NCBI GenBank assembly: GCA_046497465.1
Contig: JAWOFO010000035.1
Coordinates: 1,074-65,073, forward strand
DNA length: 64,000 nt
Origin: Desulfobia sp.
GTDB taxonomy: Bacteria > Desulfobacterota > Desulfobulbia > Desulfobulbales > SURF-16
Direction of reading: 5' to 3'
A program made the position numbers and the translations under genes. The notes beneath the pieces were generated by a model. The model did no database searches and was not told the origin of the DNA. It saw only the letters and a list, made by a program, of their open reading frames with translations. Below are positions 1 to 64,000 of the stretch, one piece after another (positions within the stretch are counted from its first letter, which is position 1; the number at the start of each line of letters is the position of its first letter).

Positions 1-9398: not shown

Positions 9399-11030
9399 AT
9401 GAAAGGCACCAATTTTATCAAATGGCCGCTGGAGGTCAGTGCTTACGAGATATTGCACTCACTGCCGGATGCGGTATTTACCTGTGACCGACAGATGCGG
9501 ATCAATTACTTCAACATCAAGGCGACTGAGCTAACCGGTTTCAGGCCGATCGAAGCGCTCGGAATGTACTGTAAGGACATTTTGAAGTCTGGTATGTGTG
9601 AGACGGAATGCCTGGTCAAAAAGGCGCTTGATTCCAACCAGAATGTGTTTAATGTGGAAAGTTCCCTTACCAATGTAAACGGGGAAGAGAAGCATATCCT
9701 GGTCAACGCATCCCTGCTCGCGGACTCGTCCGGTGAAATTGTCGGCTATCTGCACGTATTCAGGGATATATCCCTGCTTAAAAGTGTAATGGTGGAGCTG
9801 GAGGATTCCCGAAACGAGTTGGTTCGCATAAACAAGCAGCTGGAAAAAGAGATCAATGAACGGAAACAGGCCGAGGAAGAGAGGAAGTCTCTGGAAGACC
9901 AGCTTCGGCAGGTACACAAGATGAAAGCCATCGGCACCCTTGCTGGAGGCGTTGCCCACGATTTTAACAACCTGCTTTCAGGAATTCTCGGCAGTGTTTC
10001 CTTGATGCTTCAGCATACAGACTCCCTTCATCCCGATTATAATATTTTAAAGAACATCGAGGACTATGTACAAAAGGGTTCGGACCTTACAAAACAACTG
10101 TTGGGTTTTGCAAGAGGGGGGAAATATGAAGTAAAGCCCGCTGATCTGAACAAACTTATCATGAAGTCCCTGGAGATGTTTGCCAGAACCAGGAAAGAGA
10201 TAATTATTCACACGGAATATCAAGAAAACTTATGGCTCGCAGAGGTTGATAAGGGGCAGCTCGAACAGGCCCTTTTAAATCTTTTCATAAATGCCTGGCA
10301 GGCGATGCCTTCAGGCGGGGACCTCTATATACAGACGGAAAATGTTATTCTTGATGAGAATTATATCAAGCCTTTTGAAGTAAAAACCGGCAAATATATA
10401 AAGATCTCCATCACTGACAACGGGATGGGGATGGACGAGGAAACCCAGCAAAGGATATTTGACCCGTTCTTTACTACAAAGAAGATGGGCAGGGGAACTG
10501 GTTTGGGATTGGCTTCGGTTTACGGCATCGTCAAGAATCATGACGGCCTTATCAATGTTTATAGTAAAGTGGACAAAGGAACTACGTTCACGATTTATCT
10601 TCCGGCCTCGGACCAAGAAGTTGCGGAGGAAACAGAGCTGTCTGCCAAACTGATACCGGGAGCGGGTACAGTACTGCTTGTTGACGATGAACAGATGATG
10701 ATTGATGTGGCCGAGAAAATGATTCAACATCTCGGGTTTACTGTTCTTGTTGCCCTATCCGGTGAAGAGGCAATCAATATTTATAAAGAAAACAAGGATA
10801 AAATTGATGTTGTTCTGCTGGATATGCTCATGCCCGGGATGGATGGGGGTGAGGTCTACGACAGACTCAAAGAAATCAATCCCGGAGTAAGGGCTCTTCT
10901 CTCAAGTGGATACAGCCTTAACGGTGAGGCACAGAATATACTGAGCCGTGGTTGTGACGGGTTTGTTCAAAAGCCTTACGGTATTGAAGAATTGTCGCAC
11001 AAACTCCATGAAGTAATGAATGAGAGATAA
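9399..11030 (+). CDS. Cytoplasmic PAS hybrid histidine kinase/receiver
   Basis: PAS, AGGVAHDFNNLL, NLFINA, DNGMG, GTGLGL, VDDE receiver; no TM segment. Confidence 0.92.
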   Translation: MKGTNFIKWPLEVSAYEILHSLPDAVFTCDRQMRINYFNIKATELTGFRPIEALGMYCKDILKSGMCETECLVKKALDSNQNVFNVESSLTNVNGEEKHILVNASLLADSSGEIVGYLHVFRDISLLKSVMVELEDSRNELVRINKQLEKEINERKQAEEERKSLEDQLRQVHKMKAIGTLAGGVAHDFNNLLSGILGSVSLMLQHTDSLHPDYNILKNIEDYVQKGSDLTKQLLGFARGGKYEVKPADLNKLIMKSLEMFARTRKEIIIHTEYQENLWLAEVDKGQLEQALLNLFINAWQAMPSGGDLYIQTENVILDENYIKPFEVKTGKYIKISITDNGMGMDEETQQRIFDPFFTTKKMGRGTGLGLASVYGIVKNHDGLINVYSKVDKGTTFTIYLPASDQEVAEETELSAKLIPGAGTVLLVDDEQMMIDVAEKMIQHLGFTVLVALSGEEAINIYKENKDKIDVVLLDMLMPGMDGGEVYDRLKEINPGVRALLSSGYSLNGEAQNILSRGCDGFVQKPYGIEELSHKLHEVMNER

Positions 11031-11103
11031 CATTCACCTTACCTGAATTCATGTTAATATTTATCTTGACATAGTAATTCTGAGCGGATTAATTTATTAC
11101 TGG

Positions 11104-11338
11104 CTCAATTTTTCGACTTAAAAAAACAGTATAATTTCATTCGGTTAGCATGCCCCTTCAGTAACGGCTTCGTGTTTGGGTGGCTCTAAGGCTCGCTTCA
11201 CTAAAATTTCAAAACTCGCTCGTTCCTCGCTCAAGCAGTTGAAATTTTAAACGTTTCGCTTCGCCAAGAGCCCCTGGCAAACACTGCGCAATGTTCCTGA
11301 ATGGGCTGCCAACCGCTAAACACCACTGCCTGGTTGAG
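11104..11338. mobile_element. MITE with internal long hairpin, 7-bp TSD
   Basis: CTCAA...TTGAG ends flanked by TTACTGG (11097-11103 and 11339-11345); internal nested inverted repeats. Confidence 0.65.
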
Positions 11339-11389
11339 TTACTGGCTATTACTATGTAAAAATCAACAGTGAAGTAAAGGAGGTATAAA

Positions 11390-11734
11390 ATGAAAAAGGT
11401 TGTTGTGGTGGGTTGTGGTTCATATATGGATAGCGGCTACGGCTGTCCTGGTGAGTGGAGATGCCTTAAGGCGGCAGCACTGGGTGAAGGAAAGTTTGAT
11501 GAACCTTGTCAGGTTGTCTCCCTGGTAAAATGTCAATGTCCGGCCAGGTCTACAGTGGCAAATGTCGGCATGGCCTTGAAGCTTTTGGAGATCAAGCCGG
11601 ACAGGATTTATTTATCCTCCTGTCTGGCAAACGCCAAACCGGCTTGTCCGTATAACGATGCCGAAGAACTCGCTAAGATGTTGGAGGCAAAAACCGGTAT
11701 TGATGTTGTACTCGGGACCCACGATTACCAATAG
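11390..11734 (+). CDS. CGGC-domain protein
   Basis: GCPGEWRCLKAA, CQCP, SSC..CPY, VLGTHDY; AGGAGG RBS. Confidence 0.85.
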   Translation: MKKVVVVGCGSYMDSGYGCPGEWRCLKAAALGEGKFDEPCQVVSLVKCQCPARSTVANVGMALKLLEIKPDRIYLSSCLANAKPACPYNDAEELAKMLEAKTGIDVVLGTHDYQ

Positions 11735-11860
11735 TTCAACTTTCCGGATTGATTTATCTATATGATATAACGTATAAATTTTTTAGTAAGGCATGGGTAC
11801 TTTACGGTTGGCATGTTGATTCAGGAACGGCTATACCAACCGTCTGAAATCATAAATAGT
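11735..11860 (+). repeat. Partial copy of TCAACTTTCCG MITE family
   Basis: TTCAACTTTCCGGATTGATTTATCTATATGATATAACG nearly identical to the 13816 copy. Confidence 0.8.
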
Positions 11861-11868
11861 TTTCTCAG

Positions 11869-13719
11869 TTAATTTCCCAGTACTCCTCTGATAAAATCAT
11901 TGACCACTTCTTCCGGGCTAGCTTGTTTCTCTGAATCACCCTTTTCCTGCTTATCCTGATCGGAGACTCTGTCAATTTCCTTACCGGCCCTGTCCTTGAT
12001 CGTGTCTGCCAGCCTCTCTTCGATTTTCTGATGGGCGGCAGCAGTATATGGAGAGACCTCGGGACTGGTGAGACTGCCGGTCAGGTAAAGTTTGAATTTT
12101 GCCGCTCCATCTTTCTGCACCATGTATTTGCTTAAAGATGTTTTTAATTCCAGTCTGCTGGACAACTCCGGAGCAAAATTAAGCTCCAGGGGCGCGGCCA
12201 GTTCACCATCCAGCCCGATTATCCCCTCACTGTCAATACCTAACTGTTCACTGTCTAAAGAAGCCCTAAACAGGACGTCTCCGTTTTTTATCCGAAAATT
12301 ACCGCTTAATTCTTCATAATAGATATCTTCGAGTCTTTTTTCCTGAAACAAGGTGGCAATAGCGGCAAGGATTTCCACCTGATGGATCCTGCCCTCCAGA
12401 AGTTTATAGGTTCCCTGGCCATTCAGGGCGTCAGCTAAGGCAGGCCATTGAAAGCCGGTTCCGTGAAAACCAAAGTCTACGGTCAGGTTTCCGGAAATAC
12501 GTTCTCCGGTCTTCGGAAAAAGGCCTCTCTGCAAGGGGGCGAGCTGCATCCCCCGGATGGCAAGAGTCACGTTATAATCAGGCTCAAGTTTATCCAGATC
12601 AACAGCAGCTTGACCGGCAATCCGCCCTTCCGCGGTATAAGCTGAAAGATCGTTCAGGTACAACATATTGCGGCGCAGCTCATAATCAAGCCGAAGATCG
12701 TTGATCCAGAGATTACTGTATTCTGCTTTGGTCACCCTGACCTCTCCTTGGGCCTTGATCCCTTCAGGCAGTCCTGCCCCTATGGATTGACCGATGTTTT
12801 TATCAGCTCGATTGCCGCCATTGCTCCTGTCGGCTACTTTATCTTTCTTTTTATCAACAGACCCCAAATCTGCCAAAAAGCAATCGAGATTCAGAGAACG
12901 GCTGTCCAAATTACAGGTGATATCCGGAGACACCAGATAGTCTTTGACTGTACCATACAGGCACATCTTCTGACCTCCGGCTTCTGACCTCTGGTCCTCC
13001 ACCTGGAGATCGAAACTGAAATCAGCCTTATTCCGATCAAAACTGATACCGCCTTCCAGGGCGGTTTCAACAGCTTCACAAAGGACCTCGGCACTTATAT
13101 CCAACCTGCCCCTGTATTCCAGGGATGCCAGATCCCGGCCGGCTGCCAGACTGACACTGCAATCAGCAGCAGCCGTAACCGCCGGAATCTCTTTAAGTTC
13201 ATCGCGCACAATTAAATCAGCCCTGTTTATTCTTATTTCGCTTACGGCCAAAGCAAAGGGAAAGGCCGCGTCTGCTGAGCCGGGAGAAGATTCAATGCTT
13301 CCGGTTTTCTTTTCTGCCACAGTGGATGTCAATGGTTTCAGGGTCTCAAAATTAAATTTACCACTGGCATAACGAACCACCTTTATTCGCGGTTTGCTCA
13401 AGACAACCTGGCTTATTTTTAATTTTTTCTTTAAAAGCGGTAGGAGGTCATAGCTGAGATTAAAACTCTCTGCCTTTATAAATTCATCCTGTCCATCAGC
13501 TTCCATGATTGCAAAGTTTTTAAGGGTTAACCCTTTCCACAGGCTGATCTGAATATCCCCAAGCCTGACCTCTCTGGCCAAGGCGTTTTCCATCTTGGGA
13601 ACTACCAGTTCCTTGATACGTTTATCAGTCAGGTAATAATGGACAAAAACTGACAGGCCTGCTGTTATTAATAAAATAACGCCAATAATTGCGGCCAGTA
13701 TCTTAAATACCGTCTTCAT
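11869..13719 (-). CDS. AsmA-family protein
   Basis: N-terminal TM, beta-rich body, GKFNF, LTGSLTSPEV. Confidence 0.82.
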   Translation of the reverse strand: MKTVFKILAAIIGVILLITAGLSVFVHYYLTDKRIKELVVPKMENALAREVRLGDIQISLWKGLTLKNFAIMEADGQDEFIKAESFNLSYDLLPLLKKKLKISQVVLSKPRIKVVRYASGKFNFETLKPLTSTVAEKKTGSIESSPGSADAAFPFALAVSEIRINRADLIVRDELKEIPAVTAAADCSVSLAAGRDLASLEYRGRLDISAEVLCEAVETALEGGISFDRNKADFSFDLQVEDQRSEAGGQKMCLYGTVKDYLVSPDITCNLDSRSLNLDCFLADLGSVDKKKDKVADRSNGGNRADKNIGQSIGAGLPEGIKAQGEVRVTKAEYSNLWINDLRLDYELRRNMLYLNDLSAYTAEGRIAGQAAVDLDKLEPDYNVTLAIRGMQLAPLQRGLFPKTGERISGNLTVDFGFHGTGFQWPALADALNGQGTYKLLEGRIHQVEILAAIATLFQEKRLEDIYYEELSGNFRIKNGDVLFRASLDSEQLGIDSEGIIGLDGELAAPLELNFAPELSSRLELKTSLSKYMVQKDGAAKFKLYLTGSLTSPEVSPYTAAAHQKIEERLADTIKDRAGKEIDRVSDQDKQEKGDSEKQASPEEVVNDFIRGVLGN

Positions 13720-13815
13720 AAAGTTCAGAGTTCAGAGGTTACCGCAAGAAACAGCTCTGCGTGGAGACCACTCTTTTGGTTGCTTGATTTCGATTTCAGG
13801 ACTAAAGGTTTAAAG

Positions 13816-13897
13816 TTCAACTTTCCGGATCGATTTATTTATATGATATAACGTGCAAATTTTTTAGTGAGGCAGGGGTGCTTGTCGGAAAATTGAT
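13816..13897. mobile_element. 82-bp MITE with perfect 7-bp TSD
   Basis: TIR TTCAACTTTCCG/CGGAAAATTGAT flanked by TTTAAAG on both sides. Confidence 0.8.
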
Positions 13898-13904
13898 TTT
13901 AAAG

Positions 13905-16900
13905 CTAAGGAAGTCTTTTAATACAGCTTATCACTTCCCTCCATTTTCTTTCAAGCCTTTTTTCAGAGACCGGGAATTCAGTCTTAACTTCCGGCGCGAA
14001 CACAGACAGTTTATACTCTTCCACCATTCTACGGTAATCTTCGATTATCTGACGCTGCTCATGGTCTATCTGGTCACCGGCCGGGCAGGAAGAAAGACGT
14101 TCCAGATAAGGGGTAAGACGTTCCTCCTTGGCCTTATCCTTAAGCGGATCCTGGATCTTTCTTTTCAATCTTATTTTCAGGGCCTTGAGATAACGGGAAA
14201 GATTATCCAAATCCTGAATAGTTATACTTTCCAGAAAACCAGGAGATAAAAATCCGGCCACCTGATTGCGAAACTTCTCCGCCACCTTACCATCTATAGA
14301 GCGCTCTTTTTTTTCTGCCTCTCTTATAAAATCAAGGACTGAACAGCGCTCTCTTAGGAGTTCCACTACCTGTCTCCTTATATCCTGGCCCATGGCATAA
14401 AGGCCATACTCTCTCACCTGTTGAACTTTCTCCTGAAATTCCTGCTTACCAGGTATAACACCCGGCCAGACCTGAAAAATCTCGCCCATTATAAAATCCA
14501 GTAATTGGCGATTAAAATCCTCATGAGTACCAATTCCCTGATAAAGAGCCCAGTAAGCCCTGGGAATAATAAGATCTTTTTCCGCTGCTTTCCATTGCTT
14601 TGCAAAACGGCGGCGATAAAGGGTCAGCAGGCCTTTGCGGGTCTGGGCACATCTTTCGCTTTCGCTGGCAAAAAGTCTTAAAGCCACCGTATCATCCGGT
14701 CCCGGTTTAAGCCCGGGCCAGGCAAAACCGGTAAATTCGCCTTTTTTATTTTTGACAGGAATAGATTCTGGAATGTCTTCGAAATTCCAGCCGGTAATCC
14801 CTGTTCTCTCCCATCTTTCCCTGAGCTTTTCCAAGCCCTCCGGCGTACTTTCTGCAGAAACCAGGGATGAAACAAGCTTACCGAGTTCTTTCCCTTCCGC
14901 CACCACCCGCTGTTTTTCGTCAACCAGGGCAAAATTCATTCTGAGATGAGCGGGCAGCAAATCAAGATCCCACTGGCCTCTATCCACTTTCAGCCGGAAA
15001 TATCGTAAGAGCAGATCCTCTAATTGCTGAAAAAAGGAGCCCTGACCTACAGCCATGGCCTCCATCAATTCCCGGGCAGTTTCCGGTATGGGGACCAGCT
15101 GTCTGCGGAGATTTTTGGGCAGTCCTTTGAGAAGGAAAGTTATCTTTTCCAGGAGAAGACCGGGAACCAGCCATTCAAAATCATCCCGGCGGAGATGCCC
15201 GGAGAGGGTGACAGGGACGCGTACCGTAATTCCATCATTTTCACTGCCTGGCTCAAAAGTGTAGGAAAGAGGCAGAGTAAAGCCGGCGCTCTCTGTGGTT
15301 TCAGGGTAATTCTCCAGTGCTGCGGACTCCGGAGACGTATTGATAATATCTTCCTCTTTCATAAAGAGAAATTGATCCGTCCCCTTCTTTTTCAGATAGC
15401 GGTTCAGGCCGGCCCGGTCTGCAATACCAGGGGGGATTCTTTGTTCATAGAAATTGAATAGAGTATAATCATCAACTATTATATCCCGGCGCCGCATCCT
15501 TTCTTCCAGCTCTGACAGATCCCTGATCAGGGCCAAATTATGTTTCAGGAACTTCTTGGGCCTTCCTCCAAGCTGCCCTTTCACCAAGGCAGCCTGTATA
15601 AAGATCTCCCTGGCCTCTTGCGGTTTTATTCGGCTGTAGTTAATCCGGCGGCCACTGACAATAGGCAGGCCAAACAGGGTGACTTTCTCCAGACCGCTAA
15701 CCTGTCCTCTCTTTTTTTCCCAACGGGGGGAGGAGTAGCTTGACCGGCAGAGACTGCCCGCCAGAGGTTCCAGCCATTCCACTTTTATAGACGCCACAGT
15801 ATGGGCAAAGAGACGGGAAGTCTCTACCAGCTCGCCGGCCATTATCCATTGTCCACCCTGACCAAACTGGCCGGAACCTGGAAATATCATAAATTCCTTG
15901 CCCCCGGCGCCCTGGTAGATGTTTTTTTCTCTCTTTAATCCGATGTTCCGGAGATTGCCGCTTAAAATCGCCTTATGAATGGCCTCGTAGCCCTGGTTCT
16001 CATAATCAAGCGGCAGTTCCCGGTAAGAAAACTTACAGCTTTGCCGGCCGGAAACAGAAACCGGATCAAGGCAGGATGTCTTTAAATAAGGATGCTTTAT
16101 TCCCTTTTTCCTTTTGCCTCCCTGGCCGGCCAGGTTGGCCCAGATCTGTTCGTGGATCTCCCGCCATTCCCTCATTCTCTGGAAAGACAGGAAATTCTGC
16201 TTACAGAATCTGCCGAGCCGGCCCTTACTGCAGCCTTCCCCAACCAGGGCCTGAAATCTGTCCCAGAGATGGAGCCAGCTAATAAAATCCGAAACGGGTG
16301 AGGCAAACCCCTTATGGATCTCATCCGCCTGCCCTGCCTGTTCAGCCGGTCTTACCCTGGGATCCTGGATACTTAAGGCGGCAGCGATGATAACAACTTC
16401 CCTCAGGCAGTTACTGGACCTTGCCTCTATGATCATCCGGCTTATCCGGGGGTCAAGAGGCAGGGCAGCCATAACCCTGCCTCTCCTGGTAAGTTTCCTC
16501 TTCTCTGTTATAGCCCCGAGCTCCTGCAGCGACTTATAACCGTCATTTATGGATCTGGCTGAAGGACAGTCAATAAAGGGAAATTTCCGTGGATCACCCA
16601 ACCGCAGATCAATCATACGTAAAATAACTTCTGCCAAATTGGCCCGCAAAATTTCCGGAGCTATAAATTCGTCTCTTTTCCAGTAATCCTCTTCTGAATA
16701 AAGCCTGAGACATAAGCCGGGACCGACCCGTCCGCAGCGTCCTGCCCTTTGATCACAGCTGGCCCGCGAGATACGGCGGACCGGGAGCTTGGTTGTTCTG
16801 GCCCCGGGATTGTAGGAGGCTATCCGGGCCAGACCAGTATCCACAACGTAACGGATACCCGGCACCGTTATCGAGGTTTCAGCTACATTAGTGGCCACTA

Positions 16901-17780
16901 CAATTTTCCGGACCGGGCTCTGCCTGAATATCCTGTTCTGTTCTGCGCCGCTGAGGCGGCCGAAAAGGTGGAGTATAAGCGGATTTTCATCTCTTTTTAG
17001 CTGTCCGTGGCCCCGGCCCTGAATACTTTTGCTAAGGAGTTTTACAGTCTCTTTGATGTCTTTTTCAGTGGGCATAAAGACCAGGATATCTCCAGGTGCT
17101 TCAAAGTTACAGATATTAAATACCGCCTTTACCGTCTGCTCCACATAATCCTCATCTTCAGGGCCTTCGGCCTCGTTTTTTTCGAAATAACGGATTTCAA
17201 CCGGATAGCTCCGGCCACTTACCTCTATTACAGAAGCCTTATCAAAGGCTAGGGAGAACTTCTCGGTATCAATGGTAGCGGAAGTTATAATAATCTTGAG
17301 ATCAGGACGCTTATATTTCAGTCTTTTCAGAATTCCCAACAGAAAATCTATATTAAGACTACGCTCATGGGCCTCATCAATTATAATGGTATCATAAGCG
17401 TAGAGCCCGGGGTCTCCGGAAATTTCAGACAAAAGAATACCATCGGTCATAAACTTGATTCTGGTATTGGAACCTGTCTGATCGCGAAAACGTATCTTAT
17501 AATCAACCCCGGCCGGAAAACCTTCCCCCAGCTCCTCCCTGACTCTTGCAGCTACTGAAGTGGCAGCCAGACGGCGGGGCTGGGTGCAGCCGATCATACC
17601 TTTCTGCCCTCTTCCTGCTTCCAGGCACATTTTGGCTAATTGGGTGGTTTTCCCGGAGCCGGTATCCCCGGCCACAATAACCACCTGATTCTCTCTTACA
17701 GCGCTGATGATACGTTCCCTCTCCTCCACTACCGGCAGGCGGGAGGGATAGGAAGCTTTTAATGTTTTTAATAAATCCAT
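13905..17780 (-). CDS. hrpA: ATP-dependent RNA helicase HrpA
   Basis: GDTGSGKT, TQPRR, DEAH, SAT, QRAGRCGR, long HrpA-type C-terminus. Confidence 0.95.
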   Translation of the reverse strand: MDLLKTLKASYPSRLPVVEERERIISAVRENQVVIVAGDTGSGKTTQLAKMCLEAGRGQKGMIGCTQPRRLAATSVAARVREELGEGFPAGVDYKIRFRDQTGSNTRIKFMTDGILLSEISGDPGLYAYDTIIIDEAHERSLNIDFLLGILKRLKYKRPDLKIIITSATIDTEKFSLAFDKASVIEVSGRSYPVEIRYFEKNEAEGPEDEDYVEQTVKAVFNICNFEAPGDILVFMPTEKDIKETVKLLSKSIQGRGHGQLKRDENPLILHLFGRLSGAEQNRIFRQSPVRKIVVATNVAETSITVPGIRYVVDTGLARIASYNPGARTTKLPVRRISRASCDQRAGRCGRVGPGLCLRLYSEEDYWKRDEFIAPEILRANLAEVILRMIDLRLGDPRKFPFIDCPSARSINDGYKSLQELGAITEKRKLTRRGRVMAALPLDPRISRMIIEARSSNCLREVVIIAAALSIQDPRVRPAEQAGQADEIHKGFASPVSDFISWLHLWDRFQALVGEGCSKGRLGRFCKQNFLSFQRMREWREIHEQIWANLAGQGGKRKKGIKHPYLKTSCLDPVSVSGRQSCKFSYRELPLDYENQGYEAIHKAILSGNLRNIGLKREKNIYQGAGGKEFMIFPGSGQFGQGGQWIMAGELVETSRLFAHTVASIKVEWLEPLAGSLCRSSYSSPRWEKKRGQVSGLEKVTLFGLPIVSGRRINYSRIKPQEAREIFIQAALVKGQLGGRPKKFLKHNLALIRDLSELEERMRRRDIIVDDYTLFNFYEQRIPPGIADRAGLNRYLKKKGTDQFLFMKEEDIINTSPESAALENYPETTESAGFTLPLSYTFEPGSENDGITVRVPVTLSGHLRRDDFEWLVPGLLLEKITFLLKGLPKNLRRQLVPIPETARELMEAMAVGQGSFFQQLEDLLLRYFRLKVDRGQWDLDLLPAHLRMNFALVDEKQRVVAEGKELGKLVSSLVSAESTPEGLEKLRERWERTGITGWNFEDIPESIPVKNKKGEFTGFAWPGLKPGPDDTVALRLFASESERCAQTRKGLLTLYRRRFAKQWKAAEKDLIIPRAYWALYQGIGTHEDFNRQLLDFIMGEIFQVWPGVIPGKQEFQEKVQQVREYGLYAMGQDIRRQVVELLRERCSVLDFIREAEKKERSIDGKVAEKFRNQVAGFLSPGFLESITIQDLDNLSRYLKALKIRLKRKIQDPLKDKAKEERLTPYLERLSSCPAGDQIDHEQRQIIEDYRRMVEEYKLSVFAPEVKTEFPVSEKRLERKWREVISCIKRLP

Positions 17781-17929
17781 TTACAGACCTGTTATTGACA
17801 GAACAGATGATTTCAAGGCTTATGACAGACAAATTAAACTGCGATTATTGACATATCAGCTAAAATACTGGTACTATCTACAGGCTGTAAAGTGTTGCCT
17901 GTCCCCTTAAACAAAAAAACTAACAGACA

Positions 17930-18319
17930 ATGATAGTACGCCTGCTGCCGGCACTTATCGTCATGGCCACTATATTTTTTCTTTCTCATCTGCCGGGAGA
18001 TAGTCTTGATTTCAATCACCCCAAAGGAACTGATAAAGTATACCATGCTATTGCCTTTGGCTTACTGGCCTTGAGCGGTATCTATGTCGTAAAATCCGAC
18101 ATCGACAACCGGAAAATACCCTTGCTTAGAGGCCTGGCTATTATTATTTTTTGTCTTATATATGGCGTAAGTGATGAATTCCATCAATCTTTTATAAGGG
18201 AACGTTTTTTCGACTGGCGTGATCTGGCGGCTGACACCCTGGGTGCTCTGCTGATAATACTCTGCTGGTGGATCTTTCATTATTACAGAATGAAAAATTT
18301 AAAAAAGCTATATACATAG
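17930..18319 (+). CDS. VanZ-family membrane protein
   Basis: DKVYH, YGVSDEFHQSFI, DLAADTLG. Confidence 0.88.
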   Translation: MIVRLLPALIVMATIFFLSHLPGDSLDFNHPKGTDKVYHAIAFGLLALSGIYVVKSDIDNRKIPLLRGLAIIIFCLIYGVSDEFHQSFIRERFFDWRDLAADTLGALLIILCWWIFHYYRMKNLKKLYT

Positions 18320-18334
18320 AGGAGATAAAATATA

Positions 18335-18565
18335 ATGCCGATCTATGAATTTCAATGTCAGAAATGTAAAAAAATTTTTGAAACCCTGTTGCTCAGTTCC
18401 TCGCCAGAGGCAAAGGCAAAAATCAGGTGTCCGGACTGTTCCAGCCGGGAGGTAAAAAAAGCAATTTCAGCTACAAACATTGGATCTTCATCCGCTTCTC
18501 CCTCCTTATCCGGGATGCCGTCAATTGGGAACTGTAATCCAGGCTCTGGTTTTTCCTGAGCCTAA
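18335..18565 (+). CDS. FmdB-family zinc-ribbon protein, probably ending in Sec-Ala (ends at 18559 if UGA is a stop)
   Basis: MPIYEFQCQKC..CPDCSS; TGA GCC TAA followed by SECIS-like hairpin. Confidence 0.85.
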
Positions 18566-18572
18566 AAACATA

Positions 18573-18589
18573 CCGGCCGGTCCGGCCGG
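18573..18589 (+). promoter_or_regulatory. Candidate bacterial SECIS element
   Basis: CCGGCC-GGTCC-GGCCGG; loop starts 19 nt after UGA and carries GGUC as in the fdhF SECIS. Confidence 0.55.
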
Positions 18590-18926
18590 ATAACTGTAAA
18601 AACAGAAAGACTGATTTTTTATTTTTTTCGGTAATTTTTTCGGTAATCGTAGTCCCTATACAGACATTATACTAGGCCACCTTGAACACTGGCTGGAGGA
18701 TGATCCCGAAATCATCGCCCTGATCAACAGGCTGCCTCCCATCAAACGGAAAAACATCTGCGCGCAATAGCCGTAATATTTTTTGCCTTTTTCACATAGA
18801 CATAGAGCAATACATATATATATATAACTGGTCGTTTATTGTGGAGCTATATCTGCGCTGCCCGGCTGCTGCCTTTTTTAAAGAAGAAAACGTAAGCCCG
18901 TTTTTTCGGGTTCAGGTCCTAATGAT

Positions 18927-19679
18927 ATGATTATAATCACGGCTACAGGAATTGTCTTTTTTCTGGCCTTTATCTTTTCCATGCTTGGCCTGGGCGGCGC
19001 CATGCTTTATGTGCCTGTTTTCCACTGGCTGGGATTTGGTTTCAAAGGTGCAGCCGTACCCACAGCACTTTTGCTAAACGGCATTACTGCCGCCACTGCG
19101 GCTGTGATTTACCACCAAAACCGAATGATCGATTATAAGGGTTCGTTTCCCCTGATCTTATCATCATTTCTCGGGGCTCCCTGCGGGGCATATCTGACCA
19201 AATTTATACCCACCGAGACGCTTATCCTTTTTTTTGCCCTGGCCATGCTATTTGCCGGCGGCAGAATGCTTGTCAGCTCCGGGGAAACCGATCGCCAAGA
19301 AATGGTCCCGCTGCCGCAGAGGCTTGTATTTATGAGCGCTGGAGGATTTGGTATTGGTCTCATAGCAGGGATGCTTGGTATCGGCGGTGGCTTTTTATTT
19401 GTTCCGCTTATGCTGCTTCTGGGATATCCTACCAAAAACGCCGCGGCCACAAGTTCATTTGTGGTGATTTTTTCATCTTTTTCCGGTTTTGCAGGGCACG
19501 TGGCCGGCGGTCATTTTAATGTACTGCTGATGCTTGCCACAACCATGGCAGTTATTGCCGGCGCTCTGGCCGGTGCCTATATCATGCGGGAAAAAATGAA
19601 ACCCGGCCGGATCAAATTGATATTTGGCTTGGTGTTGCTTGGAGTTGGGATGAAGATGTTTCTTGGAATCTTGGTTTAA
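18927..19679 (+). CDS. TauE/SafE-family (sulfite exporter) membrane protein
   Basis: MLGLGG..VP and GMLGIGGGFLFVP repeats; highly hydrophobic. Confidence 0.88.
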   Translation: MIIITATGIVFFLAFIFSMLGLGGAMLYVPVFHWLGFGFKGAAVPTALLLNGITAATAAVIYHQNRMIDYKGSFPLILSSFLGAPCGAYLTKFIPTETLILFFALAMLFAGGRMLVSSGETDRQEMVPLPQRLVFMSAGGFGIGLIAGMLGIGGGFLFVPLMLLLGYPTKNAAATSSFVVIFSSFSGFAGHVAGGHFNVLLMLATTMAVIAGALAGAYIMREKMKPGRIKLIFGLVLLGVGMKMFLGILV

Positions 19680-19695
19680 GGAAAAGGTGTAGCAA

Positions 19696-19845
19696 ATGGA
19701 TAAAGACAAAGAATTTTTAAAGGCGGCTTTTTATTTCCATGGTCATATATGCTGGGCCAGCACGGCTGGAGTACGAGCTGGACTGGCGGCGTTGAGACAA
19801 ATGGGAGTTCAGAGAACAGGGACCTCGGGAGAACTTCACTGTTAA
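19696..19845 (+). pseudogene. Truncated FmdE-family protein (49 aa)
   Basis: MDKDKEFLKAAFYFHGHICWASTAGVRAGLAALRQMG...; FHGHxC motif then stop; not in ORF track. Confidence 0.65.
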
Positions 19846-19854
19846 TTCCCCTTT

Positions 19855-20286
19855 ATGATAACATGGATTTACAGTCATAAGGCAGCGTTCTGGTGGCTGG
19901 CCTCCTTGTCGATGATAATTTTTGCGGCAAGCCTGATAATAGTACCCTGGGCGGTGATCCGCATACCTCCCGATTATTTCACCAGGGTAAAACGACAGAG
20001 AAGACTGCTGATTACCTCCAATTTTGCTGTGCAGGGAATACTTATTATAGTTAAGAATATTTGCGGATTGATTCTGGTTGTAGCCGGCATTATTATGCTC
20101 CTGATCCCGGGGCAGGGACTATTTACAATTTTTATCGGCCTGATGCTGATGAATTTTCCGGGCAAGTACCAGCTGGAAAAATGGCTGATCACCAAAAATT
20201 CTGTGGCCCGGACTGTCAATTGGCTCAGGCGTCGGGCCGGCCGGGAGCCTTTAATATTTCCGGATACCGGACAGAGAAAAGACTAA
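19855..20286 (+). CDS. PGPGW-domain membrane protein
   Basis: IPPDYF, LIPGQGLFTI, FPGKY, NWLRRRAGREPL. Confidence 0.8.
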   Translation: MITWIYSHKAAFWWLASLSMIIFAASLIIVPWAVIRIPPDYFTRVKRQRRLLITSNFAVQGILIIVKNICGLILVVAGIIMLLIPGQGLFTIFIGLMLMNFPGKYQLEKWLITKNSVARTVNWLRRRAGREPLIFPDTGQRKD

Positions 20287-20405
20287 AGCTTATTTTTAAC
20301 TATTCTCTGCTTAGAATAAAAACTATACTGGCACAACAGGAACAACCTTTGTTATAATTTCAACTGGAATTTAAATCCTGCGATAATTGAACCGAAAAAT
20401 CCGCG

Positions 20406-20882
20406 ATGAATAAACTTGTCAGTACTGTCTACAATCTTATTTTAGGGGTAGCCTTGGGATCCACTTTTGCCTTGGCGGCTTTTGTTGCCCCGGTCATCTT
20501 CAACTCTGATCTTGCCCTGGGCCGCAATATCCTGAGCCGTTTTCAGGAAGGTCTTGTAATGATAGAGATATTCAAGAGATACTGCAACCTGCTTAACCTG
20601 ACCGTTGTTATTGTACTGTTGATGGAGGGCATTAAGTTTACGGTTTACAGGAACAGAGACTATCTCCGGTTGGGGGCCGCTATCGTGGTACTGGTCAGCA
20701 GTGCACTTTTTACTTTTTATTTTACCCCGGAGATTATCCAGGCCCAAGCCAACAGCCCCGATGTCAAGTCTTCCGAAGTCTTTCAGACACTGCATCGAGC
20801 CTCGGTTATTGATTTCAGTTTCATTATGGTAAGTCTGGCTGTACTGATGGTAAAAATGTCTTTCACAGAGAAGAAAACATGA
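20406..20882 (+). CDS. DUF4149-like membrane protein
   Basis: Four TM segments, VAPVIF, EGLVM..IF, F..LH. Confidence 0.7.
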   Translation: MNKLVSTVYNLILGVALGSTFALAAFVAPVIFNSDLALGRNILSRFQEGLVMIEIFKRYCNLLNLTVVIVLLMEGIKFTVYRNRDYLRLGAAIVVLVSSALFTFYFTPEIIQAQANSPDVKSSEVFQTLHRASVIDFSFIMVSLAVLMVKMSFTEKKT

Positions 20883-21931
20883 TTTTCAGGGTCTTTGCCC
20901 ACCAGGAGCTGGAAAATCTCTACAATATTCTGGCAGTAAATTATGTGGTGGGTCCGGTTAAAAGGGCTGAGACCCCGGAAACCGTCCCCTTTTATGATTT
21001 TGATTTTATCTATGACTACAGTGAACTCCATCTTGACTACCCTTCCACCAGTTACTCCCTTAAACACTTTCTCCTGCCGGCCAGAGAGACCATTTCCACC
21101 TTTACCCTCCAGAAAGACGGCAACTGGCAAAAAGAGATTGACCTTAATGCCTACAAGCCCATAGTCTATTTCGGAATCCATGCCTGCGATATCAATGCCT
21201 TGAATAAACTGGACAAGGTTCTGGCAGGCAGTGTTTATCCGGACCCTTACTATATCGCCAAAAGAAAAAATATGTTTATCGTCGGGGTAAACTGCAGTCC
21301 GCAGCCTTACTGTTTCTGCCGCTCCATGGGAGCTGATACCGCTCTGCACGGTTTTGATCTGTTCCTGACCGATCTCGGGGACCAGTGGTTTGCCGAGATC
21401 CTTTCCGCCCGGGCCTTTGAGTGTGTCAGTGCCATTAACAGCCGGGAACCGGAAGAAAAAGAGCACGACCGTTATTTACAGGTTACAGAAGAAAGGTCCA
21501 AACAATTTAGCTGCCATGTGGATACCACCGATTTGACTAAAATTCTGGATATGGAGTTCGAGTCAGAGGCCTGGCTGGAATGGGGTGATAAATGTCTATC
21601 CTGCGGGACCTGCGCCCAGGTGTGCCCTACCTGCTACTGCTACGATGTCAAAGAGCATATCGATCTTGATCTGCATCGGGCAAGCAAAGTCAAGCAGCTT
21701 TACTCCTGCAACCTTATTGATTTTGCCAAGGTAGCCGGCGGCTTCAACTTCAGACCCGAGAGCCACAGACGACTGAAATATCGTTATTATCATAAGCACC
21801 GTGGATTTGTGGAATCATTCGAGGAGCCCCTCTGTGTAGGCTGCGGTCGCTGCGGAGAGGCCTGTCTGGCTGGAATTACCCCTCCCGGAGTTATTGCCAG
21901 CATAAGAGGACAGGAGAAACGTCATGAATAG
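20879..21931 (+). CDS. Group 3b [NiFe] hydrogenase beta subunit (AsrA-like Fe-S)
   Basis: GIHACD, CFC, CLSCGTCAQVCPTCYC, CVGCGRCGEAC. Confidence 0.88.
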   Translation: MIFRVFAHQELENLYNILAVNYVVGPVKRAETPETVPFYDFDFIYDYSELHLDYPSTSYSLKHFLLPARETISTFTLQKDGNWQKEIDLNAYKPIVYFGIHACDINALNKLDKVLAGSVYPDPYYIAKRKNMFIVGVNCSPQPYCFCRSMGADTALHGFDLFLTDLGDQWFAEILSARAFECVSAINSREPEEKEHDRYLQVTEERSKQFSCHVDTTDLTKILDMEFESEAWLEWGDKCLSCGTCAQVCPTCYCYDVKEHIDLDLHRASKVKQLYSCNLIDFAKVAGGFNFRPESHRRLKYRYYHKHRGFVESFEEPLCVGCGRCGEACLAGITPPGVIASIRGQEKRHE

Positions 21932-22823
21932 ACTTCCCTTTATCGATGTACTGGATGAAAAAAAACGATACCCCCATAAAACCGGACTGAGGGAATTTGA
22001 ATACAGCTATCAGGCAGAAATTACCAATATCTATCCCCTGAGGGAAAAAGAGAAGCTGTACCAGATACAACTCATCGATCCGGAAGAACGTAAGAATTTC
22101 ACCTTTCTGCCCGGCCAGTTCGTCATGCTGGAGCTACCAGGCGTCGGCGAGGCCCCCTTCTCCATATCCTCCTCACCTATCCGGCACGGCAGTATCGAGC
22201 TGTGCATCCGCGACGTGGGTAATCTCACTCATTTTCTTGCCATGGTAAGACGGGGAATTAACGTCGGTATAAGCGGGCCTTTTGGGACCTGGTTCCCCAT
22301 GGAAAAAATGAAAGGCCAAGACATTCTCCTGATTGCCGGAGGTCTGGGCATTGTTCCTCTGCGGGCTCCTATTTTTTCAGTCCTGGAAAACCGCAGCCGC
22401 TACAACAAGGTGGATATAATGTACGGGGCCAAGACACCCGGTGAACTCCTTTTTACTTATCAGTACGAGATGTGGAAACAGTTTGATCTTAATCTGGGAA
22501 TAACTGTTGATCAGGGAGACGAGAACTGGAATGGTCCGGTAGGTGTTATCACCGATATTCTAAAAGACCGGGTCGCCAAAACAGGCAGCCTGGCTAAAAA
22601 TACTTATGCCATTGTCTGCGGTCCGCCGGTAATATTCAAGTTTGTCTGCGACATGCTGATCAAGGCGGAGATGCCTATGCGGAAAATTTTCGTTTCCCTG
22701 GAAAGAAGGATGCACTGCGGCCGGGGCAAGTGCTGCCGCTGTAATATAGGGTCGACCTATACCTGTCTGGAAGGTCCGGTCTTTGACTACTGGTCTGTAC
22801 TTAATCTGAAAGAAGCCATTTAG
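21924..22823 (+). CDS. Group 3b hydrogenase gamma subunit (FAD/NAD, 2Fe-2S)
   Basis: PGQFVM, GEAPFSIS, AGGLG, CGP, ERRMHCGRGKCCRC. Confidence 0.88.
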   Translation: MNRLPFIDVLDEKKRYPHKTGLREFEYSYQAEITNIYPLREKEKLYQIQLIDPEERKNFTFLPGQFVMLELPGVGEAPFSISSSPIRHGSIELCIRDVGNLTHFLAMVRRGINVGISGPFGTWFPMEKMKGQDILLIAGGLGIVPLRAPIFSVLENRSRYNKVDIMYGAKTPGELLFTYQYEMWKQFDLNLGITVDQGDENWNGPVGVITDILKDRVAKTGSLAKNTYAIVCGPPVIFKFVCDMLIKAEMPMRKIFVSLERRMHCGRGKCCRCNIGSTYTCLEGPVFDYWSVLNLKEAI

Positions 22824-22898
22824 CGCCGGGGGCGCTTGTGTTTTAACTCAACTTTCATCTTACCTAGATATTAAAGTTATCAATTCCGCAGCCTAAAT

Positions 22899-23711
22899 AT
22901 GATTAACAGTTCCGAACAGAGAACCTACCTCGGTGTCCCGGCCCCCAAGCCTAAAACCGCGTTCTTTGAATTCACATCCTGTGAAGGCTGCCAGCTGCAG
23001 CTCTTAAACAACGAGGCCAGTCTTTCCGACTTTCTCTCCCTGATCGAAATCGTCAACTTCCGGGAAGCCATGACGGAAAGGGGTGAAGACTATGAAATCG
23101 CCTTTGTGGAGGGTAGTATCAGCAGAAATGACGAGATAGACCGGCTTAAAAGGATCCGGTCCCGGGCCGATACCCTGGTGGCTCTAGGCTCCTGTGCCTG
23201 TTTCGGCGGCGTCAATCAACTCAAAAACCGTTTTGCCGACCTTCAGTGGGTAAAAAAGACGGTTTACGGCGCCAATCCGGTAGAGACCAGCCGGGTCCAG
23301 CCCATCTCGGCCATAGTCAAGGTAGACCTGGAGATCTATGGCTGCCCCATCAATAAGCAGGAAGTGGAAAGGATTGTTACTGACCTGGTGGTGGGCAAGA
23401 CTGTCTACCAGCCGGAGTATCCGGTCTGCCTGGAATGCCGGGCCAACCGCAATATCTGCCTTTTTGATCTGGGTCAGCCCTGCCTGGGGCCCATAACAAG
23501 GGCCGGCTGCGATGCCTGGTGTCCCGGCAACCGTCTGGGCTGCTGGGGATGCCGGGGCCCTGCCGAAGAGGTGAATTATAAGGAGTTCTGGAGGATTACG
23601 GAAAAGTATGGTTTTTCCAGGGAACAGATCCTTGACCGTCTGGAGTGTTTCGGGGGTTTTGCCGGTTATCTCGCAGAAAGCGGAAAGGAAGAAGAAGGAA
23701 AAAGAGTATGA
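22899..23711 (+). CDS. Group 3b hydrogenase delta (small) subunit
   Basis: SCEGCQ, VEGS, GSCA, GCP, CLGPITRAGC, CWGCRG. Confidence 0.88.
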   Translation: MINSSEQRTYLGVPAPKPKTAFFEFTSCEGCQLQLLNNEASLSDFLSLIEIVNFREAMTERGEDYEIAFVEGSISRNDEIDRLKRIRSRADTLVALGSCACFGGVNQLKNRFADLQWVKKTVYGANPVETSRVQPISAIVKVDLEIYGCPINKQEVERIVTDLVVGKTVYQPEYPVCLECRANRNICLFDLGQPCLGPITRAGCDAWCPGNRLGCWGCRGPAEEVNYKEFWRITEKYGFSREQILDRLECFGGFAGYLAESGKEEEGKRV

Positions 23712-24982
23712 AACTGACCTGCAATATTGACATTCATCACCTTACCCGGGTCGAGGGGCACGGCAATATAAATATCAGCATACAAGGCGGCCGGATCGCG
23801 GAAGCCAGCTGGGATGTGGTGGAGACTCCCCGTTTTTTTGAGGCCATGCTGGTAGGCAAAAACTTTGAAAATGCCCCTTATATAACGGGCCGCATCTGCG
23901 GAATATGCTCCATAGGCCATACCCTGGCCAGTATAAGGGCCGTGGAAAACGCTTTCGCTTTTACACCTTCCCGGCAGACCCGGGATCTCAGGCTGCTTTT
24001 AAAGCACATGGAGACCCTGCAGAGCCATATTCTCCATCTCTACTTCCTGGTGACGCCTGACTTTCTGAATACCGGCAGCATCTTTCCCCTTGCCGAGAGC
24101 CATCCCGAGGAGTTCAACCGGGCAGTCCGTCTGAAAATGCTGGCCAATGACGCCTGTGACCTTATCGGCGGCCGCCGGCTTCACCCCACCCGCACGGTAG
24201 TAGGGGGCTTTACCATGCTGCCGGAAAAGGCAGAGCTGTCAGCCTTAAGAAACCGGCTTGAGACAGCAAAAAAGGATCTGGCCAGGACCGCAGAACTGTT
24301 CAGCAGTTTCAGCCTGCCCGAGTTTGTCCGGGAGACCGAGTTTGTCTCCCTGAAAGGAGAGGGCAGCTATCCTTTTATCGGCGGAGACCTGGTCTCCAGT
24401 GACGGTGTGGTCAAAAACGAGGACCAGTATCTGGAAATGACCAATGAATATGTGGTGGATCACTCCACTTCCAAGTGGAGCCGCCTGTCCCGGGATTCTC
24501 TGGCTGCAGGGGCCCTGGCCCGGTTCAATAACAACTTTTCCTACCTGCATCCAGCCGCCCGGGAGCTGGCTGAAGGTCTATCCCTTAAACCTGGAGTCCA
24601 TAACCCCTTTCTGAATAATACCGCCCAACTGGTGGAATGCGTCCATATCATCCACGAAAGCACTGCCCTGCTTGGAGAGTTGATCGACCGCCGGCGGAAA
24701 AAAAGCCGGACAGCGGTCAGTCCTCGGAAGGGATATGGAGTGGGGGCGGTGGAAGTCCCCCGGGGTATCCTGTATCATGCCTTTGATTTTGATGAGTCAG
24801 GACGAATAATGATGGCTGACTGTGTCATTCCCACCAGTCAGAATCATGCCAATATCCACTATGATCTGCAGGAGCTTGTCCGTCAGTCTGTTGTCACCGG
24901 CAGAAACGATAAGGAAATCCGGAAACTTGCGGAAATGCTGGTCCGGGCATATGACCCCTGTATCTCCTGTTCGGTCCACTGA
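23708..24982 (+). CDS. Group 3b [NiFe] hydrogenase alpha (large) subunit
   Basis: TRVEGHG, RICGIC, EVPRG, YDPCISCSVH; start placed at ATG 23708, which overlaps the delta stop (ATGA). Confidence 0.92.
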   Translation: MKLTCNIDIHHLTRVEGHGNINISIQGGRIAEASWDVVETPRFFEAMLVGKNFENAPYITGRICGICSIGHTLASIRAVENAFAFTPSRQTRDLRLLLKHMETLQSHILHLYFLVTPDFLNTGSIFPLAESHPEEFNRAVRLKMLANDACDLIGGRRLHPTRTVVGGFTMLPEKAELSALRNRLETAKKDLARTAELFSSFSLPEFVRETEFVSLKGEGSYPFIGGDLVSSDGVVKNEDQYLEMTNEYVVDHSTSKWSRLSRDSLAAGALARFNNNFSYLHPAARELAEGLSLKPGVHNPFLNNTAQLVECVHIIHESTALLGELIDRRRKKSRTAVSPRKGYGVGAVEVPRGILYHAFDFDESGRIMMADCVIPTSQNHANIHYDLQELVRQSVVTGRNDKEIRKLAEMLVRAYDPCISCSVH

Positions 24983-25140
24983 GCTACCCATATTTTACAC
25001 TTTATGCCAGCCGAAAGAGGCAGTCATTATGGTCCCCAGTCTAATTTTTTTGTTGTAAAAAATATCTTGACAAATTAATTTTGAGCCGGTTATCAATGAT
25101 AACTATCGATTTCTAAAAGAAAAATTTTATTAAAGACACT

Positions 25141-27723
25141 ATGACTCCTTTTAATAAAAATGAAAAAGAAAAATTCAAAGCCCTCTCTATTCCCAGACAC
25201 ATTTACCTGCTGATTACCTTTCTGATCCTGCTGGCAATTGGCGGATTAGCCTATGGCCTTTACGTCGGTTACTATTTCCCGGTCTGCTACGGTAACCTGT
25301 TGAATACAGTTCAGAAGATGCATCATGAAACCACCATGGGACATCTCTGTTTTGAAGAACTGCTGAACAGTGACAGCAGAACCGATCTGCAGGAGGTGGT
25401 CGACCATTACAGCAAGGCCTACCGGTATAGCCAGGTGATGCTGAAGAAGGAGAGTCATGATAAACTGGATCTTCTGCCGCTCAGCGAAAAAAACCTGCGG
25501 CACAGGATTTCGGCAATACAGGCTAAACTGGAGGAGTTAAAGAAAATCAGCCGCCAGCTCCAGGCTGAGGTGGGAAGTCTGGGGCCGGACAGTGTTAAGA
25601 ATAATAATTACGATGCCCTTTACAACGAACTGCTTAACCATACAGCGTTGGTAACGGAAGATCTGCAGGGAGTGACGGCCGAAAAGCGGAAAACTTTCTG
25701 TGTTACCCTTTCCCTGCTTATTGCCGTCATTTTGCTCCTGGCGCTGATCCTTTTTATCCTGGTCAGGAAATTTGAAAGACGGCGGGCCCAGGCCTACGTG
25801 GATTTAAAAAAGACCCAGGAACAGCTCAGGGAAAGCGAAGAGCGCTACCGAAGCCTTATTGAAAATATTGATCTGGGAATCGTCCTGGTAGATGCGGACT
25901 GCCGGATTATCATGGCCAATCAGGCCCAGGCCGATCTTTTTGATGTAAGGCTTGACGATCTCCTTGATAAAAAGTGTCACGAAATATTTTTTCAAGGCGG
26001 AGAAGAGCACTGTGACCTCTGTCCTGTTAACCGGGCCAAGGAGGAAGAGGGAGCAGTTGAGGAGTGCCTCGAGATCGAACGGATTGACGGCAGCAGGTTC
26101 CGAGCCCGGATCAAGGTTTTTCCGTTTCAGAGCAGCAATCAGAACGGAGGCTTTATAAAGGTAACCGAGGATATCACTGACCGTCTGCAGACCGAAGAGG
26201 CACTGGCCGCAGAGAAAGAGAGACTGGCGGTTACCCTCAGGTCGATCGGAGACGGGGTCATTACCACTGATACCGAAGGAAAGGTAACCATGATAAACAA
26301 GGTTGCCGAGGATCTTACCGGCTGGCCCCAGCATGAAGCAGAAGGCCGCCCTCTGATCGAGGTTTTCAGAATAATAAATGAACTGACCAGGGCGGTCTGT
26401 GACAATCCGGTGGAAAAGGTCCTGTCTTCCGGAAGAATTGTAGGGCTTGCCAATCATACCGCCCTTATTTCCCGGGACGGCACCCAAAGAACCATTGCCG
26501 ACAGCGGTTCACCTATCAGGGATCACCAGAGCCGTATAATAGGAGTGGTGCTGGTTTTCCGTGATGTAACCCGGCAGCTTCAGATGGAAAAGGAGATAAC
26601 CAAGGTCAAAAAACTGGAGTCCATAGGGGTTCTGGCGGGCGGTATTGCCCATGACTTTAACAATATCCTGACCGGCATCCTGGGCAATCTCAACCTGGCC
26701 CTTTTTGATGGAAATATGGAGAAAGGGACCAGAAAACTGCTTACCGAGGCAGAAAAGGCCTCAGTAAGGGCTAAAGCCCTGACCGCCCAGTTATTGACCT
26801 TTTCCCAGGGAGGGGAACCTATCAAAGAGACCGCTTCTTTTGAAGAAGTAATCCGGGATTCAGTTGAGTTTATTTTACACGGGGATCGGGTTGCCGCCAA
26901 ATTTGATATCCCCGAGGACCTGTGGCTGGTGGATATAGATAAAGGTCAGATGAGCCAGGTTGTCCAGAACCTTGTTCTCAATGCCTCTCACGCCATGCCT
27001 GAGGGTGGGTTAATTGAAATCACCGGTGAAAACATCCATACTATCAGCGATGAACATATCTTCCTGGCCAGTGATCAGAAGTATATCAAAATCACTATCA
27101 CGGATTACGGTATCGGTATCCCCGAAAGTTTTGTCGAAAAGATTTTTGATCCTTATTTCTCCACCAAACAGGAGGGAAGCGGTCTGGGCCTTCCCATAAG
27201 CTATTCCATTATTAACAAGCATGGTGGTCATATCCTGGTAGATTCCAAAACCGGGGTCGGAACTACATTTACCATCTATCTCCCTGCTTCCAGGGAGACA
27301 TGTGCCGAACAAGAAGATAAAGAAAAGCATCGGCAGGGCCCTGAATTTCCCGCCAGAATTATGGTCATGGATGATGAGGATATTATAAGAGATATGTCCA
27401 AAACAATGCTTAAACGCCTTGGGCATGAAGTTATTCTGGCCGGGGACGGCCGCGAAGCCATAAATCTTTACAAGGAACAGGAGGCGGCGGGCAAGCCCGT
27501 GGATTTGATTATAATGGATCTTACCATCCCGGGAGGTATGGGAGGCCGGGAAACGATTCAGGAGATCCTGGCCATCAATCCCGGGGCCCGGGTAATTGTA
27601 TCCAGTGGATACTCCAATGATCCGGTAATGTCTAATTACCGGGAATACGGTTTCAAGGCCGTGATTTTTAAACCGTACAAGCTGCAGGAACTGAAAAAGG
27701 TAGTTAATCAGGTGCTTTTCTGA
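25141..27723 (+). CDS. Membrane-bound two-PAS hybrid histidine kinase
   Basis: Two TM segments, two PAS, AHDFNNIL, G boxes, MDDE receiver. Confidence 0.9.
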   Translation: MTPFNKNEKEKFKALSIPRHIYLLITFLILLAIGGLAYGLYVGYYFPVCYGNLLNTVQKMHHETTMGHLCFEELLNSDSRTDLQEVVDHYSKAYRYSQVMLKKESHDKLDLLPLSEKNLRHRISAIQAKLEELKKISRQLQAEVGSLGPDSVKNNNYDALYNELLNHTALVTEDLQGVTAEKRKTFCVTLSLLIAVILLLALILFILVRKFERRRAQAYVDLKKTQEQLRESEERYRSLIENIDLGIVLVDADCRIIMANQAQADLFDVRLDDLLDKKCHEIFFQGGEEHCDLCPVNRAKEEEGAVEECLEIERIDGSRFRARIKVFPFQSSNQNGGFIKVTEDITDRLQTEEALAAEKERLAVTLRSIGDGVITTDTEGKVTMINKVAEDLTGWPQHEAEGRPLIEVFRIINELTRAVCDNPVEKVLSSGRIVGLANHTALISRDGTQRTIADSGSPIRDHQSRIIGVVLVFRDVTRQLQMEKEITKVKKLESIGVLAGGIAHDFNNILTGILGNLNLALFDGNMEKGTRKLLTEAEKASVRAKALTAQLLTFSQGGEPIKETASFEEVIRDSVEFILHGDRVAAKFDIPEDLWLVDIDKGQMSQVVQNLVLNASHAMPEGGLIEITGENIHTISDEHIFLASDQKYIKITITDYGIGIPESFVEKIFDPYFSTKQEGSGLGLPISYSIINKHGGHILVDSKTGVGTTFTIYLPASRETCAEQEDKEKHRQGPEFPARIMVMDDEDIIRDMSKTMLKRLGHEVILAGDGREAINLYKEQEAAGKPVDLIIMDLTIPGGMGGRETIQEILAINPGARVIVSSGYSNDPVMSNYREYGFKAVIFKPYKLQELKKVVNQVLF

Positions 27724-29163
27724 TCAGCTCGGCAAAACACGGATCAGACTCTCCGCCATTGCCTCAAGTTCGTTATCACTTACCGTCCTCATATCAAAGA
27801 GCATCCGGTCGTGTTCCACCCGGCCGATCACCGGCAGGGGGGCCTTTCGTAAGCCGGACTCCAGCTTGCTAATCTTCATAAAAGAAGGGGTCAGGGCCAG
27901 GGCCCTGCTCGCCAGCCCCTGTTCGGGCAAAGCCCCGCCTCCGACCCGGGACTGGACCGCCGCTATTTCCAGCCGGCAGTATGGTTCAAGTTTTTCCCGA
28001 ACCATTTCCAGCAGGTATCGGACCCGCTCCTCTATTTTTTCCAGCGGCATTCTCATCATGGCCAGGGTAGGAATCAACTCTTCAGCCCTTTTCCCGTCAA
28101 AGTAAAGGCGAAAGACAGACTCCAGGCCGGCCAGGGTAAACTTGTCAATTCTTAGGGCCCGGTTCAGGGGATTGGATTTGATCTTTTCGATAATCCTCTT
28201 TCGACCCAAAATCAAACCGGCCTGGGGGCCGCCCAGGAGTTTATCACCGCTGAAGGTCACCACATCAACACCTTCCCGGATTGCATCCTGTACGGTGGGC
28301 TCGCTTTCCAAGCCGTAACTGGACAAATCAACCAGACAGCCGCTGCCCAGATCCTCCACAACCAAAAGACCGCGTCTGGCCCCAAGCTCCACCATCTCCC
28401 GCAAGGGGACCTCGGAAGTGAAACCGATTATCCTATAATTACTCATATGGACCTTGAGAAGCAGGGCAGTATTTTCATTAATCGCCTCCTCATAATCCTG
28501 TAAATGGGTACGGTTGGTGGTCCCCACTTCCACCAGACGGCCACCGCTCTTCCGCATTACTTCCGGAATCCGGAAGGAACCGCCTATTTCTACAAGCTGG
28601 CCCCGGGAGACAATAACCTCGCGGTCTTTGGCCAGGGTATCCAGGACCAGGAGGACTGCGGCGGCATTGTTGTTAACCACCAGGCCGGCTTCAGCCCCGG
28701 TAAGTCCGCAGACCAAATCCTCCACCAGGGAATAACGGCTGCCTCTCTTGCCGGTAGCCAGATCAAACTCAAGGTTGGAATAACCTTTTCCCACCCTGTC
28801 TATATAAGCCATAGACTCTTCAGGAAGAAGAGAACGTCCCATATTGGTATGAATAATAACCCCCGTAGCATTTACTACATTACGAAAATTAGGGGTCTGT
28901 TTTTCAGACAGCCGGTTTTCAAATTTAGGGATCAGGGCCCGCCTTTCCAGGTCAGCAGGACAACGCAACTCCCCATTGATTATGGCCCGCCGCTCCTCAG
29001 CCAGCACCTCCTGGACCGCAGCTTTAACAAATGCCTGCGGCGCTCCGGTCATCCCTTCCACCCAGCTCAGAAACTCATCAACCCCGGGGATACTCCGCAG
29101 CAGCTCCTTTATCTCTGCTGAATAGGATTTCTTATTTTCAATCATAAGCAAAGTTTCCCTCAT
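27724..29163 (-). CDS. selA: L-seryl-tRNA(Sec) selenium transferase
   Basis: NATGVIIHTNMGR, NNNAAA, SRGQLVEIGGSFRIP, FSGDKLLGGPQAG. Confidence 0.96.
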   Translation of the reverse strand: MRETLLMIENKKSYSAEIKELLRSIPGVDEFLSWVEGMTGAPQAFVKAAVQEVLAEERRAIINGELRCPADLERRALIPKFENRLSEKQTPNFRNVVNATGVIIHTNMGRSLLPEESMAYIDRVGKGYSNLEFDLATGKRGSRYSLVEDLVCGLTGAEAGLVVNNNAAAVLLVLDTLAKDREVIVSRGQLVEIGGSFRIPEVMRKSGGRLVEVGTTNRTHLQDYEEAINENTALLLKVHMSNYRIIGFTSEVPLREMVELGARRGLLVVEDLGSGCLVDLSSYGLESEPTVQDAIREGVDVVTFSGDKLLGGPQAGLILGRKRIIEKIKSNPLNRALRIDKFTLAGLESVFRLYFDGKRAEELIPTLAMMRMPLEKIEERVRYLLEMVREKLEPYCRLEIAAVQSRVGGGALPEQGLASRALALTPSFMKISKLESGLRKAPLPVIGRVEHDRMLFDMRTVSDNELEAMAESLIRVLPS

Positions 29164-29176
29164 ATCTCGAAGTCGT

Positions 29177-32100
29177 CTATAATGCTACCTCAATCTCCTT
29201 TTCCGAGTCCGGAAATAGAAATACCGGCCGCCTTACCTTTACAGTCAGGATATCCCCCTTGTCCTTGTACAAAAGGGCAATCTTGACATCTTCAAGATCT
29301 GTTACTTCCTGTCCATCAAGGGCAAGAATAACGTCTTTTTCTTTCAGACCGGCCTCGCGGGCCGCACTGCGGCCATGAGCAAAACCGGTGATAACAAGTT
29401 CATCTTCCCTGCTCAGGAGCTTGACTCCCAAAACAGGTGATTCCTCCATGCTGAAAGGAGGAGTGAAAAACAGGTAATCACCGCAGCTCTTATCCAGTTT
29501 CTCCCCTCCCCTGGCATTTACTGCCACGACCTGCGCGATTTCCAGCCGCCTGTTGACCCTGGGGGGTATACCGGTTTCTTTGTTGACATGCCCGGAACCA
29601 GCCAGAACCACCATTTTTTTTGCAGGGTTCTCCTTGAGGTAAAGGGCTATTGTTTCAGCCATAGTCTCATCCCAAAGGGCCTGGGCCTGGACAAAGCCGG
29701 ACAATTTTCCGTTGCCGAAGTAAGGCCCCTGGTGCTGCTTAAATACTTCTTCCAGCCTCTCTCTGTAGCCTTCCATGGAGAGATCCCGGTTCTGGGTAAG
29801 ATCGTTTCTGGTTTTTTCGTCCAGAGATGCTATCCCACCCCGACGAAAGGCATCGCTGACTATTTTCTTTTCGAGATTAAGGCCTAACACCGGGATACCG
29901 TATTTCCTGGCAAACTGCATTATGTCCTGGTAGTAGCGGTAATCGTAGCCCCAATTCTGAAAATAATCGACCTCTTTTAAAAACTCCCGTTCGCCTGTTT
30001 CCGCTCTGATATACCTGTCCAGAGTCTCCTGGACACTGGCCGGAAACATCTCCATGCCGACAGCCATCTCTGGATGACGTTCGTACAGGGCCCGCACTAT
30101 TCTCATCTGTAACTGATGGTCAACCGGCCTGACATGAGTTTCTCCAACATAAATAACCCGGTTCTCAGCCATTTTCTCCATGAGATCATCAAAATCACGG
30201 CGTTTCGAAAGAGCTATGCCGGTGGGTTTTTTATCCAGGTTGCGGACAATACCCTTGTCGCTCTCGGGAATGGCCTTCTTGATGTTCCTGCCCTCCCGGA
30301 AATAAAGCCTGCCGTATTTCCCATAATGCCTCAGCTTTTCTGCAACCGCCTGCACTTCCTGACGATCAGCCGCCTGGACGATTACTGCAACCTCTTCAAA
30401 ATTCAGGGGATTCTTTCTGGCCTCCAGGCTGAAACCCTTACCTGGCAAATCAACCTTACCAAAAACGGAACGACAGGCATCCGAGTCTTCACCCAGAAAC
30501 AACAGGGAATTGTCCTCCATCTCCCCGGCATTTAATTCCTTATCTTCGATAACCCGGCCCCCTATTCCCCGGATCATTTCAATCATAGGGGCATAAATTT
30601 CTTTGGTGCCTTCTTCTATTACAGCCAGTTTATTCCGGGCACCCAGGAAGGCAGACCAGACCGGAGGGAGCTCGCCGTCAACCAGGGAACGCATTAAATC
30701 GTAATGCCCATCAACCACCAGCTGCACCGGATAACCGGGAAGCTCGAGAGAGACTGAAACCCTGCCCTCTTCCATTTTGACACTCCTATTAACAGTACCG
30801 GCTTCAGTATCTATCCTGACCGGTACCACGAGGTCGTAGGGCTTGCTGTTCTCCTGAACAATATCAAATGAGAGAAACGGATCTCCCCCGGTCTCCCGGA
30901 AATCCAGGTTCTTGATCCCGAGAACCGGGACATCACTTCTGGTCAGCCACTGCTCAAAAAAAGAAGACAGATCCAGGCCCGAAACCGCGCTGAAAGTTTC
31001 CTCTATCTCCTGCCAGCCAGCCCTGCCGTATCTGTTATTCTGATAAAAAAGGCGGAGGGCTTCCCTGAAGTCATCTTCCCCCACCCGGCGGTGCAGCATG
31101 TGGAAGATCATGGCACACTTATTATAGCCTACGGCCCGGACAGCCTTGTCAGCTAAAGCGTGACTACCGGCGCTGGTGAAACCCTGAACAGTAAAGGTAC
31201 TGTTGTCAGCCAAGTAGTTCTGATATTTAACCAACTGATTTTTACGGAAATCAGAACCCTCACCTTTCTCCGCAGCATAGGCATGATCCGCCAGGTAGGT
31301 GGTCAGGCCCTCAACCCAGTTGCCCTGCTGAGGGTCGGAACGTAGGGCATTACCCAGCCAGCTGTGAAGCACCTCGTGGCCCAGGGAACTGTCAATGATA
31401 AAGGGCAGGTGCACCACCCGCTGGCCCAGCAGAGTAAAAGTGGGCATGGCAAATCCGGTTGGTCTACGGTTTTCAACTATGGCAAAACGTCCATAGGGAT
31501 ACGCGCCGAAAAGTCTGATATATCTTGCCAGATACTGATGTGTTTTCTGGCGGAAGCCGGCTGCCAGTTCCCTGTCTTCTTCGAAAAAGTAAGAGGCCAG
31601 TATCTTACCGTCGCCAAACTCCTCTTCCACCACCTTGTAAGGTCCGGCTATGAAATGAATACGTGAGACAGGATGAGGAAAGTGAAAGGTAACCAGTTTC
31701 TGCTCGCCTTTCTGTTCAATAACGATTCGATCGGCCTCAGAAACCGCGGAAAATTGTTTGGGTACAAGGGCCGTAAGCTGGTATTCCGCGTCTACAGAAG
31801 GCCGGGGATACCAGGTGTCCAGCAGGGTAATACCTTCCGGGCTGAGCAGGGAACAGTCATCCTCTTCCACCTTTTTCTTCCAGGAAAGGAAAATCTTACG
31901 TTTATTATCCCCTGTAGGGATAAACAGTACGCCCTTTTTATCAGGCTCTGCTTCAAGCCTGGCCCCGTTGACCCTAAGACTGAGATCTGCCAGACCTGCA
32001 ACCGTCAGTTCCAGGCCGTATCCTGCGGGTAAATCAAAGTCAGCCTCCCCGCTCAAAGTGTTTTTCCCCACCTCAAAACCAATGGTCATATTATATTCAA

Positions 32101-32200
32101 GGGCTCCGATATGGGCCGCCCAGGAGCTGTTACTATAGAAAAAAAGCAGAAAAAAAACGGCGAGGGACCGAGACAAACCTGATTGCCATACCTTTTTCAT
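29177..32200 (-). CDS. Exported M1-type peptidase / ChaN / PDZ fusion protein
   Basis: Signal peptide; HEVLH..NWVEG; VGETH, GMEMF, WDETMA, AGSGH (ChaN); C-terminal PDZ. Confidence 0.82.
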   Translation of the reverse strand: MKKVWQSGLSRSLAVFFLLFFYSNSSWAAHIGALEYNMTIGFEVGKNTLSGEADFDLPAGYGLELTVAGLADLSLRVNGARLEAEPDKKGVLFIPTGDNKRKIFLSWKKKVEEDDCSLLSPEGITLLDTWYPRPSVDAEYQLTALVPKQFSAVSEADRIVIEQKGEQKLVTFHFPHPVSRIHFIAGPYKVVEEEFGDGKILASYFFEEDRELAAGFRQKTHQYLARYIRLFGAYPYGRFAIVENRRPTGFAMPTFTLLGQRVVHLPFIIDSSLGHEVLHSWLGNALRSDPQQGNWVEGLTTYLADHAYAAEKGEGSDFRKNQLVKYQNYLADNSTFTVQGFTSAGSHALADKAVRAVGYNKCAMIFHMLHRRVGEDDFREALRLFYQNNRYGRAGWQEIEETFSAVSGLDLSSFFEQWLTRSDVPVLGIKNLDFRETGGDPFLSFDIVQENSKPYDLVVPVRIDTEAGTVNRSVKMEEGRVSVSLELPGYPVQLVVDGHYDLMRSLVDGELPPVWSAFLGARNKLAVIEEGTKEIYAPMIEMIRGIGGRVIEDKELNAGEMEDNSLLFLGEDSDACRSVFGKVDLPGKGFSLEARKNPLNFEEVAVIVQAADRQEVQAVAEKLRHYGKYGRLYFREGRNIKKAIPESDKGIVRNLDKKPTGIALSKRRDFDDLMEKMAENRVIYVGETHVRPVDHQLQMRIVRALYERHPEMAVGMEMFPASVQETLDRYIRAETGEREFLKEVDYFQNWGYDYRYYQDIMQFARKYGIPVLGLNLEKKIVSDAFRRGGIASLDEKTRNDLTQNRDLSMEGYRERLEEVFKQHQGPYFGNGKLSGFVQAQALWDETMAETIALYLKENPAKKMVVLAGSGHVNKETGIPPRVNRRLEIAQVVAVNARGGEKLDKSCGDYLFFTPPFSMEESPVLGVKLLSREDELVITGFAHGRSAAREAGLKEKDVILALDGQEVTDLEDVKIALLYKDKGDILTVKVRRPVFLFPDSEKEIEVAL

Positions 32201-32505
32201 AAAATATATCCCTATTATTTAAAGCTGATTGATAACCGGGCTCCAGAAAAAACAAAGTTCCACACCCTTGGGGGACAGATGACCGCACCTCGGCACGTTA
32301 TGGTGAGGAAGGTAATGAATCATCCATTGGGATTTTTACTCATAATTGAGATTCATCTTTACGGTTATAAATTTACAGTGGACAGTATACCACTCATTTC
32401 ATTAAAAATAAATGAGGTTAAAAACCCATAAATTTTTAATTTATATTTTTTCCCTTGACATTACCCATATAATAGCTAAATTTTTAATGTATAAGGAGGT
32501 AAATC

Positions 32506-33357
32506 ATGGCTATTACCATTAATAATAATGATTACTCTTCAAGTTTCACTGCCAATCAGCTGCAGCAAGGCAACCGTACCCTCAACCAACACCTTGAACG
32601 TATTTCCACAGGTAACCGCATCAATAATGCGGCAGACGATGCTGCCGGACTAACCATTGCCAACGGTCTGGCCAGCCAGGCCCGCGGGCTGGGTCAATCT
32701 GTACGTAATGCCAACGATGCCCTCTCAATTACCCAAATAGCGGACGGGGCCATGCAGGAGGCCGGTAAACTTGTCCAAAATATTCGGGAAAACGCCCTGC
32801 AGGCCGCCAACGCCAGTCAGAGTCAAGAGAGTCGCCAGGCCCTGCAGTCCGAGATAGACCGCTCTCTGGAACAACTGGACAACATTGCAGCCAACACCAG
32901 TTATAATAACCAGGATCTGCTGAACGGTTCCTTTACCGGCCAAAGTTTCCAGATCGGGCCAGAAAGCGGCAATAACATTGATATTCACATTAATTCCACC
33001 GAAACCGGTCAACTGGGGAGCGGGGAAAACGGCAGTCTGGCAGAGATAGATGTCACAACCCCCCAGGGGGCTGAGATTGCGGTCAGAGTGGCTGATGAGG
33101 CCCTCACTCAATTAAACAGCAACCGCTCCAACCTTGGCTCTACTCAGAATCAGCTGAATTCGACAATCAGCAATCTGGCTACTACCGAGATCAACACCCG
33201 TAGTGCTGAATCAAATATCAGGGACGTTGACCTGGCGGAAGAGGCTATGAATTTTAATCAGATGCAGGTTCTGAACCAGGCCAGGACCTTTGCCCAGAAC
33301 CAGGCCCAGGCGGTTAACCAGCAAAACGTGGTCAACCTGCTTCAGGGGGGCTGGTAA
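32506..33357 (+). CDS. Short flagellin
   Basis: ERISTGNRINNAADDAAG, NANDALS, RSNLGSTQN, AESNIRDVDLAEE; AAGGAGG RBS. Confidence 0.9.
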   Translation: MAITINNNDYSSSFTANQLQQGNRTLNQHLERISTGNRINNAADDAAGLTIANGLASQARGLGQSVRNANDALSITQIADGAMQEAGKLVQNIRENALQAANASQSQESRQALQSEIDRSLEQLDNIAANTSYNNQDLLNGSFTGQSFQIGPESGNNIDIHINSTETGQLGSGENGSLAEIDVTTPQGAEIAVRVADEALTQLNSNRSNLGSTQNQLNSTISNLATTEINTRSAESNIRDVDLAEEAMNFNQMQVLNQARTFAQNQAQAVNQQNVVNLLQGGW

Positions 33358-33405
33358 GATCCTCATATAGTTATCAAGAAACCCCTTACCATATTAATAA
33401 GTGTT

Positions 33406-34566
33406 GTGCTTTTGTGCGGGCCGCTACAGGCCCGCACCTCTATTTTTAAGGAAGCCGACCTCCTGATCAGCAGGGGAGGTTTAACACTGGTACCTTCTTG
33501 CCGGCCACCCCTCCGATACAAAAGCAATGTCCCTCTAATCCCGGCCAGTATCCTGAAAATTGCCACAGCAGACGCAACCCTCTCCCTTCTGGAACCCGGT
33601 TTCCGTTTCCGGACCGAATTCTACCAGGACACAAAGGGAAGGCTGATCATCAAAGGTTTTGGTGACCCTTTTCTGATTTCGGAAGAAATCACCCTGATCA
33701 GCAGAAAGCTCCGAAAGCATCTACGCCAGCCACCATCCCGGATCATGATTGACCAGTCCGCCTTTAAGCTGAACCGGAGAACAGCCGGCACAGGAAACAG
33801 CCTTAATCCTTATGATGCCGGCAACGCCGCCCTGGCCGTCAATTTTGATACCGTTAAGATAAAAGTGGCGGCTGACCTGAGCACTGCTTCTGCCGAGCCC
33901 CAGACCCCCACTCTGCCAATCATGCAGGCTCTGGGCCAGAAAACCGGCCCCGGGGAATACCGGATTACTATCCCGGATCTTAAAAACAGTACCGTTCATT
34001 ACGCAGGCCAACTTTTTGCCGCCCTGCTCCAGAAAACAGACAACCAGGACCCAATTCAGGTCGGCATTTTCCAGGGAGAACTTCCGTCAAAGCCGGTTTA
34101 CACCCATTACTCCTCTAAAAAATTAACCGAGGTGGTGAAAGCCATGCTTCTTTACTCCAATAACTTTATTGCCAACCAGCTTTTCCTGGTCTGCGGAGCA
34201 CAGAGATACGGATATCCAGCCACCTGGAACAAAGGCCGCCAAGCCCTTGCCGGCTTTCTAAACTGCGAGGTCGGCCTGCCGGCACAATCTTTCCTGATCA
34301 GGGAGGGCTCAGGACTCTCAAGAGCAAACCTGATAACCGCCGAGGCTATGATAAGGGTCCTGAAACACTTCCGGCCCTATGCTCATCTGCTGCCGGACTG
34401 CCAGGGGCATCTGCTTAAATCAGGTACCATGTCCGGGGTCTACAGTTTTGCCGGTTATCTCAAAGGTGATAAAGGTCTTCAGCCCCTGGTCATTATACTG
34501 AACCAGAGAGAAAACAACCGGGACCAGCTGCTCAAGCTTCTTCAGGAGAAACCGCTTACTCCTTAA
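33406..34566 (+). CDS. D-Ala-D-Ala carboxypeptidase/endopeptidase (peptidase S13); start uncertain
   Basis: PASILK (SxxK), GFGDP, SNN, GSGLSR, KSG. Confidence 0.85.
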   Translation: MLLCGPLQARTSIFKEADLLISRGGLTLVPSCRPPLRYKSNVPLIPASILKIATADATLSLLEPGFRFRTEFYQDTKGRLIIKGFGDPFLISEEITLISRKLRKHLRQPPSRIMIDQSAFKLNRRTAGTGNSLNPYDAGNAALAVNFDTVKIKVAADLSTASAEPQTPTLPIMQALGQKTGPGEYRITIPDLKNSTVHYAGQLFAALLQKTDNQDPIQVGIFQGELPSKPVYTHYSSKKLTEVVKAMLLYSNNFIANQLFLVCGAQRYGYPATWNKGRQALAGFLNCEVGLPAQSFLIREGSGLSRANLITAEAMIRVLKHFRPYAHLLPDCQGHLLKSGTMSGVYSFAGYLKGDKGLQPLVIILNQRENNRDQLLKLLQEKPLTP

Positions 34567-35566
34567 GCATCTGCTGCGCCATGAAACCCGCCCCCAGTAA
34601 AGGCGCCCGGCTGTCCAGTATAACCCGGACAGGAATTCTCCGCATAAGATCTTTATACCGGCCCTTGTCTGAAAAGGACTGCAAAAACAGATCTTCCTGC
34701 AGGACAGGGAGAATTTTCGGGGTGATGCCGCCGCCAAGGTAAATTCCTCTGGTGGTCAGCGCTGTCAGAGCAAGGTTGCCGCAAACAGAACCGAGAATGG
34801 AAACGAAATGCCGGAGAACCTGACTGCAGACGGGATGTTCTCCGGCCAGGGCGGTTTCAGTTATAACCCTGGCCGAATCCATGGATCGCATTTTTTCCTT
34901 CAACCATAAGGGTTCCGGGGTATCAACCGATTGCTTTAACCAGTAATAGATGTTAACCAGCCCCTCCCCGGAGAGAAGGCGCTCCACGCTAACGTGCCCA
35001 AATCGTTCATGGAGAAAACGCCAGAGATCTATTTCCGCCTCGCTGGTCGGAGCAAAGTCGACATGTCCGCCCTCGGAAGGGATAGGCCGGGGAGAGCCCT
35101 CCTGAAACACGAGCAGGGCCTGACCAAGGCCTGTACCCGGGGCCACGATTCCGATAGCGCCGTTCTTGTCGGATCTGGCCTTGTTCAGGGACAGAAGCCG
35201 GTATCCCGGCAACAGGGGAACCGACATGGCAGTGGCGCTTAAGTCATTGACCAGCCGGACACGTTCCCATCCGAAACGTTTTCTGAGGCTGTTTTCCGAG
35301 ACTATCCAGGGCAGATTGGTGGTCTTTGAGCGCCCCCTGATAACCGGACCGGCAACACCTAGGCAAACACTGACCGGTAAAATGCCATGCCTGCCGGTAA
35401 AGTCTTCAAGGATACTCTCCAGGTTGTCAGCCTCCCGGCTGGAATAGGTCTCCATGATTTTCAGGCGCGGCCGGCGAGGACCCGGCTCAAAGCAGCCGAT
35501 ATTTGTCTTGGTCCCGCCAATGTCGGCCCCTAAAACGAAAATTTCCTCGGGGTATTGCGGCGTCAT
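34556..35566 (-). CDS. glk: Glucokinase
   Basis: ADIGGT, GVAGP, VND, PGTGLG, SEGGH, GGGI. Confidence 0.92.
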   Translation of the reverse strand: MTPQYPEEIFVLGADIGGTKTNIGCFEPGPRRPRLKIMETYSSREADNLESILEDFTGRHGILPVSVCLGVAGPVIRGRSKTTNLPWIVSENSLRKRFGWERVRLVNDLSATAMSVPLLPGYRLLSLNKARSDKNGAIGIVAPGTGLGQALLVFQEGSPRPIPSEGGHVDFAPTSEAEIDLWRFLHERFGHVSVERLLSGEGLVNIYYWLKQSVDTPEPLWLKEKMRSMDSARVITETALAGEHPVCSQVLRHFVSILGSVCGNLALTALTTRGIYLGGGITPKILPVLQEDLFLQSFSDKGRYKDLMRRIPVRVILDSRAPLLGAGFMAQQMLKE

Positions 35567-35596
35567 GTCAAGGTGCCTGTCATCCCACTGATTAGC

Positions 35597-36457
35597 TTAT
35601 TTTTTGTAAAGAATTTTTTCAAGCGCCCCGGGTATATATCTGACTATATCCTTGATCTGAGTGGCAGGCGTTGGTTCTGCGTATGATCCGGCTAATCGAT
35701 TGGCTCTTATAGCGGCTGTGGCCGCTTCATGAACAGTCATGCCTGATTCTATCAGGGCCGCCACAATACCGGTTATCGTGTCACCGGTGCCCCCCATTGC
35801 CTCCATTGCCTCTTCCGAAGGATGATCAACAACAGCCCTGATTCCCTCACTGTCAGCCACATAGTCCTTTCTGCCCTTGACCAGCAGGCACCTGGCTGCA
35901 TTTTGGTGCTGGTAAGCCCGGGATATGAGATCAGGCACCCGGTTTTCCTCGTGCAGGATAAAACCTCTCGTGTAAAAAGGATGCGGTGCCTCTTCATCCG
36001 CCAGAAAGGCCAGTTCCCCGATATCAGGAGTAAAAAGATCATATTTGCAGGATTGCCCACTCATTTTGGCAGCATACATAAAACCTGCATCCGCGATTAG
36101 TACAGGCCTTTTTCTCATCTCCTCCAAGGCAAACATCACCAGGTTGTGCCAATCAACATCGGGTTGAAGGTAATGAAAGGTAAAGGTGTTGTGGCCGGTT
36201 TTTTTCAAAACCCGGGTCAGATGTTCATAAAGGCACCGGCTCCCGTAGCCCTGTCCAATGTCTCCTGCAAGATAACCGAACGGACCGGGTATATCAAGTA
36301 ATTCGCACGTCTTGATTGCCGAGGCCAGCAAGGCCGGGGTGCCCCGGTTGACAGGGAACTTCTTCCCCTGTACATATATCACTTCATCTTTCAGTCTTAC
36401 CTTCCCTGCTACAAGAGGAAAATCCCGGTCAGGCACAGTACCTGCTATTGCTAACAT
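35597..36457 (-). CDS. Ribokinase-fold carbohydrate kinase / NAD(P)HX dehydratase-like protein
   Basis: ADAG, TPD.GE, LVKG, GGTGD; start placed at ATG 36457. Confidence 0.75.
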   Translation of the reverse strand: MLAIAGTVPDRDFPLVAGKVRLKDEVIYVQGKKFPVNRGTPALLASAIKTCELLDIPGPFGYLAGDIGQGYGSRCLYEHLTRVLKKTGHNTFTFHYLQPDVDWHNLVMFALEEMRKRPVLIADAGFMYAAKMSGQSCKYDLFTPDIGELAFLADEEAPHPFYTRGFILHEENRVPDLISRAYQHQNAARCLLVKGRKDYVADSEGIRAVVDHPSEEAMEAMGGTGDTITGIVAALIESGMTVHEAATAAIRANRLAGSYAEPTPATQIKDIVRYIPGALEKILYKK

Positions 36458-36999
36458 AGATCTAGTAACTTCTCGTAAGACAACTGGAGGGCATATCCAC
36501 ATAAAGTGTGGCCGATCTCCCGGGGGCTGGGTGCCTCGCTAAGGGACTTTCCGACCATCTCCCGGGCAAGGTAGGGAACATCCGGACACCCGCCGCCGGA
36601 GACGTTCACAATAATCAGGGTCTTTTTATCAACAGTCAATTTCATGTTGGCCGCCCGGACCATCAGGTACTCTCCGAAATCCTTGGTCTGGAAAAGATCC
36701 ACAGGCTGCATCAGAGGGCTGTTGACCGGGACCATTTCCAGCGGGATGGCTCCTTCTTCCTGAAGTCTTCTCCGGATATTCAGCTTTTCTATAAGGGGAA
36801 ATTCGATGACCAGATCACAGCCGCTTCTTATTTCAGGCGGTGGTCCCATGACACGTATCTTCCATCCGCCCCCTTTGAGGATACTCTCGGCCCTGATCAC
36901 CTCGCTGGTGTTTTCAAACACCAGGATTCCGCGATCTACAGACAGGTTTTTCGGATTTCTTTTTGATCTATTTCCTTTAAAAAATTCTAAGAATCCCAA
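36451..36999 (-). CDS. DUF3343-domain protein
   Basis: FENTSEVIRAE, PPPEIRSGC, SGGGCPDVP, HTLCG. Confidence 0.78.
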   Translation of the reverse strand: MGFLEFFKGNRSKRNPKNLSVDRGILVFENTSEVIRAESILKGGGWKIRVMGPPPEIRSGCDLVIEFPLIEKLNIRRRLQEEGAIPLEMVPVNSPLMQPVDLFQTKDFGEYLMVRAANMKLTVDKKTLIIVNVSGGGCPDVPYLAREMVGKSLSEAPSPREIGHTLCGYALQLSYEKLLDLC

Positions 37000-37004
37000 G
37001 GTGA

Positions 37005-37223
37005 TTAATCCTTTGAAATGATAATACTGTATCCCTCACCATCCGGCTGGATATTTTTTATCTGCCATCCCTTGCTTTGGGCTGCCCGTCTCACATTTTC
37101 TTTGGATGTATCCGTGTCCACCAGGATCCTGATCTCGCCTCTGCCCGCAGCCTTGATCTCATCCATGGTCATCAATACAGGCTGAGGACAGGAAAGCCCT
37201 CTTGCATCAACTGTTGTGCTCAT
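37005..37223 (-). CDS. TusA/SirA/YedF-family sulfur/selenium carrier
   Basis: VDARGLSCPQP. Confidence 0.92.
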   Translation of the reverse strand: MSTTVDARGLSCPQPVLMTMDEIKAAGRGEIRILVDTDTSKENVRRAAQSKGWQIKNIQPDGEGYSIIISKD

Positions 37224-38320
37224 TGTTGAACCCTCCTGACATTAACTTTTCTCATGAAAAAACCGATAAACAGGCAGACCAGGAGTCCTGTCACCACGGC
37301 TGCAATACCATGGGTCCCTATACCTTTCGGTGAACTTGCCAGACCGAAATTGTGGGCAAATCCTGCCCCTACTATCATGCCAAGAACGAATACAGCCGAA
37401 TCTCCATCACCTTCCCCGGCTAAAAAAAGTTGTCGTCCCGGACATCCCCCGGCCAAGGCAAAAGCCAATCCTGCCACTACCATGCCTCCAAAGTTCCAGA
37501 CCCACATGGTATGGGCTACCGGCTGTTTAACAAAACCGGGATGGAATTGTTCCAGGATAAGGTTGGCAACAAAGGCAGAAACTACTAAGGCGAAGAGCCC
37601 CATGAAAAGATGGGTCTGCCGGAAAAGGATCAGGTCCCGGAAGGCCCCCATTGTGCAAAAACGGCTTCTCTGGGCCAGAAACCCAATGGCAAGGCCTGCA
37701 GCCAGGGAAATGATCAGAGGTGCATGCATAGCGCCCGGACCTTTAATACTGTAGAAGAGGATGCCGCTTTTGGCCTCGCCCTCAAGCTGAGGAAAGACGA
37801 GCATTAATACGAGAAAGCCCGACATGATCAAAGGAAACAGCCATCCCGCCGAGGTATACGTCTTTTCGGCACGTCCTAGGTTGTACCCGCCTCTTAGAAA
37901 AAGGGTACCAATCCAGATACCGACAATCAGCCCGGCAATACCGAACAGGGCATTCCCATCGCCAGCCGCAAGCCGCAGCAGGGCCCGCCATGGGCATCCC
38001 AAAAAAACTAATGCCCCGATCATGGCAAATACCCCTAAAACAAATCTTACAATTGGGGCCGAGCCCGCTCGTGGGCGGAACTCTTTAAAAACATAGGCAG
38101 CAATCAATGAGCCAAGTACAAATCCAATAATTTCCGGCCGCATGTACTGTACCACAGCGGCCCGGTGAAGCCCCAGCGTCCCTGCAATATCCCGCTCAAA
38201 GCAGGCCACACAGATGCCCATGTTTCCGGGGTTGCCCAGGGTCTGCAGAAGCGCTGCAAGTATTCCGATAAAAGCTCCTACACTTATAACTCCCCAACGT
38301 GTCGCAAAATAGTTCTTCAA
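37220..38320 (-). CDS. YedE-family putative selenium transporter
   Basis: GNPGNMGICVACF, LGCP, RSRFC, GGCP.RQ. Confidence 0.9.
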   Translation of the reverse strand: MKNYFATRWGVISVGAFIGILAALLQTLGNPGNMGICVACFERDIAGTLGLHRAAVVQYMRPEIIGFVLGSLIAAYVFKEFRPRAGSAPIVRFVLGVFAMIGALVFLGCPWRALLRLAAGDGNALFGIAGLIVGIWIGTLFLRGGYNLGRAEKTYTSAGWLFPLIMSGFLVLMLVFPQLEGEAKSGILFYSIKGPGAMHAPLIISLAAGLAIGFLAQRSRFCTMGAFRDLILFRQTHLFMGLFALVVSAFVANLILEQFHPGFVKQPVAHTMWVWNFGGMVVAGLAFALAGGCPGRQLFLAGEGDGDSAVFVLGMIVGAGFAHNFGLASSPKGIGTHGIAAVVTGLLVCLFIGFFMRKVNVRRVQQ

Positions 38321-38370
38321 TTGACCGGCCCTCCTTTTCCATCCTCCTGAGACATGAAATTTGTTTTTTA

Positions 38371-38435
38371 CTCAACTTTCCGAACGGAAAATTTGCACGT
38401 TATATCACACAGATAAATCAATCCGGAAAGTTGAA
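38371..38435. mobile_element. 65-bp MITE of the TCAACTTTCCG family
   Basis: CTCAACTTTCCG...CGGAAAGTTGAA; flanks TTTTTTA/CTTTTTA. Confidence 0.78.
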
Positions 38436-38459
38436 CTTTTTATTTCCGTGATTCCAAAA

Positions 38460-39656
38460 CTAAAATCCGAGAGTAAGTTGAAAAGTGAGGATATCCCTGT
38501 CATCTTTAGCGTCGTTATCCGGATCAACCTTCATGTAATCAGCTGTCAACTTGCAGTTATGGCCTTTGAGATAATAGTTAAAGCCACCACTCCAAAAGTC
38601 GGTTTCATTTTTCCTGTCAACGTCTACTGTTTCATAACGAATATAAGGTTGAAAGCGGCCGGGACCGATAGAGCCAGGCACAAGATATCCCAGGTTGATG
38701 TACCAGTTTTCAGCATCATCGCCGGCTTCCAGGTCATGGTAAAAGTTAGGTTTGCCCTGGGTGCAATTTTCAATATCAATGTAGGCAGCTTCTGCGGTGA
38801 CCGCACCCTCTCCCAGCGCATGATCGAGAAAGGCGTCTACAGTCCAGACCTTATTGTCCTGATTCTTACGGCCTCCTAATGTCAAATCGTTCTGCCTGTC
38901 AAAGCCAAAACCGAAACTCAGGACATTTTTCTTGCCGAGATAGGTTCCCTTGTTGAACCAACCTGTCTCCGGCTCAAACAAGCTTAATGAAAACCGTCCG
39001 ACAAACCTGAGATTGTCTTCGGGATTATTGTCATCCTCAACTCCTTCAGAGACCATCAATCTGTATTGCAGGAGGCCGTCCAGGGAATTTCCCCATATAG
39101 TCAAACCGTCATCTCGCCCCACTTTCTGGGCATAAAAAATACCGCCCCGGGAGCCCCCCTGCAAAAACGGGAGATCAGCGGTCAACATGCACTTAGTGGA
39201 GGTCGTGCCGTAGTTACGGGTCAAAGGGACATACATTCGTCCCATCTGAATCTTAAAAGCCTTGTCCAACTTCAAAGTAATCCAGAGATCCCGCCAGGCA
39301 ACACCGCTTCCCAGACCGATCCCTGAACGGTCCAGGGTTCCGCCGTCTGGTGTTTCCATCCCGACCTTATCCGAGGCAACATGCACAAAAAAACTGGCAT
39401 ACTTGGTCACATCACCCTTCAGATACATATAGGCCCGGCGTATCATGAAATCGTTCAAATCCTCGTATCTGTTTCCATTAGTCTTTCCTTTTTCAACCCA
39501 CTGATACATGGCCTGCGTCCAGATGCCGATCTCTCCCTTGGTTTGTTCATTAATTTCCTTCTTAAATCCTGCCCAGGAAGAAGCCGCTATTCCACAAACA
39601 AAAAATAGTACAATCACCGCTATCTTGGCTGACACTGCTGATTTCTGCATTTCCAA
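38460..39656 (-). CDS. Outer-membrane porin (ExtI-like)
   Basis: Signal peptide, DFMIRRAY, MYVPLTRNYGTTSTK, GTYLGKK, C-terminal F. Confidence 0.75.
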   Translation of the reverse strand: MEMQKSAVSAKIAVIVLFFVCGIAASSWAGFKKEINEQTKGEIGIWTQAMYQWVEKGKTNGNRYEDLNDFMIRRAYMYLKGDVTKYASFFVHVASDKVGMETPDGGTLDRSGIGLGSGVAWRDLWITLKLDKAFKIQMGRMYVPLTRNYGTTSTKCMLTADLPFLQGGSRGGIFYAQKVGRDDGLTIWGNSLDGLLQYRLMVSEGVEDDNNPEDNLRFVGRFSLSLFEPETGWFNKGTYLGKKNVLSFGFGFDRQNDLTLGGRKNQDNKVWTVDAFLDHALGEGAVTAEAAYIDIENCTQGKPNFYHDLEAGDDAENWYINLGYLVPGSIGPGRFQPYIRYETVDVDRKNETDFWSGGFNYYLKGHNCKLTADYMKVDPDNDAKDDRDILTFQLTLGF

Positions 39657-40001
39657 TCTCCTTGTGATTAAATTTTGAATTCAAAAAATAGATACAGATA
39701 AAAAACCTATTTGTCAAATTGTAAATTTCGATACCATGGACCTTATATATAGAAACAACCAATCAGTATCAAGTAATAATGATGATTATTCAGGCAGCCG
39801 GTTTGTAATTATTCATGGCAAACACGATAATCTGTTTTTTTCTTGACAGTTCGTTTCCGGGATTTATTATATGATCAACTGTACCCTTAATATTTTTATC
39901 TGCTTAAAATAACGTCATAAATACAACAATAGAGACGAACAGATAAAAATATTACAAGCTGCTAAAGGAACATTTAACGAAATAGAGGGAGAAAACAACA
40001 G

Positions 40002-40178
40002 ATGTCAGAGAAAAAAGAAAAAACAGAATACAGTGCAGACACGGCCAGCGATGAGAATATGATCGGAGAGATGGAGCCCTGGGAAAGCTGGGAGACCAAA
40101 TTGACCTGGTTGAGCATCCTGATCGGTGCCGGCGTACTTTTAATCGGCGGAATTGTGGTACAGACATTTGTACTTTAG
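40002..40178 (+). CDS. Small single-TM protein (58 aa), not in ORF track
   Basis: GAGGGAG RBS; MSEKKEK..EPWESWETKLTWLSILIGAGVLLIGGIVVQTFVL. Confidence 0.7.
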   Translation: MSEKKEKTEYSADTASDENMIGEMEPWESWETKLTWLSILIGAGVLLIGGIVVQTFVL

Positions 40179-40269
40179 CCGGTAAACCTCACTATTTAGG
40201 CAGTTCTCTGTAACATGAAGCTTTGCCTTGTAATAACAGATAAAGAATAAATACCATAGATATTAGGAT

Positions 40270-40524
40270 ATGAGGGCTGAAAGAGAAGTAGTGCTTATCC
40301 ATAACGGCCATCATTGGCTGGCCGAGGACAACGATATTGCGGTATCCGCCATAACGCTGGCGGAACTGGAAAAAAACATCAAGACTGCCCTGGGGGCGTG
40401 CGGCCGTTATAAAAAAGGCGAGACTGTCACCATACTGCTGGGTGTTGACACAAGGATTATGCCGGCATGGATTCGCCCTTATCAATCCCATTACTTTAAC
40501 CGTTATGTAACATTGCAGTTATAG
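40270..40524 (+). CDS. Small conserved hypothetical protein (DUF5395-like)
   Basis: W..E, L.EL, PAWIRPYQSHYFNR. Confidence 0.65.
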   Translation: MRAEREVVLIHNGHHWLAEDNDIAVSAITLAELEKNIKTALGACGRYKKGETVTILLGVDTRIMPAWIRPYQSHYFNRYVTLQL

Positions 40525-40538
40525 ATGGAGGTCGGATC

Positions 40539-42005
40539 ATGATACAAAATGGAAATATCAATCGAAAATGGTATTCCGGTATGCTGACCAATGAGGACTG
40601 GTGGTCAGTATGGCTGGGCCTGGCCATGGTGATACTGGGGCTTTTTTCCTTAGCTGGTCTGGATCTTGTAGGCTGGATCGCCTCACCCACGACCTGGCTT
40701 GATCCCGCCCAGGGGGTTGTGGTTTCCGGAGAAGCTTATAAAGGCTTAAATCCCGTTCTCTCCATTATCATCACCTACGCCGTCTTTACCGGCTTAACTA
40801 CTCTTGGCGCCGTAGCCATGAAGTGGGATGTCAAGAAATATTTCCTGGGCTTTACCATATTGTTCGTCCTCACCTGGATTATCTGGTATGTAGGTCATAA
40901 TGCCTATCTGGCTGCCATGAGTACTCAGCATGATAAATTTGGTATATCCTGGAGTCTTTCCATGGGCGGAGGGGCTTCATATCTTTTGGCCCTGGCAGTT
41001 GGCCTTATCATAGGGAACCTGTTCAAAGGTTTTGCCGGATTTTTACAAGAAGCAGCCAAACCTGAATGGTTTATTAAAACAGCGATTGTCTATCTGGGGG
41101 TAAAACTCGGGATTAAATGTATGGAAGCCAGCAATTACGCCCTCGAACTTGCCCTTACCGGGGCTGCAGCCACTTTTGCCGCTTATTTGATATTCTGGCC
41201 CCTTTGTTATGTCACCTGCCGTAAACTTTTTAAACTACCCCGGGAATGGTCAGCGGTCCTGTCATCCGGGGTATCAATCTGTGGTGTTTCGGCATCAGTG
41301 GCTACCGGTGGAGCTATCCGGGCCAAACCCATTGTCCCGGTGGTATCAGCAATCATGGTGGTGGTCTTTACTATCTTTCTCATTGTCGCTTTACCCCCGA
41401 TTTATACCGCCACTCTGAGTAACGAGCCGATTGTTGCAGGTTCAGCCACCGGCATGACGGTCAAAACCGATGGAGCGGATGCAGCAACAGGAGCGATTCT
41501 GGATGAAATGATGGTTGCCAAAGCCGCAGAACAAGGTCAATACTGGGAAAAAGGCTGGATTTTGACAGCTTCAATCATGACCAAGATCTGGATTGATATG
41601 TTTATCGGGGTATGGGCGTTTATTCTGGCCATCCTGTGGGTTGGCAAGGTAGAGAGAGGACCGGGGCAGAGCAAGGTACCCAAATCGGAAATCTGGTTCA
41701 GATTCCCGAAATTCGTAATCGGCTATTTAATCGCCTGGTTCATCTATATAGGAATAGCTGCGTTTGCCCCTGATCTTACCGAATCGGCTAAGATTGGGGC
41801 AGCATCTGTGCAGGGGCCTATGCGGCACCTGTTTTTTATGCTGACCTTTGTCGCTATCGGCGTAATTACTGATTTCAGCAAATTAAAGGGGCTCGGGCGG
41901 CCGGCCCTGTCTTATGCTGTATGCCAGTTCATTATTATTCCGCCAATTGCTCTTATTATCGCTTATATATTTCACAGTGGCATGACGGTTCCAGGGGCCA
42001 ACTAG
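40539..42005 (+). CDS. Putative sulfate exporter (YeiH-like) family transporter
   Basis: NEDWWSVWLG, EWFIKTAIV, SICGVSA, W.RFPKFV. Confidence 0.85.
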   Translation: MIQNGNINRKWYSGMLTNEDWWSVWLGLAMVILGLFSLAGLDLVGWIASPTTWLDPAQGVVVSGEAYKGLNPVLSIIITYAVFTGLTTLGAVAMKWDVKKYFLGFTILFVLTWIIWYVGHNAYLAAMSTQHDKFGISWSLSMGGGASYLLALAVGLIIGNLFKGFAGFLQEAAKPEWFIKTAIVYLGVKLGIKCMEASNYALELALTGAAATFAAYLIFWPLCYVTCRKLFKLPREWSAVLSSGVSICGVSASVATGGAIRAKPIVPVVSAIMVVVFTIFLIVALPPIYTATLSNEPIVAGSATGMTVKTDGADAATGAILDEMMVAKAAEQGQYWEKGWILTASIMTKIWIDMFIGVWAFILAILWVGKVERGPGQSKVPKSEIWFRFPKFVIGYLIAWFIYIGIAAFAPDLTESAKIGAASVQGPMRHLFFMLTFVAIGVITDFSKLKGLGRPALSYAVCQFIIIPPIALIIAYIFHSGMTVPGAN

Positions 42006-42055
42006 TATCTTACAACTAGCATTTGGCTATTTATTCCTTGATCTCGAACAAACCT

Positions 42056-42086
42056 GAGGTTCCCCTCTTATCAAGAGGGGGACTCT
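42056..42086. terminator. Hairpin between convergent genes
   Basis: GTTCCCCTCTT-ATC-AAGAGGGGGAC. Confidence 0.6.
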
Positions 42087-42110
42087 TGATCACAGGTGTT
42101 TGGGCTGTCA

Positions 42111-42971
42111 CTAGTTGTTTTTCCCAGCCAGGGCCAATACGGATTCGACGATTTTATTGATTGCCTGTTCAGTTGGAGAATCATGCCTGCCTTTGATATA
42201 GGCGCAGCCTTCATCCCCTGCCTTAACCATTTCTGGATCCAGGGGGATTTTGCCTAAAAAGGGCACTCCGGTTTCCCGGGCCAACGCTTCTCCGCCCCCG
42301 GCATTGAAGATGTCTACTGTTTTTTTACAGTGGGGACAGATAAAGCCGCTCATGTTTTCAACAATGCCAATTACAGGATTTTCCGTATGCTTGCAGAAAT
42401 TAATCGATCTTCTGACATCATCAATTGCCAGAACCTGTGGGGTAGTCACAATAACTCCCTTGGCATCTTTACCCAGAAGCTGCATTACAGAAATGGGTTC
42501 ATCCCCTGTTCCAGGCGGGCAGTCAACTATCAGATAGTCCAGATATCCCCAGTTAACTTCCTCCAGAAACTGTTTGATCAGGCTCATCTTAATCGGCCCT
42601 CTCCAGATAACTGAATCGTCCTTGTTGGGGAGCATGAATCCCAGGGACATAACCGAAAGATTATCGCTCCATCTCACAGGCTCCAGGGCATTTTCACTTA
42701 TTGCCTGGGGCTTGGCATCGCCTAAATTAAGCAGCCTGGGTACACTTGGACCGTGAACATCGACATCCAGTAAGCCGACTTTTTGTCCTGCCAGGGAAAG
42801 GCCTACCGCTAAGTTGGTGGCTACGCTGCTTTTACCTACCCCTCCTTTGCCTGAGAGTATCACTATCTTGTGCTTGATCCTGTTTAAGCATTGATGCAGT
42901 TTTTCATCATCATTCTCCTGCTGCTTGCAGCTGTCCTGGCTGGAGCAACTTTCACATGATTTATATGTCAT
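42111..42971 (-). CDS. Mrp/NBP35 (ApbC) Fe-S carrier ATPase
   Basis: SGKGGVGKS, DVDVHGP, WRGP, DCPPGTGD, ENMSGFICPHC. Confidence 0.93.
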   Translation of the reverse strand: MTYKSCESCSSQDSCKQQENDDEKLHQCLNRIKHKIVILSGKGGVGKSSVATNLAVGLSLAGQKVGLLDVDVHGPSVPRLLNLGDAKPQAISENALEPVRWSDNLSVMSLGFMLPNKDDSVIWRGPIKMSLIKQFLEEVNWGYLDYLIVDCPPGTGDEPISVMQLLGKDAKGVIVTTPQVLAIDDVRRSINFCKHTENPVIGIVENMSGFICPHCKKTVDIFNAGGGEALARETGVPFLGKIPLDPEMVKAGDEGCAYIKGRHDSPTEQAINKIVESVLALAGKNN

Positions 42972-43270
42972 ATTCTTCCTCCGTTAAAATTTAATTTTGT
43001 TTGAATTTGACTTGGCAATTCCTTTAAGAGTAATATCTTTCAACAATTTCAAAAATTATATCCGGGCCGGTTCACAACTCCTTGATTTAACTTTTCGAGA
43101 TCAGGAAATCTGAAATTCGGCAAATAAAAACGCGTGGCCAAAAAACGGACACGCGCTGAATAAAGGACAGAAAATACTTATTATTTAATCTACTACTGAT
43201 TTAACTATTTCGATAACCATTATAAAAATACAATAATTTTTTAGGAAGATTTGTCAACCTAAAAAAATAA

Positions 43271-43500
43271 AAGGACCTCACCCGTTTTATACTAACTTCA
43301 CATTGGTTTAATTATGAAATCAGTATGTTGGGTCATTTGAGATTATCTTCTCAATAAATCGGGGGGATTGCTTTCTCCGGCACGGTACTGGATTCCAGAG
43401 GCCCCCCTCCAATTATTGAGATATTACTTCTTAGTTAAAATAACTGTCTGATTCTGCTATCTTATTTATATGAGTTCAGTAAAAAATGGGTGATGTCCTG
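43271..43500. mobile_element. MITE (AGGACATCAC family) with nested hairpin insert
   Basis: AGGACCTCACCCGTTTT/AAAATGGGTGATGTCCT ends; homologous to 51781-52098 in reverse. Confidence 0.72.
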
Positions 43501-43536
43501 AAAGAAATAACCTCTGTAAAAGAACAGGAAAAAGGG

Positions 43537-43564
43537 TTGACAGCAACTGCACACGGTATACAAT
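43537..43564 (+). promoter_or_regulatory. Sigma70-like promoter
   Basis: TTGACA-N16-TACAAT upstream of 43640. Confidence 0.55.
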
Positions 43565-43639
43565 TTATATCCTGCCGAGACTTTCCCATATATTCCAGTA
43601 AAAATATCTATTTAGTATTAACTATATAAGGAGAAAAAA

Positions 43640-44506
43640 ATGAAAAGACCATATTTAACCAAACAGAACGGAAAATATGAAATAAAGGTCCGTACTTGTG
43701 GGGGATCACTCGATCTTAAACAGTTTACGGCCCTCAGAGACATCGCTGACAATTATGGCTCGGGGAAAATACATTTGACGGTGAGGCAGGAGGTCTTACT
43801 TTTCGATATTGAAGAGGATCACCTTGAGGAGGCCCTGAGAAAGCTGGAAGATGCTGGTCTGAGAGGTGGTTCTGCCGGCTTCAGGGTAAGAAACATTGTT
43901 TGCTGTGTAGGACAGAGGTGCAAGAACAGTGTACTGGATGTTACCGGTCTGGCGCAAGACCTGGACGAAAAATATGGGGAAAGAGAACTGCCGGGGGCTG
44001 TAAAAATAGCTATGGGCAGTTGCCCCTATCCGTGTACCAGGCCCTATTTGAATGATATAGGAATTATTGCAAGAGCCTATCCCGTTGTGGACCTGGAAAA
44101 ATGTGAAGGGTCTGCCAAGTGTGTAGAGGCCTGTCCAATGAAAGCCATTAGCATCAACGAAGATAATAAAGCTGTCATTAATCGAAAGAAGTGTAAGATG
44201 TGCGGCAGGTGTATTAATACCTGTCCGCTTTCCGCCATCTATGCCAAAGAAAAAGGCCTTACGGTTGTGGTAGGTGGACGCGGCACCTGGCCTGCCCTGA
44301 AGGGAGAGATATTGGCTGAGATGTTGGAACCCCGGGATATAGTGCCGTTGGTAGGAAAAATACTGGACTACTATGAACAGAACGCCCTCAGCCATGAAAA
44401 AAGACTAAGACCTTTTGTAAAGAGAATAGGTATTGAAAAAATGCGCAAGGATATATTGGATACTGATAAGCCGGTGGGACAAAGATGGAGAGAAGCCATG
44501 CTGTAA
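43640..44506 (+). CDS. Nitrite/sulfite reductase-like (AsrC-type) Fe-S protein
   Basis: HLTVRQ, VRNIVCC..C, KIAMGSCPYPC, two ferredoxin motifs. Confidence 0.8.
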   Translation: MKRPYLTKQNGKYEIKVRTCGGSLDLKQFTALRDIADNYGSGKIHLTVRQEVLLFDIEEDHLEEALRKLEDAGLRGGSAGFRVRNIVCCVGQRCKNSVLDVTGLAQDLDEKYGERELPGAVKIAMGSCPYPCTRPYLNDIGIIARAYPVVDLEKCEGSAKCVEACPMKAISINEDNKAVINRKKCKMCGRCINTCPLSAIYAKEKGLTVVVGGRGTWPALKGEILAEMLEPRDIVPLVGKILDYYEQNALSHEKRLRPFVKRIGIEKMRKDILDTDKPVGQRWREAML

Positions 44507-44564
44507 CATAGCTGCTTGCCCGGACTCCCATGGCAAATCTGTTCTGAGCTGTTCAAGAGCGGTA

Positions 44565-44620
44565 CAGGCGGGCGGCGGGCTGTGAGAATGAAGATAGCAA
44601 GTCCGCCGCCACTTGCCTGC
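44565..44620. terminator. GC-rich hairpin between convergent genes
   Basis: GGCGGCGGGCT...AGTCCGCCGCC. Confidence 0.5.
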
Positions 44621-44649
44621 TAAGCAGGAAATTTTACCGGGCCAATACC

Positions 44650-45990
44650 TTAATTCATTTTAACTAAAGCCAGCTCAGCAGCATTTACTATCTGGTTAAC
44701 TATGGGCGATGCCGTGAGGGCAGGCTGTGTACCCAGCTGAAAAGTTGCTACTTGGTCGGCTGTCATCTTATTGGATATAAAGGAGGATATAATATTTGCC
44801 ACCTCGCCGGCAGTTCCCCCACCAAGCATTTCACCGCCCAAAATTCTTCCCGTATTCCTGTCGAACATCAACTTTACCTTGGCCTGTTTGGCATCCGGCA
44901 TTGTTCCCGGGTGTTTGTCCGGTGCTGTCACTTCAGCGGTAATGATGTCATATCCAGCATCATTAGCCGCTTTTTCCGTGAGACCCGCTGCAGAGAGCCC
45001 CATATCTCCCACAACAGTGGCAAACACGCCGATGGCTCCGGGGTTCTTTCTTTTAAGACTGAAAAGGTTGGCTCCTGCAATATGTGCTTCGGTACAGGCT
45101 ATCGAGGCCAGGCGAAGACCGGATACTTTTTGGGTAAAAAAAGAAAACTTTTCGGCACAGTCACCGACAGCAAAAATATTCTCATCGCTGGTCCTCATAT
45201 ACTCGTTTACCTTTATCCCTTTCATATCGCCGATCTCTAGTCCCGCCTGCTGAGCAAGTTCAGTATTGGGAGCAGCGCCTATTCCTATAATCACTGCATC
45301 TGCTTTGAGCCTTTCACCGCTTTTAAGCTCGACAGAATCAACCTTGCCATTTCCCAGAATAGAACTGACCGTACTGTTGGTAATGACCTTTATTCCTCGT
45401 TCAGCCATCTTATTTTCCGCCTCAACACAAAACTCCTCGTCCAGCGCCAGGAGCAGGCAATGCGGCAGCGCTTCTATAACGGTTATATTCTTGCCTCCTA
45501 TCTTTTGAAACTCATCAGCCATTTCAACACCAATGAATCCACCTCCGATCACGATAATATCCCGTAACTCAGCCAGTCTCTTCTGGAACTCATCGAGATA
45601 ATCGGCATCTTTATTGACAAAGAACACGTTCTCCAGTTCCTTGCCGGAAATGGGCGGGGAAACCGGTTTGGATCCGGTGCTCAGAATAAGCCTGTCATAG
45701 CTGACGGTTTCCCCGCCCGCCGTTTTCAGCGACTTCCCTGCCCGATCAACTTCAGTCACCTCATCCACCATAAAATCGACGCCGTTATTTGTCAGAAGGG
45801 CATCGGGTATGAGATTATTATCGGTGGAACCGACGGTTCCGAAGATATAGGGTATACCACAAGGAACCATCACCCTCTTCTCCTTTCTGATAACCAGAAC
45901 GTCGGCATCCTTATAATGCCTCTTGGCTGTTACCGCTGCTACCGGTCCAGCGGCACTTCCTCCTACAACTACAACATCTGCCTGTTTCAT
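44650..45990 (-). CDS. FAD-dependent pyridine nucleotide-disulfide oxidoreductase (CoA-disulfide reductase/NADH oxidase-like)
   Basis: GGSAAG, VPCGIPY, GGGFIG.E, FAVGD. Confidence 0.88.
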   Translation of the reverse strand: MKQADVVVVGGSAAGPVAAVTAKRHYKDADVLVIRKEKRVMVPCGIPYIFGTVGSTDNNLIPDALLTNNGVDFMVDEVTEVDRAGKSLKTAGGETVSYDRLILSTGSKPVSPPISGKELENVFFVNKDADYLDEFQKRLAELRDIIVIGGGFIGVEMADEFQKIGGKNITVIEALPHCLLLALDEEFCVEAENKMAERGIKVITNSTVSSILGNGKVDSVELKSGERLKADAVIIGIGAAPNTELAQQAGLEIGDMKGIKVNEYMRTSDENIFAVGDCAEKFSFFTQKVSGLRLASIACTEAHIAGANLFSLKRKNPGAIGVFATVVGDMGLSAAGLTEKAANDAGYDIITAEVTAPDKHPGTMPDAKQAKVKLMFDRNTGRILGGEMLGGGTAGEVANIISSFISNKMTADQVATFQLGTQPALTASPIVNQIVNAAELALVKMN

Positions 45991-46101
45991 TTATATATAC
46001 CTCCCACTCCCTTTTTGTTATTAACCAGTAAAAATTTTCCCGCTTCACAACCTCTTTTGCCGGCAGATCAATGCGTGTCAATGCGCCTGTCAAATTACTA
46101 A

Positions 46102-46192
46102 TTCAACTTTCCGACCAAACACGAAACCGTTCCTGAATAACGTACGCCAACCGTCTGAAATTATGCCAATATTCTAAAGTCGGAAAGTTGAT
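46102..46192. mobile_element. MITE of the TCAACTTTCCG family with 7-bp TSD
   Basis: TTCAACTTTCCGAC/GTCGGAAAGTTGAT flanked by TTACTAA twice. Confidence 0.78.
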
Positions 46193-46267
46193 TTACTAAT
46201 TAATTAAAACTGTTTTCAAAGTTGAACAATGTCATAACCGAAAACTTGGTAAACAAGCTCATCAAAG

Positions 46268-46621
46268 CTACTGGCACGGAGAGTTGGGATCATGACCGCA
46301 TACATTTTCACCGGTCACCAAGGAATTGTTAAGGTAATCGGTTACTATCTTTTCCGGGGTTTCAACCGGAGCGCCTGTTATCACCTCGATACCTGCCTGG
46401 GCAAAAAGCTGCTTTGCCATCTGTCCCATCCCTCCCGTAATAATTACATTGACGTTCTGCCCATGGAGCCATTTGGGCAGTACCCCCGGTTCATGGGGCG
46501 GTGGATCTAAAAACTCCTTGCTTTTGATCTTATTGTTTTCAACATTAACAATACAGAATTCCTTGCAGTGTCCAAAATGTAGAGTCAGTTTACCCATTGC
46601 CACGGGAATTGCGATTTTCAT
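46268..46621 (-). CDS. NifB/NifX-family protein
   Basis: MKIAIP, HFGHC, PPHEPG, GGMG. Confidence 0.88.
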   Translation of the reverse strand: MKIAIPVAMGKLTLHFGHCKEFCIVNVENNKIKSKEFLDPPPHEPGVLPKWLHGQNVNVIITGGMGQMAKQLFAQAGIEVITGAPVETPEKIVTDYLNNSLVTGENVCGHDPNSPCQ

Positions 46622-46693
46622 GATTGGTTTTCCTTTTTTTTAATCTCAAGTTTTATTTGATTCTTCATAGAACTCCTTTACGGTGTTATACCT

Positions 46694-47056
46694 TTATACC
46701 CAGTGGCCATCAACATTAGGGCCTCCTGCATGCTGCAGATTACCGGATTTGAATTTCTCCACGGCCTCCTTTACTTTTCCCCCTATACCGGTAATCACCT
46801 TGATATTAGCGGAATTTAGCGTACTAAATGCCTTGGGACCACAGTTGCCGGTAATCACGGCTTCCACCCCTTGGTCTGCTACGGTTTTGCCAGCCTGAAT
46901 ACCCGCACCCTTGGGAAGATTGAGATTTTGTGTATTCTCCACAACTTCCAGGGCCATAGTCTCGGTATCCACGATCAAAAAGTATTGAGCCCGGCCAAAA
47001 CGGGGATCCAGTTCGGAATCTAGTGTTTTTCCATTTGATGTGATAGCAATCTTCAT
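46694..47056 (-). CDS. NifB/NifX-family protein
   Basis: DPRFGRA, GAGIQA, TGNCGPKAF. Confidence 0.88.
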   Translation of the reverse strand: MKIAITSNGKTLDSELDPRFGRAQYFLIVDTETMALEVVENTQNLNLPKGAGIQAGKTVADQGVEAVITGNCGPKAFSTLNSANIKVITGIGGKVKEAVEKFKSGNLQHAGGPNVDGHWV

Positions 47057-47163
47057 TCTTATCTCCTTTAGTCTATCTCCTGAAGTACTTCCTTAAAAAA
47101 ATCAAACGTTCCGTTAATTATTATGGACATAGGTCTATGTGAAACCTTAATCCTGGTAAACGG

Positions 47164-48054
47164 TTACGAATTTACATTATTTTTTTCTGTGATATCGTTC
47201 ATGAACCTGGAAACATTCTTCCATACTTCTCTGACCGCCCGGGAAGCAGGTCCATCGGAATATTCGATTAAACTCTTTTTTTCCTTCATGGAATCGATAA
47301 CATCCCTGTCAAAGGGTATTTCACCTACAAACCTGATATTATTCTTCTCTGCAAAATTTCTTATGACATTTGAGGTTTCAGGGTTCAGATCGGCTTTATT
47401 GATACACAGAAATGCGGGAACCCGCATCTGATCAGCAAGGCTTTTGACCCGTTCCATATCGTGTATGCCTGACATGCTCGGCTCTGTTACAATAAGTACG
47501 GCATCCGAGTTAGTCACGGAAGCAATTACCGGACAACCAATACCCGGAGGTCCATCTGTAATGATCAGGGGGATATTTTCCTTTTCGGCTATTTCCCTTG
47601 CCTCCTGGCGCAGCTCACTGACAAGAAGGCCTGAATTTTCCTCGGCAATACCCAGTCTGGCATGAACCATGGGACCGTTACCGGTTTTGGAAAGATATTT
47701 TTTCCCGCATACCTGCTGTTCAAACTTAATAGCCTCGGCTGGACAGAAATGTACACAGACGCTGCAGCCTTCGCAGGAAATAGGATCAATGACAAAATCT
47801 TCGGATATGGCATCAAACTGGCACCTCTCCCGGCACTCTCCACATTCAGTACAAAGATCGGGCAGTATTTCAGCCTTGCTTCCGCCTCGGAATTCGGTTT
47901 CTCTGATTTGTTCGTATTCAAGGGTCAAAAAGAGGTTGGCGGCATCCACATCTGCATCAATGACAACTCTGTTGCCTGCAAGAAATGCAAGGGGTGCCGT
48001 AATACTTGTTTTACCTGTGCCCCCTTTACCGCTGATGATAGTTAACTCTTTCAT
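47164..48054 (-). CDS. MinD-like P-loop ATPase with 4Fe-4S insert
   Basis: SGKGGTGKT, DADVDA, two ferredoxin motifs, DGPPGIGC. Confidence 0.88.
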   Translation of the reverse strand: MKELTIISGKGGTGKTSITAPLAFLAGNRVVIDADVDAANLFLTLEYEQIRETEFRGGSKAEILPDLCTECGECRERCQFDAISEDFVIDPISCEGCSVCVHFCPAEAIKFEQQVCGKKYLSKTGNGPMVHARLGIAEENSGLLVSELRQEAREIAEKENIPLIITDGPPGIGCPVIASVTNSDAVLIVTEPSMSGIHDMERVKSLADQMRVPAFLCINKADLNPETSNVIRNFAEKNNIRFVGEIPFDRDVIDSMKEKKSLIEYSDGPASRAVREVWKNVSRFMNDITEKNNVNS

Positions 48055-48923
48055 GATAAAACCTCCCCGGTCTCTTTAAAAAGACCAACCCTTGACATTA
48101 TTTTCTCAAAGAGCTCCTCAAAAAGTACCTTCATTTCAGGTATTTCCTGGAATAATAGCAGACCTTTTGAACAGACTGCCGCGGCCTCTCTGCTGAAAGG
48201 AAATCGCTGAAGTATTTCAATGCCTTCCTTTTCTGCATATTCATCGATTATTCCTTTTTCAGGATCCGCCCTGTTGATTACGATGCCAAAGGGAACATCC
48301 AGTTTCTTCAGGACTTCCACTGTAAGGGAAAGATCGTTAAGGCCAAAAGGAGTCGGTTCCGCCACCAACAGGGCGTAATCAGAATCACTTAATGCCTCGA
48401 TGGCCGGACAGGAAGTCCCGGGGGGGGCATCCACAAGTGTAATTTTGCTTTTATCGATCCTGTCCTTTACCTGTTTTATCAACGGCGGGGACATTGCCTC
48501 ACCGACCCGGAGTTCTCCCCAGGTCAGTTCAATTCCGTCCCTGTTGGTGCCCTTGCGCAAATTACCGAGCACCCGTGACGATTCCTTGATGGCATTATCC
48601 TCACAGACCATGACGCATCCTTTACATGAATGGCACATTTCCGGAAATGTTATGACCTTATCGGCAACCACCGTAATGGCGCTGAACTGGCATATCTCTG
48701 CGCACGCACCACACAGAGTGCACTTGTCCATGTCAACCACGGGAATCATGGTCGAGATCTCTTCGGTTTTAACATTTTCCGGTTTGATAAAAATATGGGA
48801 ATTCGGCTCTTCAACATCACAGTCAAAAACCTGAATATCTGATTTTTCTGCGGATACAGCAAGGTTCACGGTAATAGTTGTTTTACCGGTACCTCCTTTA
48901 CCGCTTGCAATAGTAATTATCAT
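48051..48923 (-). CDS. MinD-like P-loop ATPase with 4Fe-4S insert
   Basis: SGKGGTGKT, DCDVEEPN, two ferredoxin motifs, DAPPGTSC, EPTPFG. Confidence 0.88.
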   Translation of the reverse strand: MIITIASGKGGTGKTTITVNLAVSAEKSDIQVFDCDVEEPNSHIFIKPENVKTEEISTMIPVVDMDKCTLCGACAEICQFSAITVVADKVITFPEMCHSCKGCVMVCEDNAIKESSRVLGNLRKGTNRDGIELTWGELRVGEAMSPPLIKQVKDRIDKSKITLVDAPPGTSCPAIEALSDSDYALLVAEPTPFGLNDLSLTVEVLKKLDVPFGIVINRADPEKGIIDEYAEKEGIEILQRFPFSREAAAVCSKGLLLFQEIPEMKVLFEELFEKIMSRVGLFKETGEVLS

Positions 48924-49497
48924 TATACCTTATCCTTATAATAACTCTGAATAAAAATTATTTTGTAACTTCTCAACAAGTCTTGATAAAATCTGAGATC
49001 AATAACTTCTTAAAAAACCACGATCATCAGGGAGAAGGCCTTTTAAAAGGAAGCCTCAGGACGTTGAAAAGATACATTATTTTGATTTAACTCCCTAATA
49101 CTCCGGGACTTTCATAAATTAAGCTGGGATGGGATGACAAGAACTTGCTTTTCGGAGGGGCGGTAGATGATAAAAATTCGTTTTTCGGAGAGGTAATTAC
49201 AAAAAAGCTCCCAAAATCTTCATTTTTCTGGATAACCACCAGGAATAACTGAAGTTCATTCCCTTGACCTGGCCGCCACACGTGTTACAAGACTTCTCGG
49301 CAGCACATCCAATCCAAGAAAAACCACGATAATAATTACTTTTTAAAAAATATTTGTCAACTTAAAAAATCTGTCTTCAGGCAGGAAGGGGCTGAAATGA
49401 CGGCGGCGACGGCAGCCACCGGCGCCGCCCAAAAGAATACTAATTAAAAATCAGGTATACAGCCTCAATATAACCGCGGTATCTCATACCTTGCCGA

Positions 49498-50760
49498 TTA
49501 TGTACCTTCCTCCCAGGAGTTAAGGTACTTTTCCTGCTCAGCAGTCAGCTGATCAATTTCGATATTCATGGCTTTAAGCTGCAGCCCGGCAATCTCGTCG
49601 TCTATATGTTCGGGCAGCTGCAGAACTTTGGGCTCCATCTTGCCCTTATTCTTAACCCCGTACTCGCAAGAGAGGACTTGACCACAAAAGGATGTAGACA
49701 TAACTTCACTTGGATGTCCTTCAGCTGCCGCCAGATTGACCAGGCGTCCCTCCCCTAAGACAAAAAGCTTTTTACCGTCTAAAACATACTCCTCCATAAA
49801 AGGACGGACATGTCTTCTGGCGCTGGCTTTTTCAGCCAAAACAGGCAATTCCAGCTCATTATCAAAATGGCCTGAATTGGCCAAAATCGCGCCATTCTTC
49901 ATCAGCTCCATATGTTTATATGAAATTGCGTGCTTGTTTCCGGTCACAGTGCAGAAAACATCACCGATCTTGGCAGCCTCCTCCATGGGCAATACCCTGA
50001 AACCGTCATAAGCGGCCTGCAGAGCACGAAAATTATCAACTTCTGTAACAATTATATTGGCTCCCATGCCTTCTGCCTTGAAGGAAACACCCCGGCCGCA
50101 ACTTCCATAGCCACAGACTACTACTGTCTTGCCGGCCCAGAGCAGGTTAGTGGCCCTGGTAATTCCATCAATAGTGGACTGCCCCGTACCGTAGTAGTTA
50201 TCCACCAGGTGCTTGGTCTTATTGTCATTTACTGCAATCATAGGATATTTCAGGGCATTATCCTTTTCCATGGCCTTAAGCCGGATAATACCGGTAGTGG
50301 TTTCCTCGCAGCCGCAGATGATATCCTGGATCAACTCCGGATGGTTCTTATGAATTTCTGAAACCAGGTCGCAGCCATCATCAATGGTTATATTCGGTCT
50401 TTGCTCAATTACATTTCCGATATAGCGATAATAGTCTTCTTTGGTTTCCCCCTTATAGGCCCAGACCTTTACACCTTCTTCTGCCAGAGCCGCAGCTACA
50501 TCATCCTGGGTAGACAGAGGATTGCAGCCGGTAATAGCCACCTCTGCTCCTCCGGCAGCCAGGGTACGTACCAGAACTCCGGTTTCTTTGGTTACATGCA
50601 GGGCCAGGCCAATACCAATACCTTCAAAGGGTTTTTCCTGGGTAAAGCGCTTACGTATCTCCAGCAAAGCCCCCATGTGCAACTCAGCCAATTCCAGATT
50701 TTTCTTGCCCTGACTGGCCAAAGAGATATCTTTTACTTCGTAGTTTTTTCCTTTATCCAT
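49498..50760 (-). CDS. ahcY: Adenosylhomocysteinase
   Basis: CNPLSTQD, DDGCD, EETTTG, GYG.CG.G, GRLVNL..GHP. Confidence 0.96.
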   Translation of the reverse strand: MDKGKNYEVKDISLASQGKKNLELAELHMGALLEIRKRFTQEKPFEGIGIGLALHVTKETGVLVRTLAAGGAEVAITGCNPLSTQDDVAAALAEEGVKVWAYKGETKEDYYRYIGNVIEQRPNITIDDGCDLVSEIHKNHPELIQDIICGCEETTTGIIRLKAMEKDNALKYPMIAVNDNKTKHLVDNYYGTGQSTIDGITRATNLLWAGKTVVVCGYGSCGRGVSFKAEGMGANIIVTEVDNFRALQAAYDGFRVLPMEEAAKIGDVFCTVTGNKHAISYKHMELMKNGAILANSGHFDNELELPVLAEKASARRHVRPFMEEYVLDGKKLFVLGEGRLVNLAAAEGHPSEVMSTSFCGQVLSCEYGVKNKGKMEPKVLQLPEHIDDEIAGLQLKAMNIEIDQLTAEQEKYLNSWEEGT

Positions 50761-50784
50761 TTTTTCTCCTTAAATTTTAAAAAT

Positions 50785-51699
50785 TCATTTTACCGCTTTA
50801 AAAATATTCAACTTCAATCCAAAGCGCACTGCATAATCTGCAGTGCCCTGTACACTAAAACCTGTATCTTCCAGCCATTTTATTACCTCCTCCTTGGCAA
50901 ATCCCATCCAGGATCCCCCGAAACGTTTTTTGACTTCTTCGGACTCATGTTTGTCCAAATCAGCAAGAAGCAGTTGACCATCCGGCTTCAAGACCCTGTA
51001 CGTCTCTTCAATAGCCAATGCAGGCACCGCGATATGATGCAAAACCATATTTACTACAGCCAAATCCGCTTCAGCATCTTTTAAGGGCAGATGCTCCAAT
51101 TCACCCAGCCTGAAATCAAACTCCCCGGAAGTGCCTTTTACTTTCAGTTTGGCCTGGTTAAGCATCTTCTGGGAAGCATCCACCCCAATGGTTAAATCAG
51201 CGTACCTGCCCAGCCGCTGGAGCAAATCGCCGGTCCCGCAGCCCAGGTCAACAGCAATATGCACCTGGCGAAAATTTTCCTCCAGGATGGCTGACAAATC
51301 CAGATCTCCAAATAGATCCCGTTTAATTCTGTCCCAAGACTCGGCCACCTGATTAAAAAAACGCCTGGTCCGTTTTTTCCTCTCAGCCACGATTGCTTCA
51401 GAGCGCTGCAGATCTTGAAGATAACTGTTTTTCTGCTTCAGGAACCTGCTTAAGAACTCCACCAAAAGTTTACTATCCTCGTTCTGCTCTGCATAGTAGT
51501 AGGCAAAACTTCCGTCTCTTTTGCAGAGCAGCAGTCCGCATTCGCTCAAGACCCTTAAATGCCGGGATACCCTGGACTGGCCCATCTCCAGAACTTCCAC
51601 AATCTCATTTACATTTAACTTGTATAAACTCAGTAAATAAAAAAGCCGTAATCTGGTTTCATCACCCAGGGCTTTGAAAACCTTTAAAGGAATTAGCAT
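50785..51699 (-). CDS. ArsR-HTH / SAM-methyltransferase fusion regulator (SahR-like)
   Basis: FKALGDETRLR, QSRVSRHL, DLGCGTG, NMVLHH; directly upstream of ahcY. Confidence 0.88.
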   Translation of the reverse strand: MLIPLKVFKALGDETRLRLFYLLSLYKLNVNEIVEVLEMGQSRVSRHLRVLSECGLLLCKRDGSFAYYYAEQNEDSKLLVEFLSRFLKQKNSYLQDLQRSEAIVAERKKRTRRFFNQVAESWDRIKRDLFGDLDLSAILEENFRQVHIAVDLGCGTGDLLQRLGRYADLTIGVDASQKMLNQAKLKVKGTSGEFDFRLGELEHLPLKDAEADLAVVNMVLHHIAVPALAIEETYRVLKPDGQLLLADLDKHESEEVKKRFGGSWMGFAKEEVIKWLEDTGFSVQGTADYAVRFGLKLNIFKAVK

Positions 51700-51706
51700 A
51701 TTTTTT

Positions 51707-51724
51707 TATCAAGATATGTTGATA
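51707..51724. promoter_or_regulatory. Probable SahR operator
   Basis: Palindrome TATCAA-N6-TTGATA 7 bp upstream of the regulator start. Confidence 0.65.
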
Positions 51725-51780
51725 TGTAAGATACAATCTTTTTTAAACAAAATAAATGAACTTGTCAAGTATAATTTGAA

Positions 51781-52098
51781 CAGGACATCAACCATTTTTT
51801 ACTAACCTCATATAAATCTTGACAGTCAAAAGTTCTTCCGTCATGCCGGACTTGATCCGGCATCCAGTTTCTTACCTCTTTGAAAAGACTCTGGATTCCG
51901 GCTTTCGCCGGAATGACGAACAGGTAGAATCATGGTAAATAAATTCAAATGATTAAGAGAACTTTTGACTGTCAAGATATAAATAAAATAAAAAAAATCA
52001 GAAAGTTAGTCTAACTAAGAAGTAGGATCTCAAACAATCCAACATGCTGATTTCACAATTAAATCAATGTAAAATTATATAAAATGAGTGATGTCCTG
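51781..52098. mobile_element. Three-level nested MITE/REP structure
   Basis: Outer CAGGACATCA/TGATGTCCTG; inner CTTGACAGTCAAAAGTTCT IR with ATATAAAT duplication; core GTCATGCCGG REP-like hairpins. Confidence 0.8.
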
Positions 52099-52133
52099 TA
52101 ATTTGGAAACTTGAATAAGCGTTTATTTTTTAT

Positions 52134-53504
52134 TTAAAATTTAAAAATAATATCCATCTGTATACGGTCTTCGTCCTTTTTGCCGTCTTTACTCTCGTCT
52201 TCCCGCTCGGTTAAATAGCCTGTAGTCTGGGCATAGATATGATCGGTAAAGAAATAACGGGCATGGAGTTTATGTCCCCGGTTGTTGGTTCCACCGCCAT
52301 GAAAGTCCGAGTCCACAAATACAGCAGGAAAGGCATAGTCCTCGAGTTCCTGATACCAGTACTGGAGATACCAGTCTCCCTTTTTCTTTTTGTTGCCCAG
52401 GTCAAAACCAATGAGCCAGCCTTTATCCCGATCATCACCGCCATAGGTCAGCAGTCCACCTGGATTAGAACCCGCGTAATCAGATCCTCTGTCAATCAGG
52501 TCATCAATATCTGCATCCAGATTGACAATATAGCTGCCAAATACGGAAAAGGGCAAGGGAAGGAACTCTTTAAATTTGGCTTTGGCTTGGAATTCCAGAC
52601 ATCCAAATTCATTGCGCAGTCTTCCGCTGTCATCAAAGACCATCTGTTGGGTCTTATGGTTGTATCCGATGAAGGTGGCATCATCGTCAAGATCGTTTCT
52701 ATCATATTCAAGGCGATCCAATTTCAAAAAATCATAATATGTCGCGCCCAGCTGAAAGTGGGTGTACTCACTGGGCATAATATCGGTGCCGATTTGATAG
52801 GCCAATAAAGTTGGATCATCGTTTGTGTGTTTTTCTTCCTCTATAAACCATTGCCCCAGGTTGGCGAACAGACTCAGATGCTTATTGATGCCGAATGTAA
52901 AACTCTCGGCCAGGCCTTCGGGATTAACATCCGGATCCCATACCAGCGGTGTGGTAAACAGGTGATTCTCATATTTTCCGCCCTGAATGGTAAAATAAGG
53001 GCAAGGCGACCATTTCCCGTAAGCCTTGTCAATAAAGATGTCTTTACCCCTTCCATGGCCGTCAAAGCTTTGGTTGGTAGTATTCTGGAATCCCGATCCG
53101 GAAGCCAGGCCGACTCCTACTTCAGTGGCCTCGCTGGTTTGGACCTTAAGCCCGAAACGAAGCCTGAATCTTTCCCGATTTCTGTTGCTGTCTCCGATAT
53201 CATCGCTTTTCCACTGGGTATCATGCCGGAGTCTGAGATCCCCGTAAAATTTGATCCGCTCAAGCCATTGGGGAAGCTCAGGATCATCTCCTTTTTCAAC
53301 CATCACTTTAACTCTTTCCTCCTTTTTGGTCTTTTCCGTCTTAATTTCTTCCACTATCTCCGCCGCATCTTCCGATGACAGAATCTTTTTTTCCACCAGT
53401 TTCTGTATCAGGATGTCTGTTTCCCCGGCCTGGGCCGTGCTTATACTGAATGTGAAGAACACAACCAGGTTGAACATAAAGAACAAATAAATTACATTTC
53501 TCAT
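52134..53504 (-). CDS. Putative outer-membrane porin linked to the pst genes
   Basis: Signal peptide, LIQKLVEKKIL, GDLRLR, RERFRLR, DSDF..GGTN, C-terminal F. Confidence 0.8.
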   Translation of the reverse strand: MRNVIYLFFMFNLVVFFTFSISTAQAGETDILIQKLVEKKILSSEDAAEIVEEIKTEKTKKEERVKVMVEKGDDPELPQWLERIKFYGDLRLRHDTQWKSDDIGDSNRNRERFRLRFGLKVQTSEATEVGVGLASGSGFQNTTNQSFDGHGRGKDIFIDKAYGKWSPCPYFTIQGGKYENHLFTTPLVWDPDVNPEGLAESFTFGINKHLSLFANLGQWFIEEEKHTNDDPTLLAYQIGTDIMPSEYTHFQLGATYYDFLKLDRLEYDRNDLDDDATFIGYNHKTQQMVFDDSGRLRNEFGCLEFQAKAKFKEFLPLPFSVFGSYIVNLDADIDDLIDRGSDYAGSNPGGLLTYGGDDRDKGWLIGFDLGNKKKKGDWYLQYWYQELEDYAFPAVFVDSDFHGGGTNNRGHKLHARYFFTDHIYAQTTGYLTEREDESKDGKKDEDRIQMDIIFKF

Positions 53505-53921
53505 GGCAACAATTCTCCTTTTATTAAAAATGTTTCACTTCGTTAAATAGATTGTCACATATTTCATATAGACATAAATCATGTCAGTCTAGCTAGTTAT
53601 CATGATCTGTAAAGACGCACAGGACCGGGCCTGCCAGAAACTTCTTACGTATCATAAGCATTTCTCCTTAAAATTTAATTTGATTCATCTGCAAATAGAG
53701 TATAAATAATATACTTTTGTTGATGTCAGAGACATTAGTCCGGTTATATAACAGAGGGGTTACGGAAATGTTAAAAAAGTGTTAAATCCGTAATCAATGG
53801 ATAACTTATTGTTTTTTATGAAAAATAAAAGACAAAACAAGCACGTAAGACGGGAAGGCATCAACCGGGGTGGGGGATAATTCAAGTCTTTACAAAACTC
53901 TCAAAACAGTTATCTGGAGAA

Positions 53922-54812
53922 TTACCGTTTTCTGCGAAGCCTGGACCGGTAGATGATGGCTAAAAGATTCATACCGAGCACCAGGGCAATGAGCACCAAG
54001 GCAGTCCCGTATTGAAGTCCCCTGGTCTGTTCGATGTTGGTTCCGGCTGTAGCCAGAACATAGATGTGATACGGCAGGGCCATGACTGGATCAAGTAAGG
54101 ATGAGGGCATCTGCGTTGTATAATAGACCGCCGCTGTAAACATGATGGCTGCCGTTTCACCGGCAGCCCGGCTTAACGCCAGGATGCCGCCGGTTATCAT
54201 GGAAGGCAGCGCCGCAGGTACCACGACCCGGGAGATTGTCTGCCATTTTGTCGCCCCGAGCCCCATTGATGCCTCCCGATAGGTGTCCGGCACTGCTCCC
54301 AGCGCCTCTTCCGATGTACCGATAATAACCGGCAATGAAAGGATTCCCAGGGTCAGGGCACCTGATAAAATGCTGACCTCGAGTTTCATCCAGGTCACAA
54401 AAAAGGCGAGACCAAAAAGCCCGAATACGATTGACGGGACCCCGGCCAGATTATTGATGCCGAATCGGATCGCCCTCAGCCACAATCCCTGCCTGGCATA
54501 CTCGTTCAGGTAAATTGCGGATACAATGCCCAGTGGAAAGGCAAACAGCATGGCCCCGATGCTCAGGTAAACAGTGCCGATAATGCAGGGGAAAATCCCT
54601 CCTTTGGTCATGGAATCTGTCGGGGCCTCAGTCAGAAATGTCCAGTTGATTGCCTGCCAGCCGTTTTTAACCAGGAAAAAAACAACTATAATCAAGGCCA
54701 GTGCATTGATCAGCGCCGCCCCTCTGAACATAAGGAAAAAACCGGACTGGGAAATTTTCCTTCGAGCCCCTGTTTTTCCGGATATATCGATATGGTTGTT
54801 CCGGGTGGTCAT
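53922..54812 (-). CDS. pstA: Phosphate ABC permease PstA
   Basis: NLAGVPSIVFGLFG, GATKWQT, RAAGETA. Confidence 0.93.
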   Translation of the reverse strand: MTTRNNHIDISGKTGARRKISQSGFFLMFRGAALINALALIIVVFFLVKNGWQAINWTFLTEAPTDSMTKGGIFPCIIGTVYLSIGAMLFAFPLGIVSAIYLNEYARQGLWLRAIRFGINNLAGVPSIVFGLFGLAFFVTWMKLEVSILSGALTLGILSLPVIIGTSEEALGAVPDTYREASMGLGATKWQTISRVVVPAALPSMITGGILALSRAAGETAAIMFTAAVYYTTQMPSSLLDPVMALPYHIYVLATAGTNIEQTRGLQYGTALVLIALVLGMNLLAIIYRSRLRRKR

Positions 54813-54823
54813 ATTTTTTTCTG

Positions 54824-55717
54824 TTATAAGGTCGCCGCCCCCACCTGCCGGTGTTTATGTGAGATATAGTCCGCAATAAAGTTAAACATCAGGGTAAAGA
54901 TAAATAGTACAAGACCTGTGGCAAACAGGGCGTAATAATGTTCGCTCCGGAACGGTGCTTCAGCCATTTCCGCTGCAATACTGGCCGGCATTGGCCGGCA
55001 GGGATCAAAAATTGAATTCGGAATAAGGGCTGCTCCCCCGGCGACCATCAATACCACCATGGTTTCTCCAATGGCCCTTGACATGCCGAGAATGATACCG
55101 GTGCTTATCCCTGACAGGGAAGCGGGAATGATTACCCGGATGATGCTTTCCCAGTGGGTGGCCCCCAGGGCAAGCGATGCTTCCTTGAGTTCGGCGGGAA
55201 CACTGGTGATTGCATCTTCCGAAATTGTGGTAATAGTAGGAACCGACATAAAGGCCAGCATTAAGGAGGCATTGAAGAGATTCAGCCCTGTTGGAATATC
55301 AAAAATGTCCTGGAGGAAAGGGGCAACAACAACCATACCGAAAAATCCGATAACCACCGAGGGCAAAGAGGCCAGCATTTCCACCATTGGCTTGGCAACC
55401 TCCTTGATGCATGGTGATGCGATTTCAGCCAGGTAGATAGCGGTCATGATCCCCAATGGAATGGCGATGGCCGCTGATAAGCCGGTTACCAACAAAGAGG
55501 CCAGGATCAGGGGCAGTATCCCGAAATCCGGAGGATCAGCTGTTGGATACCAGTATTTTCCCAGGATGAAATCTTTCAGGGTGACCTCTTTAAATATGGG
55601 GACCCCCTCTTTAATAAGAAAAAAAAGGATCATGGCCAGAATAGCAATGGATAAAAAAGCCAGCAGGAAAAAAAGGCATCGGATCAGCTTCTCTCTGAAC
55701 TGTTGTGATTTTGCCAT
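54824..55717 (-). CDS. pstC: Phosphate ABC permease PstC
   Basis: LASLPSVV.GF, RAIGETM, AAEMAEA. Confidence 0.93.
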   Translation of the reverse strand: MAKSQQFREKLIRCLFFLLAFLSIAILAMILFFLIKEGVPIFKEVTLKDFILGKYWYPTADPPDFGILPLILASLLVTGLSAAIAIPLGIMTAIYLAEIASPCIKEVAKPMVEMLASLPSVVIGFFGMVVVAPFLQDIFDIPTGLNLFNASLMLAFMSVPTITTISEDAITSVPAELKEASLALGATHWESIIRVIIPASLSGISTGIILGMSRAIGETMVVLMVAGGAALIPNSIFDPCRPMPASIAAEMAEAPFRSEHYYALFATGLVLFIFTLMFNFIADYISHKHRQVGAATL

Positions 55718-55797
55718 GGATTCGAATTGTTGACTTATTTAAGGTCGTTGAAGACTCCGTAAACAGGTGCTTTCCGGTCAACGTTAATAACTACTGT

Positions 55798-56001
55798 TTA
55801 ACCCTACAACGTCAGTTACCAGTTGTGCAGCATTCGTCACTCCGTCATGCCGGTCCCGGATAGTGTCCGGGATGACGGATCCGGCATCCAGGAGTCTGAG
55901 TACGGAAAGAAAATTCAATTGATCGGTTTTCCTGCAACTGCGACTGGATTCCCCGGTCAAGCCGGGGAATGACGGAATAATAAATATTGTTGCAGGGTTA
56001 A
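55798..56001. repeat. Inverted-repeat element carrying REP-like hairpins between pstS and pstC
   Basis: TTAACCCTACAAC/GTTGCAGGGTTAA ends; internal CGTCATGCCGG..GGCATCCAG..CTGGATTCCCCGG..GGAATGACGG. Confidence 0.72.
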
Positions 56002-56816
56002 TACAGCGGGACATATCCGACCTCCGAGGCGATTTTCTGTCCCTTCTTCGGATGCAGTATGTAGTTGATGAATTTCATAACCTTGCCGGATGGCCAGCCC
56101 CGGGTGAACATGAACAACTCGCGGCTGACCGGATAGGCAATGGCGTTTTCAACACTGGCTTCTTCGCCGTTAACGGATAATGGCTTCAAGTCCTTGTTCA
56201 GATAACTAAGTCCTATATAACCGATGGCATATTTGTTTTTGGCCACCGCCTGGGCCACCGCCCCGTTTGATGCTTGAAGCGATGCACCCGGGTAAACCCG
56301 CTCATCCTCCATTACGATATTTTCCCAGACTTCGTAGGTGCCGGATGAGGTATCTCGGGAGATCACGAAAATCTCAAGGTCTGCACCTCCGACTTCACGC
56401 CAGTTTCTGATTTTTCCCTGATAAATATCTCTGAGCTGCTTAATACTTAAGTCATCAATATCATTCGACGGATGGACAACCGGTACGATGCAGTCCCGGG
56501 CAACGGCAAAAGGCACCGGGTAAACGCCATTTTCAACAGCCATGGCAACTTCTTTCTGTTTAATAAACCTGGAACTGTCGGCAATATCCGTTGTCTCGTC
56601 GATAATTGCCTTGATACCGTTTCCTGAGCCCCCGCCGGATACGGATACATTTATATCCGGATAGATCTTCATGAACTCTTCGGCCGCTTTCTGCGCAATG
56701 GGCAGTACGGTTGTTGATCCTTTGATGGAAAGTTTTTCCGCCCAAACCATGGTGGAAAAGCATAAGACCAGGGACAGGATTAACCCGGTTTTTAAAATTG
56801 TTGCTATCGTTTTCAT
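55998..56816 (-). CDS. pstS: Phosphate-binding protein PstS
   Basis: KGSTTVLP, GGGSGNG, SRDTSSGT, AIGYIG. Confidence 0.93.
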   Translation of the reverse strand: MKTIATILKTGLILSLVLCFSTMVWAEKLSIKGSTTVLPIAQKAAEEFMKIYPDINVSVSGGGSGNGIKAIIDETTDIADSSRFIKQKEVAMAVENGVYPVPFAVARDCIVPVVHPSNDIDDLSIKQLRDIYQGKIRNWREVGGADLEIFVISRDTSSGTYEVWENIVMEDERVYPGASLQASNGAVAQAVAKNKYAIGYIGLSYLNKDLKPLSVNGEEASVENAIAYPVSRELFMFTRGWPSGKVMKFINYILHPKKGQKIASEVGYVPLY

Positions 56817-56960
56817 CAGTTGTGTCTCCTTCTTTTTTAGGCCTTAAAAACAGTTTGCTTCGTCCGGTAATTAAAATTTATGTCCCGCTGTTTTCATAAC
56901 AGCAGAGACTTTTGTTAACCTCTGTAAAACTGAAAATCAGTAAGAGTTTAATTTTTAAAT

Positions 56961-57053
56961 TTGACATTTATGTGACAAAATGACGAAATAATAATGACAA
57001 TAGGTTTTACGATCTGTCACAGAATTGTCACAATAGCTTCATAATTCTGCGAT
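56961..57053. promoter_or_regulatory. Back-to-back Pho boxes
   Basis: + strand CTGTCAC-agaa-TTGTCAC-aata-GCTTCAT (57014-57042); - strand TTGTCAT/TTGTCAC/ATGTCAA on an 11-bp period (56961-57000). Confidence 0.72.
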
Positions 57054-57132
57054 AATTAATAATTAAATTTATCTGTCCGGATAACACGATAGAAACAGGT
57101 AGATCCTATAAATTTTCTCGAAAAATGAGATC

Positions 57133-57816
57133 ATGATAAAATCCATACTTATTGTCGAGGATGAAGCCGACATCATAAAGCTGATTGACTGGCACTTGTG
57201 CTCAGAGGGCTATTCCACCTACATTGCCTCAGACGGCGTTAAAGGACTTGAAATCGCGGAGAAAAAAAAACCGGATCTCATCCTGCTCGACTTGATTCTG
57301 CCGGGTATGGATGGTCTTGAGGTCTGCAAATCGCTTAAGCGAAATTCAAAAACGCAGGAAATTCCGGTAATTATGCTGACAGCCAAAGGGGAAGAAGTGG
57401 ACCGGATTGTTGGATTTGAGCTTGGGGCTGACGATTACATAACCAAGCCTTTCAGCCCCCGGGAGCTTATCCTGCGGATTCGGGCCATTTTAAGACGCCA
57501 TGAAAAGAAAACCCCGGAAGAGGCGTTATTAAGGTACCAGGACCTCTATATCGACCTGGAAAGTTTCAGGGTATGGCTGAAAGGTGAAGAAATAAATCTG
57601 ACGGTAACCGAGTTTAATCTGTTATTGGAGCTGGTACAGAACCAGGGAAAAGCCCGGACAAGGGATCAGTTGCTGGACCGGGTCTGGGGTTACCAATTTG
57701 ACGGTTATGCCCGAACAGTGGATACCCATATCCGCCGCTTGAGGCAGAAAATCGGTTCCTATGCCGATTCGATCGAAACTGTTCGCGGTATCGGTTATCG
57801 CTTCAAGGAAGTTTGA
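57133..57816 (+). CDS. phoB: OmpR-family response regulator PhoB
   Basis: VEDE, LLDLILP, GADDYITKPFS, RTVDTHIRRLRQK; pst context. Confidence 0.88.
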   Translation: MIKSILIVEDEADIIKLIDWHLCSEGYSTYIASDGVKGLEIAEKKKPDLILLDLILPGMDGLEVCKSLKRNSKTQEIPVIMLTAKGEEVDRIVGFELGADDYITKPFSPRELILRIRAILRRHEKKTPEEALLRYQDLYIDLESFRVWLKGEEINLTVTEFNLLLELVQNQGKARTRDQLLDRVWGYQFDGYARTVDTHIRRLRQKIGSYADSIETVRGIGYRFKEV

Positions 57817-59595
57817 ATGAGGCCCATTCACTTCCGAACCCGGCTTTTAATTGCCTTCTGGTTAATTTTAATCCCGGCGGTCTGTATCCCGGGGTTTTAT
57901 ATGTTTAAAACCCTTGAGAGGGAAATCCTGAGGGAGACTAAAACCACCGCACTTAACCAGCTGGAGCTGACCCACTGGATAGTCGAGCAAAAAGCGCCTT
58001 TTCATGACTCCAAATCCATGGATCAATGGATTACCAGGCTGGGTGAAAAGCTTAACTACCGGATAACCCTTGTTAAATCGAACGGGCAGGTGCTGGCGGA
58101 TTCCTCTGTCTTGTTTGGGCAAGTACCGGATATGGATAACCATATTTACCGCGAAGAAATCATGAGAGCTCGAAAAAAAGGCATTGGGCAGAGCGTTCGC
58201 TACAGTACCACCCTCAACCGCAAGCTGATTTACTCCGCCAAGCTTATTGATCTGCCCGGATACCCGGAAGCAATTATCCGTGTGGCCGTACCCGTCTCCG
58301 GCATTGAATCCCGATTGGCTTTTTATGCCAACCGGTTCCTGGTATCCCTGGGCGGGGTTTTTATCCTGACTTTGATCGTCAGCTTTATTTTGGCAAGACG
58401 CCTTGAAAATCCCATCGACCAAGTAATCCAGGCAGCCAGGGAAATCGGTGAGGGTAACCTTGATAAACGTCTTGAGATCGATCGTGGACCGGAATTTCTG
58501 CAACTGTGCACCTGCATTAACCAGATGGCGGACAAAATACAGCATAATATCGAGACGATAACCTCCCAGAAGCAGGAACTTGAGGCCGTGTTTGAAGGTA
58601 TGCGGGAAGGGGTCATGCTGCTCGACAAAAACGGCCGGATCAAGTCCACCAACCGGGCCTTGATCAAGATCGCCCGGTGCAAGTCTTCCTGCATCGGCTA
58701 CCTGCCCATGCAAGTCTTTTTGAACCCGGAAATTCAAAACGCCTGCGACCAAGTGATTGCCGGAAACCAGCCGCCCAGCCTCCGGGTCTCCATAGACAGC
58801 GAAGTCGTCTACGAGGTGAATCTGGTAAAAATCCCGGCCAACGGGGCGGGTGTAGTTTTTCACGATATCAGCGAGTTGATTCGACTGGAGAAAGTCCGGC
58901 AGGATTTTGTGGCCAATGTTTCGCATGAACTCCACACCCCGCTTACTTCGATTAAAGGTTATGCGGAAACCCTGATGGATAAAAATATACGGGCATCAAA
59001 GGATGCGGAATCCTTTATCAGGACTGTTCTCAGGAATGCCAACCAGATGTCCAATATCGTTGATGACCTACTGGAATTGACCAGACAGCAGCAAAAGCAG
59101 CAGAAACAGCACGAGAATGTTGTCATCGATGCGGCCGAATGCTTCTCCAATGCCTGGGAAACCTGTATGCCTACGGCTGAAGAAAAAAACATTCAGGTAG
59201 ACAATCAACTTGTTTCTCCCCTGGCTGTGTTTGCAGAAAGAAATGCCTTGACCCAGGTATTTCAGAATTTGCTGGACAATGCTATGCGTCACAGCCGGCA
59301 TAATACCAAAGTGACGGTTTGGTGTGTTGAGAAGACAGATCATCTTGTATTTGCAGTGCAGGATGAGGGGCCAGGCATTGCTAGACGCCACCAGAAACGC
59401 GTTTTTGAACGATTTTATCGCGTAGACAAGGAACGCAGCCGGGCATCCGAAGGGACCGGCCTGGGGCTGGCCATATGCCGCCATGCCGTAATGGGCATGG
59501 GTGGCGAGATCTGGGTGCAGAGCCCGCCGGATAACCAATCAAAGGGTTCAGTATTTTATTTCAGTCTTAATATGCCCAAGCCGGAAGCCTGCTGA
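57817..59595 (+). CDS. phoR: Sensor kinase PhoR
   Basis: Two TM, HAMP, PAS, DFVANVSHELHTPLT, FERFYRVD, GTGLGL. Confidence 0.88.
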   Translation: MRPIHFRTRLLIAFWLILIPAVCIPGFYMFKTLEREILRETKTTALNQLELTHWIVEQKAPFHDSKSMDQWITRLGEKLNYRITLVKSNGQVLADSSVLFGQVPDMDNHIYREEIMRARKKGIGQSVRYSTTLNRKLIYSAKLIDLPGYPEAIIRVAVPVSGIESRLAFYANRFLVSLGGVFILTLIVSFILARRLENPIDQVIQAAREIGEGNLDKRLEIDRGPEFLQLCTCINQMADKIQHNIETITSQKQELEAVFEGMREGVMLLDKNGRIKSTNRALIKIARCKSSCIGYLPMQVFLNPEIQNACDQVIAGNQPPSLRVSIDSEVVYEVNLVKIPANGAGVVFHDISELIRLEKVRQDFVANVSHELHTPLTSIKGYAETLMDKNIRASKDAESFIRTVLRNANQMSNIVDDLLELTRQQQKQQKQHENVVIDAAECFSNAWETCMPTAEEKNIQVDNQLVSPLAVFAERNALTQVFQNLLDNAMRHSRHNTKVTVWCVEKTDHLVFAVQDEGPGIARRHQKRVFERFYRVDKERSRASEGTGLGLAICRHAVMGMGGEIWVQSPPDNQSKGSVFYFSLNMPKPEAC

Positions 59596-59626
59596 TTTTT
59601 GGTAAACCTATTAAAGGATTCACTAT

Positions 59627-60388
59627 ATGGAAAAGCCGAATAAAATCGTCACCAATAAGCTCAACTTTTTTTATGGTGATTTCAAGGCACTGGAGGATAT
59701 TTCCGTAGAATTCAAGAAAAATCAGGTTTCAGCGTTGATCGGTCCGTCCGGATGCGGCAAAAGTACATTTTTAAGGTGCCTGAACCGAATGAACGATTTG
59801 ATCCCCGGAAGTTCGGTTGAGGGCGAAATCCATATTGACGGCGAAAATATTTACGGACAGAATATGGATGTGGTCCATCTGCGCCGAAGGGTCGGCATGG
59901 TTTTTCAAAAACCGAACCCGTTTCCCAAAACCGTATTTGACAACGTCGCCTACGGACTCCGGGTTAACAATATTAAGGATAAACGAACTGTCGCCGAACA
60001 GGTGGAAAAAAGTCTCAAACAAGCTGTCCTATGGGATGAGGTTAAAGATCGGTTGAATTCATCGGCTCTGGGTCTTTCCGGCGGGCAACAGCAGCGGCTC
60101 TGTATCGCCCGGGCCCTTTCGGTGGAACCGGAGGTCATATTGATGGATGAGCCTGCATCAGCGCTTGATCCCATTGCCACCCAAAAAATTGAAGATTTGA
60201 TTCATGAACTGAAAACGGATTTTACAATTATTATTGTTACCCATAACATGCAGCAGGCGGCGCGGGTTTCCGATATCACATCTTTTTTTTATATGGGCAG
60301 ACTGATTGAAACCGGTGACACTGAAACCATGTTCACCCGTCCCAATCTGCAGCAAACCGAAGATTATGTTACCGGCCGTTTCGGCTAA
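59627..60388 (+). CDS. pstB: Phosphate ABC ATPase PstB
   Basis: [34 protein letters not shown]. Confidence 0.96.
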
Positions 60389-60409
60389 TCCCATAAGAGG
60401 TTAATTCTG

Positions 60410-61099
60410 ATGGAACGCCATTTTTTAAAAGAACTTGAAAACTTAAAGATGACTGTCCTCAATATGGCCACATTTACCCAACGTTCCCTTGAAAATGCCA
60501 CAAAGGCCTATCTGGAAAGGGATGAACAGCTGGGCCAGACCGTCATAGAAGGAGATAAAAAAATTAACGAGCTTGAACTCGAAATAGATCAGTATACCTT
60601 AAAACTCCTTGCCCTCGAACAGCCTATGGCCAAGGATCTCCGGATGATCATCGGGACGGCAAAGATCAGCAATGAACTTGAACGAATCGCTGACCAGGCA
60701 GTCAATATAGGTGAACGTAGTCAGTTTCTCTGCAGTTACCCGCCGCTTGAAAATATCCCCATAATAGAGCAGCTCATCGACATCAGCCTTTCCATGGTCA
60801 AGAAAGCGATTTCATGTTTTGTCAACGAAGATATCAATGCAGCTTACGAGATAAAGAAAATGGACGACCGGGCCGATGAATACACCCTGGAAGTCCTGCA
60901 TACGCTTGTTGAGTATATGATTAAAAAAACGCCGGCTACCGAGCACAGACGCCTGAACACCCGGCGATCCATTCAGACCATTATCATATCCCGATGTCTT
61001 GAACGGGTCTGTGATCTCTCTACAAATATTGGTGAACATGTGGCCTTTATCAGTGAAGGAATAAACATTAAGCACCAGGCAATGAACGCCAATTCCTGA
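60410..61099 (+). CDS. phoU: Phosphate signalling protein PhoU
   Basis: QPMAKDLR, LERIADQAVNI, LERVCD..TNIGE. Confidence 0.93.
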   Translation: MERHFLKELENLKMTVLNMATFTQRSLENATKAYLERDEQLGQTVIEGDKKINELELEIDQYTLKLLALEQPMAKDLRMIIGTAKISNELERIADQAVNIGERSQFLCSYPPLENIPIIEQLIDISLSMVKKAISCFVNEDINAAYEIKKMDDRADEYTLEVLHTLVEYMIKKTPATEHRRLNTRRSIQTIIISRCLERVCDLSTNIGEHVAFISEGINIKHQAMNANS

Positions 61100-61315
61100 T
61101 TGTAATTCTACAAACCGTCTTAATTCAACAGCGGTTATTGCAAAACCTTTGATTTTCTGCGAGAGTAGTGGAAAATTTTTTATTCCGGGAGTAATGTCTC
61201 TTTTCGAGTCCGACAGTACTACAAGATACAGCGGCCTCATACGGGGATTATGACTTGAATTTTTTCTTAAGCAAATTATTCAGCGTTTTACTAACTGTTT
61301 TCAAAGGAAAATTTT

Positions 61316-61840
61316 ATGAAAAAAATGATCAATGGCGTGGAAATTGAAGTGATCAGGGGGAATATCGCCGGGCAGGATGATATGGCAGCAGTTGTCAATG
61401 CCGCCAATGCGCAGCTTTTGATGGGCGGCGGTGTGGCCGGGGCACTTCACATTGCCGCCGGACCAGGGCTTGAGGAAGAATGCCGGCCACTGGCGCCTAT
61501 CAAGCCGGGGGAAGCTGTAATAACAGGCGGTCACAATCTGCCCAATAAATATGTCATTCACTGCCTGGGACCTATATACGGTCGGGATAAACCAGCGAAT
61601 CAACTGCTGGCGGCTTGCTATCGCAATGCCCTGAATCTGGCTGAAAAACATAAAATTGCGTCAATCGCTTTTCCGGCGATTTCCTCGGGGGCGTTCGGGT
61701 ATCCGATAAAAGACTCTGCTCGAATCGCCCTGGAGACCATCCGGGATCAGATACCACAGCTGGAATATGTCAAAAATGTTCGGTTTGTACTTTACAGTCA
61801 GTCGGATTGCGAGATTTATGAACAGGAATTGACTAAATAG
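61316..61840 (+). CDS. Macro-domain (ADP-ribose hydrolase-like) protein
   Basis: VNAAN..L..GGGVAGALH, VIHCLGP, AFPAISSGAFGYP. Confidence 0.92.
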   Translation: MKKMINGVEIEVIRGNIAGQDDMAAVVNAANAQLLMGGGVAGALHIAAGPGLEEECRPLAPIKPGEAVITGGHNLPNKYVIHCLGPIYGRDKPANQLLAACYRNALNLAEKHKIASIAFPAISSGAFGYPIKDSARIALETIRDQIPQLEYVKNVRFVLYSQSDCEIYEQELTK

Positions 61841-61973
61841 ATCCACTTTAGAATTCCAGGAAGCCGCCAATTATTTTTTATGAAGCAATTCAGTAATGCG
61901 CAAGGATATTGACCTTAAATATTATAAAAACCGTTTGACATGCCCGGGCCTGCAGAGGTTTATTTGGAGCTAT

Positions 61974-63998
61974 TTAGCTTGTATTACTGCTGTGGACCAT
62001 TAGAATGTTTTTGTCGCATTGCTGGGCCACGCTTTCAGCCAGGGAACCAAAGAAGACCCGCTTGAGTCCGTGCACCGGCGTGGCATCCATGACCACCAAA
62101 TCATAATACTCTGCCTCCTCGACAATTGAGGCCAGGCGGGCTTCGGTTGTGGCTACCTTGCCCTGGACTGTGGCCGATAATGCGGTGTCCTCGGCCCAGG
62201 CCATCAGTTCCTTTCTGGCCTCTTCCTGCTCATCTGCCGGAGTCTCAGGAGGCATCAGGTAGAAGAAAGTGACTTTATGGTGGCCGATCGCAGCCAGAGA
62301 AGATATTACATCACGTAAGTGCTCCAGCTCTCCGAGACTGGTCAGAGCCACCATAATCCTTTCCGTATGCAACACCCCGGAGAATCTGATTACTATGACC
62401 GGGCAGGTGGCCCTGGCTGCCACCTTATCCACAACGTACTGCAGGCGTTTGGTGGGCTGGGTCTTGGGATGGCCCAGAAGAATAGTCCTGGTATTGGCCA
62501 GGGCAACCGCCTCCAGGATACCGCTGGCGATGTCATTGGAATGAACGGTGAGCGTCTCCAGCCGGTATCCCATGCTGAAGGCCTCATCTATGGCGCTTCT
62601 AAAAAGATTCTGGCTCTCTTCCAGATGCTCTAACTGATTTACAGACGGATCATAAGGGTTAACCCTGACTGCTACCGGAATGGCCCGATCATGATGAGCC
62701 AGGATAGTAGCTATCCTGGTAAGTCCTCCTGCCGTCTCCATATGAGAAAGCCCGAAAATAAGCTCGCCGCTGGGATTTTCCGCCTGTTCCAGGCGCTCCC
62801 AGGTCCAGGGAACGAGTTGGAATTCCTCCTTTTTCCAGGGCAGGGGACAGATATCCCGGGAGGGCGGTCTTTGTGCTTCATCCCTTAAGGCCAAAGCTTC
62901 CCCGACCGCCTCCATGGCATATTTAGTAAAGATCGGCCCGAACAGTTCCGAGAGAAAGACACCAGCCAGGACCACCGTGGTTATTGTCGAGACATATGGA
63001 TCCAGGTTGGGGTAACCCTGTATCAAAAAGATAAGACCAATGGCAATCCCGGCCTGGGGAATCAGGGCCAGGCCGATATTGTTGCGTATTGCGTGAGAGG
63101 AAGCGGTCAGGCAGGCACCCAGTCTGGCACCCATATACTTGCCGGCAGCCCTAAACAGGAAGTAACTGAAACCCAGTAAGCCGACAGTGGAAAAAAGGGA
63201 AAAATCAAGGTGGGCTCCGGCCAGAGCGAAGAAAAGAACATAAATAGGCGGTTCAAAGTAATTCAGGACCCGGAACAGCCTGACGTCCCGGAGATTGCGG
63301 TTAACAATAATAAAACCAGCTGCTATGCCGGCCAGAAGCGGTGAGAATTCCAGAGCCCGGGCTGTCTCCCCGCAAAGGAGGAGAAGAGAAAGACCGGCAA
63401 TGAGTATTTCGCTGCGGTACTTGAGCCGGTTGATGGTAAAATCAATCAAAAGCCCGGTGATCACTCCCATAAACAGGGAAACCAGGACATCGGCAAGACT
63501 GCTGATCACAATGGTAAGCAGCAAGGAAATACCCAGATCGTTTCCACCGCTGATTAATTTGTTTACCAGGGAAAGAATGATGCCGAACACGATGATTGCC
63601 AGGCTGTTATTGACCACCACCACCTGCAGCAGGGTTGTGGTCATCGGCCCTGATGCCCTTATTTCCCTTATGACGTGCAGAGTGCTTGCCGGGGCTGTGG
63701 CAATGGCAACCGCCCCCAAAAGCAGAGATACATAGATATAATCAGTCAGGTTCCAGACTACCTGGGGGGAACCGATTAATAAGAGAATCAGAAAAATGCC
63801 GGCTGCCACCAGCAGAAAGGTGGCACCGCTCTCGCAAAAGCTGATAAAGCCGACACTTTTTATGGTATGGCGCAGTTTATTTAATTCCAGATGCTCCCCT
63901 ATGCCAAAAGCGATAAGCATCAGGGCGATCTGGATGAAATGACCGAGCTCGTCTTCAACTATATCCTGGGTTATGAAATTCAAGCCACTGGGCCCCAA
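61974..63998 (-). CDS. Cation:proton antiporter with C-terminal USP-like domains (N-terminus outside window)
   Basis: ATAPAST, LIPQAGIAIGL, FFGSLAESV. Confidence 0.85.
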   Translation of the reverse strand: MGPSGLNFITQDIVEDELGHFIQIALMLIAFGIGEHLELNKLRHTIKSVGFISFCESGATFLLVAAGIFLILLLIGSPQVVWNLTDYIYVSLLLGAVAIATAPASTLHVIREIRASGPMTTTLLQVVVVNNSLAIIVFGIILSLVNKLISGGNDLGISLLLTIVISSLADVLVSLFMGVITGLLIDFTINRLKYRSEILIAGLSLLLLCGETARALEFSPLLAGIAAGFIIVNRNLRDVRLFRVLNYFEPPIYVLFFALAGAHLDFSLFSTVGLLGFSYFLFRAAGKYMGARLGACLTASSHAIRNNIGLALIPQAGIAIGLIFLIQGYPNLDPYVSTITTVVLAGVFLSELFGPIFTKYAMEAVGEALALRDEAQRPPSRDICPLPWKKEEFQLVPWTWERLEQAENPSGELIFGLSHMETAGGLTRIATILAHHDRAIPVAVRVNPYDPSVNQLEHLEESQNLFRSAIDEAFSMGYRLETLTVHSNDIASGILEAVALANTRTILLGHPKTQPTKRLQYVVDKVAARATCPVIVIRFSGVLHTERIMVALTSLGELEHLRDVISSLAAIGHHKVTFFYLMPPETPADEQEEARKELMAWAEDTALSATVQGKVATTEARLASIVEEAEYYDLVVMDATPVHGLKRVFFGSLAESVAQQCDKNILMVHSSNTS

Positions 63999-64000
63999 GA

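Follow-up and report, generated by a model that had tools for sequence, protein, structure and literature searches.

This locus raises the question of whether the TGA at 18557-18559 (+), which closes a short open reading frame in the window (the whole 64,000-nucleotide stretch of DNA that was analysed), is a genuine stop codon or is read as selenocysteine (Sec). The frame, taken directly from the sequence and from the list of open reading frames, occupied 18335-18559 (+) and had 74 sense codons, the last three of which were GGT TTT TCC (G-F-S). A Shine-Dalgarno-like AGGAG at 18320-18324 (+), also read directly from the sequence, lay 10 nt ahead of the ATG at 18335. An earlier note on this DNA had described the end of the frame as ...GNCNPGSGFS-TGA-GCC-TAA, followed by a palindrome whose loop begins 19 nt past the UGA, and this arrangement was confirmed. 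If the UGA were decoded as Sec75, the GCC at 18560-18562 would specify Ala76 and the TAA at 18563-18565 would be the true stop (together 18560-18565, +). The coding sequence would then span 18335-18565 (+), with 76 codons (74 standard, Sec75 and Ala76) and the TAA, and translation with TGA as U gives a product ending ...GNCNPGSGFS-U-A. The sequence comparisons make it very probable that this TGA is read as Sec and that the gene encodes a 76-residue zinc-ribbon selenoprotein of the FmdB family.

The protein was assigned to that family (TIGR02605 / PF09723) on two grounds, 1) the frame scored above the curated cut-offs of both models (PF09723, 51.3 bits, cut-off 34.4; TIGR02605, 52 bits, cut-off 31.3) and 2) it has two N-terminal CxxC pairs. 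Residues 1-44 (18335-18466, +) comprise the FmdB-type zinc ribbon with Cys8, Cys11, Cys32 and Cys35, while the alignment and an AlphaFold2 model delimited a Ser/Gly-rich linker and a conserved tail, G-x-C67-x4-G72-F73-S74, at 18467-18556 (+). In the model, which was computed from an alignment of 30 sequences, the zinc ribbon was confident (pLDDT 77-89, residues 1-40), the C-terminal tail had low confidence (pLDDT 44-59) and no docking of the tail was seen. As modeled, the linker and tail are probably a flexible arm. Two ordinary paralogues of FmdB were also present in the genome, of which the first had a Cys-rich end followed by TAA and the second a Lys-rich tail.

Alternatively, the TGA could be a real stop that yields a 74-residue protein. 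In that case the hairpin would be an RNA-stability element or a terminator, possibly bidirectional or acting on the minus strand, and the conserved bases would be part of the RNA element. Such a reading, which must be considered quite improbable in light of the evidence given below, agrees with the gene callers and GenBank, both of which end the protein at GFS. The earlier note had anticipated that standard gene calling would miss the extension, and the public entries do stop at ...GFS, under names such as 'zinc ribbon domain-containing protein' and 'putative FmdB family regulatory protein'.

The UGA and the codons behind it in orthologous genes

A six-frame search found the FmdB gene in 60 of the 61 genomes of the window's order, and 30 loci were retrieved, some from the window's genus and family and others from several further families of the order. 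All 30 open reading frames ended ...G-C-x5-G-F-S TGA, followed by a short extension, a stop codon and a hairpin. The extension was a single codon in 29 loci and two codons in the other; GCA was found in 16 loci, GCT in 6, GCC in 3, GCG in 3, GCC-TCT in 1 and AAA in 1. The second stop was TAA in 14, TGA in 13 and TAG in 3. In the read-through alignment of these 30 sequences, C8, C11, C32, C35, C67, G72, F73, S74 and the Sec column were invariant and Ala76 was nearly so. The Ser codon directly ahead of the UGA (18554-18556; loci L006-L034) was TCC in 29 of the 30 loci, and the preceding Gly and Phe codons varied freely; the fixed TCC may represent a context requirement of recoding.

A scan directed outside the order, with one genome per species, provided 80 named loci that were grouped by their protein tail alone, after which the stops were counted. 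At each of the 24 loci with an xF[STGKR] tail the first stop was TGA, the next one came 1-3 codons later and a hairpin was present. In contig coordinates and sequence, five of the 24 were identical to loci from the order, which left 19 new ones, and the union consisted of 49 non-redundant loci of the tail type (30 from the order and 19 named). The named records with this tail were titled as sulfate reducers and Acidobacteria; the one at locus L111 bears the title Desulforhopalus vacuolatus DSM 9700 and has a tail that reads ...GGGGGFT-TGA-AGK.

The in-frame UGA was conserved in all of the orthologues, 30 of 30 in the order and 49 of 49 overall, although the latter count overstates the number of independent events because the loci are related and not independent. 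An invariant first stop is difficult to reconcile with ordinary termination, given that the later stop, which was in frame 1-3 codons on at all 49 loci, was of all three kinds (TGA 24, TAA 21, TAG 4). The position after the TGA also argues against a real stop, since it varied only at the wobble base, with Ala in 45 of the 49 loci encoded by all four codons (GCA 19, GCC 12, GCT 10, GCG 4). Because GCN was free only at the wobble position and an in-frame stop of any kind was obligatory, the stretch behind the UGA looks translated and does not resemble an RNA motif. The Cys-to-Sec spacing was C-x7-U in 43 of the 49 loci. The comparison thus supports the proposal in the earlier note of a C-x7-U-A tail with penultimate Sec and a SECIS in the 3' untranslated region (TGA and hairpin in 49/49, Ala in 45/49). 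The pattern that the note had named as contrary to its claim, homologues that freely use TAA or TAG and lack the hairpin, was not encountered, as all 49 loci had both the TGA and the hairpin.

The background frequencies of these features were obtained from 1027 open reading frames of the window's genome with at least 300 codons, which ended in TAA (47%), TGA (35%) or TAG (18%). A second in-frame stop one codon behind the first (TGA-NNN-stop) occurred in only 25 of the 357 frames ending in TGA, compared with a stop within 1-3 codons at every FmdB locus of the tail type, a further point against a real stop, and TGA-GCN-stop occurred in none of the 357. A G+C-rich hairpin of at least 6 bp with its loop 15-22 nt past the stop followed 11 of the 1027 frames. 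The FmdB pattern of TGA, Ala, stop and hairpin exceeds chance.

FmdB genes with Cys-rich CxxC...CxxC ends served as a control. Their stops were mixed (TGA 16, TAA 7 and TAG 3 of 26), and a hairpin of at least 5 bp was found at 8 of the 26 loci, with four or more G-C pairs in 3 of those 8. In a group of 21 loci with a single Cys, 12 had a second TGA-tailed form of FmdB, ...C-x(4-6)-G-TGA, in which 2-6 codons separated the TGA from the next stop, and a hairpin was present in 11 of the 12. The record titles for this second type (loci L068, L074, L089, L090, L091, L098, L104, L105, L114, L115, L118 and L119) were Anaerolineae/Chloroflexota, Holophagae, Desulfurobacterium and Desulfobacterales.

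Selenoprotein families are customarily recognized by homologues that carry Cys in place of Sec. When a profile built from the 30 read-through sequences was run against 1.84 billion representatives, 12,448 matched at E <= 0.001 and 399 of these at E <= 1e-10. Among the best 150 of the 12,448 cluster representatives (50% identity), 78 ended in GFS and 104 in xF[STGKR], and none continued with Cys (F[STG]C...). A word search for the tail, including ...GFSCA, in 5.8 billion clusters gave 8 candidates, all of which ended in GFS, none being a Cys form. A Cys homologue at the Sec position was thus not found in these searches, and the customary Sec/Cys pairing was not established for this family. The alignment of homologues suggested in the earlier note bore out the conserved TGA, short extension and hairpin.

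The same searches bear on another explanation, namely that the UGA is read through without Sec by a near-cognate or suppressor tRNA that inserts Trp, Cys or Gly, and that the hairpin merely slows termination. Read-through of stop codons stimulated by a downstream structure exists in other systems, and the coding signature behind the TGA would fit this mechanism equally well. However, if any residue sufficed, TGG or TGC would be expected somewhere, yet neither occurred at the 49 loci or in the best 150 representatives. This observation, together with the resemblance of the hairpin to other SECIS elements of the genome and the distribution of the Sec machinery considered in the next section, makes insertion of a residue other than Sec highly improbable.

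The genomic context of the gene was also compared, using the largest flanking open reading frames at 20 of the 30 order loci. There was no conserved operon among the 20; the neighbours differed and gave no functional lead, so the FmdB gene appears to stand alone. The neighbours in the window were VanZ and TauE, while a SEC-C-motif protein was the neighbour at three other loci, two of them in congeners with sucrose synthase beside it. A 49-residue open reading frame at 19696-19845 (+) in the window matched only the first 30 positions of FmdE (PF02663, 26.9 bits). Its end, checked for a hidden TGA, was a non-TGA stop, and the fragment looks like a gene remnant.

The hairpin behind the UGA and the selenocysteine machinery

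The hairpin in the 3' untranslated region of the proposed gene lies at 18573-18589 (+) and has the sequence CCGGCCGG-T-CCGGCCGG. The form preferred by RNAfold had a 7-bp stem composed entirely of G+C and an apical loop GUC located 20 nt past the UGA, while an alternative form had a 6-bp stem and the loop GGTCC starting at 18579, 19 nt past the A of the UGA. For the surrounding 96-nt stretch the folding energy was -23.8 kcal/mol, with a z of -2.15; among 200 shuffled sequences, 4 folded equally well. The possibility that the palindrome is a repeat element was ruled out because the 17-mer occurs only once in the genome. No SECIS family was detected by Rfam in the window at the gathering thresholds, nor in the segment 18500-18660 at E values up to 10, where all matches were at chance level. 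Elsewhere in the window, 400-495 (+) matched a Group II intron domain (RF00029, 45.9 bits against a gathering threshold of 40).

If the TGA were a real stop, the hairpin might function as a terminator. The bases that follow the stem are ATAACTGTAAAAAC, so the lack of a U-tract claimed in the earlier note was verified, and the terminator scan made no terminator-like plus-strand call at 18573-18589. Some loci are more favorable to a terminator, since a T-run stood behind 5 of the 49 hairpins, although the other 44 had none. At several loci a separate hairpin with a T-run was located further downstream, which also speaks against the first hairpin as the terminator. In the window, a weak A/U hairpin with a T-rich run, GATTTTTTATTTTTTTCGG, was found at 18592-18632 (+) as the second hairpin in the RNAfold structure; it was not called by the terminator scan and is a possible site of the real transcript end. 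On the minus strand, the palindrome (18589-18573) is followed by TATGTTTTTA and was called terminator-like. This call, and a convergent downstream neighbour in about half of the 20 loci (an acetyl-CoA hydrolase/GNAT gene adjoined FmdB in 9 of the 20), would suit a terminator serving the opposite strand, but no minus-strand gene ends beside the hairpin in the window.

The hairpins of the orthologues are more consistent with a SECIS. RNAfold predicted a hairpin just behind the stop in each of the 30 order loci, and one was present at all 49 loci of the tail type. These hairpins comprised 43 distinct sequences, and at each of six positions in the stem 3-5 types of base pair occurred. In 48 of the 49 the loop began 17-22 nt past the UGA, the outlier being an alternative pairing of a GGUC hairpin, and the loop sequences were GUC in 12, GGUC in 6, GUU in 5, GGUCA in 5, GGU in 4 and similar in others. 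Within the genus, two stem pairs differed on both sides (CCGGCCG/CGGCCGG vs CTGACCG/CGGTCAG). The pairs were counted on hairpin-anchored sequences with a custom finder that by its design picks stems that pair, and for this reason the fraction of paired positions is no test; the test is the constant place and loop against diverse stems, together with the background rate. When the 48 nt behind the UGA were aligned with MAFFT and folded with RNAalifold, no consensus structure emerged, since loop lengths between 3 and 5 nt shifted the 3' arms against one another.

A scan of the genome for TGA followed by a SECIS-like hairpin recovered known selenoprotein genes. Three FdhA-like formate dehydrogenase genes (CARL-TGA-HAPT) had the loops GUC, GUU and GUC, which started 19 nt past the UGA, and the core of one of these hairpins, GGCCAGTTTGGCC, was common to two of the FmdB orthologues. 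Two HdrA-like genes (NDCSM-TGA-IL) had the loop AGGU at 22 nt. Judged by sequence, the FmdB hairpin is of the same make as the FdhA and HdrA SECIS of this genome in size, G/U loop and distance, a similarity that argues against read-through without Sec. The custom scan placed 3' of the UGA a stem-loop whose apical loop contains G and which lies as far from the UGA as a SECIS would, an element for which Rfam had no match. Long frames broken by a TGA with SECIS-like hairpins were also seen on contig C66 (-) near 12995, which reads ...IPLYHG-TGA-GGTISSDEV..., and on contig C8 (+) near 28127, which reads ...WLNTE-TGA-GHEMY... and adjoins HdrA-like selenoprotein genes.

The earlier note had reported selA in the window, and the gene was located at 27745-29100 (-) with a score of 606.7 bits (cut-off 267.9), 9 kb from the FmdB gene and not adjacent to it. 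Elsewhere in the genome, selB (341.8 bits) and tRNA-Sec (selC, 68.6 bits) were both over their cut-offs. In the assembly, which is 94.9% complete, selD was not found, the best match having 73.4 bits against a cut-off of 125, while both congeners have a selD with its own in-frame TGA. The genome in which selD was not detected still has at least 5 genes with a SECIS-type in-frame TGA.

In the order as a whole, selB was over the cut-off in 56 of the 61 relatives and the remaining five all had selA (four over the cut-off, one partial). The presence of selB or selA in every one of the 61 relatives is a further argument against a read-through that inserts some other residue, but since the whole order uses Sec, there is no negative control within it. 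Outside the order, 8 of 10 genomes with a TGA-tailed FmdB had a selB match over the cut-off compared with 4 of 10 with other FmdB tails, a supportive result from a small sample. The two TGA-tailed genomes below the selB cut-off both had selA, and in one of them selB was split over two contigs.

The proposed tail and its relation to known selenoproteins

In the proposed mechanism, the hairpin at 18573-18589, 13 nt past the UGA, would act as a bacterial SECIS. The complex of SelB, GTP and Sec-tRNA(Sec) would bind the apical G/U loop and deliver Sec in competition with RF2, after which Ala would be appended and translation would end at the TAA. With termination at this codon, the SECIS would lie wholly behind the true stop. 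The product would begin with the four-Cys zinc ribbon, continue with a flexible linker of Ser and Gly and end in the tail Cys67-x7-Sec75-Ala76, in which the Cys67/Sec75 pair on its flexible arm could be a redox center that forms a selenenylsulfide or a metal-binding center.

FmdB selenoproteins are not without precedent. Two sequences, with 807 Cys homologues, were predicted from the metagenome of Global Ocean Sampling (GOS) (Zhang and Gladyshev 2008, PMC2398784), and both a 2022 catalogue (PMC9312934) and a 2026 catalogue of 119 families (PMC13188914) listed FmdB as TIGR02605 with the motif U/CxxU or UxxU, the 2026 one only with Sec inside CxxC. The GOS proteins belong to the same family (TIGR02605 / COG2331 zinc ribbon) and use the same recoding system. 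They differ in that their Sec stands where a CxxC motif of the zinc ribbon would have Cys, while the window type has Cys at all four positions in 30 of 30 sequences, so that a UGA at the CxxC position, and with it membership in the GOS type, was ruled out. Also unlike the GOS type, the window type has its putative Sec in the penultimate position of the tail and a putative SECIS behind the stop, and no Cys form of it was found.

Several bacterial families with a C-terminal Sec appear in the 2026 catalogue (PMC13188914), KCU-star (NF033934), UXX-star 1 and 2 (NF041114, NF041211) and the Cys-Sec-COOH protein SaoC (NF040734). They resemble the window FmdB in having Sec within the last few residues, which leaves no place for the SECIS except at the stop codon or past it, and in being short products that gene callers easily truncate; the protein families themselves are unrelated to FmdB. 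The four models gave no match to the window protein at E values up to 10, and none to a set of 16 read-through variants that came from other lineages, for which the limit was an E value of 0.01. In NCBIfam release 20, TIGR02605 was the only model for the window protein and the 16 variants, and there was no selenoprotein model for the tail type. NF041197 (dual CXXC motif small (seleno)protein, OS_HP3 / hypothetical protein DW) likewise describes a small protein of sulfate reducers with two CxxC pairs and one Sec. Its Sec, unlike that proposed here, lies between the CxxC pairs and the model does not match the FmdB locus. A sub-threshold match to NF041197 was seen at C49:114676-114804 (+) (L035), which reads ...KLTGR-TGA-SNATASCTECG... 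and has a hairpin.

The earlier note had likened the tail to that of mammalian thioredoxin reductase (TrxR). The likeness holds for the architecture, a penultimate Sec with the SECIS behind the stop, and does not extend to homology. In E. coli the engineered bacterial-type SECIS for rat TrxR1, attributed to Arner and colleagues in 1999, reportedly sits behind the stop. Rat TrxR1 with its penultimate Sec was obtained from E. coli only if the construct carried a 17-nt hairpin whose loop is GGUC (PMC3834832). The cassette has the same order as that proposed for the window locus, penultimate Sec, one residue, stop and hairpin. A further likeness of rat TrxR1 to the proposed FmdB tail is that Cys and Sec sit as a pair on a C-terminal arm that is flexible. 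In contrast to the window FmdB, an 8-kDa zinc ribbon with C-x7-U spacing and no flavin domain, the engineered rat enzyme is a man-made construct of a large flavoprotein with a vicinal Cys-Sec (GCUG).

Among eukaryotic proteins, SELENOS and SELENOK have a disordered Gly-rich tail in which Sec is penultimate or near the last residue, and an upstream Cys of SELENOS forms a selenenylsulfide. Both are membrane proteins with a eukaryotic SECIS and are not known to be homologous to FmdB.

The tail-Sec type of FmdB is absent from the 2026 table of 119 families (PMC13188914). No description of it was found in the literature searched, and an earlier description by Haft and Gwadz 2023 or Haft and Tolstoy 2025 is possible. 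From these comparisons, the tail-Sec subfamily of FmdB appears to be new, while its kind, a SECIS- and SelB-dependent protein with a C-terminal Sec, is already known.

A more far-reaching interpretation, which is unlikely in its entirety, is that this is an obligate-Sec family of several phyla in which the disordered Cys-x7-Sec arm is a selenium-dependent switch. With selenium, the 76-residue form would be made with a reactive selenenylsulfide or metal-binding tail, while in its absence RF2 would give a 74-residue form that is inactive or differently active, and the protein would report the selenium or redox status to a partner of the zinc ribbon.

If the UGA is indeed read as Sec, several consequences would follow, 1) small proteins that form a large group of wide occurrence would systematically be annotated two or more residues short and without the probable active residue, 2) a family would be added to the bacterial selenoproteomes that is invisible to the standard search logic, because that logic requires Sec/Cys pairs and conservation on both sides of the UGA while here the extension has 1-3 residues and a Cys form was not found, 3) the locus would be nature's equivalent of the engineered 'Sec-X-stop-SECIS' cassette with which recombinant selenoproteins are produced and 4) the putative reactive C-terminal arm would provide the first clue to what the FmdB family does.
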